From positions 96,472,001 to 96,536,000 of the forward strand of contig OX597814.1 of assembly GCA_951406725.2 (NCBI GenBank): 64,000 nucleotides of DNA. Reading direction: 5' to 3'. The notes beneath the pieces are model-generated. The model did not search any database and was not told where the DNA came from. It saw nothing but the letters and a program-made list of their open reading frames with translations. The position numbers were made by a program, and so were the translations under genes. Position 1 is the first letter of the stretch, and each line of letters begins with the position of its first letter. The DNA is from Octopus vulgaris. Its lineage: Eukaryota. Below, one piece after another: positions 1-64,000 of this stretch.

Positions 1-159
1 GCATACAGGAAGATAGCTTAAAGGAAACTTTTCAGCTAGATTACATTGCTTAATACAATTTTTGTCCTTGGGTAGCAACTGCTATTTCCTATTTGCTTAC
101 CCCTTGGAAGTAATGAAAAATGGCTAATATTTCCTTCAAACTTGCTTTTGTTACATTTA

Positions 160-325
160 TTCCAACCCCGAAGAATCCCTCTCAACACATGGCTATGATA
201 CTCTCCAACTACACCTACACATGGTCAGAGATGCACATATTGTCAGCCACAAAGGAATACTTAAGTGGTTAAGGCCAAGCAACTGACAAGCAAATTTGTG
301 GTATTGAGCAGAATATTCGCTATAA
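160..325 (-). repeat. Fragment of interspersed repeat family C (same as 22081-22662 and 63075-63492)
   Basis: aaccccgaagaatccctctcaacacatggctatgat...gtggtattgagcagaatatt matches the two longer copies. Confidence 0.75.
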
Positions 326-557
326 CGATATTTCTGCTTCAGCTACTCCGTACTGAATCTGTCTGAAATGTAATGGAAAATAGGCCAGTTTGAAAACATT
401 GGTGTCCAGGTCACAAAAGTAAAGTTTGAGGGGAATAATAGTCATTTCTTTTGCTTTTTAGATAGAAGAAAATAGGAAATAATACTTACTGACCAAAGAC
501 CAAAAAAAAAAAAAAATTAAAGTTTTGTGACATAGTATTATTATTAGAGTGTTTGTG

Positions 558-767
558 AAGGCGGAATGCTGACAGAATCGTTACCACGCCGGGCAGAATG
601 CTTAGTGGCATTTCATCCGTCTTTATGTTCAAATTCCGATGCGGCCGACTTTGCCTTGCATCCTTCCAGAGTCGATAAAATAAGTACTGGTCGAGCATCT
701 GGGGTCGATGTAATTGACTTAACCCTTCACTCGATATTTCTGGCCTCGTGCCAAAATTTGAAACCAT
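558..767 (+). mobile_element. SINE family A copy
   Basis: aaggcgg...gttcaaattcc...gactttgcc..catcc..gtcgataaaataagtac...gtgccaaaatttgaaacc; more than 15 copies in the window. Confidence 0.8.
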
Positions 768-1533
768 TATTAAAGTGTTCGTGTATATGATTAGACTATT
801 TATGAATGCACTGTAGTGTTTCGTTAGCTTTTACTGTAGTGGAGCATAAAAAAAAAATCTAATCTAAGTGTGACATCTAGCAAATAAATTAGTCTTGACT
901 GTCCTTCACTGTAGTAGAAAAACTGGGTTGCTTTAAAAATTTTGATGAAATTCTTAAGGATGTTGATTTGAACTTGTTGACAGTCGCTTTCATCTGTGTT
1001 GCAAAATAAAGATAAAAATTGATCATTCAGCAAAAATTATCACTCCACCCAAGCTTTCAGAGTCAAATTTATTACGTCTGTCAAATCTCTACCACTCTAC
1101 CTTGAACTTCGATGCCATCACAGAAAATTCCACCCACTTGCCGAAACATCCTACATTATCTCTTCCTTTTAAAATTATTCCTTCACTCATTCATTTATTG
1201 CATAAAAGGTTAAGTCCAAGAAATGCTCTTATATTTCATTGTTTGAATAATCCTTTCTCTCGAAAAACTTCGAAGCCACTACAAATAAAATCTCTAAGTG
1301 TATATATATAGAGAGAGAGCATAATTAAATCTCAGAATGAGATTGAAACAGTAATCACTCGATAATGTAAAGTATAGAAGCCATCTTATCATGGCTAACC
1401 ACATTGGGGAGGGGGTGTTACTGTAGCTTTATAGCCCCAAGAGATCGTCGTCTCTAGCTGGCTTTAGACACAATATCAGTGCCTTGGAGTATTTGCAAAG
1501 GGAGGCCATCCTTCCTCGCAAGCCTGAGTGATA

Positions 1534-1576
1534 CGCTCGAACTAGTTTCGGGATTTTTGTCCCTTGTCAACGGGCG
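1534..1576 (-). ncRNA. Type I hammerhead ribozyme, U3-A8 core variant
   Basis: reverse complement: cgcccg TTGACAA ggga-caaaaa-tccc GAAA ctag TT cgagcg; stem I 5 of 6 bp, stem II 4 bp, palindromic stem III ACUAGU. Confidence 0.7.
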
Positions 1577-1891
1577 GTAACCACCAGGTCGCGATGAAAG
1601 TGAAGGCTGCTTTGCAAATATATAAGTTTTTCTAGTGGCGTCTGCCACTGATGTCGAAAAACTAACAGTAAGCATAATTAAATCTCAGAATGAGATTGAA
1701 ACAGTAATCTCTCGATAATGTAGAAGCCATCTTATCATGGCTAACCACATTGGGGAGGGGGTGTTACTGTAGGTTTATTCTGAGATTTAATTATGCTTAC
1801 TGTTAGTTTTTCGACATCAGTGGCAGACGCCACTAGAAAAACTTATATATTTGCAAAGCAGTCTTCACTTTCATCGCGACCTGGTGGTTAC

Positions 1892-1934
1892 CGCCCATTG
1901 ACAAGGGACAAAAATCCCGAAACTAGTTCGAGCG
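1892..1934 (+). ncRNA. Type I hammerhead ribozyme, U3-A8 core variant (inverted-arm copy)
   Basis: cgccca TTGACAA ggga-caaaaa-tccc GAAA ctag TT cgagcg. Confidence 0.65.
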
Positions 1935-2112
1935 TATCACTCAGGCTTGCGAGGAAGGGATGGCCTCCCTTTGCAAATACTCCAAGACATTGATATTGTG
2001 TCTAAAGCCAGCTAGAGACGACGATCTTTGGGGCTATAAAGCTACAGTAACACCCCCTCCCCAATGTGGTTAGCCATGATAAGATGGCTTCTATACTTTA
2101 TATATATATATA

Positions 2113-2870
2113 CGCCGAAAAATTTGAAGACTTTTGCTATCAGCATGCAAAACTAAATGCAATACCAATTAAATACACTGGACCTGGAGGGATTGCAATT
2201 CGAGAGACATAGTCAGTGCGAAATCTGGGCATTTACAGGAGTAATGATGCATCCTTTCATGTGCATGTTGCTAAGCTGGCAATGAAATGCAGGTGGCTGA
2301 CCGAATGGATTCTTAGAACTTTTAGAACAAGAGATCGGGAAACCATGATGGTCCTCTGGAGGACACTTGTTCTAAGCCACTTTAACTATTGCTCCCAGCT
2401 ATGAAAACCAACCAGTGTCAAAGTAATTACAGAACTTGAGGCAATCCAACGAAGCAACACGAAGAAAGCCTCTATATTATATATAAGCTACTGGGAAAGA
2501 CTCGAGAAATTAAGTCTCTATTCTTCAGAGCATAGGCGAGAAAGATTTGCCATAATATACATCTGGAAGATCCTGGAATAACTTGTTCCAAACTTTGGCA
2601 TCGAGAGTTACACTAATACTAGAACAGTGCGCCACTACATAGTGCCAAGGACTCCAGATTTGCCATCAAATATACAAGATACTGCTTTAGAGAACCACAG
2701 CTCTTCAGTGTCCTCCCGAAGGATCTGAGAGACGTGCATGGGGTGGATGTAGGTGTTTTCAAAACGAAGCTGGATATCTTACTGTCAAGTGTTCCAGATG
2801 AACCAACTGCAGGAAGTGCAGATGAGAGCAGCGGTATCAAACTCCCTCATGCACCAAACTATCAATTTCT
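2113..2870 (+). pseudogene. Decayed 3' end of a CR1/L2/Jockey-group LINE reverse transcriptase
   Basis: VRNLGI...WILRTFRTRDRETMMVLWRTLVLSHFNYCSQL resembles the RT C-terminus; stops and frameshifts. Confidence 0.75.
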
Positions 2871-2976
2871 AAAAGAATTAGTGAAGTAAAATTATGTAGC
2901 AACACCAAATGGCGGTACCCCAGCATGGCCACAGTTCATGAGATAAAACTAGATTAAATCTAAAAAAAAAATTCAT

Positions 2977-3141
2977 GGCGCAGGCGTGGCTGTGTGGTAA
3001 GTAGATTGCTTAACAAACACATGTTTCCGGGATCAGTCCAACTGCGTGGCACCTTGGGCAAGTGTCTTCTACTATAACCTCGGGCCGACCAAAGCCTTGT
3101 AAGGGGATTTCGTAGACGGAAAGTGAAAGAAGCCTGTCGTA

Positions 3142-3212
<71 letters not shown>

Positions 3213-3423
3213 ATATGTGTATGTGTTTGTATGACTGTTTGTCCCTCCACCATCGCTTGACAAGCGATGCTGGTGTGTTTACGTCCCTGTAATTTAGCCG
3301 TTCGGCAAAGAGACAGATATAATAAGTACTAGGCTTACAAAGAATAGGTTCTGGGGTCGATTTACCGATTAAAGGTAGTGCTCCAGCATGGCCGCAGTCA
3401 AATGACAAAAAAAAATAAAAGAA
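2977..3423 (+). mobile_element. tRNA-derived SINE family B with an internal (TA)n tract
   Basis: ggcgcaggcgtggctgtgtggtaag head, ccttgggcaagtgtctt CORE-like segment, tail ccagcatggccgcagtcaaatgac; homologous to 43999-44400. Confidence 0.8.
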
Positions 3424-3470
3424 TATATATATATATATATACATTATGTATATATATATATATATATATA

Positions 3471-3585
3471 TTGCCTGCTCGCTTAGCCAGCGGGGTGGCG
3501 TCATTCGAAGGCTAAAACAATGCGAACGCATTGTGACCAGCGATGTGAAACTACATCTGATGGACTGGTCGGTCACGAAAAATAT

Positions 3586-3631
<46 letters not shown>

Positions 3632-3927
3632 CACCGTGATCACCGTGACCGACCAGGCTATCAGATGTTGCTACACATCGCTGGTCACAATTCACTTCGC
3701 ATTGTTTTAGCCTCCAAATGACGCTACCCCGCTAGCTAAGCGAGCAGGCCAACAGAAGAAAGAGTGAGAGAAAGTTGTGGCGAAAGAGTACAGCAAGGAT
3801 CGCTACCACTCCCTGCCGGAGCCTCGTGGAGCTTCAGGTGTTTTCGCTCAATAAACACTCACAATCGAAACCGCGATCCTACAACCGCGAGTCTGCTGCC
3901 CTAACAACTGGGCCATTGCGCCTCCAC
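3471..3927 (-). mobile_element. tRNA-derived SINE (3630-3927, minus strand) with an inverted duplicate of its 3' part (3471-3592) across a (TA)n tract
   Basis: reverse-complement head gtggaggcgcaatggcccagttgttagggcagcagactcgcgg (A-box-like); 3471-3590 is the reverse complement of about 3640-3750. Confidence 0.75.
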
Positions 3928-4317
3928 ATATGTATATATAAATATATGTATATATATGTATATATATATATATATGTCATAATATATATATATATATATA
4001 TATCATAATATAAATGATATATATATATGTACATACCTACATATATATGTATATATGCATACATGTATGGGTACAGGAGTCAAAAAGAAACGCGAACAAA
4101 ATGAAAAACGAGAACAAAAACAAAAACTTAGAAAACGAACTGTTTTTAAAACAACGAAAGAAACAAATAGAGAAAGATACAGGCAACACAAAAAACAGTT
4201 CCTTCATCAGTTGTCCCCTGTTTTATCTACTCAGCGTTACGAATGTTGGGACAAGACACGAGTTAAAACAGTCGTTCCCGCAAAGCAAATTAAATAAAAT
4301 TTGGGGTTTTTGGAGAG

Positions 4318-4379
<62 letters not shown>

Positions 4380-4392
4380 GTATGTATGTATA

Positions 4393-5610
4393 CAGGGGTT
4401 GGACAAAATAATGGAAATATCTAGCATCATATCATCATAATTTTAAAATATCTATAAAGACTAAAAAGCTTGTTTATTTTTATGTTTTTCGATTTATTAT
4501 TAGTGTTGCTTAATATGTTTTGCTAAAATTGCTGTTTCTTTTCAGGTATCATCATAAAATGGTAACTAAAATTCATTAAAAGAGGTCAAATTTTTTGGTG
4601 CTCGTATGTCAGGCGCTAGCGTAACGAAAACAGCCGAAATGCTTGGTGCATCAAGAAGTACTGTCTCGAAAATAATTACAGCCTTTGAGAAAGAGGGAAA
4701 AACCTCTTCGTCGAAATAAAACTCCGGAAGACACCCACAACTTTCAGATATGAACCGTCGGACTCTTACGCGAATTGTTAGAAAGGATCACAAAAGTACA
4801 GCTCCCAAAATTTCTGCAGAGCTTAATGACCACCTCAAGAACCCGGTTTCCACAAAAACTGTTCGCCGGGAGCTGCACAAAGCCGGATTTCACGGGAGGG
4901 CTGCAATCAGAAAACCACTACTTTCGAAAACAATCGTTGCAAAGCGTTTAGAGTGGAGTAAAAACCTACAGAATTGGTCCCTAGAGCATTGGAAGAATGT
5001 TATTTTCTCGAACGAGTCATCCGTTACCTTATTTCCGATCACCGGCCGATATACGTGTGGATTCATGCAAAAGAAGCTTTTGATCCAGACTACGTTATTC
5101 GAATAGTTAAACATGGAGGAGGATCTGTGATGATCTGGGGGGGGGGGGGCTATATCTTGGAAATCCGCCGGCCCAATGGTTTCCCTTCATTGCAGAATTA
5201 ATTAGTCAAGACTATTTAAGCATTTTATCTAATCAAATTCATCCTATGGTTGCGAAACTATTTCCGGAGGGAAACGCAACTTTTCAGGATGATAATGCAC
5301 CAATTTACACAGTTAAAGTTGTTACTGAATGGCACGAGGAATATTCTAGTGAAGTTGAACATCTTATCTGGCCACCACAGTCCCCAGATCTCAATATTAT
5401 TGAGCATTTATGGTGCATTTTAGAAAAACGAGTAAGGTGTCGATATCCTACGCTATCACCACTAAAAGATCTGGAGACTGTTTTTAGCTGAAGAATGGAC
5501 AGAAATTCCTTTGGAAACAATTCAAACCTTGTACGCGTCCATACCTCGTAGAATTCAAGCTGTAATTATTGCCAAAGGCGATTCTACCCCATATTAAAAT
5601 ATATTTGTTG
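4393..5610 (+). mobile_element. Decayed Tc1-family DNA transposon
   Basis: TA-CAGGGGTTGGACAAAATAATGG left TIR; HTH VSTKTVRRELHKAG; WKNVIFSNES, FQDDNAP and WPPQSPDLNIIEHLW catalytic motifs; frameshifted; right TIR not seen. Confidence 0.9.
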
Positions 5611-6207
5611 GCAATATATAATGAAAGAAGGAAAATGCACACACTTTACATAGTTTTAATATATTTTTTAATATATTTTATATTATGCTTGTCGACCAGT
5701 CTCGCTTTCGCTAATCCTAATATCAAAATTTATTTAAATATGTATTTTGTTAAGAAAAACTTTGTTTTCCATGTTGTGTATGGAATTTATGAAAGAAATA
5801 GAAAAATTTAAGGGGAGGAAATTGGTGATCGTGAACAGGGGAGATAATTGTTCATCTTTCAGTGGGTGCGGAATATATACACAAACATTCAAAAACTAGA
5901 GCGGTGGGGATAAATATGTACAATGATGGGTATGAAATCGTGAATTAAAATACGTATAGAGATCAAAGTTGTTTATGCGTGCATATTTAGACGTGTTTTG
6001 TATTTTTCAATGAATAAAGTTTCTTTATTTAAACGTTCTTGTATAGAAATTGTACCTTTGCTCTGGTAGGAGGGGAAAACTGTGAAATTTTGATTAATGT
6101 CACTTGCACATCTCTCTATGTGTTCACTTAAAGGAATCTATCTGTATTGCGTGAACGGGATCTGCTTTTTATGTAGAGTGGATCTCCGACTCCGTGTCAT
6201 ATATATA

Positions 6208-7385
6208 TACAAAATTAAGAGGAATGACCACTAAAGTGGACACCTAATATGCTAAACATAGACGTTAAATCGCCATTACCACGAAGAATGTGTTCTCAAG
6301 AAAAATTCAGCAAAAAGCCAAAATGTAAAAATGAGCAAGACAAATGAAAATATATCCTTAAATCCTTAAAAATGTTTTAGCCCGAAGGCCGCGGCCATGC
6401 TGGGGCGCCACCACGGGAGTAATTTCCCATTTCTCCCGTGTTCATAATTGTTATACTTTGTTGTTTGTTCCTGCCTGGCTCATAAGGGCCGGTTTCCCTG
6501 GCGTATAGGTCCCGCACCTGGACGGGACGCCGGTCTATCGCAGGTGAGCTGCAAGAGGAAAGAGTGAGAGAAAGTTGTAGCGAAAGAGTCAGCAGAAGTT
6601 TCGCCATTACCTTCTGCAGAAGCCGCGTTGAGCTTAAGTGTTTCGCTCATAAACACACACATCTTCCGGTCTGAGATTCGAACCCGCGATCCCTCGTCCG
6701 CTGCTCTAACCACTAGGCCATGTGCCTATGTTTAGCATATTAGGTGTCCACTTTAGTGGTCATTCTTCTTAATTTTGTATGTAACACAATTTTTAATCTT
6801 CGGATTTTAAAAAATATGCTAAGCCACTGGTTTTAATTGATTAATATAAATTTCTACCCTTATTATTTAATTTTAAATGAAAATGTTCTCCAACCGGTAA
6901 ATTGGTTGCTGAAATTTATTAACTACAAAGTAATTTCTGGCCTCAGCGCGCCAACGTAAAGACATTTGAGAAATGCAGCCAAATATAATTTGTAGAACTT
7001 TATACATGCTCTGTTTCGGTTGAGTGTTTTGTATCTAGTTCTGGAAATTGTATTTTGTAAGCGACAGATTACGCTGAAGATCTGCATACGTAGATATTAA
7101 CAAGTGGAACCATGGTACATAGGTAATCGCTTTTTATTTCGTATATTTTCATTTGTCTTGCTCATTTTTACATTTTGGCGTTTTGCTGAGATTTTTCTTG
7201 AGAGCACACTATTCGTGGTAATGGCAATTTGACGTCTATGTTTAGCATATTAGGTGTCCACTTTAGTGGTCATTCCTTTTAATTTTGTATGTAACACAAT
7301 TTTTGATCTTCGGATTTTTTAAATATGCTAAGCCACTAGTTTTAACTAATCAATATCAACTGCTACCCTTATTATTTAATTTTAT
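6208..7385. mobile_element. Non-autonomous TA-flanked element: 510-bp unit with ~148-bp terminal redundancy and an inverted arm; SINE at the junction
   Basis: ctatgtttagcatattagg at 6726 and 7236; 6208-6355 is the reverse complement of about 7143-7290; degenerate hammerhead-like motif at 7067-7128 (CTGAAGA...GGAACCATGGTA). Confidence 0.75.
6377..6725 (-). mobile_element. tRNA-derived SINE related to 3630-3927
   Basis: reverse complement ggcacatggcctagtggttagagcagcgg...gggttcgaatctc (A and B boxes); shares gaaagagtgagagaaagttgt with 3757-3780. Confidence 0.8.
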
Positions 7386-7402
7386 ATATATATGTATATA
7401 TA

Positions 7403-8462
7403 CACGAGGTCTGATCAGTAAGTATCTAGACTGTAACCATAGTAACGAAGCTAAAGAACATAAAGTAAAGCCGCTTAGCACAGATTGACCTTGGACTCTG
7501 CTGTGTATATGCACTAAGGTTTAACGTTCTAGATCACTTCCTCTATTTATAAGTGCTTAGAAGGAAGGTGTGTAGCATGTGATCATTGCATTGATCATGA
7601 CAGAGCAAGTTGGCATGGCAATATCTGCTCAGAGGCCTCCGCAAGTTTGCAGAAAGTGTGTGGAGAAGATTGTATGAGCTATAAACAAGTGTACAAGTGG
7701 TTTAGACATTTCCAAGATGGCCAACAAAATGTCAATATCGACGAAAGTTCTGGGAGATCAGCCACCAGCAGAACTGAGAAAAACATCGCAGATGTGCGTG
7801 CAGCTGTGAGATGAAATCGTTGAATCACCATCCGTGATATATCAGAGGTTGTATAGATTAGTTACGGTTCACTTGAGTCCGTTATTACTGAAGATTTGTG
7901 TATGAGACGCGTGTCTGCTAAATTTGTGCCAAAGCTTCCAGCTGACCAAAAAGAAAACTTGGGTTTCAGTTGCACATGATCTTCTTGATTGTGCCGAGAA
8001 CAATGAAAACTTTTTGAAAACTTTGCGTAGGCCTCTGAGCAGGTATCACCAAGCTTTTGGCAAAATTTGACGCAGATTCTTTGCTCAACTTTGTCATGGT
8101 CAATAAGACGGTGAGCTGGCAGAAACGTTAGCACGCCGGGCGAAATGCTTAGCGGTATTCAAAGTTCGAATTGCGCCGAGGTCGACTTTGCCTTTAATCC
8201 TTTTGGGATCGATAAATGAAGTACCAGTTGTGTACTGGGATCGATCTAATCGACTGATCCACTAGAGTAGAAAACAATGCAACGATCACACTCTACACGC
8301 CTTCTTTCCAAGCACTGCTGTAAACAGCGAGAGATAGAACGTTAAAACTTAGTGCGCATGCACAGCAGAGTTTAAGGTAAATCTGTGCCAAGCGGCTTTA
8401 CTCCGCAAGCTATAGCTTCGTTACTATGACAACAGTACGGATACTTATTGATCAGGCCAGGT
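7403..8462. mobile_element. Internally deleted mariner element with long inverted ends
   Basis: ends cacgaggtctgatcagtaagtatc and gatacttattgatcaggccagg with TA flanks; HTH remnants EQRICVKFCQKLG and MRRVSAKFVPK; SINE A inserted at about 8105-8260. Confidence 0.85.
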
Positions 8463-8484
8463 ATATAACACAAACTAATTAAGG

Positions 8485-8950
8485 CTGCTAGATGCAATTT
8501 AAAACCAAAAAGGAAATAATTTACCATCACTAAAAGGACTAAGTGTTCAGGGAGAACCATCATTGCTAGAAATAAGAGTCAAAGACTCTTTGGTTTCAGA
8601 GGCACATGTTCTATGTACTGACAAGGCAGACAACCTCCCCAACGCAAGCAAGGGCATTGAATTGACATCTCAGTTTCGCATGAAATGAAAGTTTACTCTA
8701 TTGCGGCTGGTGAAGTTGAAATTTCACTTGTCAGGTTTTTAAAATTTACCATAGGAACCAATGACTGATTCAGCAACACGATAATGCGAAAATTATAAAA
8801 TAATTAATGTGGCTAGACGCAATTTAAAACTAAATGGAAATAAATCACCGTCACTAATATTAACCAGGGTGCAAGGAGCACCAGGATTGCTAGAAATAAG
8901 AGTCCAAGACTCTTTAGCCACAAAAAGCACATGTTCTATGTACTGACAGT
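8485..8950 (-). repeat. Old terminally redundant element (~325-bp unit), related to 13300-13520
   Basis: ~140-bp diverged direct repeat at 8485-8625 and 8810-8950 containing ttgctagaaataagagtc; the reverse complement of this motif is at about 13463. Confidence 0.6.
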
Positions 8951-8953
8951 ATT

Positions 8954-9014
<61 letters not shown>

Positions 9015-9016
9015 CA

Positions 9017-9902
9017 CAGTAATCACTCGCTATATCGCGGTTCACCTATCGCGTCCTCAGTACATCACGGATTTTTCTGGCTAATACATGCAAATTTATA
9101 TCGCGGATTCCTCAGTATATCGCAGGTTTCTGCGGCCAATAGGCACTTATATATATTTTTTTAGATCTTAATTATTTTTCGTTGGTAAAATAAGCATTTT
9201 CACGCCTAAAAATTAATAAACTAATAAATATAAATACAGTACAGTACAGTACTGCACTGTATATCACATTGATTAGAATATATTAAAAGAAAAACGTAGT
9301 GTGCCGCAGGGGAGTAAACAAAGAATCGCACATACTGTATGGAAAACAAAACTCGGAAGGGGAGCGGGTGGTGTTGTTTTGCATTTGTGTGTAAAATCGT
9401 CAATTTATTTCAAGCCCAACGATGTCGCCCAAACGCTGTGCACCTTCTAAGGCTTCTGACAGTGAACCCAAGCGCCAGAGGAAGATGCTTACTATAGTAG
9501 AAAAGGTGAGACTCCTCGACATGTTTAAGAAAGAGAGAAAGTATGCTGATGTAGGCCGCCAAAAGAACTTCAGAGATTGGTGGGAGATTAGGACCCCCCA
9601 GATTATTCGTACGTTGCAGTTCAGAAATGCAATCGGTGGAGACATGGAAGTTTATAAAATCCTTCTTACACAGCAGCTGGCTATCACAACGTTCCTCAGC
9701 CGCTAAAAAAAAAGACATGGGGGTCTCCGAAGAGTGTGGGGAGAGTTTATAAAAGCTTAAATATACAAAAATAATAAAATAAGTATATATAGATTATAAA
9801 AATAAATAAATAAAATATACATTACATTACTGTTTCTACTTCGCAGTTTTCATGTATCGCAGAGTGTTTTGGAAAGTGACACCCGCAATAGTCAAGGGAT
9901 AA

Positions 9903-9905
<3 letters not shown>
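9017..9905 (+). mobile_element. Tigger/pogo-like internally deleted DNA transposon
   Basis: ends cagtaatcactcgctatatcgcgg and cccgcaatagtcaagggataactg-TA; MSPKR...KRQRKMLTIVEKVRLLDM is a CENP-B-type HTH N-terminus. Confidence 0.85.
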
Positions 9906-9951
<46 letters not shown>

Positions 9952-10163
9952 CAATAATAAATCTCTGAACGAGATGTAAACAGTAACTGCACGACAATGT
10001 GAGGTATACTAGCCATCTCAATATAGCTAACCACTAAGGGCAGGTGTTACTATAGCTTGTAGCCCCAGGAGGACAGCGTCTCCAGCTGACTTTAGGCACA
10101 CTTTCTGTGCCCTTATGGTATTTGCAAAGGGAGGTCATCCCTCCATCGTCAACCTAAGTGATA

Positions 10164-10207
10164 CGCACGGACTGCAGTTCTAGGTATTGATCTGTCGTCG
10201 GCGCACG
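10164..10207 (-). ncRNA. Degenerate type I hammerhead (CCGACGA core, one A lost from GAAA)
   Basis: reverse complement: cgtgcg CCGACGA cagatcaataccta GAA ctgcag TC cgtgcg. Confidence 0.5.
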
Positions 10208-10528
10208 ACAATCACCGGTTTTCGATGAAGGGAGTCCCAATGCAAATCCTTATAATGTTTTTCCAGTAACTTTTCGTCACTGATCTCCAAAAGCCAGCTG
10301 GAGACGATGTTCTCCTGGGGCTACAAGCTATAGTAACACCCACCCTTAGTGGTTAGCCATATTGAGGTGGCTAGTATACCTCACATTGTCGTGCAGTTAC
10401 TGTTTACATCTCGTTCCGAGATTTATTATTACTTGCGTACAGTTTTTCGAGATCAGTGACGAAAAGTTACTGGAAAAACGTTATAAGGATTTGCATTGGG
10501 ACTCCCTTCATCGAAAACCGGTGATTGT

Positions 10529-10573
10529 CGTACGCCGACGACAGGTCAATACCTAGAAACTGCAGTCCGTGCG
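10529..10573 (+). ncRNA. Type I hammerhead, C4 variant
   Basis: cgtacg CCGACGA c-aggt-caat-acct-a GAAA ctgcag TC cgtgcg; stem I 6 bp, palindromic stem III ACUGCAGU, GUC site. Confidence 0.65.
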
Positions 10574-10616
10574 TATCACTTAGGTTGACGATGGAGGGAT
10601 GACCTCCCTTTGCAAA

Positions 10617-10720
10617 TGCCTTACCCTAAGTAAGGCATGTGTAAAATTTGTGTAGTTCTCAAGTTTTAGGGAAACACACAGACAGACAGACACACATTCT
10701 CAGTTTTATATATATAAAGA
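10617..10720 (-). mobile_element. 5' fragment of the non-autonomous Helitron family seen at 14325
   Basis: reverse complement tctttatatatataaaactgag...gtttccctaaaacttgagaactacac matches 14325-14430. Confidence 0.7.
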
Positions 10721-10810
10721 TATATATATATATTAATACATATAAAGGCTTACTATAATTATTTAGGCTTAAACGGGGACGACTGACAAATTATAGATAT
10801 CATAACTATA

Positions 10811-12985
10811 GGGGTGCTATGTCTTTTGGTCCGACGTCACTTCGTCAAACGTCTTTTCGTCCATGTCTTTTGGTCCGACGTCTTTTTGAGCGAGGATTTT
10901 TTTTCCAACGGCTTCTTGTCCAATTTTAAATAAACTCTTTAGAAAACAAAGTGAAGTATCTCTAATGATATATTCACAAAGCTATAACGAGCCTCGCTAT
11001 AGGACTGTTATTATCGTTCTTTTTAACAGTTTTACTTTCTCTTTTTCCTCCTCTCTCTTAAGTATGGTGCTGTGTATAGAGAGTGCTGCAAATTTAGTGA
11101 ACACATTTTTAATTTGCCCATCCCGAAACGACAAAGTTCATAGTATCGATTAAAAGCAAAAGAAATGTAGTTGATGAAAGTTATTGCATTTACGATTTTC
11201 ATTCAAGCAATACAAACCCAGGAGAAGAATACTGAAGATGTGAGAAAAGAAGGCTGTGTGCAGTGCAAATTCACACGGCAACGGAAAACAATGAGCCGAA
11301 AATTATTTATTTTTCTAGTGAGTACCTTCATCCAGTTGATGTAGATTCGTTAAATGCAAGAAAAGTAGTTGCAGAAGTAAAGCATGAAGCGATAGAAAAC
11401 ATAGTAACAAGTTCGCGTAGCATAATAGCAGCTAAGTTTACGCAGCTAATAAAAAATACCTGCCCTCAACTTCCTCGTTTGCCTGTACTTTCAAGGACTA
11501 TTCAAAGGTGCCGAAAACAATTATTGATTTCCCGCTAATTCGGGAGCCAGAATTTGTTTTGAAATTACTGAAGAAAATTGTATAACTTGATAACGGTGAA
11601 CAGTTTCTGAGATACGATTCGGGTAAGGAGTATCATCAGCGCATATTAGTATTTGCATCAGAAAGTGCTCTTTAGGATATAGCACCCTATCGTCATTGTG
11701 CATGTGATGAAACGTTCAAAATTGTGCCAGAACAGTAGTTTCAACTGTTTAGCATTCATGTACAAGTTAATGGTAGCAGTTTTCCACGGGTCTTTGCATT
11801 ATTTCTGAATAAAACAAAGCAGACATACAAATTATTTTTCGTGCAACTGAAAATTATGCAACCTATGGCATATCCGCTCGATCTCGTGGCAGGGCGAGCT
11901 GGCAGACACGTTAGCACGCCGGGCAAAATGCTTAGCGATATTTCGTCAGCCGTTACGTTCTGAGTTCAAATTCCGCCGAGGTCGACTTTGCCTTTCATCC
12001 TTTCGGGCTCGATAAATTAAGTACCAGTTACGCACTGGGGTCGATCTAATCGACCTAATCCCTTTGTCTCTCCTTGTATGTCTCCTCTATGTTTAGCCCA
12101 TTGTGGGCAATAAAGGAATAAGATTTCCAAGTTGCAGTTCATAGGACATTTAATTTATCATTCCCTAATTCATCTGTTGGAAATGTTTGTTTCATTTGAG
12201 TCCATTTGTTTTTCGAAAAATTACAGATTTAGGCATTAAAGAAACAAACAATAAAAACTCTGAATTCTGTCTTAAAATTCGATGTTTTTCAGAATTAGCC
12301 TTCCTACACGTTGAAAATGTCGTAGACGCCTATGAAGAATTAATAGACGATGAAGAAATACCTGCTGAATTCATCGCTTACTTCGACTGGTCTTATAAAG
12401 TCGTTGTGAGAGGACGTGTTGCTAGACGAAGGAGAGAACCACTTACATTCCCGATATCTGTATGGAATCAGCGTATTCTTCAAGCTGTTCTTAGAACAAA
12501 TAATATTGCGGAGGGGTTTTCATTCTGCGATAAAGCGTTCGGCGGGTGGAGCGCATTTGAATATTTGGAAATTAATCAAAACTTTGAAGGAAGAAGAAAG
12601 TGAAATGACTCAAATTCTTCGAGAAGATTCGTCAAATTCATGTACACGATATCGAAGAATGCCTCAAAAGATTGGTCATTGAATATGGGTCAGCAAGAAA
12701 AATTGAGTGTAGCATATAATTTGCATCAATTTTAAGTGATCATATCATTAGTTACATCTTATTACTTTTTAAAAATGTCTTCTTTTTAAATACATTTTTC
12801 CACAGTATTTTACTTGAATAATATGAATAAAATCCCCAGTGATTATTTGATTTGATGTTCACCTTGTTTTCTAAAGAGTTTTTTTTTAATTGGACAAGAA
12901 GTCGTTGGACAAAAAAAGACGTCGAACCAAAAGACGTGGACGAAGTGACGTTGGACAAAGTGACATCGGGCGAAAAGTGGGGTCA
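10811..12985 (+). mobile_element. Decayed Mutator-like (MULE) DNA transposon
   Basis: subterminal repeats gtcttttggtccgacgtc, inverted as gacgtcgaaccaaaagac; FLYWCH-like remnant near 11230-11280; CDETFKIVP..FQLFSIH and CLFHL motifs; SINE A at 11888-12120. Confidence 0.85.
11888..12120 (+). mobile_element. SINE family A inserted in the MULE
   Basis: ggcgagctggcagacacgttagcacgccgggc...gagttcaaattccgccgaggtcgactttgcc. Confidence 0.85.
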
Positions 12986-13569
12986 CAAGCTATAGTTTCG
13001 TTGTATGAAGAACTTATATAACTTAATTTTACTTATGTGCTATGTGCATCCTTTCTTCTTCTATAATATGATTCAGGAACTTCAAAATTTTACAGCAAAC
13101 TAATGTACCTATTCATTATCTATAAGAAATAAAGTAAGAAGTCCATAAACCATCAGTAAATACTTAACATGTTCTGAATCCCGGGAATAAGTCATTTTTA
13201 ATCCCACCTTTTGGTTGTACAATTACAAATAAGCCACCAATATTGTTTATAATTTTCACTTTATCGTTTATGAAATCAGCGTGTGATTTCAACGGATTTC
13301 TTATAAACTGACAAGGTGAACTGAGTTAAATCCTAGGCACGGTGAGAAACACTGAGGAGCATTAAAATGCGTAATCGTCGATGATCTGGCTATGTTCGCT
13401 GCTAGAGGGCGCTTGCTTCTCTTGTCAGTCATTAAGATAGTACTTTCCGTGGTTATTGTTTTGACTCTTATTTCTAGCAATACTGGTACTAATTAGTGCC
13501 CTTTGTCACTTTAGTGACGTCTATATATATATATGTGTGTGTATGTGTGTATACACATATATATATATG

Positions 13570-13613
<44 letters not shown>

Positions 13614-14007
13614 GGTATATATGTATGTAGGTATATATATATATGTAGGTATATATGTATGTATATATATATATATATCTATATATGCATGTACATATAT
13701 ATATATATATATATATACACACATGTGTATGTAAGTATATTTATATATATACATATATATTTATCCTTATATGTCATGAAAGAATCATCTAAAATTCTGT
13801 TAAGTTGAAGAAGAGCGCAAACAGGATCCTCGCCAGTTAAAAATGATTTTTCCCAGACGAAAAGCTCTAAACAACTCGTAACTTTTTCCCCTCCCTCCCG
13901 GTTACTTATGTCATCTACGTCAAACTTACCTTGTGAATATATTCACCAATATGCTTTCAGTAAAAAAACATCTGTGGCGAGGAAACGTATTTATGTGCTT
14001 TTATTTT

Positions 14008-14071
<64 letters not shown>

Positions 14072-14324
14072 TATATATATATATATACATAGAATACAAC
14101 TATTCCCCCTCGTGTTAAAAAAATAATTTTTGTTGAGACTTCGATATTTTTTCAATCTACAGAGAAAGTTGTTATACTTTTATGTCTACGACGTATGTTT
14201 ACGTGTATACATACAGAAATTTAACGCATGTTTAACCCTTTCTCAGTATTTTTCATATATATATATATAAATATAAGTATCTTGTTTCATATTTATGTAT
14301 ATACTATATATATATATATATACA

Positions 14325-15414
14325 TCTTTATATATATAAAACTGAGTACGTGTGTCTGTCTGTCTGTCTGTTTCCCTAAAACTTGAGAACTACACAACCA
14401 ATTTCATTCAAATTTTACGCATGCCTTACTTAGGGTCCGGGGAGTGTCATCGGCAAAAAAATTTTGAACTTTTTGCCTAGGGCGAGCCCACAGCAATATC
14501 ATATCTTCTCCACTACGATTCCCTAAAACTTGAGAACTACACAACCAATTCCATTCAAATTTTACACATGCCTTACTTAGGGTCCATGTAGTTTCATGGG
14601 CAAAAAAATGTTCAACTTCTTGCCTAGAGCGAGCCCATAGCAATATCATATCTTCTCCACTATTTCAGTATTACGTGTTAAAAGTGAAACAAAAACGTTT
14701 CTCTATTTTATGTCAGATACTTTCACTTTAACAATAAAAATAATAATAATAATAATTGAATTATATGTAGTAAGTAATAATTAAAATCAAACTAAAGTAT
14801 AATATAATCGTAACATAACAAAAGTAAAAATAGCAATTGGTATAAATTGCATCAATGATTTGAATTTGAATAAGTGGTTTCACATGAATGGGAATAAATT
14901 AAAAATAAAATTAGCGTGCAGAAATGGAATAGTCCAGATGGATAATCGAGAAAAATTAAATTGCGCCAGACTTCACGGTCCATCATAAAGACTATTGTCT
15001 GTATCCCTGGAGATTACATCAGGGTAAGTATACAATAAATTAGAGAAAAAAGAAGATTTAGAGAAAAAGAAGACACACATGGAGGAAAGCACCTTCGAAA
15101 AGTGTCTTGGTGCGACTATGAAAGGTATCTAATCAGAGGCGGTAAATTCGCCACAATAGAAGTAAGGTTCGAATCAACGGAGCGTGCAAGGGAGTACTCG
15201 ACTCGAACTTGCAAAGTGGAAATATTTTATTTTACCTTTATATCTGGGACGTAGGACGTCCTGCACTAGCGATATCAAGATATAACTTTGTGTTTTGTAT
15301 TTTATGTGTAGATGTATATATATATAGATGTACATGTAATATGTACACATATATATATACACATATATACATGCACTAGCACTATGACCCGGCAACGACG
15401 GGTCTTTAATGCTA

Positions 15415-15415
<1 letters not shown>
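14325..15415 (+). mobile_element. Non-autonomous Helitron-like element
   Basis: A^TC 5' end; 3' hairpin gacccg-gcaacga-cgggtc (15386-15404) followed by CTAG^T; internal ~146-bp tandem duplication (about 14371-14660). Confidence 0.75.
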
Positions 15416-15446
<31 letters not shown>

Positions 15447-15667
15447 CAAAATATCAGGGAATAAATCCAAACTTACAGGGAAAAATCAGATTTAGGATTA
15501 AATCCAATTCTATAGTAAAATATTATATTATATTAAATTAGAGATAAAACCACTATTAGGCAAATCAAACAATGAAAAACTTAAGCCAATACATAAAATT
15601 AATTAATTTATATTATTTTAAATATATATCAAAAGTATTAAAAGTTTAATAAAAGATAATGAGTAAA

Positions 15668-15738
15668 ACACTACGATCGTTTCATGGCTGTCCAATTCGT
15701 AATAATTCGAGTTATGGTTACAGTCAATCTTCAGGTAA
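15668..15738 (-). ncRNA. Type I hammerhead in an AT-rich TA-flanked element (about 15445-16260)
   Basis: reverse complement: ttac CTGAAGA t-tgactgt...acagcca-t GAAA cgatcg TA gtg; palindromic stem III; short stem I. Confidence 0.6.
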
Positions 15739-18700
15739 TTGAAATATCTAAAATATAATCAGAAATATTTAAACAATATTTTTAAGATATAAATAATATA
15801 ATAATTTTACTTATAATAAACTCTATTATCAAACTAGAAACATAGAACTTAACAATTATGATTATATCAAAATCGACTATAATGTTAAATATTAATTTTA
15901 ATTTATAAGGTAGGAAACCCACCCATAATCTAATATCGGTATTAGTCTTTATCTAATTACATAAATATTTAAAATGACTAATATATATAAATTATCAATG
16001 AAAATATATAAATGTATATAAATATTATAATTAAGATCTAAAATAATCTCTATAACATATAAATAAATGTATATGCACATATAATAAAAACCTAATAAAT
16101 TTATTTTTTCATATTTAAAGATGAAATAGTTAATTTCAAAATACAAATAAACAAACTTAAACGAACTTTCGGAAATCTTATGTAAAATACTTTTAGAAAT
16201 AATCAATTCGTAGTAATATAGTATCGAATAAATACTATAAATACTATAAATATAATTATATATATATATTATTTTACTTGTTTCAGTCATTTAGCTGTGG
16301 CCATAGGCATATATATATATATATATATATATATACGCAGGTGTATTTGTAAATGTATATGTATATATGTATATGAGTGTATGTGTATATTTATAAGTAA
16401 ATACACATACATATGTAGACATATTTACATACCTATACATGTACACATACATAGTTAATACCAAATAATACTATAAATGATATATAAAGCATTAAAGATG
16501 ATCTTGCAACATCACAGGTATGTACCTGTCTTCTCGCACGCTTTTGTATGTGTGTCATAATCAAATGTTAGTTTTATTCATAGTCCTGCATGTATTTACA
16601 GGAAATATATAACTCAGTATGAATACGCATCTCATTCCTCTTTCATCAGATAAGGCTGGAAGCTAAAGTTGATCTAAATGCGGTATTTGCGAAAACAACT
16701 TGTAGGAATGTGTTTCAAGGGAATCCCTCAAACATTTGCTGAGTTTTGTTGGCTGTTTCCTTTTCAACATAAAGCTGTGAAACAATAAAACCTGTCATCC
16801 TATTGAAATTGCCGCTGATGCCCTTGTTTCTAACATTCTATTTTGCCATTGGCCACGTCTTACCAAATAATGCTTTAATGTTTTAATTCTTGACGGTGTT
16901 TTGGCAAATGAAGTTTTAATTGCAAAATCTTGTCTTCGTCCTTGAGGATTCTATGTGCACGACGATCTCCCATCTATCTGTGCCTCTCTCTCTCTCTCTT
17001 TTAAATTTTTTTTTAATAAATCCTCATACAAAAGGGGAATTCTCCTGCATATATTGATTACATGGGCTCCGGATATCAGCGTTATGGGAAGGAGGTGTGA
17101 GAGGGTTTATTGTTTCATATCTTGCTCATGGTTAAGAAAATAGTTACAAACGGAAATAGAAATAAGTTTACAGCAAATTTGCATCTCCTGCAATATATTT
17201 TGATATTCCATTCATTTACTCTTCTAAAACCTTGAAATATACTTGAATCGTAGATTTTGAAAGCCGTTGATATGGTCCAGAGGAAAGAAAGAGTAGATAC
17301 AGTAATAAGTACAGGTTAACATTCCTATGGCTACTTTTCCTGTGACCTAAATTCCGTTATTTTGTATCAATGTGCACTATATTGAATAAAAGTAACATTG
17401 ACCCTGTGTATTATAGATTTTTGATGCATTTTGAAGACTCGCAACCTATCTGAATTCTACCTTAAAACTATTGAGTTGCATAGCTACGGAAAATTAAAAT
17501 CCTATATGTAAGGAGAGGTATCCCTAAATCAATAACCTTTGATAGGTTTATGTTTTTGCCTAAACAGATAACACCTGATACAAACAAACCAAATGTACTT
17601 TTAAAAGCTCCATATTAGTAACTGTAGTAAAATAAAGCTGGAAAAGATGTAAAGATAGAAATGGAAAAATATAGAAGTGAATTGCCACTCGACTGAGAAA
17701 AACGCAGCTTTAACTTCAGTTGTTGGGAAACTCATGTTTCTTTAGATCGTAGTGTATCTGGAAATAATAGACAGACGTAAATATTAACTGACCAAAGGAC
17801 TTAACATTAGGTAGTCATAACACTTTGAAGAGGCGTTAAGAGTTAAATTATTGATATATGATCAATAAAAAGGATTTTAATTAAATCGTTTGTATTATGC
17901 TTGAACATGTTATTTAAACATTGTCTTCATCTGATGGATTTCGGCAGCCATACTTTATCTATTCCTTCAATTGTGTATCAATTACTACGCACAATGAAAA
18001 TTTTCACTCGTTTAATGGTTCTATAATTATTAATAACTTCACATACCGTGACCTTGTTAACCAAGATAAACATAATTGTGTTTGCTATTTGAGGCTATAT
18101 TTGAGCCAAAGAAAAAAAACATTTATTTATTTAATGGAAAGTTATGCGCATAAAGTTATCGTATAAAGAAGATTGTTTAAATGCAATCTAATATGATTTT
18201 CGAGCCACAACGTTTTTGATAAGGATACCCTATTCTTTTCATTCCTGAAATAAATGTGAACACATTTGATGCAGTTTATAATACTTCTCATCAAGGATTA
18301 GCAGCAGTTGTACGTGAGAAATTATTTTAACGTTAATTTGATGTAAAACGCATTGTATATATATATATAAAGTATACTTGAAATATAGTGTAAATTTCTT
18401 GTTATAAATAAAGTTTGCAGATGATACCAGTGGCCATAGTGGGTAAACATGCTCATAGCAGGTCAACTCCGACACAGGATTCTGTTTTCTGATTGAAACA
18501 ATTTCTTATCATGTACGCAAAAATTGAAAGGAAATTACTTCATCTTTGTTACATTATCATTTTCTTTCATTGTTCCTTTTTTTTTTGCATGAATACATTT
18601 TACATTTAAAGAGATATGTCAATTATCGAGACAAAATGTGATGAATGGATTTACTCATTCATTTAACGTCGTGTGATTTAGAGCGTTTATAAACATCTTG

Positions 18701-18886
18701 GTTAGCCAGCCAGAAAAATTCCAAATTTCATTTAGTTAACACCACTGCAGATGTTACATATTAAATAATTGCTAAGAAAAATAGAATTTTCGAGCGGTCG
18801 ATGTATAACATGACACAATTTCAGAAAATGTACAATCTAATTTCAATATCACTTTATATCTTTGTTTCGAAAAAATTAACATTATT

Positions 18887-19540
18887 TAAGGCGGTGAGCT
18901 GGCAGAATTGTTAGCACGCCGGGCAAAATGCTTAGCGGCATTTCATCAGTCTTTACATTCTGATGTTCGAATTCCGCCGAGGTCGACTTTGCCTTTCATC
19001 ATTTCGGGGTCGATAAAATAAGTACCAGTTGGACACTGGAGTCAATGTTATCAATTTACCCACTTTCCGAAATTGTTGACCATGTGTCATAATTTGAAAC
19101 CATTTAAGTCCGCGATCAGACAGAATCGTTAGCACTTTGAGCAAAGTGTTTAGTGACATTTCGTCCATGTTTACGTTCTATGTTCAAATTCCGCTAGAGT
19201 CGACTGTCTTTCATATATCCGGGGACGATAAAATAAGTACTAGATGAGCATTGAGGTCAATGAAATCGACTATTACCTCCCTAAAATGTCAAGCTTAGTG
19301 CCTATAGCAGAAGCAATTATGATTATTATTAAGATAGCGAGCTGACAGAACCGTTAGCAGGCCGGGCTAAACACTTATTTCTTTCGTCTTTACGCTGTGA
19401 GCTCGAATTCTGTAGAAGTCGACTTTGCATTTCATCCTTTCGGGGTCGATAAAATAAGTACCAGTTGAGCATTAGGGCCAATGTAATTGACTTACCTCCT
19501 CCCTCGAAATTGCTTGCCCTGTGCCAAAATTTGAAACCAT
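18887..19540 (+). mobile_element. Three head-to-tail SINE family A copies
   Basis: repeated gcagaattgttagcac/cagaatcgttagcac...gataaaataagtac units starting near 18887, 19105 and 19330. Confidence 0.8.
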
Positions 19541-20199
19541 TTTTATTAATGTTGTTGTCTGCAAGACAAAGCTGTCAACTAGGAGCTCGCAGATTATTAC
19601 TAAATTTTGTTGTTTTATACCAGGTGCTAAGCTGTAGGCTATTGTGCCGTATCGTGCTGCATTCATCTCCACCCACTAGCGGCAGACGTTTGGCCTCAGA
19701 TTGGTTGTTATATCATCTTGTTGTAAAGTCAAGTAGCATTCTTTGAAGTGAGATAGCTTTCTGAAAGTTTTGCCTCCGAAGGGACGAACTTTGAAGTTTT
19801 TAAAAGTAAAATTACATATTTTTCTAAAAAAAAAAAAAAAAAGAAATGCAATATGGCATCGCAAATCCAGGGAGCAGCTGTTCCAACAGTCAATATGTTA
19901 CCAATTTTCGACCACTACTTGTTAAGAGAGAATGCATGAATAACAATAACAATGTCGACAACAACGCCGACGAAAACCACGTTTGAAAAGAAAAAAAAAA
20001 CTGTAAATGAAATACTACTCCAGCCACCGATGTCACCATTTGTGTCAATTGAAACCAACAACTACAACAATACGCATGAAAAAAAAAAGAAAGAAAAGCT
20101 AAATTGTCAATTCAACACACCTGAAAATTCCACCTCTTCCATCTCCACTACTATAAATAGCAACACAAATGAAAATGAAGATACCGCAATTAAAATCTT

Positions 20200-22025
20200 C
20201 AAAGTTACTGGGTTCGCAAACGACTGGCGAAAGTAATTAAATAAATGTCTCAAGTATTAAAACATTCATACCTGAAGAGGTCTGGATGAAACGTAGAAGG
20301 TGCCCGTATGACACTGGATCTCCCAGTGTAATGGCCTGCAGATGGCTTTTAAGGGGTTTTCTAAGGGAGCCCAACAAAACAGAGTATGAGAACCGCTCGA
20401 CCACAAACAATACCAGGAGGGTGAGTGACACTCCCTTTTTTCCTTTCCTTACTTCCTGGCCAGCATGGTGGCTCTTAAAGTGGGTAAATGTATACGGCCT
20501 GGAGTCATCGGGGAAGCAAGGACGATTGCGCAACGACCTCAAGTTGATAATTCTGGATGTAATAGCCTTAAGTGAAACCAATTCGCGGACATACGGGCCT
20601 TGGCTCCCATTTTCGATGATTGAGATTTTCGCATCTCTTAGTCGACCGGGAGTGGGGATGGGGTGGCAGTGTTATTCAGAAAAGGCTTGGATCTCGAGAT
20701 ACAGTCGGTCTTTCTGGAACCGGAAGGTAAGTCGATGGTCCTGGACGTGAATGGTAACAAAGACAGTGCATTTAGACTGGTCGCAGTGTACTCACCGACT
20801 GGAGCAGGGCAGCCGGTGTTCTTCAGATGCCTAGAGGCCTTTCTAGGGACGTATCGCTTCTTAGTGGAACACCATTTTTAGATGCACGTATAGATTGGGT
20901 GGGACAGGCGGATAGGAAAGGGGGAGTGCGTAAGCCTCGCAAACCTTCTCAGTCGTTTCCAGCTGGCGGACAGGTTCAGACTGGATTTCCCGAATACTCC
21001 AGTGTGGACATGGGTTAACAGTGTCGGGTCATCCACATCTTATCTAGATAGGATATTTTGTAGGCCAGTAGATAGGAACTGCATAAATTGCATTGTCAGA
21101 GCTAGGGTGCGTGCTCTAAAGCAGGAGGGGACGAAAATCGTTCGATGGACCCGGGTTGCCAAAGCACAACATGATAATAAAACTACAATTCAGTCTTTGA
21201 GGGGTCGGGACGGATGCTTCACAAATCGTAGCAGATTTGTGCGGAATTTCGGCGGCACTTTGCTGAATTGTGCGGGAATCGTGGTGGCCCGGTGGAAGAG
21301 GTGAACTTCACTTCCTACCTTGATGGTATGCCGCGGCTTTCGGTCAGGGAGGCGAAGTTCTGCTAAATGCCAATAACAGCTGAAGATATACGTGACGAGT
21401 TGGCTAGTTGCACGAAGGAGAGGTCTCCAGGATTGGATGGTCTGCCCTTCGAGCTTTATCTACATATGCCAGATTCGTTTGGTGAGTTTTTGTGAGACGT
21501 CTATCGCAAATGGCAGCAGAATGGGAGAATATCCGGATCTGGGAGCCGAGGTGTGGTGACGCTACTGAGAAAGGATCCGAACAAGGAGGAGTATTGTTGA
21601 TAACTTTAGGCCCGTAACTCTGCTAAATACAGATTACAAAATTTTGGCCAAGTTTTTAACATTACCCACCAGTCTGTCGTTGACATACTGGTGGGTGATG
21701 CACAGACTTGCGCTATCCCCAGCAGAACTATATACGACAACCTCCACCTCACATCATAGAGAGGGCTGGCAAAGAACTTGGCATGGGTGAGGTCCTGATC
21801 CATTTGGATCAATCGAAATCTTTTAATAGGGATGACAATCTGTACGTGGAGGCTGTCCCCAAGGCGGCTGGTTTCGGTCCCGTTTTCAGAGGCTAGATCG
21901 CTGCAATGTGACATCCTTTCGGTGGTCAAAGTAAATGGCCACCTCTCGGAATCGTTTAAAATCGCACACTCGGTCCGTCAAGGATGCTCACTCTCACCCC
22001 TTCTCTACGTACTGGCACTCAAGCC

Positions 22026-22027
<2 letters not shown>
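20200..22027 (+). pseudogene. Decayed Tx1/L1-clade LINE (AP endonuclease plus RT)
   Basis: DVIALSET, FRLVAVYSP, WTW...SYLDRIF, SPGLDGLPFELY, NFRPVTLLNTDYKILAK, LDQSKSFNR, SVRQGCSLSPLLYVLAL. Confidence 0.9.
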
Positions 22028-22079
<52 letters not shown>

Positions 22080-22080
22080 G

Positions 22081-22767
<687 letters not shown>

Positions 22768-23140
22768 CGGGCGAAATGCTTAGCGGTATTTTGCCCGTCT
22801 TTACGTTCTGCGTTCAAATTCCGCTTTCAAATTCTGCGTCGACTTTGCTTTTCATCCTTTTGGGGTCGATTAAATAATTGCCAGTTACTTAATCTCCTCC
22901 CCCAAGATGCCTTTGTAGCAAAAAATTGAAATAATGATAATTATTATTACTACTCCGGGCAAAATGTTTAACAACATTTCGTCCGTCTTCAACGTTCGAT
23001 GTTCAAATTCCGCTGAGGTCAATTTTGCTTTTCATCCTTTCGGAGGTTGATAAAATAAGTACCACTTGAGCACTGGGATCGATCCAATCGACTGACCCCA
23101 TTCCTGAAATTGCTGGCTTTGTACCAAAATTTGAAATCGA
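22768..23140 (+). mobile_element. Two 5'-truncated SINE A copies
   Basis: ccgggcgaaatgcttagcgg and ccgggcaaaatg...gttcaaattccgc...gtcgactttgc. Confidence 0.75.
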
Positions 23141-23512
23141 TATTAACAGTTCATGCCGCTAAGAATTTCAGCAAGTTTTTGAAACTTGTGAGGACTAAAA
23201 TCCAAAAGCTCCACAACATATTCGGATGTCAGAAACTTGGATTTATGCAATGTGAACTGTTTAGACTAAAAGTCACCTCAGCGTTATCAACAATCAAACA
23301 AGTACCTCCTCTTGTCTTCGGCCCCAACTCCTGAGGGAGTACAAGGGGCGTCGTTTTAAGGCCTGGTGGAACCCGACACTCTCAGGTCTGATCACAACCG
23401 ATTTCCTCCAGAAAGAGCGAGCGTGTGTACGAGAGGGAGAGAGGGAGAGAGGGAGAGAGGGGGAGTGAGAGAGAGAGAGAGAGAGTGAGTGAGAGAGGGA
23501 GAGAGAGAGTGT

Positions 23513-23551
<39 letters not shown>

Positions 23552-25669
23552 AGAGAGGGAGAGAGGGAGGGAGAGAGTGAGAGAGAGAGTGAGAGAGAGA
23601 AAAGAATCAATCATTGCACGCACCCAGAATGGACGGAAGGCAAAGTTGACAAAGCCATTATTTGAACTCAGAGCGCAAAGAACCAGAACGATTGCTGCAA
23701 CAGAATCTATCCGGCATTCTATCGATCTTACTAATTGAGCAAGCAGAAATAAATAAAAACCCAGATTTCTCAATGGTTACAGCACTTCCCTTTTTTACTT
23801 TACTTCATTAAAAAATGCCACTAGTTGGAAGTATTAAACATTCAAGCTCCAACACCTACAGCTTCTAATACATGTATATCCCTCAAAACTTCGATTTTTT
23901 TAAAGTTATTAAATTTAGTAATTAACTTTTGGTTGCTCACTAAATGTTTTGGAGACTGTCAATTTTGAATTATGTACAGGGCGCGAGGTGGTTGGTTTCC
24001 ATAAGTTTTTTGTTTGTTTCCTTTCGAAATTAGATGGGAGAAGTGAAGAGGACATTCTTCCTTTGCTTATTTACTAACTAAGAAAGGAATAAGCAGTAAA
24101 AGTCACACTTTTAGAAGTGGTGTAGCAAAAAGTGCAAACTGCAGCGTTCGTAGAGCAGACAACGTTACGTGACATAAACTTCTCGGCTGTAAAAGGAGGT
24201 CATATGAATGGGGACAGAAAGATAACATGCGGCTCTGATTGTGTGGCTGTTCTAAACAGCACTAACATTACAGCATTACTACAAGCAATAGTATCAAAAT
24301 TAATATCCTCTGAAGTAGAGAAAAAGTTAGTACAACAGCAACAGTCAGTAGCAGCAATAATAACAAGACAGTAAAAACTAAAGAAATTACGAGTGAAGTA
24401 GTAGTGATAATAGCATCACCATATCACTATCATTATCAGCAACATCATTAGCAGCTGAAAGAACAATTGTTACAACAATAATATATTAAAATACGGTTAC
24501 TACATCGTCTTCGAAGTGTCCTCCGTGTTATGAAGGTTGTTAAATACACCGGCACTTAAATATGACAATGCGGAAGATTCGCTTGCTCGACTTACCTGAA
24601 ATAACTGACAAATATCTATCAATTTACGGTTCTAGCATCTTTTTTTTAAAAAAGCCCACACTAAACAATGTAGTCTTAGATGTACAATATCGTGGCTGGA
24701 GTGCCTCTGATCATATAACTATTCAATCAGGGTTCATTAAGGGATCGACTTGGACAACTGACGCTTCAAATTATGAAGACAGTTTGTAAAGAGGAAAGAA
24801 GTATAACGTTTTTGAATGTTATAGGAAAGAAGTATAACGTTTTTGAATGTTAAGTATGTGTCCAGTTCCTAAAACGCCTCACTGATAATAAAACATATTG
24901 ACAATCATTCTCCTACTTTTATAAATGGACTGTAAGCGCAACGTGGCTGGTGGGGAAACAAGAGCGAGACAAAGAAAATATTTTGATGCTAGAAGGAAGG
25001 GAATTAAATGACTTCTCAAAGCAAACATAAAAAGAAAAATTTGCTGATATAAGCAATATCAGCAGTCTAGAGAAGAATCAAGCAAATCTTGAAAGGTAAC
25101 AAAGTACTTTGAATTGACAAAACCATCTCCACGCTTATGTTCTATCGAGAATCTAAAACATCTAAGCCGGAATCAAAGTCGCTGTCTCCCAATTCTAAAT
25201 ACAATTTTGCCGCAGGTCCGAGTGTTTATAGCCTGGTGATCTTAGTTAACTTAACCTAACATGAGTTCTAAGCGTGTTTAAATTGCAAGTTGGTCAAGTC
25301 CGCTATTGAATATCTGTCAGATAAACTCAGTTAAGCTAGCTGGCAATACTGATAATTGGTTTATACAGAACTACCGCTGCGTAGGTAAATTAATGTGAAA
25401 CATATTTAACACGAGGAGCTTCAGTAGGTTAATTATGCGGCGAAGAAAAGACATTCATTATCCATTGAATAAATGGTTACAACTCTTTCGGTAAATATGG
25501 GAATTAACTTGAGACATATTCTAGTATTATTGTATACTCGTAAACGAAACGTTGAATAACACTTGAACGAAAAAGTTATTACATTATTTAGTAAACCGTT
25601 ACATTTATTTATGGTTTAACCAAGAGAAAAAAGGCAGTCTCCTCCGTTATTGGTAATATTGATTCAATT

Positions 25670-26560
25670 AAGGTTCTTATTGGACTTCTTGAGATAAAAC
25701 GCAGACAGGAAAATAATTCCAGAGGGTTGACGTTCTAAGGAGGAAGAATTAAGAGAAAGAGCTAGTGCAAGGTCCCTGTGGGGAACTACAGTAAGAGTCA
25801 GAAGTCATAGACGAGGTGGTGGGGCGCATGTTCCGAATGATCTTAGAAGTAAGTACGCGGAGATAGTATACAACTAGTTAGTTAAGAGGATGGGTGGGGG
25901 CGGCTGTGAGAGTATCGCTACAAAGATTAGAATGAGAAGGCAGCTCGTCTCTAAACCAGAGATTTCGCGTTAGTGGGTAAGTCTTTGCTATGACCCTGCT
26001 GGATGATATTTTCCTAGTATCTGACCATGGGGGCAGTTCTTGGTGTTAAGAAATATGTTTTTATTGCTGTTTAGCGTACGGTCATCCTATAATCAAAAAC
26101 ATTCCATCCATGGTATCTCATTGTTTTTTTTTTTCCTGAGTACATTAAAACCAGGACCAAGTTATCTAAGGTATTTTTTTCTTGAACATTAAGATGGGAT
26201 TTGGTTAGTATTTCTATGAGGTTGTGTAATTATGTTGAGCTCCCTCGTTGGCTCGTTAAATTGCCTGTAGATGACGTACATCTGTGTGGAAAAGGTGAAG
26301 TAGGATTGAGGATTGGATTTTATCTAATTAGGAATGAGCGTTATTAGAGGTGGCAGCAAGCATGCCGTTAATTTACAAGAGGAAGAACGTTGGTGAGCGT
26401 GAAGGATATTACTGAACCTCGTATGGCTGTGCGATCTGAAGTTTCATATTTAAAAAGAATGAGAGGAAGATGGAACCAATAGACGGGCAGTTTAGTATAA
26501 GAGTTATCGTGCCAGATATGGTGAAAAGCTTTGCTGAAGTCCAGTGCAACGACATTTCTA
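25670..26560 (-). pseudogene. Decayed Jockey/CR1-group LINE RT fragment
   Basis: reverse complement near 26545 reads ALDFSKAFHHIWHD (LDxSKAFDxVxH motif); RTSTLWN-like C-terminal motif near 25730. Confidence 0.6.
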
Positions 26561-26767
26561 CTATTGAAATGATTAATGCAAAGTAGGACTGTGGACTAAT
26601 TACTTTTCAATACTTAGCACCATATCCAGCTTTCTGTGGTCGAATCCGACAGAAAAAAAAAAAGTATACATTTTCTCCTCCGAGTTCAATGAAATAATTA
26701 ACGGTTAAGTACTAAGATCAATTAATTAGTTTCACTTCAGTGGTATAGAAATAATAACAACAACAAC

Positions 26768-26852
<85 letters not shown>

Positions 26853-26859
26853 ATAATAA

Positions 26860-27262
26860 TCCTTTCTACTAAAAGCACAAATTATGCGGGAAGGGACTAG
26901 TCGATTATATCGACCCCAGTGTTTCACTGGTACTTAATTTATCGACCCCGAAAGAATGAAAGGCAAAGTCGACCTCGGAGGAATTTGAACTCAGAAGGTA
27001 GTGGCAGATGAAATATCGGTAAGCATTTCGTCCGGCGTGTTTACGATTCTGCCAGAATAATAATGATTTCAAATTTTGGCACAAGGCCAGCATTTGAGAA
27101 ATAGGGGTAAGTTGATTGCATCAACCTCAGTGCTCAACTGGTACTTATTTTATCGACCCCGAAAGGATGAGAGGCAAAGTTGACTTCAGTAGAATTTGAA
27201 CTCAGAACGTAAAGACGGACGAAATGCCGCTAAGTATTTTGTCCGGCATGCTAACTATTCTG
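26860..27262 (-). mobile_element. Two tandem SINE A copies after an (AAT)n tract
   Basis: ggtacttaatttatcgaccccgaaag..tgaaaggcaaagtcgacctcgg occurs twice. Confidence 0.8.
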
Positions 27263-29089
27263 CAGCAATTGTACAAATGAAGCACCACAAGTGTGTAAAA
27301 CTACTTTATGATATTTACTTGTTCTTGATGGGATGAAATTAAGAATCGAACCTGGTAAAGATTTAATATTTGAAGGTCAAGCGTTAAAACTAGATACCGT
27401 AAAGCATCTGATCCAGCGTGCCATCGTATTTGCAATTCATTTGCCTTATATATTATACTGACTGAAAGGTCGCGTGATGAGATACAAGCGTTGGAATCGT
27501 CCTTGCAGTAGCTTGCTGTTAATTATTATAAAAACTAGATATGAAAGGAAAAGTTCACCCCAGCAGATCTTAAATGGTAAAAGAGGACATAAATAAATCA
27601 TTTAAGGCAACCTACATATTTATTTAATGTATGTTCAACTCAGACGGGATCTGAACATCGAACGTAGTAAATAGAGGGAAACAGATATCGACGAAAGTCA
27701 AAATGTCTGAGATGACGTGATACTATGGTTTAGACAGAATTGGTAGAACGTTGGCCCAAATGCTTAGTGGTATTTAGCTGCGCTCATACATGGTATGAGT
27801 TCAATTCTCGCTGAGGTTAACTTCCAACTTTTATCTTTATGGGGGTCAATAAGATCAAATACTAACTCAATTACTTCAAAGTAAGCAATGCATTTTGTTC
27901 GACGCTCTAACGATTCTGTCAATCCACTGATGCTGGACATGAGAGGATAGGCAGAAGCAATTAATATAAGTACAATTTTTTTGTCGTTGTTGTTCAGACA
28001 GAGTATAATCGATAATATCGAACCCAACACTTGATTGTATTTATTTTATTAGCTTCGAAAAGGATGAAAGGCAAAGACAATCGCATAGGAATTTGAACTT
28101 AAAAACGTAAAGGGACGTAACAAAATACGGCATGTCAATTTGTCCTCGACAATATAAAATGGGGAAATAAACCCACGAGATTAGCAGTAAGCAAAACATC
28201 AAACTAAAATATCTCTCAAACTATAACATGTTTCAAAGTAGGAACATTCATTTCTGATAAACAGTCACGCCGCTGTCAACGTGACTTAAACTAGAACAAC
28301 TCCTTCCTGCTCAGCTGTAATTTATCTTATAAAATATTATAGCATTCTAACGCTTTATTTACCATTCTCTTTCCTTTGCTGGCAGCTTTTTTTTTTTTCC
28401 TTCGTCTCCTACTTCCCACCTGTATTTATTCCTCCTCTCATCTGTCTCTTAGCTCTGTTTCTCTCTCTTCCCTTCTCTCTCCCTTCCTCCCTCTCTCTCT
28501 CTCTCTCCTCCCTCTCCCTCTCTCTTTCTTGCTTTACCCTCTACACTGCCTAATCTTCCCCCTCTTTTAGTTCTTTAAGCTTTTTGAAATCTCACTTCGC
28601 CTGACTCTATTTTCTACTCTTTCACTCCTTTCTCTCAATCCCTCCTACTCCTCTCTCTCTCTCGCCCCTCTCTCTCTCTTTCTCTTCTACTTTCATTTAT
28701 CTCCTCCTTACCTCATTTTCGGCTCTTTTTCTTTCTTGCTTTTTGCTTATGCTCCTCCCTTTCTCTTCCCTCTCTCTCTCTCTCTTCCGACGTTTACTTT
28801 CTTTCTCTCTCATTATCATGCATGTCCCAATACAATGTTTATATATTTCAACAGTTGCTAACAGACGCACAAAGAAATTAACCACAATTGATTGAATAGC
28901 TCCCAGCTTATTGTATTTATTTTATCGACCCCGACGGTATGACAAGTAAGCCGCCAGTCCGAAAACAGTCTTTGTTGATGCAATAGTGCTAAAAAACAAA
29001 ACATACATACATACATACATACATACATACATACATACATACATACATACACACACATACATACATACATACATACATACATACATACA

Positions 29090-29122
<33 letters not shown>

Positions 29123-29268
29123 GTATACATACTGAAAAGTAGCTAGGCAGATTTGCAGACAGAGAGACAAGCAAATAGACACAGAGGTAGATAGACAGAT
29201 AGAACGGCATAGAGTGAGATATAGATAGATGTATAGATAGATAGACATATAGGTAGAAGATAAATAAC

Positions 29269-29304
<36 letters not shown>

Positions 29305-29322
29305 TAGATAGATAGATAGATC

Positions 29323-29356
<34 letters not shown>

Positions 29357-29689
29357 CGATAAACCTGTCTGAGATACATACATATGTGCATACGTACATA
29401 GCAACATGCATATATACATATATACATGCATGCATAAATGCATGTATGCATGCATATATATACGTATAAGCATACATACATGTATAAATATATAAATACA
29501 TGCATATATGCATACATAACGAGGGGCAATTGTCGAAAGACAAAACCAAAGAATTTTTTTATGCGTACACGTCGACACGTGTAATGAATTTAGGACGAAC
29601 AGTGCAAGTAACATAAGCTGCTAAGAATGCATCATTGTGAACGTGTGAATCTGTGCATGTGTGTGTGTGTGTGGTGGGGTGAACAATTA

Positions 29690-29821
29690 CATCAACTCCA
29701 GCACATATTTTATTGTCCCCAAAAGGATGAAAGGCAAAGTTCAACCCAGTGGTATTATGAACTCAGAACGTATAGATGAACGAAATGCCGCTAAGCATTT
29801 TGCCTGTGTTAGCTAGCCGCC

Positions 29822-29874
<53 letters not shown>

Positions 29875-30080
29875 CTTTTCTACTATTGGCACAAGGCCTG
29901 AAATTTTGGAAGAGGGGGCAAGTCGATTACATCGTCCCCAGTACTCAACTGATACTTAATTTATCGACCCCGAAAGGATGAAAGCAAAGTCGACCTCGGC
30001 GGAATTTGGACTCAGAACGTAAAGACAGACGAAATACCGCTATGCATTTCGCGTGCTAACGATTCTGCCAGCTCGCTGTC

Positions 30081-30143
<63 letters not shown>

Positions 30144-30242
30144 GTAATAATAATAATAATAATAGTAATAATAATAATAATAATAATAATAGTAATAATA
30201 ATAATAATAATAATAATAGTAATAATAATAATAATAATAATA

Positions 30243-30297
<55 letters not shown>

Positions 30298-30495
30298 AAG
30301 TTTCAAATTTTGCCACAAGGGCAGCAATTTTGAGGGAGAGGATGAGTCGATTGCATTGACTCAAGTGTTCAACCTATTATATCGACCCCGAAAGGATGAA
30401 AAGCAAAGTCAACCTCGGCGGAATTTGAACTCAGAACGTAGCGGCAGACGAAATACCACTAAGCATTTCGCCCGGCGTGCTAACAATTCTGCTAG
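29690..30495 (-). mobile_element. Three SINE A copies separated by long (AAT)n tracts
   Basis: same consensus repeated; (AAT)n at 29824-29873 and 30083-30295. Confidence 0.8.
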
Positions 30496-30896
30496 AAGGG
30501 GAGAGTCTTGCTTGCACGAACAATTATCAGTCTTCGATAAGTGGACATAATTCATTTTAAAGACGTTTCTGTTCTTTAATATGTGGTATTTTTTAATTCA
30601 TGTGCTTTGTAGTTATAGGCTTCAAACGATTTATGTTTCAGATTTGATTATTGTATTTGTAATAATAAACATATCTTTTATCTTTTACTTGTTTCAGTCA
30701 TTAGACTATGGCCATGTTGGGACTTAAACATACCAACACCCATTGTCAAGCGGTGAAGGGGGACAAACACGGAGGCATATGCACACACATACACACACAG
30801 ATATATATATACAGGTCCCGGGTTGATTCGGGGTTAACCACAGTAAATAAGGTACTCAATACATAGCAGAGTAAAATTAATTTATTATATAGAAGG

Positions 30897-30945
30897 AGCT
30901 TCTACAGGACTAGAACTGTTTCATTCAGAGAATCTTCAGGAAGCT
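30897..30945 (-). ncRNA. Type I hammerhead, left arm of the palindrome
   Basis: reverse complement: agcttc CTGAAGA ttc-tct-gaat GAA acag-ttctagtc-ctgt A gaagct; stem I 6 bp, stem III 4 bp, GUA site. Confidence 0.7.
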
Positions 30946-31041
30946 AGTTAACAAGAATTGTATTGGCATTTATACATTTAGGCAGGTTCCACCCTTTAAA
31001 CCTGCCTAAATGTATAAATGCCAATACAATTCTTGTTAACT

Positions 31042-31089
31042 AGCTTCCTGAAGATTTCTGAATGAAACAGTTCTAGTCCTGTAGAAGCT
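31042..31089 (+). ncRNA. Type I hammerhead, right arm of the palindrome
   Basis: agcttc CTGAAGA tttctgaat GAA acag-ttctagtc-ctgt A gaagct. Confidence 0.65.
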
Positions 31090-31100
31090 CCTTCTATATA

Positions 31101-31151
<51 letters not shown>

Positions 31152-31975
31152 CGATGGGCTTCTTTCAGTTTCCGTCTACCAACCATGTCCACCCCAAACA
31201 CTCGTCTCACCTTTTAACTGTCACATTATCACATTTTCTCTGACTGGCCTTTCAAAATCTTCATCAAGAAACTCGGGGCAATTTTTTGAAGACAATATCC
31301 CAAGTTTTTAGTGTAAACACGTGAAGACCTATAGTGAGTATGAGCCAACAGTGAGATTGATATTAGTTTTACAAGTACTTTCGTTTGAAAAGAATAATCC
31401 AACCATCTTCGTTGGTATGCTTATATTGGTTTGTTTTCTAATGAGTCTATTATTTTAACAAGAACTATGTGTAAAAAATTTATGCATGAGCTGAGAAATT
31501 GAGGCTGTGGATGATTTTTCTTTACTAATTCGCTTATCAAGTTAATTCAAAAGCTAATTCATCAAGTTAATTGACACGTTCCGCATGAATGTTACTATTA
31601 GAATGCTTCAAAATTTATATAAAGGAGTGTACTTCATGGCGATACTTATTCTATATACGACTCATACATGTTCTAGTTTGAATAGCGTCACCTTATAATG
31701 GAATTATAGTCACGTTTTGAGCAACGGTTGTTTCATTAGCTTAGCCAACGCGAATTCGTCTTTCTAATGGTGGTTGCTTTTAAAGTTTTCAAGACATTTT
31801 TGTCATTTATAATGGTTTTTCAATATATTCACAAATTTACATCTGCGACCGAAAAGCAGACATGTTGCTCAATTATATATATACACACAGATAAGAAAAG
31901 AAATGGAGCAACAATTAACAATTAGAAGTTGATCATTGATACTAAATGGTCATAGTTTAATTATAGTTAAAATAA

Positions 31976-32055
31976 CATTTACAGCTGTTTGAGTTTGTTA
32001 TTTTTTAGGTAAATTTGCATTTATTTCGTACCATGTAACAAACATCATCAGAATG
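31976..32055 (-). ncRNA. Decayed type I hammerhead (G12 to C)
   Basis: reverse complement: catt CTGATGA t-gtttgtta...taacaaac-t CAAA cagctg TA aatg; all three stems pair. Confidence 0.6.
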
Positions 32056-32859
32056 ATTTAGAGTTTATCGGAGGAACATAGACAGGATTGTATAAATTAA
32101 TCTATCAATGACTATGTGGCAGCTGGTTTGGCAACATCTATAATCTCTGTCGTTTTTTTCCTAACCATTGTAAAGATTGTTTTCTTCACTGCCTAGGTTA
32201 AGATATTAAATTTTCTGTGAAAGACGAGTATGACCGACTGAACTAACACTAATTAATGATATTTATTTTATCACACTCATAGGATAAAAGTCAAGTCTTT
32301 CGTGGTGAAATTTAAACATAGAATATTGAACTATTGATCTAGGCGAAGTAAAAGGATCGAGGTCTGTTTTCTCAATTATCACAGTAGACAAAATTTATAA
32401 CTTCAGGATTTTGACAGGCCAATAAAAATACCAAGTTAATTTCATTTTTCCTGAACATTCAAATCTCTCATAAAATTATATTTTGCTTTCTACTTTTGCT
32501 TTCAAGTCACTACTATATTAAAAGACATGATATAATATCGGAATAAATTCGACGCTACATTTAAATATTTTTTATCATAATTCTCTTTTCTACAAATTCT
32601 TCAGAATAACTCTACTTACATTATCCATACTCTAAGTTCAGTTAAAAAATTATTTATTTTTCATTCGATCATTCTATTTTTCGTACAGCCCCACTCCTAG
32701 TTAGTAGTTTCCTGAACATAAGCTTCAGTATATTTTAACATCTTCAGGTCTTTAGTTTATTTCGTACATAATTCATACGAGTAAATTGACCTCTTCCTGT
32801 TATAAAACTCTATGCGTTGCTATATAATCAGTATTCCTTACTGCACTTAGAATATTTAT

Positions 32860-33416
32860 TTCAAATTTTGGAACACAGTCAGACCTCGGCGGAATTTGAA
32901 CTCAGAACGTACATACGGAAGAAATGCCGCTAAGCATTTTGCCCTGTGTGCTAACAATTCCGCCAGCTCACCGTCTTTATACCTGCACCTAAAATATTAG
33001 TTTCAAATTTTGGCACGAGACCAGTAATTTTGGGGAAGGAGTAAGTCGATTCCATCGAGCCCAGTAGTTAACTGATAATTATTTGATCGACCCTGAAAGA
33101 ATAGGAGGTATCTGAACACAAAACGTAACGCCGGACGAAATGCTGCAAAACATTTTGCCCGGCGTGCTAACGTTTCTCCAGCCCACCGCCCTACTGCACC
33201 TAAAATATTCCGTTCTATTATAGGCACAAGGCCTCAAACAGTCAGGGGAGGGGATGAGTTGATTACATCGATCCAAGTGCTCAACTCGTACTTATTTTAT
33301 CGACCCGAAAGGATAAGTCAACTCTGGTGGCATTTGAACCCAGAACGTAAAGATGGACGATGTACCGCCAAGTATTTTGCCCAGCGTGCTAACGATTCTT
33401 CCAGATCGCCGCCTTT
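32860..33416 (-). mobile_element. Three SINE A copies separated by the same 16-bp spacer
   Basis: ctgcacYtaRaatatt-like sequence at 32841, 32983, 33194 and 33420. Confidence 0.8.
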
Positions 33417-34098
33417 ACACTGCACATAAAATATTGTTAAAAATTTTACAGCCATAGCAAACTTCAACCAGAACAATGCTTTTTTATGACTAAATATTGC
33501 TAATTCTCATAACCACTTACCTTTTTATGCATACCATAAAATTGAATAACTAATAACAATTCCATTTTTAGCTGTTTGTAAAACACAGCATTTTCTTAAC
33601 TACATAGTTTTATTTCCTATTTTCTAAATCCCAATAATCAGAACATACAATTTTCCTCAAAACATATTTACTATTAACATTTCATTGTTCATATTCACAA
33701 AACTCCCAATCAAATATCAAACAACCCATTTTTTAGATTTAGCTCACATGTGTATATTTCCGTACAAGACTAGCTTTTAAGAACGCTTGTGAAATAAGGA
33801 CAGCGCAGAGCAAATGTTTGCAATTAAAGTGTAATACATAATACAGCGACTATATTTCACATATTCTGTTGAACTAGAAAAAAAAAACTATGCTATGAAG
33901 GTAGATGCACTTTTGTTATAAAGAGAATGCGGAGACATAAATATTAATGATTATCAGATTTTGAGTGGTTTGTCATCGATTTCTTTTGAAGACGTTTGCT
34001 GTTATATGCGTAAGTGTAAAGATAATATTGGAATAAAATGTGTGGATTCTTGATATCTACTTCAATACATTTATCTGAACAGCACGACACACACACAT

Positions 34099-34145
<47 letters not shown>

Positions 34146-34234
34146 TGAACACGCACACACTCTCCCTTTCATTCTCTCTCTCACCAGTCTATTTTTCTCT
34201 CTCCCGTTCCCTCTCTCTTTATATATATACATAT

Positions 34235-34267
<33 letters not shown>

Positions 34268-35279
34268 GGAGAAAGAGAGAGAGGTCTTATTAAGATAACA
34301 GGGCAATACCGTTAGTATGATAGGTAGGAAGGAAGATGAGAAAAAAATAGAATAAAATAAAATAAAATAAAACAGGATGAGCTACAATAAAATGGAAAAA
34401 TGAAAGAAAATAAAATGGAGTGAAATATTACTGAGTACAACGAAGGTAGTTGAGTACAATGAAGGTTTAATTTTCTGTAATAGGTTGGTGGATATAATTT
34501 TTTTTAAGATCACAGATATAGAAGCTTTAAAGATTCGTGGATATAAATGCGTTAAAACTTTTAAAGGTTTTAATTTTTTTTTTGTGAGGCTTTGAAGATT
34601 TAAGGTGTAAAAGGTTTGTGGCTATAGAAGTAAGTATAAGAGTAGATATGTAGGTAGATGAATAGACAGACAGGTACATGGGTTGATACCAAGATAGACA
34701 GACAGATAGACCGGTTGATACATACATACATACATACATACATACATACATACATACATACATACATACATACATACATACATACATACATGTGTGTGTG
34801 TATGTGTGTACATACTTAGAAAGCTAGATAAAGGGACTGATAGGTGGACAGATAGATAGTTAGATCGGTAAATGGAAAATTAGCTAGTTAACCCTACATG
34901 TGACCTGGAGTGAGCTTTGTTGCTGAGTATAGTAACTTATTTAGCGAGCGCTTTCGTGCTGGGAGTTCTTCGGCGGAGGTTTGGAACTGGTCGGCCACCT
35001 AAGTTAAATTTTCTCTGTTTCGACGGGGACTTTTAAATTTTTTTCATCATACACTTCAGAAAGAAAAAGAAAATTTCCGATTCTTCGCCTACCGTGCATA
35101 TGTATATATATATATATAGGAAATGGTGGCACAAGACACCAATGTTTGCTGGAAATAACATTCGATAACCGTATGACGCTATATAAAGCTTCACTGAATG
35201 TATACAAGAAAATATGTGTGCGTGCGGCGAACATTACCTCTAGGAAGAACATCGGATAAATGGACAACCTAGAATGGAT

Positions 35280-35355
35280 AACCTAGTACTCAAGTTTCGG
35301 ACTTTCCAGGATACGTTTGTTATCGTAAATCTAGTTAGTCTTCTTCAGCTAGGTT
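35280..35355 (-). ncRNA. Type I hammerhead ribozyme
   Basis: reverse complement: aacctag CTGAAGA agact...agtcc GAAA cttgag TA ctaggtt; 7-bp stem I. Confidence 0.8.
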
Positions 35356-35434
35356 CACCGAAGACAAAATTTAGGCGTATCTGGCGAATATACAGGCATT
35401 GATGTAGCGAATATTTGGAATTTCGTCTTCAGTG

Positions 35435-35510
35435 AACCTAACTGAGGAAGGTTTACCAAATTTATGATAACAAATGTATTCTGGAAAGTCCGAAACGTAA
35501 GTACTAGGTT
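35435..35510 (+). ncRNA. Type I hammerhead ribozyme (second arm, more decayed)
   Basis: aacctaa CTGAGGA aggtt...agtcc GAAA cgtaag TA ctaggtt. Confidence 0.7.
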
Positions 35511-35949
35511 ATCCATTCTAGGTTGTCCAGTTATCCAGTGTTCTTCCTAGATGTAAGACGAAATGTTTTTATTTTTTTTTATTTTCACCTCTCGCACACA
35601 TCTTTGCTTGTATACATTCAGTGAAGCTTTACATGGCGTCGTATGGTTATCGAATGCTATTTCCAGCAAACATTGGTGTATTGTTGTGCCACTATTTCCT
35701 ATTTGTTTATAATTCTATCTTTACGGTGCTTTATTTTGCTGAAAAATAATACTATTGTATTGCAATAATATTCATAATATATATATACATATATAGTAAT
35801 TGATTAAGTAATCAGAAGATGGATTTAGCACTAGTTTATGTATATATATATATATATATATAAAAGGCGGTGCTCCAGCATGGTCGCAGTCAAATGACTG
35901 AGTAAATAAAAGAATAAAAGAATATATATATATATATATGTGTGTGTAT

Positions 35950-36016
<67 letters not shown>

Positions 36017-36419
36017 CACGCACATCTTGAAATTAACATACATAATGTAATATACACAGCATTGTCAATGTAATGCAGCGAAAAACACTTAATGGTTCTA
36101 ACGGAGATCGCTGTGGTGAAGGCGGTGGGTGGGTGGTGGACTTCCAAAATGATGGATTTTTCTGAATTTCAACATTTTGTAAAAGGAATACGCCATCGTT
36201 TTAAAGTGCGTAGTGCCAGAAAAGCAATTGAAAAAGTCCGTCTTGAGGGGAAAAAATATGAAAATCCATCTCAAAACTGAGAAAATCCAACTTACGTGGG
36301 TGACCCATTCCAGTTTCTTCCTCAGATTTTTAATTAATATTTCCCGCTCATTCTTGATGATAATTAGCTATCCGTTCTTTCATGATTAAAGATCCTGGAA
36401 GCAGTAGTCGTGCTTCCAC

Positions 36420-36900
36420 GCATCCAGCTCATTACAACGTTTCAGGCTAGGTACTTCCTAATAAAGTGTGTTTCTGTAATCCGGAGGTTAACTGCATCTC
36501 TCCCACTCCATAGCATGCTGGTAGAGAAATCCTCGCGACAGCATTGATGGTGTTGCAACACGGTGCTGAATAGTGTGGCCTTGTACAAATATTCCTTCAC
36601 CCTAAGGTGAAGGTATCTCCTGGTCAATCTTATTTATATTGCCCTGCAGGAGCATGTCTTCAGGTACACCACGTTGGATTTGAAGCATAGCCGGTCGCTG
36701 ATCCATTAGTTGAGTTGCTCAGATTAGACAATGACTTAGACAGCATACACCAGGCATGTTATTGGTGTGTGAGTGTGTAGTCCCGTCCAGTGATTCTGAT
36801 GGGGAGGCCAGATCTAATGTAGTTTCTTAACTGATTTTCTAACGTCTCCTTGTAGTAGAGGAAGGTCAACGTAGACCCAGTGCTTAATGTTCCTTATAAA
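36420..36900 (-). pseudogene. Penelope-like element GIY-YIG endonuclease remnant
   Basis: manual translation CFKSNVVYLKTCSCRAI*IRLTRRYLHLRVKEY...VLQHH...LRITETHFI fits VVY-C-C-YIG-T-R-L-R-EH. Confidence 0.75.
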
Positions 36901-37779
36901 CCAAGTCAAGTAGTAGTGATAAAAGACTTTGTAAGTTTATGATGTAGAAAAAGTATTCGATTGATAAACTTCACTTAAGTTTGTTTAAGCCTCATTCATG
37001 CAATCTAGACAGATGAAATATATCCGTCGGTGTTACATTGCCTGCTAACAAAGACCAGCACTTACTCTAAATTATGAACATCATTTTGGTGAAAATAATT
37101 CCTAAATTGAAAGTCACTAACAATTACCACATTCCAACCTCTTGTTATCCTCATTACGTCCAAACTCCCTTCCTCGTACTAACCTCTATTCCAAATCTTC
37201 CCTAGGACATTATTTCTCCTCTTTCTTGCAGGTATTGGACTGCAACAGTTTTAAACAGAATATGGCCGGCTTCAATCTTACTAACTTTGGAGGACTTACA
37301 AGGTTCTTCCTCTTCCTCTAGAACGAGATCTACCTCTTCCTCTAGACTTGGTAAGTAAAAATATTTAAAAAAGAGGAAATTTTCAATCAACAATTGTTTG
37401 CGCACATCATTCAGTACATCATCACCCCTTAACTTATTTATAAAGATCTGAGCAGCTTTTCTTACTCTTGTAATGGAACACATTACGTTTGTCTCCGATA
37501 TCACAAATTACAAGTATATATACATTCTAAGGAGTTTGTTTGTTCACGCTTCTCTTTAAATAAACACAAAAATATGGTATTATTCTGTTTCAGAAATCCG
37601 ATGATTATACGTCAGTGACTACAGCAGACGGGAACGCGAATATGACTAATAATCTCTTTGTTGAAGATCTTAGGATCCGCATTAGAAATACTGATAATTT
37701 TTAGAAACAGCTGGGTTTTATAAGCGAAGGGAAATGTTCATTATTGATAGATAAACGTGTTAAAATCGTTTTTCAAGCG

Positions 37780-38260
37780 AAAAACATTAGCACTAATGTT
37801 TTCTCAAACTCCCCTGTTTTATACAACGAGTGCTATTTATACCTAGGTATTAAAGAAAGTTTATACTATAAAGGTACTGTGAAGAAAAGTAAAGCAGCAA
37901 ATATATTATACCAGACTTTAAAAACAAAACTACATCCAAAGCCTTCCTCTTCAGCACGATACTATCCACCATTGAATTCGTAGTACAAGTACTGGTTCAA
38001 AACTTAAATCATATGGTTGAACAATAAAGGCAGCATCTGAGTGTCATATAGTCTCTACTAAATATCAGGAGTAAGAACAAATAACTTCAACTAAATACTC
38101 AAAGGGAAGAGTGTGACACACCTACAAATGGTAAGTGAACATTTTAGGAAAAGTTATTCAATATGATCTAAAAATTACTAGGTGAATACCTCAAAAAAAA
38201 AAAGACCTGGAGTACAAACAATCTACATGCCAACAGAAAGTTATGCATGGTTATGTCGCC
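37780..38260 (+). pseudogene. Possible R4/Dong-type RT C-terminal remnant
   Basis: YLYLGIKE resembles the YKYLG motif; highly decayed. Confidence 0.35.
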
Positions 38261-38441
38261 TCCAAAATTTACGGTTGCTGCCAATTCTGATAGAAATTTA
38301 GGATTTTTTATTGTTACATAACGTAATACACCAAGTTATGCGTTTGTAATCCATGAGAGGAGAAGGCTACTAAAATCCTGTTGAACAAAACCGTAAGTGA
38401 TACTCTTTAACGTCAAGAGGCGACCGAAAATATCGGTTATG

Positions 38442-38472
<31 letters not shown>

Positions 38473-38475
<3 letters not shown>

Positions 38476-38765
38476 TTTATAATTAGGGTTCAGCAAAGTT
38501 TTGCTTTACCACATACCGAAGTTTAGAAATAGCAGCCAAAAAACTTAGCTATTTCTTCTAAAAAGGGACTCCCAGAAAATACTTGAAAACAATCCACGCA
38601 GGCAGAGAGGAAAAATAACGAAAATCAATCGAAAATCAATCTTTGCTGAACCCTAATTATAAAGTATTACTTAAGTTTACCGTGAAATGGTCCTTTTTCA
38701 TGCCGAATTCTACTTGGTGAAATTATTGATTACTTCTTAATTAATTAATTTTACCCTTTGTTATT
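38473..38765. mobile_element. Short inverted fragment related to the 43173 element, TA-flanked
   Basis: 26-bp inverted repeat tactttataattagggttcagcaaag (38473 and 38641); ttaccacataccgaagtttagaaatagcagc resembles 43313-43342. Confidence 0.7.
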
Positions 38766-39199
38766 ATATATATATATATATACATACACCACACACACAC
38801 ACAAACACATACACATACACACACATGTACACACACGTACACACACACGTACACACACATATACAAATATATCACTGGAAGACATTACACGTTATTAGCA
38901 GCTGCTTAAGCTTGTCATCAAAATGTAATCTTCAAATGTGACATGACGTCGTTGCTAAAACAATTTACAATTCCATCCGTAGGAAGGACTCCTTTGAAAC
39001 AAACATAAAAAAGAATAAGCATTTGTGATGTTGAATATTTCTCTCCAACATTAAAAATGTCGGCTGAGCATTTTCATCAAAGACAATAGGCCTGATGTAG
39101 TTCTTTGGAATTGAAAACAAAACCATGTACTTTTTTGTGGAGGTTAACTATCCGACGACACCAACGTATCTTTCTCAATCCAAATTATAAATACATAAC

Positions 39200-39413
39200 G
39201 GTTTCAAATTTTGGAGCAAAGCCGGCAATTTTAAGCGAGTGGGTAAGACGATTACATCGATCTCAATGGTCAACTGGTATTTATTTTATCGACTCTGACA
39301 GATGAAAGGCAAAGTGGACCTTGACTGAATTTAAACTCAGATCGTAAAGACGGACAAAATGTCGCCAAGCAAAAAAGGCCGGCGTGCTTGCGATTGTGTC
39401 AACTCGCCGCCTT
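39200..39413 (-). mobile_element. SINE A copy
   Basis: ggtttcaaattttgg...tgaaaggcaaagt...ctcgccgcctt. Confidence 0.75.
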
Positions 39414-39896
39414 AAATAATAAATATATTACATATATTCATTGGCGCAGTTGCTTATTTTACTAAGTGTTTAACTAATAGTATGGAAACCTAGTTTTTAG
39501 AAAAAGAAAAAGACTAACTTTTGTTCTGTAAATTCAATCTGCAAGTGAAATAGTGACAAATATACAAAATATTTTAGAAATTCAAAATGTAACTCTATAT
39601 TTTTGTTATCTAAATTTGAAACCGAGTTATTTTTTTTCATTTCTTTTGTGTTTTTGTTAGAAAAGAGTCCCTTTGTTTATAGTAAGATGTCAACGAATTA
39701 AGAATGAAGCCATCATACATACGTTACTTTATCAAAAATTCAACATCGCTGATTTCGTTCTCTAGATTCCAGAGATGTAGATTTGTTTCGTTGTTAGAAA
39801 CCTACATCTTTTAAGGAAGAATTCAATTAAATAAAACATATGATATATTTTTTCATTAAACACACACACACACACAGATAGATAGATAGATGAATT

Positions 39897-39969
<73 letters not shown>

Positions 39970-40184
39970 GTAGAGTATATATATATTCATAATTAAGTTA
40001 AAGGATGGTGTACTTTATACTGCAAAAATTCTTACTTAACTGAATTGCAGAAGTAACAAAAAATAGCAGAAGTTGTCAGCAATTCTCTAAGAAAAGAGGA
40101 GATAATTTTCTAAAACTTAGGGTTAATTTACATGCTTGGGGCAAATAAAAAAAGAGTATAATCTTTGTTTATACGCAAGGGGAA

Positions 40185-40227
40185 ACACAGACTTGTTTCA
40201 ATCTGTTAGACTTTATCAGTACAGTGT
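40185..40227 (-). ncRNA. Degenerate hammerhead-like motif in a ~360-bp terminally redundant element (about 39988-40373)
   Basis: reverse complement: CTGATAA agtct-aac-agatt GAAA caag TC tgtgt; ataattaagttaaagg repeated at 39988 and 40348. Confidence 0.45.
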
Positions 40228-41227
40228 AGTTTAAGCAAGCCTATAGATCATTTGATAAATTGTTGCATACAAAAATGATTTACGAATAACTTTTGACCAC
40301 TTAAAGCTGCATAATTAAAAGTGAATGAGCTACGGGAAATAATTCCGATAATTAAGTTAAAGGGTGATGTACTGAATGGCGTAAGTGAACAAAAAAAAAA
40401 TAATAATAATTAAAAAGTTCGTGTTAGTTTTAAGAAAAGCGAATTAACCTTTAAAATCAAGTTGAGTGAGGAGGTAATAGAAACCCAGTATTGAGCAACA
40501 GGTAAAATGTTTGGAAAGTGAGCAAGAAATAAATCTTTCATTTTTTTCAGAGGGTTCTAATTAAAGTTATAAGTACCAATGGAGTAACATTCACATGAAA
40601 ATCTACCCTTAATATATAACACTCATATGCATACACGTATATACATAGATATATACATTAGATAAATATAAAAGAAACTTGCTTCCCAAACACAACCGAT
40701 GTTGGTGTAACTTAGCGGTTCGGTAAAAATGATCGATAGAATAAGTACCAGGCTTACAGAGAATGAATCCTGAAGTCGATTTGTTCGACTAGATGCGGTG
40801 CTCCATCATGGTCGTAGTCAAATGACTGAAGCAAATAAAAGAATAAAAGAATATAAACATATGTATGTATGAATATATTTATGTATATTTGCATCACAGA
40901 GTTAAAACTTAGTCACGTATGAGGTTGGCAGGAAAGGAGGAGACAAGCAAATAAAAAATATACGAAACTAGACAAATAAAACACGTGGTGGATAAAGCAG
41001 AAAAATAAAGAGAAACAATAACAATCAATGAATAAATACAATGAAAATAAAAAGGCCAGTGAAGATCTAACGTTTCGGGATATGTGTATGTGTGCGCGCG
41101 CATGTGCGTGCATCTCTCTCTCTCTCTCACACACACACATATTCTCTCTCTCTCTCTCTTTCACACACACACATATTCTCTCTCTCTCTCTATCTATCTA
41201 TCTACACACACACACACGCACACACAC

Positions 41228-41317
<90 letters not shown>

Positions 41318-41504
41318 GTAGATAGATGAACTGTATTTTCCAAAATGGAGGCGAACACCTTTCTCCATGTGATTGGCTTGAAAATTGTTAAGACACTAGG
41401 ATATATTTCTACTTTTCTTAACATGAAACCAATGGTAGCCTTCATTCACAAATAAAGAAATTATATCCACCAATGCGGTGTTGGGAACACATTTTCATCG
41501 TTCC

Positions 41505-41553
<49 letters not shown>

Positions 41554-41915
41554 AGAATGTGTGTGTGTGAGAGAGAGAGAGAGATGCGGTTAAAGCTTTT
41601 GGCTGTTATTTCTAGTGGGTGAATGGCCTATTATGGCCGTTCCTTGATTGTGATGTTGAACTTAAAAATGGTTTATGACTATTTAATTTTTTCCCACTAG
41701 GCCGCTGGTGGCAAAAGAATTCTACAAAATTTTTTTTGCCACCCTATATTGATTAATTATGAATTTTCTGGTTAATTCCGTAATGGAATCGGCGGCTTAT
41801 ATTTATTTGCTGCCGATAAATTTGGCGCGAGTGCGACGATTTGAAAATTTTAGGTCAGATATTGCCGAGGCAGCAACGGGAATGCCTCGTGAAAAATATC
41901 TGTTCCGACTTGGCT

Positions 41916-42022
41916 ATTTCTTACTGATGAATCTAAGGGCCTATGGTAGATTGGCTTCATTTAATTTAATCAGGTTAGTTTACCATTAAACAGTAGATGA
42001 AACGGTGCATCGTATAAGAAAT
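41916..42022 (+). ncRNA. Type I hammerhead ribozyme, unit 1
   Basis: atttctta CTGATGA atcta...tagat GAAA cggtgcatcg TA taagaaat; 8-bp stem I, 5-bp stem II with a long paired extension, GUA site. Confidence 0.9.
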
Positions 42023-42406
42023 TACAGGGTAAATGTTTTTTAATTTTCTCCTGGTTTACGGAATTGATGTTATTTTGCGGTTAAAGCTTTTGGCTGTTAT
42101 TTCTAGTGGGTGAATGGCCTATTATGGCCGTTCCTTGATTGTGATGTTGAACTTAAAAATGGTTTATGACTATTTAATTTTTTCCCACTAGGCCGCTGGT
42201 GGCAAAAGAATTCTACAAAATTTTTTTTGCCACCCTATATTGATTAATTATGAATTTTCTGGTTAATTCCATAATGGAATCGGCGGCTTATATTTATTTG
42301 CTGCCGATAAATTTGGCGCGAGTGCGACGATTTGAAAATTTTAGGTCAGATATTGCCGAGGCAGCAACGGGAATGCCTCGTGAAAAATATCTGTTCCGAC
42401 TTGGCT

Positions 42407-42513
42407 ATTTCTTACTGATGAATCTAAGGGCCTATGGTAGATTGGCTTCATTTAATTTAATCAGGTTAGTTTACCATTAAACAGTAGATGAAACGGTGCA
42501 TCGTATAAGAAAT
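42407..42513 (+). ncRNA. Type I hammerhead ribozyme, unit 2
   Basis: same sequence as unit 1, offset +491. Confidence 0.9.
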
Positions 42514-42897
42514 TACAGGGTAAATGTTTTTTAATTTTCTCCTGGTTTACGGAATTGATGTTATTTTGCGGTTAAAGCTTTTGGCTGTTATTTCTAGTGG
42601 GTGAATGGCCTATTATGGCCGTTCCTTGATTGTGATGTTGAACTTAAAAATGGTTTATGACTATTTAATTTTTTCCCACTAGGCCGCTGGTGGCAAAAGA
42701 ATTCTACAAAATTTTTTTTGCCACCCTATATTGATTAATTATGAATTTTCTGGTTAATTCCGTAATGGAATCGGCGGCTTATATTTATTTGCTGCCGATA
42801 AATTTGGCGCGAGTGCGACGATTTGAAAATTTTAGGTCAGATATTGCCGAGGCAGCAACGAGAATGCCTCGTGAAAAATATCTGTTCCGACTTGGCT

Positions 42898-43004
42898 ATT
42901 TCTTACTGATGAATCTAAGGGCCTATGGTAGATTGGCTTGATTTAATTTAATCAGGTTAGTTTACCATTAAACAGTAGATGAAACGGTGCATCGTATAAG
43001 AAAT
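42898..43004 (+). ncRNA. Type I hammerhead ribozyme, unit 3
   Basis: same core; C to G at 42940 in the stem II extension. Confidence 0.9.
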
Positions 43005-43122
43005 TACAGGGTAAATGTTTTTTAATTTTCTCCTGGTTTACGGAATTGATGTTATTTTGCGGTTAAAGCTTTTGGCTGTTATTTCTAGTGGGTGAATGAC
43101 CTATTATGGCCGTTCCTTGATT

Positions 43123-43172
<50 letters not shown>

Positions 43173-43176
<4 letters not shown>

Positions 43177-43917
43177 TCCGTAATAATGAAGGGTGAAATT
43201 AATTAATTTGGAATAATTATCAATTACACCAAGTAGTCTTCGGCATGTAAAAGCCTCATTCGAGGAAAATTTAAGTAATACTAAGCAATAAAGGGTTTAG
43301 CAACGAATTGCCTTACCACAGACCGAATTTAGAAATAGCAGTCAAAGAGTTATAGCTATTTCTTCTACTAAAAAGGGAGATCTCAGTAAAAAACACAGCA
43401 ATTGGAAGGCAGACACAAACAGGTAAGAGAGAATGAATTGACGGCAATCTATCATACAATTTTAAGTTATCTACGGACGCACGTTTCGAAATCAAGTTTT
43501 TAGGAAAGCATGAGAATTAAATATTAAATAATTCTACGTTACCCAAACTTCTTTTCTCTTCAGCGTAGAATACTATAATCATAAGTGATTATATATTGAA
43601 TTTTGAGATACTAGAAGGCACCAACTCAACTCAGTATCAGAGCGAGCTAGAATCCGCAACTAGTATCACCAAACTCAACGTGTGAATGAAAGGATTGTGT
43701 CACCAGCCCCTTCCCACCCGCGTGTAGCCAAAACAAGATGCTATGGTCATCTACTGAGATAAAATATGGTTATCCGTAATAATGAAGGGTGAAATTAATT
43801 AATTTGGAATAATTATCAATTACACCAAGTAGTCTTCGGCATGTAAAAGCCTCATTCGAGGAAAATTTAAGTAATACTAAGCAATAAAGGGTTTAGCAAC
43901 GAATTGCCTTACCACAG

Positions 43918-43922
<5 letters not shown>
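43173..43922 (-). mobile_element. 596-bp hammerhead element with 154-bp terminal direct repeats, between (TA)n tracts
   Basis: 43173-43326 equals 43769-43922. Confidence 0.9.
43470..43569 (-). ncRNA. Type I hammerhead ribozyme
   Basis: reverse complement: tctacg CTGAAGA gaaa...tttc GAAA cgtgcg TC cgtaga; 6-bp stem I, G10.1-C11.1 pair, GUC site. Confidence 0.85.
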
Positions 43923-43998
<76 letters not shown>

Positions 43999-44000
<2 letters not shown>

Positions 44001-44394
44001 CGCAGGCGTGGCCGTGTGGGAAGAAACTTGCTTCTCAGTCACACGGTTCGGGGTTCAGTCCCACTGCGCGGTACCTTGGGAAAGTGTCTTCTACTATAGC
44101 CCCGAGCTGACCAAAGCCTTGTGAGTGGATTTGATAGACGGAAACTGAAAGAAGTCCGTCTTATATGCATAAATATCTATGTTTGTGTGTTTTTGTGTCT
44201 GTGTTTGTCCTCCACCATCGTTTGACGACCAGTGTTGGCGTGTTTGTGTTCCCATAACTTGGCGGTTCGGGAAAAGAAGCGATAGAATAAATACCTGGCT
44301 TTAAAAATAAGCACTGGAATCAATTCATTCTAGTAAAAACTCAAAGCGGCGCCCCATCATGGCCGCAGTCTTATGACTGAAACAAGTAAATAAT

Positions 44395-44400
<6 letters not shown>
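43999..44400 (+). mobile_element. tRNA-derived SINE family B
   Basis: ggcgcaggcgtggccgtgtgg...gggttcagtccc...catggccgcagtc. Confidence 0.8.
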
Positions 44401-44431
<31 letters not shown>

Positions 44432-44516
44432 CAAATTTATAGAGAACAAAAGACGAAGGCAGGTGAAGGAACAACAAGCAGGTATATCATTTTAACGCCC
44501 GGGAAGAATGGAAAAG

Positions 44517-44554
44517 TCTTTGATGTTTCGAGCCTACGCTCTTCGTCAGAAAAG
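44517..44554 (-). ncRNA. Minimal type I hammerhead in a ~230-bp TA-flanked element (about 44430-44660)
   Basis: reverse complement: tcttt CTGACGA a gagc-gtag-gctc GAAA ca TC aaaga. Confidence 0.7.
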
Positions 44555-45548
44555 ATTGAGAGGTGGGAGGGGGGCAAAGGAGAGAGAACGAAAAAAAACG
44601 GAGAAAGAAAAAATTGTGTGGGGATTAACGGTTCAATATGTTGAAATGGCCGGAAGATATATATATATAGGCAGACCGTAGAAAGGCATGCTACTGTGGT
44701 TGTTCTCTGAGAGACAGTATCTTCAAAGATATTATGTATCGAAGCAGTGACTCATGATAACATTAGACACGTTTCGGCCTTCCTCGGGCTTGTTTAACAG
44801 AACATTTCTGTTGATGGAATGTGTCCATTAACTTCAGACCTAGGAACAAACTTTACTATATGCACTAATCTCTTTTCTTGTTTGTATATATGAATAGAAA
44901 TTAGAAAAAAAGAAAGAGAAAACATAAGGGTGTGATAATATAACTGCCTGCTGGAAACTTTGTTAAAGGAATATTTTTTGTTTATTTAGTAAGCGTTTTC
45001 TCCTTAAAATTCGTTAGATGAACTGAGTGAATTGTACACTCATCGATAAACTCAGAATAAGAAACGTGGGGTCATATACATTTGTTGCCTCCCATTCAAG
45101 TGCGTCACAAATGTCTCGCTAAAAGTACAGAAGCCTGAGTTCACACACCTTTGTTACCTAAAGAAATTGAACATCTATATCCACGAATTCAACTTTCTCC
45201 TATAATTTAAAACTGGTTTTTTCCTCCCAATGAAACATGTACCTGTATGTCTCAAAAATGTCTGATTTTAAGCACTCACACAAATGGACATCCATACGCA
45301 CGCGCGGACATACGCACGCACGCACACAGCCATACCCACGCCCAGCCTCACATACACACACACACACTGGTTGTTTTTCTGCATTGAAATAATATTGCAC
45401 ACTGTGTTGTTCTACATTTAAGGATTAGCACTTTCATTTGTAAAGAAGATTGTACCTTCGCGCTTTCTCTCTCCATCTCTTTTACTTTCTTCTCCCCACG
45501 CTCTTTTCTCTCTCTCGCTCTCTCTACGTATATATATATATATGTATG

Positions 45549-45624
<76 letters not shown>

Positions 45625-45899
45625 TATGAGAGTGGTACTGGTATTTAGAAGACCCTAAGAGTGGCTGGTAACGTTAAGTAAGTACTATGGATAGACCGTA
45701 GTTAAACACTTGGTTCAATAGTAAAGCGAGTGAGAAGTTTAATATGGGCCTTGTATTAGCATGCATATACATATGTTAGACAAAAAGAGATAACAAAACC
45801 AAGGCTGTGAGTAGTTTTCAGGACATATATAAGGAAACGGATATAAATAGGCGCATCTTTTCGTTTAAATATCTGAGATAGAGAATCTTTGGAATGTCT

Positions 45900-48380
45900 T
45901 ACAAATTTTCACTTTGTCGCTAAGGTTGAATTTGAAGAATGCGCATCAGTTTCTTCTGCTCTTTCTTGAAAACCCTAATATTTCTAGGTTTTGTGTACAT
46001 TTGTAGATACATAGCCTATGATGATAGGTACAGATGAAAATTTATAGTTAGGATACAAGAGCTGTAAGTTTCGTATTTGTGCACCATTTACTGAACTTTT
46101 GATGGTATATTCACATCTGCCGAGCAGCTGACCGCGATAACAGTGCATCGCTTTTGTTCCCTGTCCTACAAAATAATATTAGGTTTGTTGTGTTTGCACC
46201 GGATTGCTGCTTTTATTGGACCAGTCCACCAGTATTCCCTGTTTTTAAAGCTGTGAATACATTCTGGTTCAAGTATGCCTTTGATGTATCCGCCCGGGCA
46301 TTCGTTCCTGCTGTTAGCATTGTAAATAGTGTTTGCAACTATATCATGTCTCGAGGGTAGGTAGTACCTTGTAGACATTTTGGAGCAGCTGCTACTGATG
46401 TGGGTGATATCTTCCACGTTAGTATTTTCTACCACAACTTGGAGGTTTGGTGGTATCTTTGTATCTTTGTCTCTCTTGTTTATCGAATATTCGGCACTTA
46501 TTTCCTGTTTCACAGATCCAGGAGAGGCTACTATTCATGTTGGTGCCGCTGTTATCCTCAGGCTTAGGGTATATATACCTATGCATTGCTTTTTGCTGGT
46601 ATGATGCGTGCGTCTCCTCTAAGCTTCTGTTTAGGTAGGCCAGCCCCTTGGGTCACATGAGACAGTTGTATTCTCAGAGTGCCTACTCAGGAGTTCTATC
46701 TCTACTTTGAAGAACTGATCTCACTTTTGAGTACGCATATAATGTACTCATTTCTTTCAGCAGATATTGTCTAGGTGATATAATGCGATATTCAAATGCT
46801 GTTTGAGGTTATCTTATGACTCTACCACCATCTTTTCGTCTCTCATAGATTCTATCGATGTTGCTGCTTGTGTGGAAGTTTCCAGTGGTGGCCAGCGTTT
46901 TTCTTGTTTTGATGTCCAGGTTGAGGATCTTGCCAAGTATCCAGTCCGATATCCTAAATGTTGGTACTAGCACTGGTACTTCGAAAGCATTGTATGATAT
47001 GGTCTTATTAAATGCAGTCAGCTCTGAGTTCCATATTTTCCGTAGTCTACATACTTCTTCGTTATTCTGGCTTTACTTGTAGTACCACCTTAGGCAACAT
47101 TTTCATTGATCCCAACTTGTAGTTTTCGTCATTACAAATTGAAGAAATAGACAAACGGTTGATTACATGTTCTCTGTTCGGTCGACAATCCTTCCTCGGT
47201 TGACTATCACATATGAGCATTTATCTTGCCCAAACTCCATTTCTGTGTCTCGTGAGAATGTTGTGACTAGTTCTAATTGTTTCTTGATATTGTTCATGTT
47301 ACCAGCGTATAACTTCAGGTCATCAAAAATATTTGAGCATGCTGCATATTTGAGCATGTAGCCTTGGCATTTTCTTTAAAAAAAACTGACTAGAGATTCA
47401 CTGCCAGTACAAACAACATTATAGATTACTATCACACTATCATATGTCCGTTGATAACATAATTCTGTCTGTCAGTGATAAGTGTGTATGGACCATGTTG
47501 TGGTCATTCTTTCAATAGCGTTATCTATAGCAGCTGGTACTTTGGAAAGTTTGAGTGAGTCTAGCATCCATGAATGAAGGATAAAGTCAAACGCTTTCCT
47601 GTAGACTAACTACATTGTTACGAGATTACGGCATTGCTGCTTGGCCTCCTCAAGGACAGCTTTGTTGATGAAGAGTTGTTCAGCACTACCTCAGATTCCT
47701 TTCTTCCCTTCTGCCAGTTCATCAGTTATCACACCATTTGTTTGGCAGTGGTCTTGGTGAAACATATTCAGACAACCTGTGTACAGTTAGTACATGTTTA
47801 AAGAAAACAATGAACAGTGAACTAGATATTCCATATTGGTTGACGGTGGCAGAGATTACTCTTGTCACTGAGAACAAAAAGATCCATGTGGTAAAAAAAA
47901 AAACAGGTTCATAGCACCGTCAACCAATATGGAATATCTAGTTCAGTGTTCATTGTTTTCTTTAAACAGCATAGTGAGAATTTCCTCGTAGAACGTGAGC
48001 CTTTTGTACCTGTAGCTTATTAGGCCTCTCCAAGGTGATCTTCCATTCGGCAGTTTCATAACAACCATAATAACCACAGGTGATGTTATATATTTTGCGA
48101 GAGGCATTTACACAGTATTCACTTCGTAGTTCTTCTAACCATGTTGCATTACCAGTGTGTTCCTTATTTACATTCCAGATTCCCCATCAGAACGACTCTA
48201 GATCATCCTGAAGAGGAGCATTTACTACCTTGATTGTATGGTCGGCCTTTCATACAGCGATATACATATCGGTTTCGAGCAAACTTGCAGTTTATCAGTT
48301 TGCTTTCATCTAATTTTTTACAATAACGAAGTTTTCCGCTTACCGCTCGTAAATCGTGTTTGAGGGCGATCTATTTGCTT
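45900..48380 (-). pseudogene. Decayed R4/Dong-clade LINE (RT, zinc knuckle, restriction-like endonuclease)
   Basis: YRKAFD..HSW, FDDLKLYA, HISSSC...RHDIVAN and HNKPNIIL (PD motif) remnants. Confidence 0.85.
47794..47968. repeat. ~55-bp inverted repeat with a ~65-bp spacer inside the R4-like LINE
   Basis: tgtttaaagaaaacaatgaacagtgaactagatattccatattggttgacggtg and its reverse complement at 47914-47968. Confidence 0.85.
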
Positions 48381-49779
48381 GTAATACATGCATTCATGCA
48401 TTATGTATGTATGTATGTATGTATGTATGTATGTATGTATGTATGTATGTATGTATGTATGTATGTATGTATGTCATTATTCAGCTTTATTGCAAAATTT
48501 CTTGCCAATAGAGAAGGAACCGGTTTGTAACCTAGTCCAAGGTTCCTTCAATGGAATTTCAACGTCAGCAACAGGTTATTTTTGTATGTTTGTATGTATG
48601 TATGTATGTATGTATGTATGTATGTATGTATGTATGTATGTATGTACGTATGTATATATGTATATGCGTGCAGATTTACATGTTTTATGTATGTATTGTT
48701 ATGCATAGAGTTACATATCTAGGTATGCTCATATATATTTAAATGATAAACTTCTGGAAAGTTTTACAGATTTGTACAGTTCCAGTGATGGATTGGGTCT
48801 GTAGCCTTCGAATTACCTTTCTCCTTTCTGGTTTTGAAAAGCCTAATTTCTCAACATAGGTATTTAGTCTGTGTTACATATCCCAGGGCCCCAATAATTA
48901 TAGGTATAAATTTGATCTTGTAATATGAATAGAGCAACTGTATGTATGTATGTATGTATGTATGTATGTATGTATGTATGTATGTATGTATGTATGTATA
49001 TATACATGCATGTATATTCTACTTCATTCAGAAGATAGACTTTCAAAATCTGGATATTTTAAAATACAATATTACCGGTTAGTCTCAAACCTTTTCATTT
49101 TTGCCTTCAGTAACGAAGTTCCTTATCTATATGAGAGGCAAGAAAAGTGAGAATTCCTTCGAAATAGAATTTAATATAGATATTTTACAAGTTCTGTTCA
49201 AAGTTATTATTCTTAGCTTTCAATGTCAATTACTTAGTTTAGAAGTTCATTTCATCGATGTTACGTGTCTGGAATGACAGTTTTTCACCCTTGCATTATA
49301 AGTTACAAAGATTTAACCCTCTAAATATTTCTAAAGCGAGGTTTGAATTTTTTTTCTTTTTTGTTAACTAAATTAATTCGTGTGATCTACGTAATACAAT
49401 GTTCAATGCTACTGTGTAATGTGAAAAAAATATATTACTTATTGAATCAATATATGAAGGGATACAGAAATTAATAAAGATTATTATTCAAATTTCATAC
49501 TAATTTTACTACAAAGTTAATTCCACTTTTGTTCTCGATTCTCGAATTAAATTGTCATGCAATGACTTTGCAACCATTAATTTCGAGTTTGATCCAAAGC
49601 ATGGCAACCTGGACAATTGTTTTCTAGCGTAATTCGGGGTCAACAGAAACCTTGTGAACGAAATTTGTTTGACAAAAACTGTACGGAAGCCTGAAAGATG
49701 GGGCGGGGGTAAAATGTTCTTTGCGATATTTACGTAAAATTATTGCCTTTTGTACTATTGTCCTTTTGTCATTTTGTCG

Positions 49780-50650
49780 ATTACAAAATGGTTTAAATAA
49801 TACTTGAAATATTCTACTGAAGGATGTTTTCTCTGTGAGTTGGTTAAAATTGCACTCAGAAAGCTGGAGCTAAAACTTAACAAAATAGTTGGAGAACGTT
49901 TCGATGGCGCCGCAGTTTTCATAAAGATTTGACGAGAAAGATAAAGGAATGTCTATTGTTATGACTACCTCATGAATATTGCTATCGAAGATACATTGAT
50001 AGATATTACAATCCACACCCCGCAATGACTTATGAAATAGTCAGAACCTCTATAACCGTCTAGAGGCTAATTTCAAACGATATCTTCTACTTACAAGCAT
50101 CATAACTAATTTCACAATGAAATAAAGGGTCTAACAGATTAAGTAAAAGCCGTGGTAGAACAAATACTTCATATCATAAATGCATTGCTTGACTTGACAA
50201 ATATCGAAAGCTGTGCGCTGTTGAATGTCATATGCGATTTTGAATTCTTACCTGAATTGGTTGTACTGAAAGTAATACTATTAAACGCAAACAATCACAG
50301 AAATTACATCCGAGGAAAGATTGTAGATGTCACAATAACTGAAAAAAATAGCTACAACAAGCAAATAAAATCATACTAACTGCAGAATGGAAGAAAACTT
50401 CAAAGGTGTTTTGATGTGTTGGAAAGTCATGGAAAAACTATTGAAGAAACCCTGCAAGGCGCACGTTTCTCATTCAAGAAAAGTTCCACGGAAAAAATGT
50501 CTTGTCGATTCCAAGTTTTAATGGTAAATGAGCAACGGAAGTACTACTGGATCAAACAATCAAAGACTCCTGTTTTATGTCTATTATTTCAATCTGGAAA
50601 AGTATTTTATAGAAATGGAAATCAGAATTTAATTGTAATTCCATAGATAT
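49780..50650 (+). pseudogene. Decayed hAT-family transposase fragment
   Basis: GERFDGAAV (DGA motif); ALLNVICDFEFLPELVVLKVILL...GKIVDV. Confidence 0.6.
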
Positions 50651-50999
50651 ACTTTGTACACTGAGTAATAATTACCCTCAATCTGGATGTGTCAGATGAC
50701 TCAGATGAGTACTATCAAATCGTTGTGTCACGTGATGGTGCTATTTCGGAACTTCTAAAGACAAAAAATACAAAAAAAAAAAAAAAAATGTTTTATATTG
50801 CTTGTTACGTCCATTAGATTCAGAGACAATTGCAGCTGGTGCGGTCGAAACTGGTTTCAAGAATGGTTTTCATAGTGTAGCACCAGGCTCCAACAAAATC
50901 AGTTATGTATTGGTAATCATTCTTATTACATTGTGTTCTGCTTATCGCTTTTTCATCGGCCTCAGACAATTGCAGCCATTTCTGAGGAGTAGATTTAGA

Positions 51000-51480
51000 G
51001 AAAATACTCTTGTGTAGATGATGCTGCTCTTCCTCAACACCAAATGCAGGAGTCGATGTCTCATCTGGCGGTGAAGTAGTTCTGTAGGTGTTTTGGCCCC
51101 TTCCACTATGACATCTGAGTTGCTCGGGGCCACCTACCGATATAGGCGACAAAACTCACACAAAATAAAACGAGCTTTGTTGAGTCAGTTATTGCGACTC
51201 TGAGCCAAATGTTTTTAACATCCTCAGTGCTAGTTCTTATTGCACCGTTCATCTTCTCTCTGGAGCCAGATACAATGCCTTGTTTTCTCCGCGGTTTCGA
51301 CCATTTTCTGACAACAATTTTTGTCTCCTTCACAGCTAGACCAAGACTCTTGAGCACCGACTGAACTTTTGTTCCAAAAAATCCTCCAACACCTATCTCT
51401 ACAGGGCGACATATTGGCTTCCTGCCACTGTTTTCACAGAGTTCAACCAATTCACTGTATTGTCTGTCGTTCTTGAGGAA
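51000..51480 (-). pseudogene. 3' end of a Hero/NeSL-like RLE non-LTR retrotransposon
   Basis: YSELVELCENSG...RPVEIGVGGF...LKSLGL...AEKTRHCIW. Confidence 0.65.
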
Positions 51481-51954
51481 AGCATCTTGTGTGATATTAC
51501 TAAATATTAAGCGAAAGTACGCCAACATATCTGTTGGCAAAATTGTTGACAAACTAAAAGGTAAAAGAAGGATAGAAAATGATATTTGTTCCAAGTTCAT
51601 CATATGTAATTTATGCACACTGTGATTTATGTAAACTATGATTTGTATCGTTTGTTGCTTGCTTGATAAAAGGTGTTTTTTTTTTTATAAATTGATATTT
51701 GCATTCTTATCAGTTTAAAATTTCGACGAAATCAACCCCTCGTCTCCTTTTTAACCAAAGAGTTTTATACGCCTATGCCTCTATATGTATTCATAACTAG
51801 TTTATGTGCTACCAGATAAATTGGATGGAGTATATTTCTTCTGGCTTTAGGTTTCCGAAACACTTCCGTTCCACTTGAGATATTCTCAGAGCGAAGAGTG
51901 CGAAAATAACATTGCAAATATCAAAATGGAAACCAAATTCACTGATGGCTACAT

Positions 51955-52025
51955 TATAAGTGTTCTGAATATATAATATAGATAAGTGTTCTGAATATAT
52001 AATACAGATAAGTGTTCTGAATATA
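51955..52025. repeat. 27-bp tandem repeat, about 2.7 copies
   Basis: ataagtgttctgaatatata occurs three times. Confidence 0.85.
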
Positions 52026-55000
52026 TGAATAATTTTTCTTGTGGCAAAGACACTACATGATAGAAACTCTTCTTAAATATTTCAGTCTATGCTTTTATGA
52101 TTGTTAAGACAAATTTTTTGCTTCAAAACTGCTATGATTATTTTTAGGAATACAATCTTAAAATATCTAAATTATGTTTTTTAGAATTTTCATGGAAATA
52201 TTGGCCGAAGAGAGAGTCATTCATTCAAATAGGTAGTAAGACACTCAGAGAAAGTGAACAGTAGGCACTCAGAGAAGTTCTCCACGCCAGGCTATTGTAT
52301 TGGCCCGGTGGCCTAGCCCTATCCAGGTCATGGGTTCTAGATAACTCCTTCCTGCCATAAACTGTTCTACTGTCTATATTGCACCCCTCATGGATGATTA
52401 AGGTGCCTCAGAGTCAAGGTGTCCCTGGTGTTGTAATCAGTTCAAATATAGCTTCATGTTTTAATAAGGCCTCCTCCGTTTTCTTATCCAATTCTTTTAG
52501 ATAAGTTTGTTTTTTAAATCATTCTTTTCTCCTTTAATCTTTTCGTCCTCAAAATATCAATGTTTAGCACATTAAATCAGAAGAATTTACAGTGATCCTT
52601 TTATGTTTGTTTAAATACGTATTTATATTTGTCGATTATAATATTTTGACTGTAACAATGACAAAAATTTACAAGAAAATTCAAAGAACCGCCATTACTT
52701 CCTACATGTATACTGATCTATCAATTTAGAATTTAGCATATAAATTAAGAGCGTTAAAACTATGTTTATCGTTTACCAAACGCACTCCGATTAATCAGCT
52801 CCGCCCAGTAGGTAATTGTCAACAAAGATACTGCATTGATCTTAAATTAGAGTCATTTCAAGGCTGTTGCTGTGTACAATCTAAAGCTCTTTATTGAATG
52901 AAAACGAATGGCTTTAGGAAGATGTATTTATGTATGTGTGTGTGTGACTGCATGTGTGTGTGTATGTGCGTGTATTTATACACACACACACACATATATA
53001 TATATATGTATATATATATATACATATGTATATATATATACACATATGAATATATATATATACATATATACATATGTATATGTGTGTATATATATAATAT
53101 ATATATATATATATGCATATGAAAAAAAACGCTAGAACGCTTCATCGTCATCATAATCATTAAACACCATCTTCCTCATCATCAACATCCCCATCCTCTT
53201 CTCCTACATCATCATCATCATCATCATAGCCGTCATCGTCCGTCGTTAACATCATTACCACCACCACCACACCACCGTCAGTATCCTCATCATTGTTTTT
53301 GTCGTCATGGACATCATCATCTTTATCACTATCCCCATGTTATCAGCATGTAATCACCACCGCCATCATCATCACCATCATCATTACCGTCACCGTCACT
53401 GCAACAGCCACTACAGCAATACTACCTTTAACACGACTAGCTTCCGCATCCTTCATGATCATCATCGTCATCATTACGATCGCTCTTCGCCGCCGCCATC
53501 GCCGTCGCCACCATTGTCATCGTCGTCGTCGTCATTTTCTTTCCAAGGTCTTCCTAGTCAAGAAACAACCTAAAGGAAAACAAAACCAACCTAATAAATC
53601 CAAATTGTTAAGACGTAATATCTGTGTATTGAGTTCAATTTTACCAAAATATGTTTATCGTAATTTCTTAGTGGTAAGACTCTTCTAGATCACAAAAAAA
53701 AAAGACAAAAAAACATTGACAATCTCACTGAACTGAAATAGAACTAGGAGGAACCCGAGACAATTTTTTTGTAGGTAATCAATGTTAGAAATGAGACACT
53801 AATAAACGATTTGACTAAGCTTTAAAGATATTCTTTTAATACATACTTCAAAATATAAGCATTGGGTGCTATGACAAAAGAAATATAATACATACTTTTG
53901 TTGTTGTTGCTGTTGTTGTTGTCACTAGGTTCTACAATCAAACGCGTTCCAACTATGATGTATATGGTAGTGATGGTGGTGATGATGATGGTAGAGGTGA
54001 TGATGATAATGGTGACGATGATAATGGTGACGATGATGATGGTTATAGTAATGCCAAAGATAGTGGCGTTAACATTATTGTTCTTGTTGGTGATGGTGGT
54101 GATGGTGGTGGAAGTGATCGTGATGATAAAAATAACGTTGAGTATGAAGGTGGCGACAACAACTAAGATAGACATAAAACATAAACAAGAACTACATTTT
54201 CCAATATATTCTTCTTTGTATAAGCTATTAGGATGAGGTTAGAGAGGAATTCGGCTACTATTTCTTGCAGATCGAACGACCACGTAAAATCTAAATCACT
54301 TGCTAGTAAAATACAAGCTTTAATCAAAACTAAAGTGAAAAAAAAAAGAATTCTTGGGATCCGTAATATAACTATTTCAAAGCTTTGATACTGTAAGAGT
54401 ATAATGTTGGAATACTCTTGTTTTGAATATTCAACAATATTTTATACACCAAGCTATGATATATACTTATACTGAAAAATAAACATAAGAAGCTATTGAA
54501 AAACTCTCTAAAGATTAATTTGAAAACATATAATTGTTAGTTACGCTACGTTCTTTAGATTCAGACACATTTAATCATGTTTTGCTAGGAAAATGCAAAT
54601 TTAAACTTGGCCTCCAAATATATCGAATTCAGAATGTATCAGCATAATTTTCTTTATAATTTTAAATGAATATGGCTTTCTCTTCTTGCTCCAAATATTT
54701 TCCAGTTACCATAGGTCAGATGATGCATCTAATTGGCATTTTCTCTCTACTTTGATCTCACAATATTCTTTGTAGTGTAGCACAATAAATGATAATTTGG
54801 CATAGGCGTCAGAGCGTTAGATGTATTTTCTCTCGATATTTGTTCTTGCTCTTGGTTCTGTGAGTTCAAATCCCGTCGAAGTCAATTTTGCATTTCGTCC
54901 TTTCGGAGTCTAAAAACTAGGAGCAACTGAGGGCAGTGCATTGGTGGAATTGTAAGAACATAGGACTGGACAGTTCACGTTACCTGTTCTAGCTCTGCGT

Positions 55001-56101
55001 TCAAATCTTGTCATAGCTTACTTGGGTGGTGGAGTTAATCTATAGCCTAGTTTAATACCACCATCTGACACTTTCTGCGTCTTTTGTGGCGTCGACCACG
55101 TTGCAAACACTCATCCCAGGTCTCCGGTTTCAGGATATCTTCTTCCCTATCACTAATATTTGAGACCCTCTGAATGTTCAGAGACACAACCTTCTTCCCT
55201 TCTCTCTAAACTTATGTGAAAAGTTAAGCATTTACAACACAAAATAATTAATGAACGATTTCAGCGCCATTTCCGCACTTCCAAAATGCGTACATCAACA
55301 CCAGAAGCTCATATTACTTTTCTTGAAGGAATACAGGAAAATATAAGCTATAAATATTTAGGCTGCTCTCTTTATAAAGGTGACGACGCGAAAGAATACA
55401 TCAAGACAAATAGCCCAACGATGCAATCTCTGTGTCCACACAACTTGCTAACAAGAGCAGTCAAACTTCCTTTAAATAAATAATTACCATCTGCAAAATA
55501 ACACGTTTCATAACTCAGTTGTGTTACAGTATACTTCATAACATGATCTGACGAACTGTTGATTGGTAATAGAAAATTCGATATTTACCACCAGAGGGAG
55601 TCTCTATGCGTCGCTCCACCGTCTTGAAATAGCAGCAGCATTTCCTCGAATCACTATGTAGAGTCTTAAAAGAGCAAACACACATTGGACGACGCAGTGA
55701 CACACAAACACACACACACACATACATACACACACACAAGTAAACTTTTGCTAGAAGACTAAATTTCAAAACAAATATGAATAGTTGTTTTTTGCATGGT
55801 TTTGTCGTATGTGGGCTTCAAGAAAGTTTACTGCATCTTCTTGCTGAGTAAAGTAATCTTTAAAAAGACAGTATAACCATGAGACTGTGTAATGATGTTT
55901 CTATTGTCCAAACAAAGTTATCAGATTACACCGGAGTTAAAAACAATCTAAAGAAACTGCAATAAATTCTGCCGGTAATTCTCAATAAAATATCTATTAA
56001 CAGTGAGATACTGACAGAACAAAAGCCTTTGAATAAGCATCCAACAGGTAGATATTGGACAGGAAGAATAAAGTGTCAGCGTTTTGAATAAGGAAACAAT
56101 A

Positions 56102-56252
56102 AAATGTTTCTTAGGAGTATATATAACAATTGAAGCAATATACTTAACTACATCTTCTATTTATACTTTCAAACTGTTTCAAATGTTTCTTAGGAGTATA
56201 TACCAATTGAAGCAATATACTTAACTACATCTTCTATTTATACTTTCAAACT
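56102..56252. repeat. ~78-bp tandem duplication
   Basis: aaatgtttcttaggagtata...atactttcaaact occurs twice. Confidence 0.85.
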
Positions 56253-56349
56253 CTTTAGTATATGAACAAATTCACAGAAAACCTGTTGTTATGTTACACT
56301 CTGTAAAATGTGTCCTCGTAGGTTGCCTCTGCAGATATTTATATCTTTA

Positions 56350-57400
56350 TCGCTTCTTCTGGAAGAAGAACTCTATCCATGACCTTCGGTAAATATTCCC
56401 CGAGATTAGTGGAATCAATACATTTTGTGTTTGTTCATATTGAGCATCTGTAAGTTTATATCTGCCGCAAAAATGGGGGTGTGCAGTGAATTCCAGAATG
56501 TTGGCGTCCAAGAGAAGGAGGTCGGGTGATGTTAACGTAGGATTTGTGTGTGAAGGGGAAGAGTATAAAAACTCTATAAGCAGGATGCTTAACGAGGAGG
56601 ATGTCAAGTACAACGACATTACTTTCACTGATATTTTCAAGGACCACATGTCATCGATATAGGTACGTGTTTAATCTGCCTACACAGGAGACATAATGGT
56701 AGTCACTGAAGAGGCAGAGAGACTCAACATGTTGAAGAAAATGTTTGTTAATAACTGATTCCATCACCTTTGAAACAATGAAAATTAGACGGTTAGGTCG
56801 AAAATTGGAAGTCTAGGAGAGAGTACTCTTCTCTGGGGTGGATACATTAACGGTTCCCTTTAGAAATATGTCACAGAGAAATCGCGATAGATCGCTGCAG
56901 AGAGAGACAACGACGGAAGAATTTGGCTGGGATAGATGTTAGTTCTAGAATTTTAGATTTGCAGAAACATTTGAAAGTAACAGAAGAAACAGTGTTAATA
57001 ACGGTGATGTTTTGGCTTGAAGTAAATGGAGGTATTTTCACATTTGACAAGTACGCGGTTCTGAGACTGTAGAATAGAGAAGAAATGTTTTAAAGTAGTT
57101 ATACTTGGGGTAGAGCAAAGTCTACATCTAATGTGGATCTGGGTGCAAAATGGAATGTAAAAGTTTTATACGCAGAATTACTGTTTACGGAATCATCAAG
57201 GTTGAGGCTCAGTGGATGTAGAAATGCCACAAATTTGTAGAAAACCGATTGATAAGGGACCAAAAGAACCAGCTGCAATTTGAGATGCGGGTTAGCTTGA
57301 AGGCTATAGGATGCACGAGACATTTTTTTTCTTTTATCATGTTGTTAGAGTCCCGCTATTGGGTATGTAAAGACCGTACAGAGAGAAAGGTAACGAGAAT
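56350..57400 (-). pseudogene. Highly decayed Penelope-like reverse transcriptase
   Basis: TLDVD near 57130, TNIF near 56745, TYIDDMW near 56660, PSLDANI and YKLTD remnants in the expected order. Confidence 0.55.
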
Positions 57401-60348
57401 AAGTCTCAGGTACATCACACAGCCCTTACAATAAATATAAAAAGAATAATATTTATATGTGCCAGAGAGAAAAGAGAGAGACACAACCGAGTAGAATGTT
57501 TAAAAGAAGATTTATTGATATGTTAACATGTGTGTCTGTGTGTGCATCATGTATACAGAATAATAAACAGGCCATCATGAGAACAAAGTGTATGTGTGTA
57601 TAGACATGGTTGCATGCGCGTGTGTTAAGTACGTATAAGAATAGCAACGAAGAAGCAAATAGTGAAAGAGTCTATAATGAGTATGTTCATAAACACGAGA
57701 ACGAGAATACCAGTTCATAGTCAATTGTACACGGCAGTTGAAATACTGCATCAAGAAGATGCGGCCATGATGCTGAATCGGTTGCGGTACATACCGTACG
57801 ATAGGTTGTGGCTGTAATGCTGTTACTTAATTACTTGGTACAAGGGTGCTGGCAGGTTGTACATTTGCTGATGATCCTTGGTGGAGTAATTCACGACCAG
57901 TGAAGTGTTGGAGCCTGGGCGAGTTGCTTTTTGAGCTGTGTACGTAGAGAGATGATGTTGACGTCAGGACGTTAAGAAGATGATGGTGGCGACGAAGAAG
58001 GTGATTGCTGTAATGCTGTTGGACGAAGTTGGTAAGTCTCAGCGTGACTCTGTGGTATCGTCGCTGGAACTGGCTGTATCTTGTGTTGGCAGTGGCTAGA
58101 CCTTAAAAGATCTGAAACCAAAGACGTCAAGACGAGGAGATGTTGGGTTTTTATAAGGAGCTGAAGGCTCAAAACTAGAGATGTGCTACAGCTAAGGAGT
58201 GAAAGATTTGTCTCTTAGTGTTTGTCTTTCGGGAGATGATTGTCAGGGTCTAAGCCAGATCAAAGCCTACGGATGTTTGTATATAAAAGGTAAAAATGAC
58301 TCAGCAGACTGAGTATTATTCATCTGATTTCCTTTTTAGATTATTCAATGGAGGTTAGGTGACAGAGCGAGAAATAAGACCAGTGAGAAATAAGACCATA
58401 ATCCCTGAATTATCGTTATTTCAATACCTATAATTAGCGCGGAAACAACAGATGGACTTCTGAATCTTGGAGAGAAAGGATACAGAAATATATACGAGTA
58501 GATAAGCTAGCCTTACTCTCAAGGAATTATTACTTAGTGAAGGCTCTTTGTTTTATTTGGTGGCAGGCCTTTAAAGAGAAACATTTTTATATCTATCCTC
58601 TGACAAATAGTGATACTACCTGAAGGAAAGTGTTGCGAAAATCGATGTGTCAAGACATCATATAAATTTTCCGAAAGTCTGATCAGAAGGTACTCAGCTA
58701 TAAGTTTTCAATGAATGGTTAAATAAGTATAAAATGGTGCGATATGTTAAACCTACAGATGTTTCAATAAGCTGAAGCAAAATGAATCGGTCTGCAAATT
58801 CGGATACCCCGTACTTTTATGGATCTAGGAATTGACTAAAAATGTTTGGGACTGTTTTGCTTAGATGAAGCTTGTTTAGATATATTGTATGAAGCGTAAT
58901 CTTATTTACGTATTGTATTAGACAATCTTTATTACACTGATAATACATACCTGGAATATCAACTCTTTGAAGTTCTTAGAAGCGAGAAGTGGTAAGAACG
59001 GAGATGATAAAACAAAAGGTGTGGAAGACGTTGTTGCTATCCATTCCATTCTGTATTGCTAACTTATGGCAGCTGATTTTATTCTTTCAGAAATTATATC
59101 AATTTGGAAGATGGTGACTTTCAAAGAAAGGCTATTAATTCCAAAGCTATATATATAATAAATCCAAGGGAATCTAATAAAACTGGTGAATGTTTTATTT
59201 TTCCGCACCGCAATAAATTTATCGATATTTTAATCTTTTGATCTTGGTAAGCAGACATTTTCAAACTTGAGTGGTACGAATTCGTGTAATAAAAAAAAAG
59301 CTATATGTTTACTTGTTTACGTAGATTTTTTTCTAATTGTATTTGAATATTTATATAGTGAAGGAATTTTAAGTTGTCATCTACATTGATTCCAATATCT
59401 TATCCTGCCTCTCTCTTTCATTGGGACTTTCTTTACGTTATTGTTTCCAAGACTGAAAAGTTAGCATTTACATCCAATCAACAGTTCAGTCAAAATAGTC
59501 TTACCATATTTTGATGCAGTGTGAAATGCATTATTAATTACTGTATATTAATTATTCAGGCAAATGCAAAAGACAACTAAGAAAATTTACTAAACATACT
59601 CTATATATTAGCAGAAGTGAAAAATTAGCATATTTAGAGAATGAATTATTGATATATTACACTTGAAGCAAACATTTCGACTCTTCAGAATCTGCTGTTA
59701 AAAAGTGCTTAGCATCATCCACAGCTTTTGATAAGCATGACAAAATGGATTCCGTTCGATGAAAGATAATTTATTAAAGTGACATATATTGAGAGATATT
59801 CCTTCAGGCTGTTACGGTACCATCTACAATTTAATGAATATTGTATTAATTTCTTTGCGAATTTTCCTTTTGCTGGTGCTGCCTCACGTTATGTCGGCAC
59901 TGTTTAGTAGATTCAAATGATGATTAACCTGAATTTCTTCTTCAGATATAGAATACTCTGGAGTAGATTATTCAGTATCTCTATTTTAAAGATGGTAGAT
60001 GCGGTTTTTCCTTTCCAACATGATAGTTATTCCGACTACATTATTTAACGCATTATTTTTGAAAAAAAAGTAGGTTGTGATTTGAGACAAATTTGACTGG
60101 CGTTTCTTGCAAGTCGAGCACTTCGGTAAGATCAACCCTTGTTGCAATATTAGGAAAATTCTTAAAGTGCACGTGAATGGTAATTGCAATAATTATTTAA
60201 TAATTAAACGAGAATTTTTTTTTTACCAAATTAAGTGATCTAGATTCGTTTCCTTTTAAGATGTTGAAGCATTTCTCAGGATGATTCTAAGAAGTGAAAG
60301 CAAGATATTTGGCGGACCCAGAGGCGTACACAGATGCTTCTCCAACAC

Positions 60349-60396
<48 letters not shown>

Positions 60397-61497
60397 CTCT
60401 CTCTCTCTCTCTTTCTTTCTCTCTCTTTTTCTTTCTCTCTCTCTCACGCACGTATGTATACACATACACGAATAAAAAAACATACAGTTGCTCATACCTA
60501 CACATCCAATTACTCAATCACTTAACAACTAGCATTTCCTGCATACACTTGGTCTGCTTTCTATATTTTCAACTGTAACATGGAAATTAAGTCAAGGAAA
60601 ATGTCAATGAAGCAAATGAAAAAAAATATCGAAATACGACTCCATGAGGATTACTAAATTCTTTTATTCTTTTCCTGATTTCGAGAATTTTAGTCGATTG
60701 TAATCGAGTTAAGTCAGTGACCCTAATTTTTATAATAAGTAATCCTGATTTTTATCGACATATGGCTGTAGTTGTTTAACCACTAAGTCATTGAAGAGAA
60801 AAGAAGACATTAAATTTGTAAAGTCTGTCTTCAGATATCTTTCTGTCCACGTCACTCTTTCTTCTTTGTGTACTTTATTTAAAGGAGGCAATTGTGCGAA
60901 ATTTATGACTTTGCCTATTTCTTTTAGGATTGTGCAACGTTTTTCCTTTGTATGTTAGAGATTCCTGATTCTTCAAAGATGCTAGTTAACCCACTTTTCT
61001 TGTACATAATTCTTTTGAGTTTTCTCTCATCCCTATTTGTGATATTCTTGAAACCCGTTTTCTTCCTTATTCTTACTCCCTCAATATTTTCTACCTGTAT
61101 TTTTTTTTATTGTTTTGTGATCTCCATTTAGCATTTAAAAAATTGCAATTGTTGTATCCCCAGTAGTTTCCATATTTATTTCTTCCCCTTTAATGTTATA
61201 TCTTTGCTTCGACCCTTTTCTATATTTCCTGTATCTGAAATTAAGAAAAAAACATTTAAAAATCATATAACACACGGAGGAAAGCAGTATCATGTTAACT
61301 TGCATAATAAAAATAAACATCCTAAAAACGTACTTTTCTTCATTTCCGCTTTAAATGCACACCGATTTAAACGAAGAGTACACGAGACATGGAATATGTA
61401 CTCCTACATTTCCCGTAAAAATTTTAAGAGAATCGGACAAGGAGTTTTGATTTTATTGAAGAATGATTGACCTGCATGATAAAAGGAAACATAGTGC

Positions 61498-61579
<82 letters not shown>

Positions 61580-61592
61580 ATATATATTTGTG

Positions 61593-61627
<35 letters not shown>

Positions 61628-61950
61628 GCAAAGAAATAAGATGGAAGAAGTTGTTTTCAACAATTTCTTCCATTCCATTTATTTGCAGATTTGATGATTG
61701 TCACATTATAAGTAGCTTTTCGAAATAGAGTTGTGTAGTACCTGTCATCTTGTCGAAATTGTCTGTCTAATGTGGATATGGGACGGAACGCTTTTGATGC
61801 ATAGGTAAATAAAATTATTGATGAATTATCGAGTGGTCTGTGTTCAGCGTGCAAACCGTGTTTATGCTTAGAGACTAACAAACTGCGTCTTACCACGATA
61901 ACTCTTTTTACATCATACATGCATACATACTGACAGACAGACATACATGC

Positions 61951-62015
<65 letters not shown>

Positions 62016-62316
62016 TATATATATGTCAATATATACATATATATATATCGATATATGTGTATATATATTTGTCAATACATATATATACATATTTATGCAC
62101 ACACACACACATACTTATATATATCTGCATACGTACATGTATAAACACATAAATGCACCTATGGATTGGTAGACGTTTTCATTTTCAACGAAAAATTACG
62201 CAATTTGTACGTAGATATTATTTATAGATAGTTACTGGTTGCCACAGAGACATTTGCAACTCAAAAAACAACGGCTGCATTGGACTAACAGAAAGTTCCG
62301 GCATAAAAAGGTTCGG

Positions 62317-62352
<36 letters not shown>

Positions 62353-63006
62353 TACACACAAAGTCCGAATCTCTGAAAAGCAACTCAACACTCCATTGCC
62401 CAAATTTATTTGGAATTTAAAGGATAATCAAATTCACAGTTGCAAAATCAATTTGTCTATTATAGAACGCGCATTTTTCTACGTTAGTGACTCCAGAATC
62501 AGTGACTTTTGTCTCTTTGAGAAATTTATCATCCGATTACAGCGTTTTGTAATTTTGATCAAAAGAATGTAATTGGTAAATTCTTGCAGACACTCCCAAC
62601 GGCATTTATTGAGAATTTTCTAATAAATGGCTAAAGTAGTTTGTTTCTCACATAATGGATTTACATTACTCTAAAAAATGGTCATATTTTGAAAAGAATA
62701 CCTAATCAACACTGAAATGTCATTAATGAGCCAACATCTTTGCTTTAGTGTATTTTATACATATAATACAGAAGATATGAAAATAAAACGAGTGTATATG
62801 GATTGAATACACAAGCTGTATATGACAGTTGAATAAATGAATATGTAAAGAATTTTCTAATGGTTTTGGCAACCAATCATATTTCAATGACGACTCCTAT
62901 TTCCATGTTTGTACGATGTTTATATTATGTCACGCTACTTTCCTTCATTGATAGTCTCACTTATCGGTAATATGTAACGAGTCAAGAAGCTTCAATTACT
63001 GATGAC

Positions 63007-63038
<32 letters not shown>

Positions 63039-63074
63039 GGAGGAGGAGGAGGAGGAGGAGGAGGAGGAGGATGG

Positions 63075-63492
63075 TGATATCAAGATAAACAGCGCATGAC
63101 CTTGCAGATGGGGTCCAGTTAGAAATTTCTTCTTGTCGAGTAGCCCATCCCGCTCAAAAGGTCCCTGAATAAGGATTGTTTAAGGATGTTGAACGAAACA
63201 CCCATGTTTCCAAAGGTCAATTATCCAATTCTCCAAGACTTCCTTTCAACACACGGCTATGATGCTCCCCCACTACTTCTGCTCGTGATAAGAGATGCAC
63301 ATATCGTCAGCCACTAAGGGACATGGTCAACTGGTTAAGGTCAAACAACTGACAAACAAATCTGTAGTATTGAGCAGAATATTTGCTGTAGTCCATCTTT
63401 TATACCAAGACAAAACAATGTACATGATAACACTTCCAATCAGTTAAGATCAGAAGCCATGAGAGCCACTGTCTGGTACTGCATCAGGGCAT
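63075..63492 (-). mobile_element. Repeat family C between (GAT)n/(GAG)n tracts
   Basis: highly similar to 22220-22662. Confidence 0.8.
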
Positions 63493-63494
63493 AT

Positions 63495-63544
<50 letters not shown>

Positions 63545-64000
63545 AAGAGCGAGGGTAATATAGCTAGCAACTATAGACCAATCACTTGCTTATCATTGGT
63601 GCGGAAACTGTTGGCAAGTATGCTTTCAGAAAGCATTTACGAGTACTTTGAAATCCAAAAGTTGCTACCAGAAGAACAGAAAGGTTGCAGGAAGAAGGCT
63701 AGAGGAACGTATGATCTATTATACATAGACAAAGCAGTTCTAAATGAAGTAAAAGCTAGAAAGAAAAATCAAACAACAGCATGGATAGATTATAACAAAG
63801 CCAATGACATGATCACACACTCATGGATAAGTGAATGTTTGAGCATATTCAGTATAGCAGACAACATAAGAGAATTAATCAGCTTTAGCATGAAGAAATG
63901 GAAAATTGATCTCTACTCAGGTGACACATTCTTAGAGAAAGTTAATATCAGAAAAGGAGTTTCCCAGAGGGACTCGTTGTCCCCTTTAATATTTGTCTTA
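63545..64000 (+). mobile_element. R4/Dong-clade LINE RT, 5'-truncated, open to the window end
   Basis: uninterrupted frame NYRPITCL...LPEEQKGCRK...AWIDYNKANDMITHSW...RKGVSQRDSLSPLIFVL; absent from the ORF track, probably because no stop is reached. Confidence 0.9.

What the first reader, a model, noticed from the sequence alone, without database searches (positions are those of the whole stretch)
9949..10617. Inverted arm reads through a head-to-tail junction that the forward arm lacks
Seen: the forward arm is one unit (9949-10290). The inverted arm starts mid-unit (reverse complement of about 10075-10090), runs to the unit start (tattattacttgc, about 10435) and continues into the reverse complement of the unit end (gagatcagtgacgaaaag...). 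A local DNA fold-back cannot generate this permutation. Inference: the template was circular or multimeric, copied with a strand switch similar to the inverted pLTR structures of Penelope.
Basis: partly seen in the sequence, partly recalled or inferred. Interest (0 to 1): 0.8.

Follow-up and report, generated by a model that had tools for sequence, protein, structure and literature searches.

The report
Penelope-pasted hammerhead retrozyme copy
This is one copy of an abundant 353-base non-coding repeat with a hammerhead ribozyme motif and two fixed ends; it was likely pasted in by a Penelope-type jumping-gene enzyme from an RNA longer than one unit, a known kind of element, and whether that RNA was a circle is untested.

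Summary
In detail: the mirror arm (10287-10623) crosses a 9-base head-to-tail junction that the other arm lacks. It is one copy of an abundant, protein-free 353-base repeat with a minimal type I hammerhead (a non-LTR retrozyme).

Copies are not randomly permuted. Of 137 outer ends, 130 fall at two positions about 47 bases apart, the Penelope 'tail'. Inner ends vary. In 40 of 41 intact two-armed insertions one arm ends at each position. Six other copies share this window's layout. Target duplications and TA-repeat targets match Penelope insertions, and the genome holds intact Penelope-like elements with the same long/short ends; the exact partner was not found.

The template was longer than one unit and continuous across the ribozyme site. 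Uncut read-through RNA fits slightly better than a circle, but neither is shown. The two arms are best read as two separately primed cDNAs, not a strand switch. This copy's odd right end is probably a later deletion.

The scan reported similar retrozymes in other genomes before, and in this genome a Tx1 LINE that targets them. New member of a known kind; interest 0.35.

The parts
9906..9949 (.). (TA)n tract at the left end: the preferred target of this family
   Evidence: 33 of 90 mapped insertions have a microsatellite at an end
9949..10292 (-). Arm 1: unit positions 344 to 1 in RNA sense, ending at the family's long ('tailed') fixed 3' end at 9949
   Evidence: 61 of 137 outer ends map to unit 340-9
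9949..9995 (-). About 47-base 'tail': the stretch between the two fixed 3' ends
   Evidence: 69 of 137 outer ends map to unit 44-56; tail defined as the span between two RT start sites in PMC11167929
10157..10216 (-). Hammerhead motif of arm 1; it has lost one base of the GAAA core, so it is predicted to be dead
   Evidence: alignment A1
10287..10292 (.). Head-to-head joint of the two arms, with a few bases that fit either arm
   Evidence: overlap of 2 or more bases at 23 of 46 joints, no chance control run
10287..10623 (+). Arm 2 (mirror arm): unit 148 to 1, spacer, unit 344 to about 170 in RNA sense
10435..10443 (+). 9-base spacer, the head-to-tail junction of the 353-base unit
10452..10470 (+). 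Promoter-like motif starting ATCAGT, 58 bases before the inferred transcription start at 10510 (unit 278); inferred snRNA-type promoter
   Evidence: same hexamer (one with a single change) 59-60 bases before 6 of 6 U2 starts with native upstream DNA; a Tx1-like LINE inserts at this start and at U2 starts
10520..10580 (+). Minimal type I hammerhead motif of arm 2; predicted cut after 10567; palindromic stem III (dimer type); this subfamily has C at core position 4 and a C-A mismatch at the base of stem II
10616..10638 (.). Right-hand junction: 9-base inverted repeat around a 5-base loop, read as a templated end-joining scar of a deletion
   Evidence: sequence; interpretation inferred
10623..10721 (+). 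Last 100 bases of an unrelated repeat that is about 1.2 kb long elsewhere; its left part is missing here
1321..2103 (.). Copy of a younger sister subfamily (about 75% identical): 1.3 units plus a mirror arm that also crosses the junction and ends at the short fixed end

Best explanation
The stretch is one insertion of an abundant protein-free 353-base repeat with a hammerhead motif and two fixed 3' ends, likely copied into a TA tract by a borrowed Penelope-type reverse transcriptase/GIY-YIG endonuclease that likely primed two cDNAs, one from each cut strand, on an RNA longer than one unit. Steps. (1, inferred) A tandem copy is transcribed from an snRNA-type promoter just inside the unit (start near unit 278) and reads through into the next unit. 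(2, inferred) The enzyme cuts both strands of AT-rich DNA, leaving a short target duplication. (3, ends shown, priming inferred) One strand is primed at the long start site (unit 1), the other at the short one (unit 48). (4, shown) Each arm runs a variable distance, often past the ribozyme site and the head-to-tail junction. (5, inferred) The two cDNA ends are joined head-to-head. Here arm 1 stopped at unit 344 and arm 2 ran through the junction to unit 148. (6, inferred) A later deletion removed the outer 120 bases of arm 2 and the left part of a neighbouring repeat. For the template I put uncut linear read-through RNA at about 50%, a ribozyme-made circle at about 35% and template jumping at about 15%; more than one may operate.
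For: Family: 3606 first-look candidates, 40 scored; 482 exact matches to a ribozyme pattern against 0 for the control. No coding capacity: longest stop-free frame 68 codons; 0 of 42 single-arm 5' flanks match Penelope proteins. Fixed ends: 130 of 137. Pairing: 40 long/short, 1 short/short, 0 long/long; 20 of 21 in the two sets whose query did not contain the tail, p=1e-5. Target duplications of 6 or more bases in 33 of 57 non-microsatellite insertions against 14% in shuffled flank pairs. One event here: both arms carry 197A (3 of 83 loci) and 104A (6 of 95), and disagree at 0 of 24 subfamily-diagnostic sites. Intact RT+GIY-YIG elements in the same genome show the same long/short ends and mirror arms. 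Template uncut or closed at the ribozyme site: 2 of 138 inner ends lie at the cut, 3.9 expected; 15 of 39 arms in the least biased set run past it. Hammerhead structure: 91.5% of cells paired, double changes at the 3-8 core pair and in stem II. Literature: tail, partial tandems and inverted 5' copies (PMC8557442, PMC3846280, passages); two RT start sites, both strands cut and extended, predicted dimer, uncut RNA as main substrate (PMC11167929, parts 1-2 of 4).
Against: No autonomous partner was found: the unit profile matched no terminal repeat of the 60 GIY-YIG stretches scanned, only separate neighbouring copies, and the 3' ends do not align with the two intact families (p 0.5-0.9). The tail is about 47 bases, against 30-40 in print. 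This copy has no target duplication and its right end (unit 166-170) is not a fixed end; the deletion is inferred, and no intact allele was seen. Seven of 137 ends are off the two sites. Some insertions join different subfamilies (L139, L140, L145, L029, L041), which one template molecule cannot give. Loci are the best-scoring matches to my queries, not a random sample. Transcription, cleavage and the promoter are untested; the window's subfamily has two non-canonical ribozyme positions.
Confidence: 0.72

Rival explanations
1. Rolling-circle version: same element and enzyme, but the template is a 353-base circle cut out by two hammerheads and closed by a host ligase.
For: Arms pass the cut site and the junction freely; linkage between variants is as strong across the junction as within a unit (0.55 vs 0.54); arms of 2.1-2.8 units exist; the ribozyme is conserved with compensatory changes; the RNA strand folds well as a circle (z -3.8 to -6.5); circles are shown for coral, mussel and axolotl retrozymes (PMC7229834, passages and Discussion) and were proposed for Penelope elements (PMC4209133, parts 1-2 of 4).
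Against: Second-turn arms end near the inferred transcription start in 7 of 14 cases (p=0.02; first turn 7 of 25, p=0.28; chosen after looking), which a circle would not remember. Mixed-subfamily tandems. The one 10-unit array shows shared variants in alternating units, as expected from later unequal exchange. Uncut RNA was the main substrate for a Penelope enzyme in vitro (PMC11167929).
Confidence: 0.3
2. Single cDNA with a strand switch or self-priming fold-back, as the first reader suggested and as proposed for Penelope inversions with palindromic joints.
For: Arms of one insertion usually share a haplotype (0.68 against 0.25); PMC3846280 proposes self-priming on an antisense template (passages).
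Against: A fold-back copies the arm just made, so it cannot add the spacer or a junction that arm 1 lacks; the two inner ends are at unrelated unit positions in most joints; it does not explain why the second arm ends at the other fixed site.
Confidence: 0.1
3. Two independent insertions, the second landing at the end of the first.
For: Arms differ by 4%; no shared target duplication around this copy; Penelope enzymes can cut their own AT-rich ends (PMC11167929); mixed-subfamily insertions exist.
Against: Shared rare variants; 4% is within the range for arms of one insertion (mean 4.9%); strict long/short pairing and one target duplication around both arms in most other two-armed copies outside microsatellites.
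Confidence: 0.07
4. The repeat is only the broken tail end of an ordinary autonomous Penelope element, not a self-contained family.
For: Earlier scan notes reached this verdict for other repeats (e1-7908855, e1-8019636); Penelope insertions are mostly 5'-truncated.
Against: The unit closes on itself through the same spacer in dozens of loci and in a 10-unit array; no 5' flank runs into Penelope coding sequence (0 of 42); several subfamilies keep the 353-355-base period.
Confidence: 0.04

Closest known systems
Animal non-LTR retrozymes (Cervera and de la Pena 2020, PMC7229834, passages and Discussion read; Li, Clavereau and Pollet 2026, 10.64898/2026.07.22.740005, parts 1-3 of 5 read)
   Same: Non-coding unit of about 350 bases with a type I hammerhead, from single copies to tandem arrays; Penelope elements in the same genome; proposed mobilisation by Penelope enzymes.
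   Different: The parts I read do not describe a tail, mirror arms or paired long/short ends for retrozymes; most copies here are dispersed 0.5-2-unit insertions; no sequence link to an autonomous terminal repeat was found; cleavage and circles are untested here.
Endonuclease-positive Penelope-like element insertions (PMC8557442, PMC3846280, passages; PMC11167929, parts 1-2 of 4; PMC4209133, parts 1-2 of 4)
   Same: Partial tandems, inverted 5'-truncated copy, tail at one end only, AT-rich and microsatellite targets, target duplications, minimal hammerhead with palindromic stem III and the U3-A8 core variant.
   Different: No RT/GIY-YIG frame; tail about 47 rather than 30-40 bases; because the unit is so short, either arm can cross a unit junction.
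Non-autonomous Chlamys elements such as MRC1 (PMC8557442, passage)
   Same: Non-autonomous Penelope-type families with multicopy head-to-tail insertions.
   Different: Those resemble their autonomous partner at the 3' end; here no such partner was found, and the unit has a hammerhead.
Newt satellite 2 (snRNA-type promoter cited in PMC2220036, passage; the primary paper was not read)
   Same: Hammerhead repeat of similar size with an internal snRNA-type promoter (inferred here).
   Different: Satellite 2 is a tandem satellite with shown transcription; here the promoter rests on a shared motif and a LINE target site.
L1 twin priming (recalled, no call)
   Same: Two primed cDNAs give an inverted 5' segment.
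   Different: In L1 the second primer lands at a variable internal site and the arms do not overlap; here both start sites are fixed and the arms overlap in unit coordinates.

Membership tests
Non-LTR retrozyme | Type I hammerhead in the unit | tested here: met
   Minimal type I motif with compensatory changes; Rfam gathering scan found nothing in the window
Non-LTR retrozyme | Small unit (about 150-400 bases) found in tandem | tested here: met
   353 bases; dimers, a 2.8-mer and a 10-mer
Non-LTR retrozyme | No protein coding | tested here: met
   Longest stop-free frame 68 codons; no Penelope protein match in 42 flanks
Non-LTR retrozyme | Transcribed | tested here: inconclusive
   Family sequence is in contigs of 4 runs only guessed to be RNA
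Non-LTR retrozyme | Self-cleavage and circular RNA | not testable with these tools
   Needs in vitro transcription and RNase R or northern tests
Penelope-type insertion footprint | Fixed 3' ends with an optional tail, variable 5' ends | tested here: met
   130 of 137 outer ends at two sites about 47 bases apart
Penelope-type insertion footprint | Partial tandem plus inverted 5'-truncated copy | tested here: met
   48 of 89 insertions have two arms; 46 arms cross the junction
Penelope-type insertion footprint | AT-rich or microsatellite target and target duplication | tested here: met
   33 of 90 in microsatellites; duplications in 33 of the other 57, control 14%; none visible at this copy
Autonomous Penelope-like element | RT plus GIY-YIG reading frame | tested here: not met
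   Absent from the unit; present elsewhere in the genome
Non-autonomous derivative of a named Penelope family | Terminal sequence shared with an autonomous partner | tested here: inconclusive
   No link in 60 stretches around GIY-YIG matches; only 150 of 6136 candidates were scored

The most novel reading that the evidence does not exclude
This family is a natural read-out of how Penelope enzymes make inverted insertions: a dimeric enzyme primes both strands of one cut, one strand always at the long start site and the other always at the short one, on one or two RNA molecules. The tail and the mirror arm are then one event, and the retrozyme spreads from uncut read-through RNA of its own snRNA-type promoter without needing a circle.
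Probability: 0.45. Interest if true: 0.58.

Novelty: new member of a known kind. Interest (0 to 1): 0.35.

Why it matters
How Penelope-like elements make their tandem-plus-inverted insertions is still open, and the link between retrozymes and Penelope enzymes rests mainly on co-occurrence and terminal similarity. This family gives footprint evidence for that link and a sharp rule (one long and one short end per two-armed insertion) that can be tested in the existing in vitro system. It also shows that a junction-crossing arm alone is not evidence for a circular RNA. The window's copy itself is an old, damaged member of the family.

Tried and rejected
Rfam scan of the window: no hit. Random permutation of starts: rejected. 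Pile-up of inner ends at the ribozyme cut: none. Break in linkage at the junction: none; linkage across the ribozyme cut was somewhat lower at 45-230 bases, but the sites are unevenly spread and I draw nothing from it. Partner search: no link to the two intact Penelope families or to 18 further GIY-YIG stretches; unit-like matches near L109, L128 and L197 are separate insertions. Sequencing runs: no RNA holder listed on record; contigs of four guessed RNA runs carry the family but cannot show level, strand, ends or circles; three further runs gave no intact allele of this locus, and one contig spans the right junction with only 27 bases on one side, below the tool's bar. I first read L070 and L088 as a transduced LINE-plus-unit chimera, which would have proved a linear template; one search showed they are ordinary copies interrupted later by a site-specific LINE, so that argument was dropped and counts were redone. 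The 10-unit array as a one-step rolling-circle product: not supported. Rows dropped: duplicate loci, and L068 and L144, which my clustering failed to place; arms under 28 bases; an older neighbour in L017. Pfam found no significant family for the short frame at 9422-9562. Paper searches for twin priming in Penelope elements and for a tail or inverted footprint in retrozymes listed no paper with that subject; supplements were not read (for example the life-cycle figure of PMC7229834 and the bioRxiv supplements) and may bear on this.

Full report
Observation. The structure is as described. Window 9949-10292 is unit 1-344; 10287-10434 is the reverse complement of unit 148 to 1; a 9-base spacer follows; 10444-10623 is the reverse complement of unit 344 to 166. 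The spacer is missing from the forward arm but joins tandem units in many other copies, so the unit is 353 bases and the mirror arm crosses a real head-to-tail junction. The arms differ at 13 of 311 sites, which excludes a read artefact.

The family. A search of the own genome gave 3606 first-look candidates, of which 40 were scored. Four queries gave 92 distinct loci; 90 could be mapped, and they are 89 insertions once two loci were recognised as the ends of one. These are best matches, not a random sample. The unit has no reading frame over 68 codons, and none of 42 single-arm 5' flanks matches Penelope proteins. A sister subfamily about 75% identical and 95-98% alike within itself has the same build; one copy lies at window 1321-2103.

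Ribozyme. The strand opposite to the forward arm carries a minimal type I hammerhead: long stem I, core, short stem II, GAAA and a palindromic stem III. A pattern for it matches 482 places against 0 for the control. Of the first 100 listed I count by eye 59 with C3-G8, 37 with U3-A8 (10 of them from one array) and 4 mismatched. On ten aligned copies 91.5% of cells pair, with double changes at the 3-8 pair and in stem II; relatedness inflates such counts. Minimal hammerheads with palindromic stem III and the U3-A8 variant are described for Penelope elements (PMC4209133, parts 1-2 of 4). In the window, arm 2 keeps the motif (predicted cut after 10567) with C at position 4 and a C-A mismatch at the base of stem II; arm 1 has lost a base of GAAA. 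Activity is untested.

Ends. Of 137 outer ends, 61 lie at unit 340-9, 69 at 44-56 and 7 elsewhere. Inner ends are spread over the unit. The two fixed ends define a tail of about 47 bases, the Penelope hallmark (PMC8557442, PMC3846280, passages), shown in vitro to be the span between two RT start sites (PMC11167929, parts 1-2 of 4). Among 41 two-armed insertions with both ends intact, 40 pair a long with a short end, one has two short ends and none two long ends; in the two sets whose query lacked the tail it is 20 of 21, p=1e-5. Targets are microsatellites in 33 of 90 cases; 33 of the other 57 have a duplication of 6 or more bases, against 14% for shuffled flank pairs. Intact RT+GIY-YIG elements in the genome (781-codon frames, 99-100% identical terminal repeats) show the same long and short ends on direct and mirror arms. 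I found no sequence link between them and the unit, so the partner is unknown.

One event. Both arms of the window's copy carry two rare variants (3 of 83 and 6 of 95 loci) and agree at all 24 diagnostic sites. Family-wide, a minor allele is shared by the mirror arm in 68% of cases against 25% between loci, and by the tandem neighbour in 81% against 31%. A few insertions join clearly different subfamilies (L139, L140, L145, L029, L041), so not every insertion comes from one homogeneous template.

Template. Forty-six arms cross the junction, from either fixed end, and six other insertions have the window's layout. Inner ends are not enriched at the ribozyme cut (2 of 138, 3.9 expected), and 15 of 39 arms in the least biased set run past it. 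The template is therefore longer than one unit and continuous at the cut: uncut read-through RNA or a circle. A lead on where the RNA starts came from a Tx1-like LINE: 19 of the 30 best copies of its 3' end sit directly before unit 281, and 5 at the start of U2 sequence (U2 confirmed by Rfam). The hexamer ATCAGT lies 57-58 bases before that point in the unit and, once with a single change, 59-60 bases before 6 of 6 U2 starts with native upstream DNA. I infer an snRNA-type promoter with a start near unit 278. Earlier scan notes gave this reading, and one is reported for newt satellite 2 (PMC2220036, passage). Arms end near this start in 7 of 25 first turns (p=0.28) and 7 of 14 second turns (p=0.02). 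This was chosen after looking and is weak, but it leans to linear templates. For circles: equal linkage across the junction, arms of up to 2.8 units and precedent (PMC7229834, passages and Discussion). The 10-unit array on C4 has shared variants in alternating units and looks expanded after insertion. Run contigs cannot decide.

This copy's right end. Arm 2 should end at unit 48 but stops near 170. It abuts the last 100 bases of another repeat that is about 1.2 kb long elsewhere, and the missing part is not to the left of the element. The joint is a 9-base inverted repeat around 5 bases. I read this as a later deletion repaired with a short templated patch; no intact allele was seen.

Mechanism. 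Most likely a borrowed Penelope enzyme cut both strands in the TA tract and primed one cDNA from each, one at the long and one at the short start site, on a more-than-unit RNA; the two cDNAs were then joined head-to-head. The purified anole enzyme cuts and extends both strands, starts at two sites, is predicted to be a dimer and mainly uses uncut RNA, though it showed no strand difference in start site (PMC11167929). The ends, pairing and read-through are shown here; the enzyme, promoter, priming and deletion are inferred.

Known or new. It works like, and meets the testable marks of, an animal non-LTR retrozyme, proposed to be a non-autonomous Penelope derivative (10.64898/2026.07.22.740005, parts 1-3 of 5). 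More-than-unit copying from circles was proposed in 2014 (PMC4209133). The scan noted similar elements in other genomes. What I did not find listed in three paper searches is the strict long/short pairing as evidence for two-strand priming; supplements were not read. Verdict: real, new member of a known kind, interest 0.35.

Noticed in passing
L215 and L216; L237-L266: A 5.5-kb two-frame LINE (zinc knuckle; endonuclease, RT, zf-RVT) inserts at one site of this repeat with a duplication of about 16-20 bases, in several subfamilies; 19 of the 30 best copies are at that site and 5 at U2 starts. Tx1-clade targeting of other transposons and U2 is known (PMC4494074, passages); earlier scan notes already describe this target.
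   Followed up: partly
G000:C4:13620759-13624377 (L163): 10-unit array, units 0-4 differences apart, starting at the short fixed end, with a U3-A8 core and a canonical G-C at the base of stem II; a candidate source locus for its subfamily.
   Followed up: partly
L032, L040, L047: Three insertions with different flanks have their inversion joint at the same unit coordinates (176/189): a hot spot, unexplained.
   Followed up: no
L138, L142, L143, L147, L157: Five second-turn arms from the short end stop at unit 231-237, inside stem II of the ribozyme: possibly an RT pause site.
   Followed up: no
L121-L128: Two young autonomous Penelope-like families with intact or long frames, tails of about 30 and 37 bases and different hammerhead-like cores read by eye.
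   Followed up: partly
L304 (G000:C23:42841600-42844600): A 50-base piece of the unit (positions 230-277) is expanded into a minisatellite of about 16 copies between the two arms.
   Followed up: no
window 14322-15445 (minus strand): Long copy of the repeat whose last 100 bases flank the finding; internal 145-base tandem and a microsatellite near its end; class not determined.
   Followed up: partly
window 9017-9905 and 10800-11800: Decayed DNA-transposon-like stretches on both sides; the likeness to Tigger on the left and to Mutator on the right is recalled, and Pfam did not confirm the left one.
   Followed up: no
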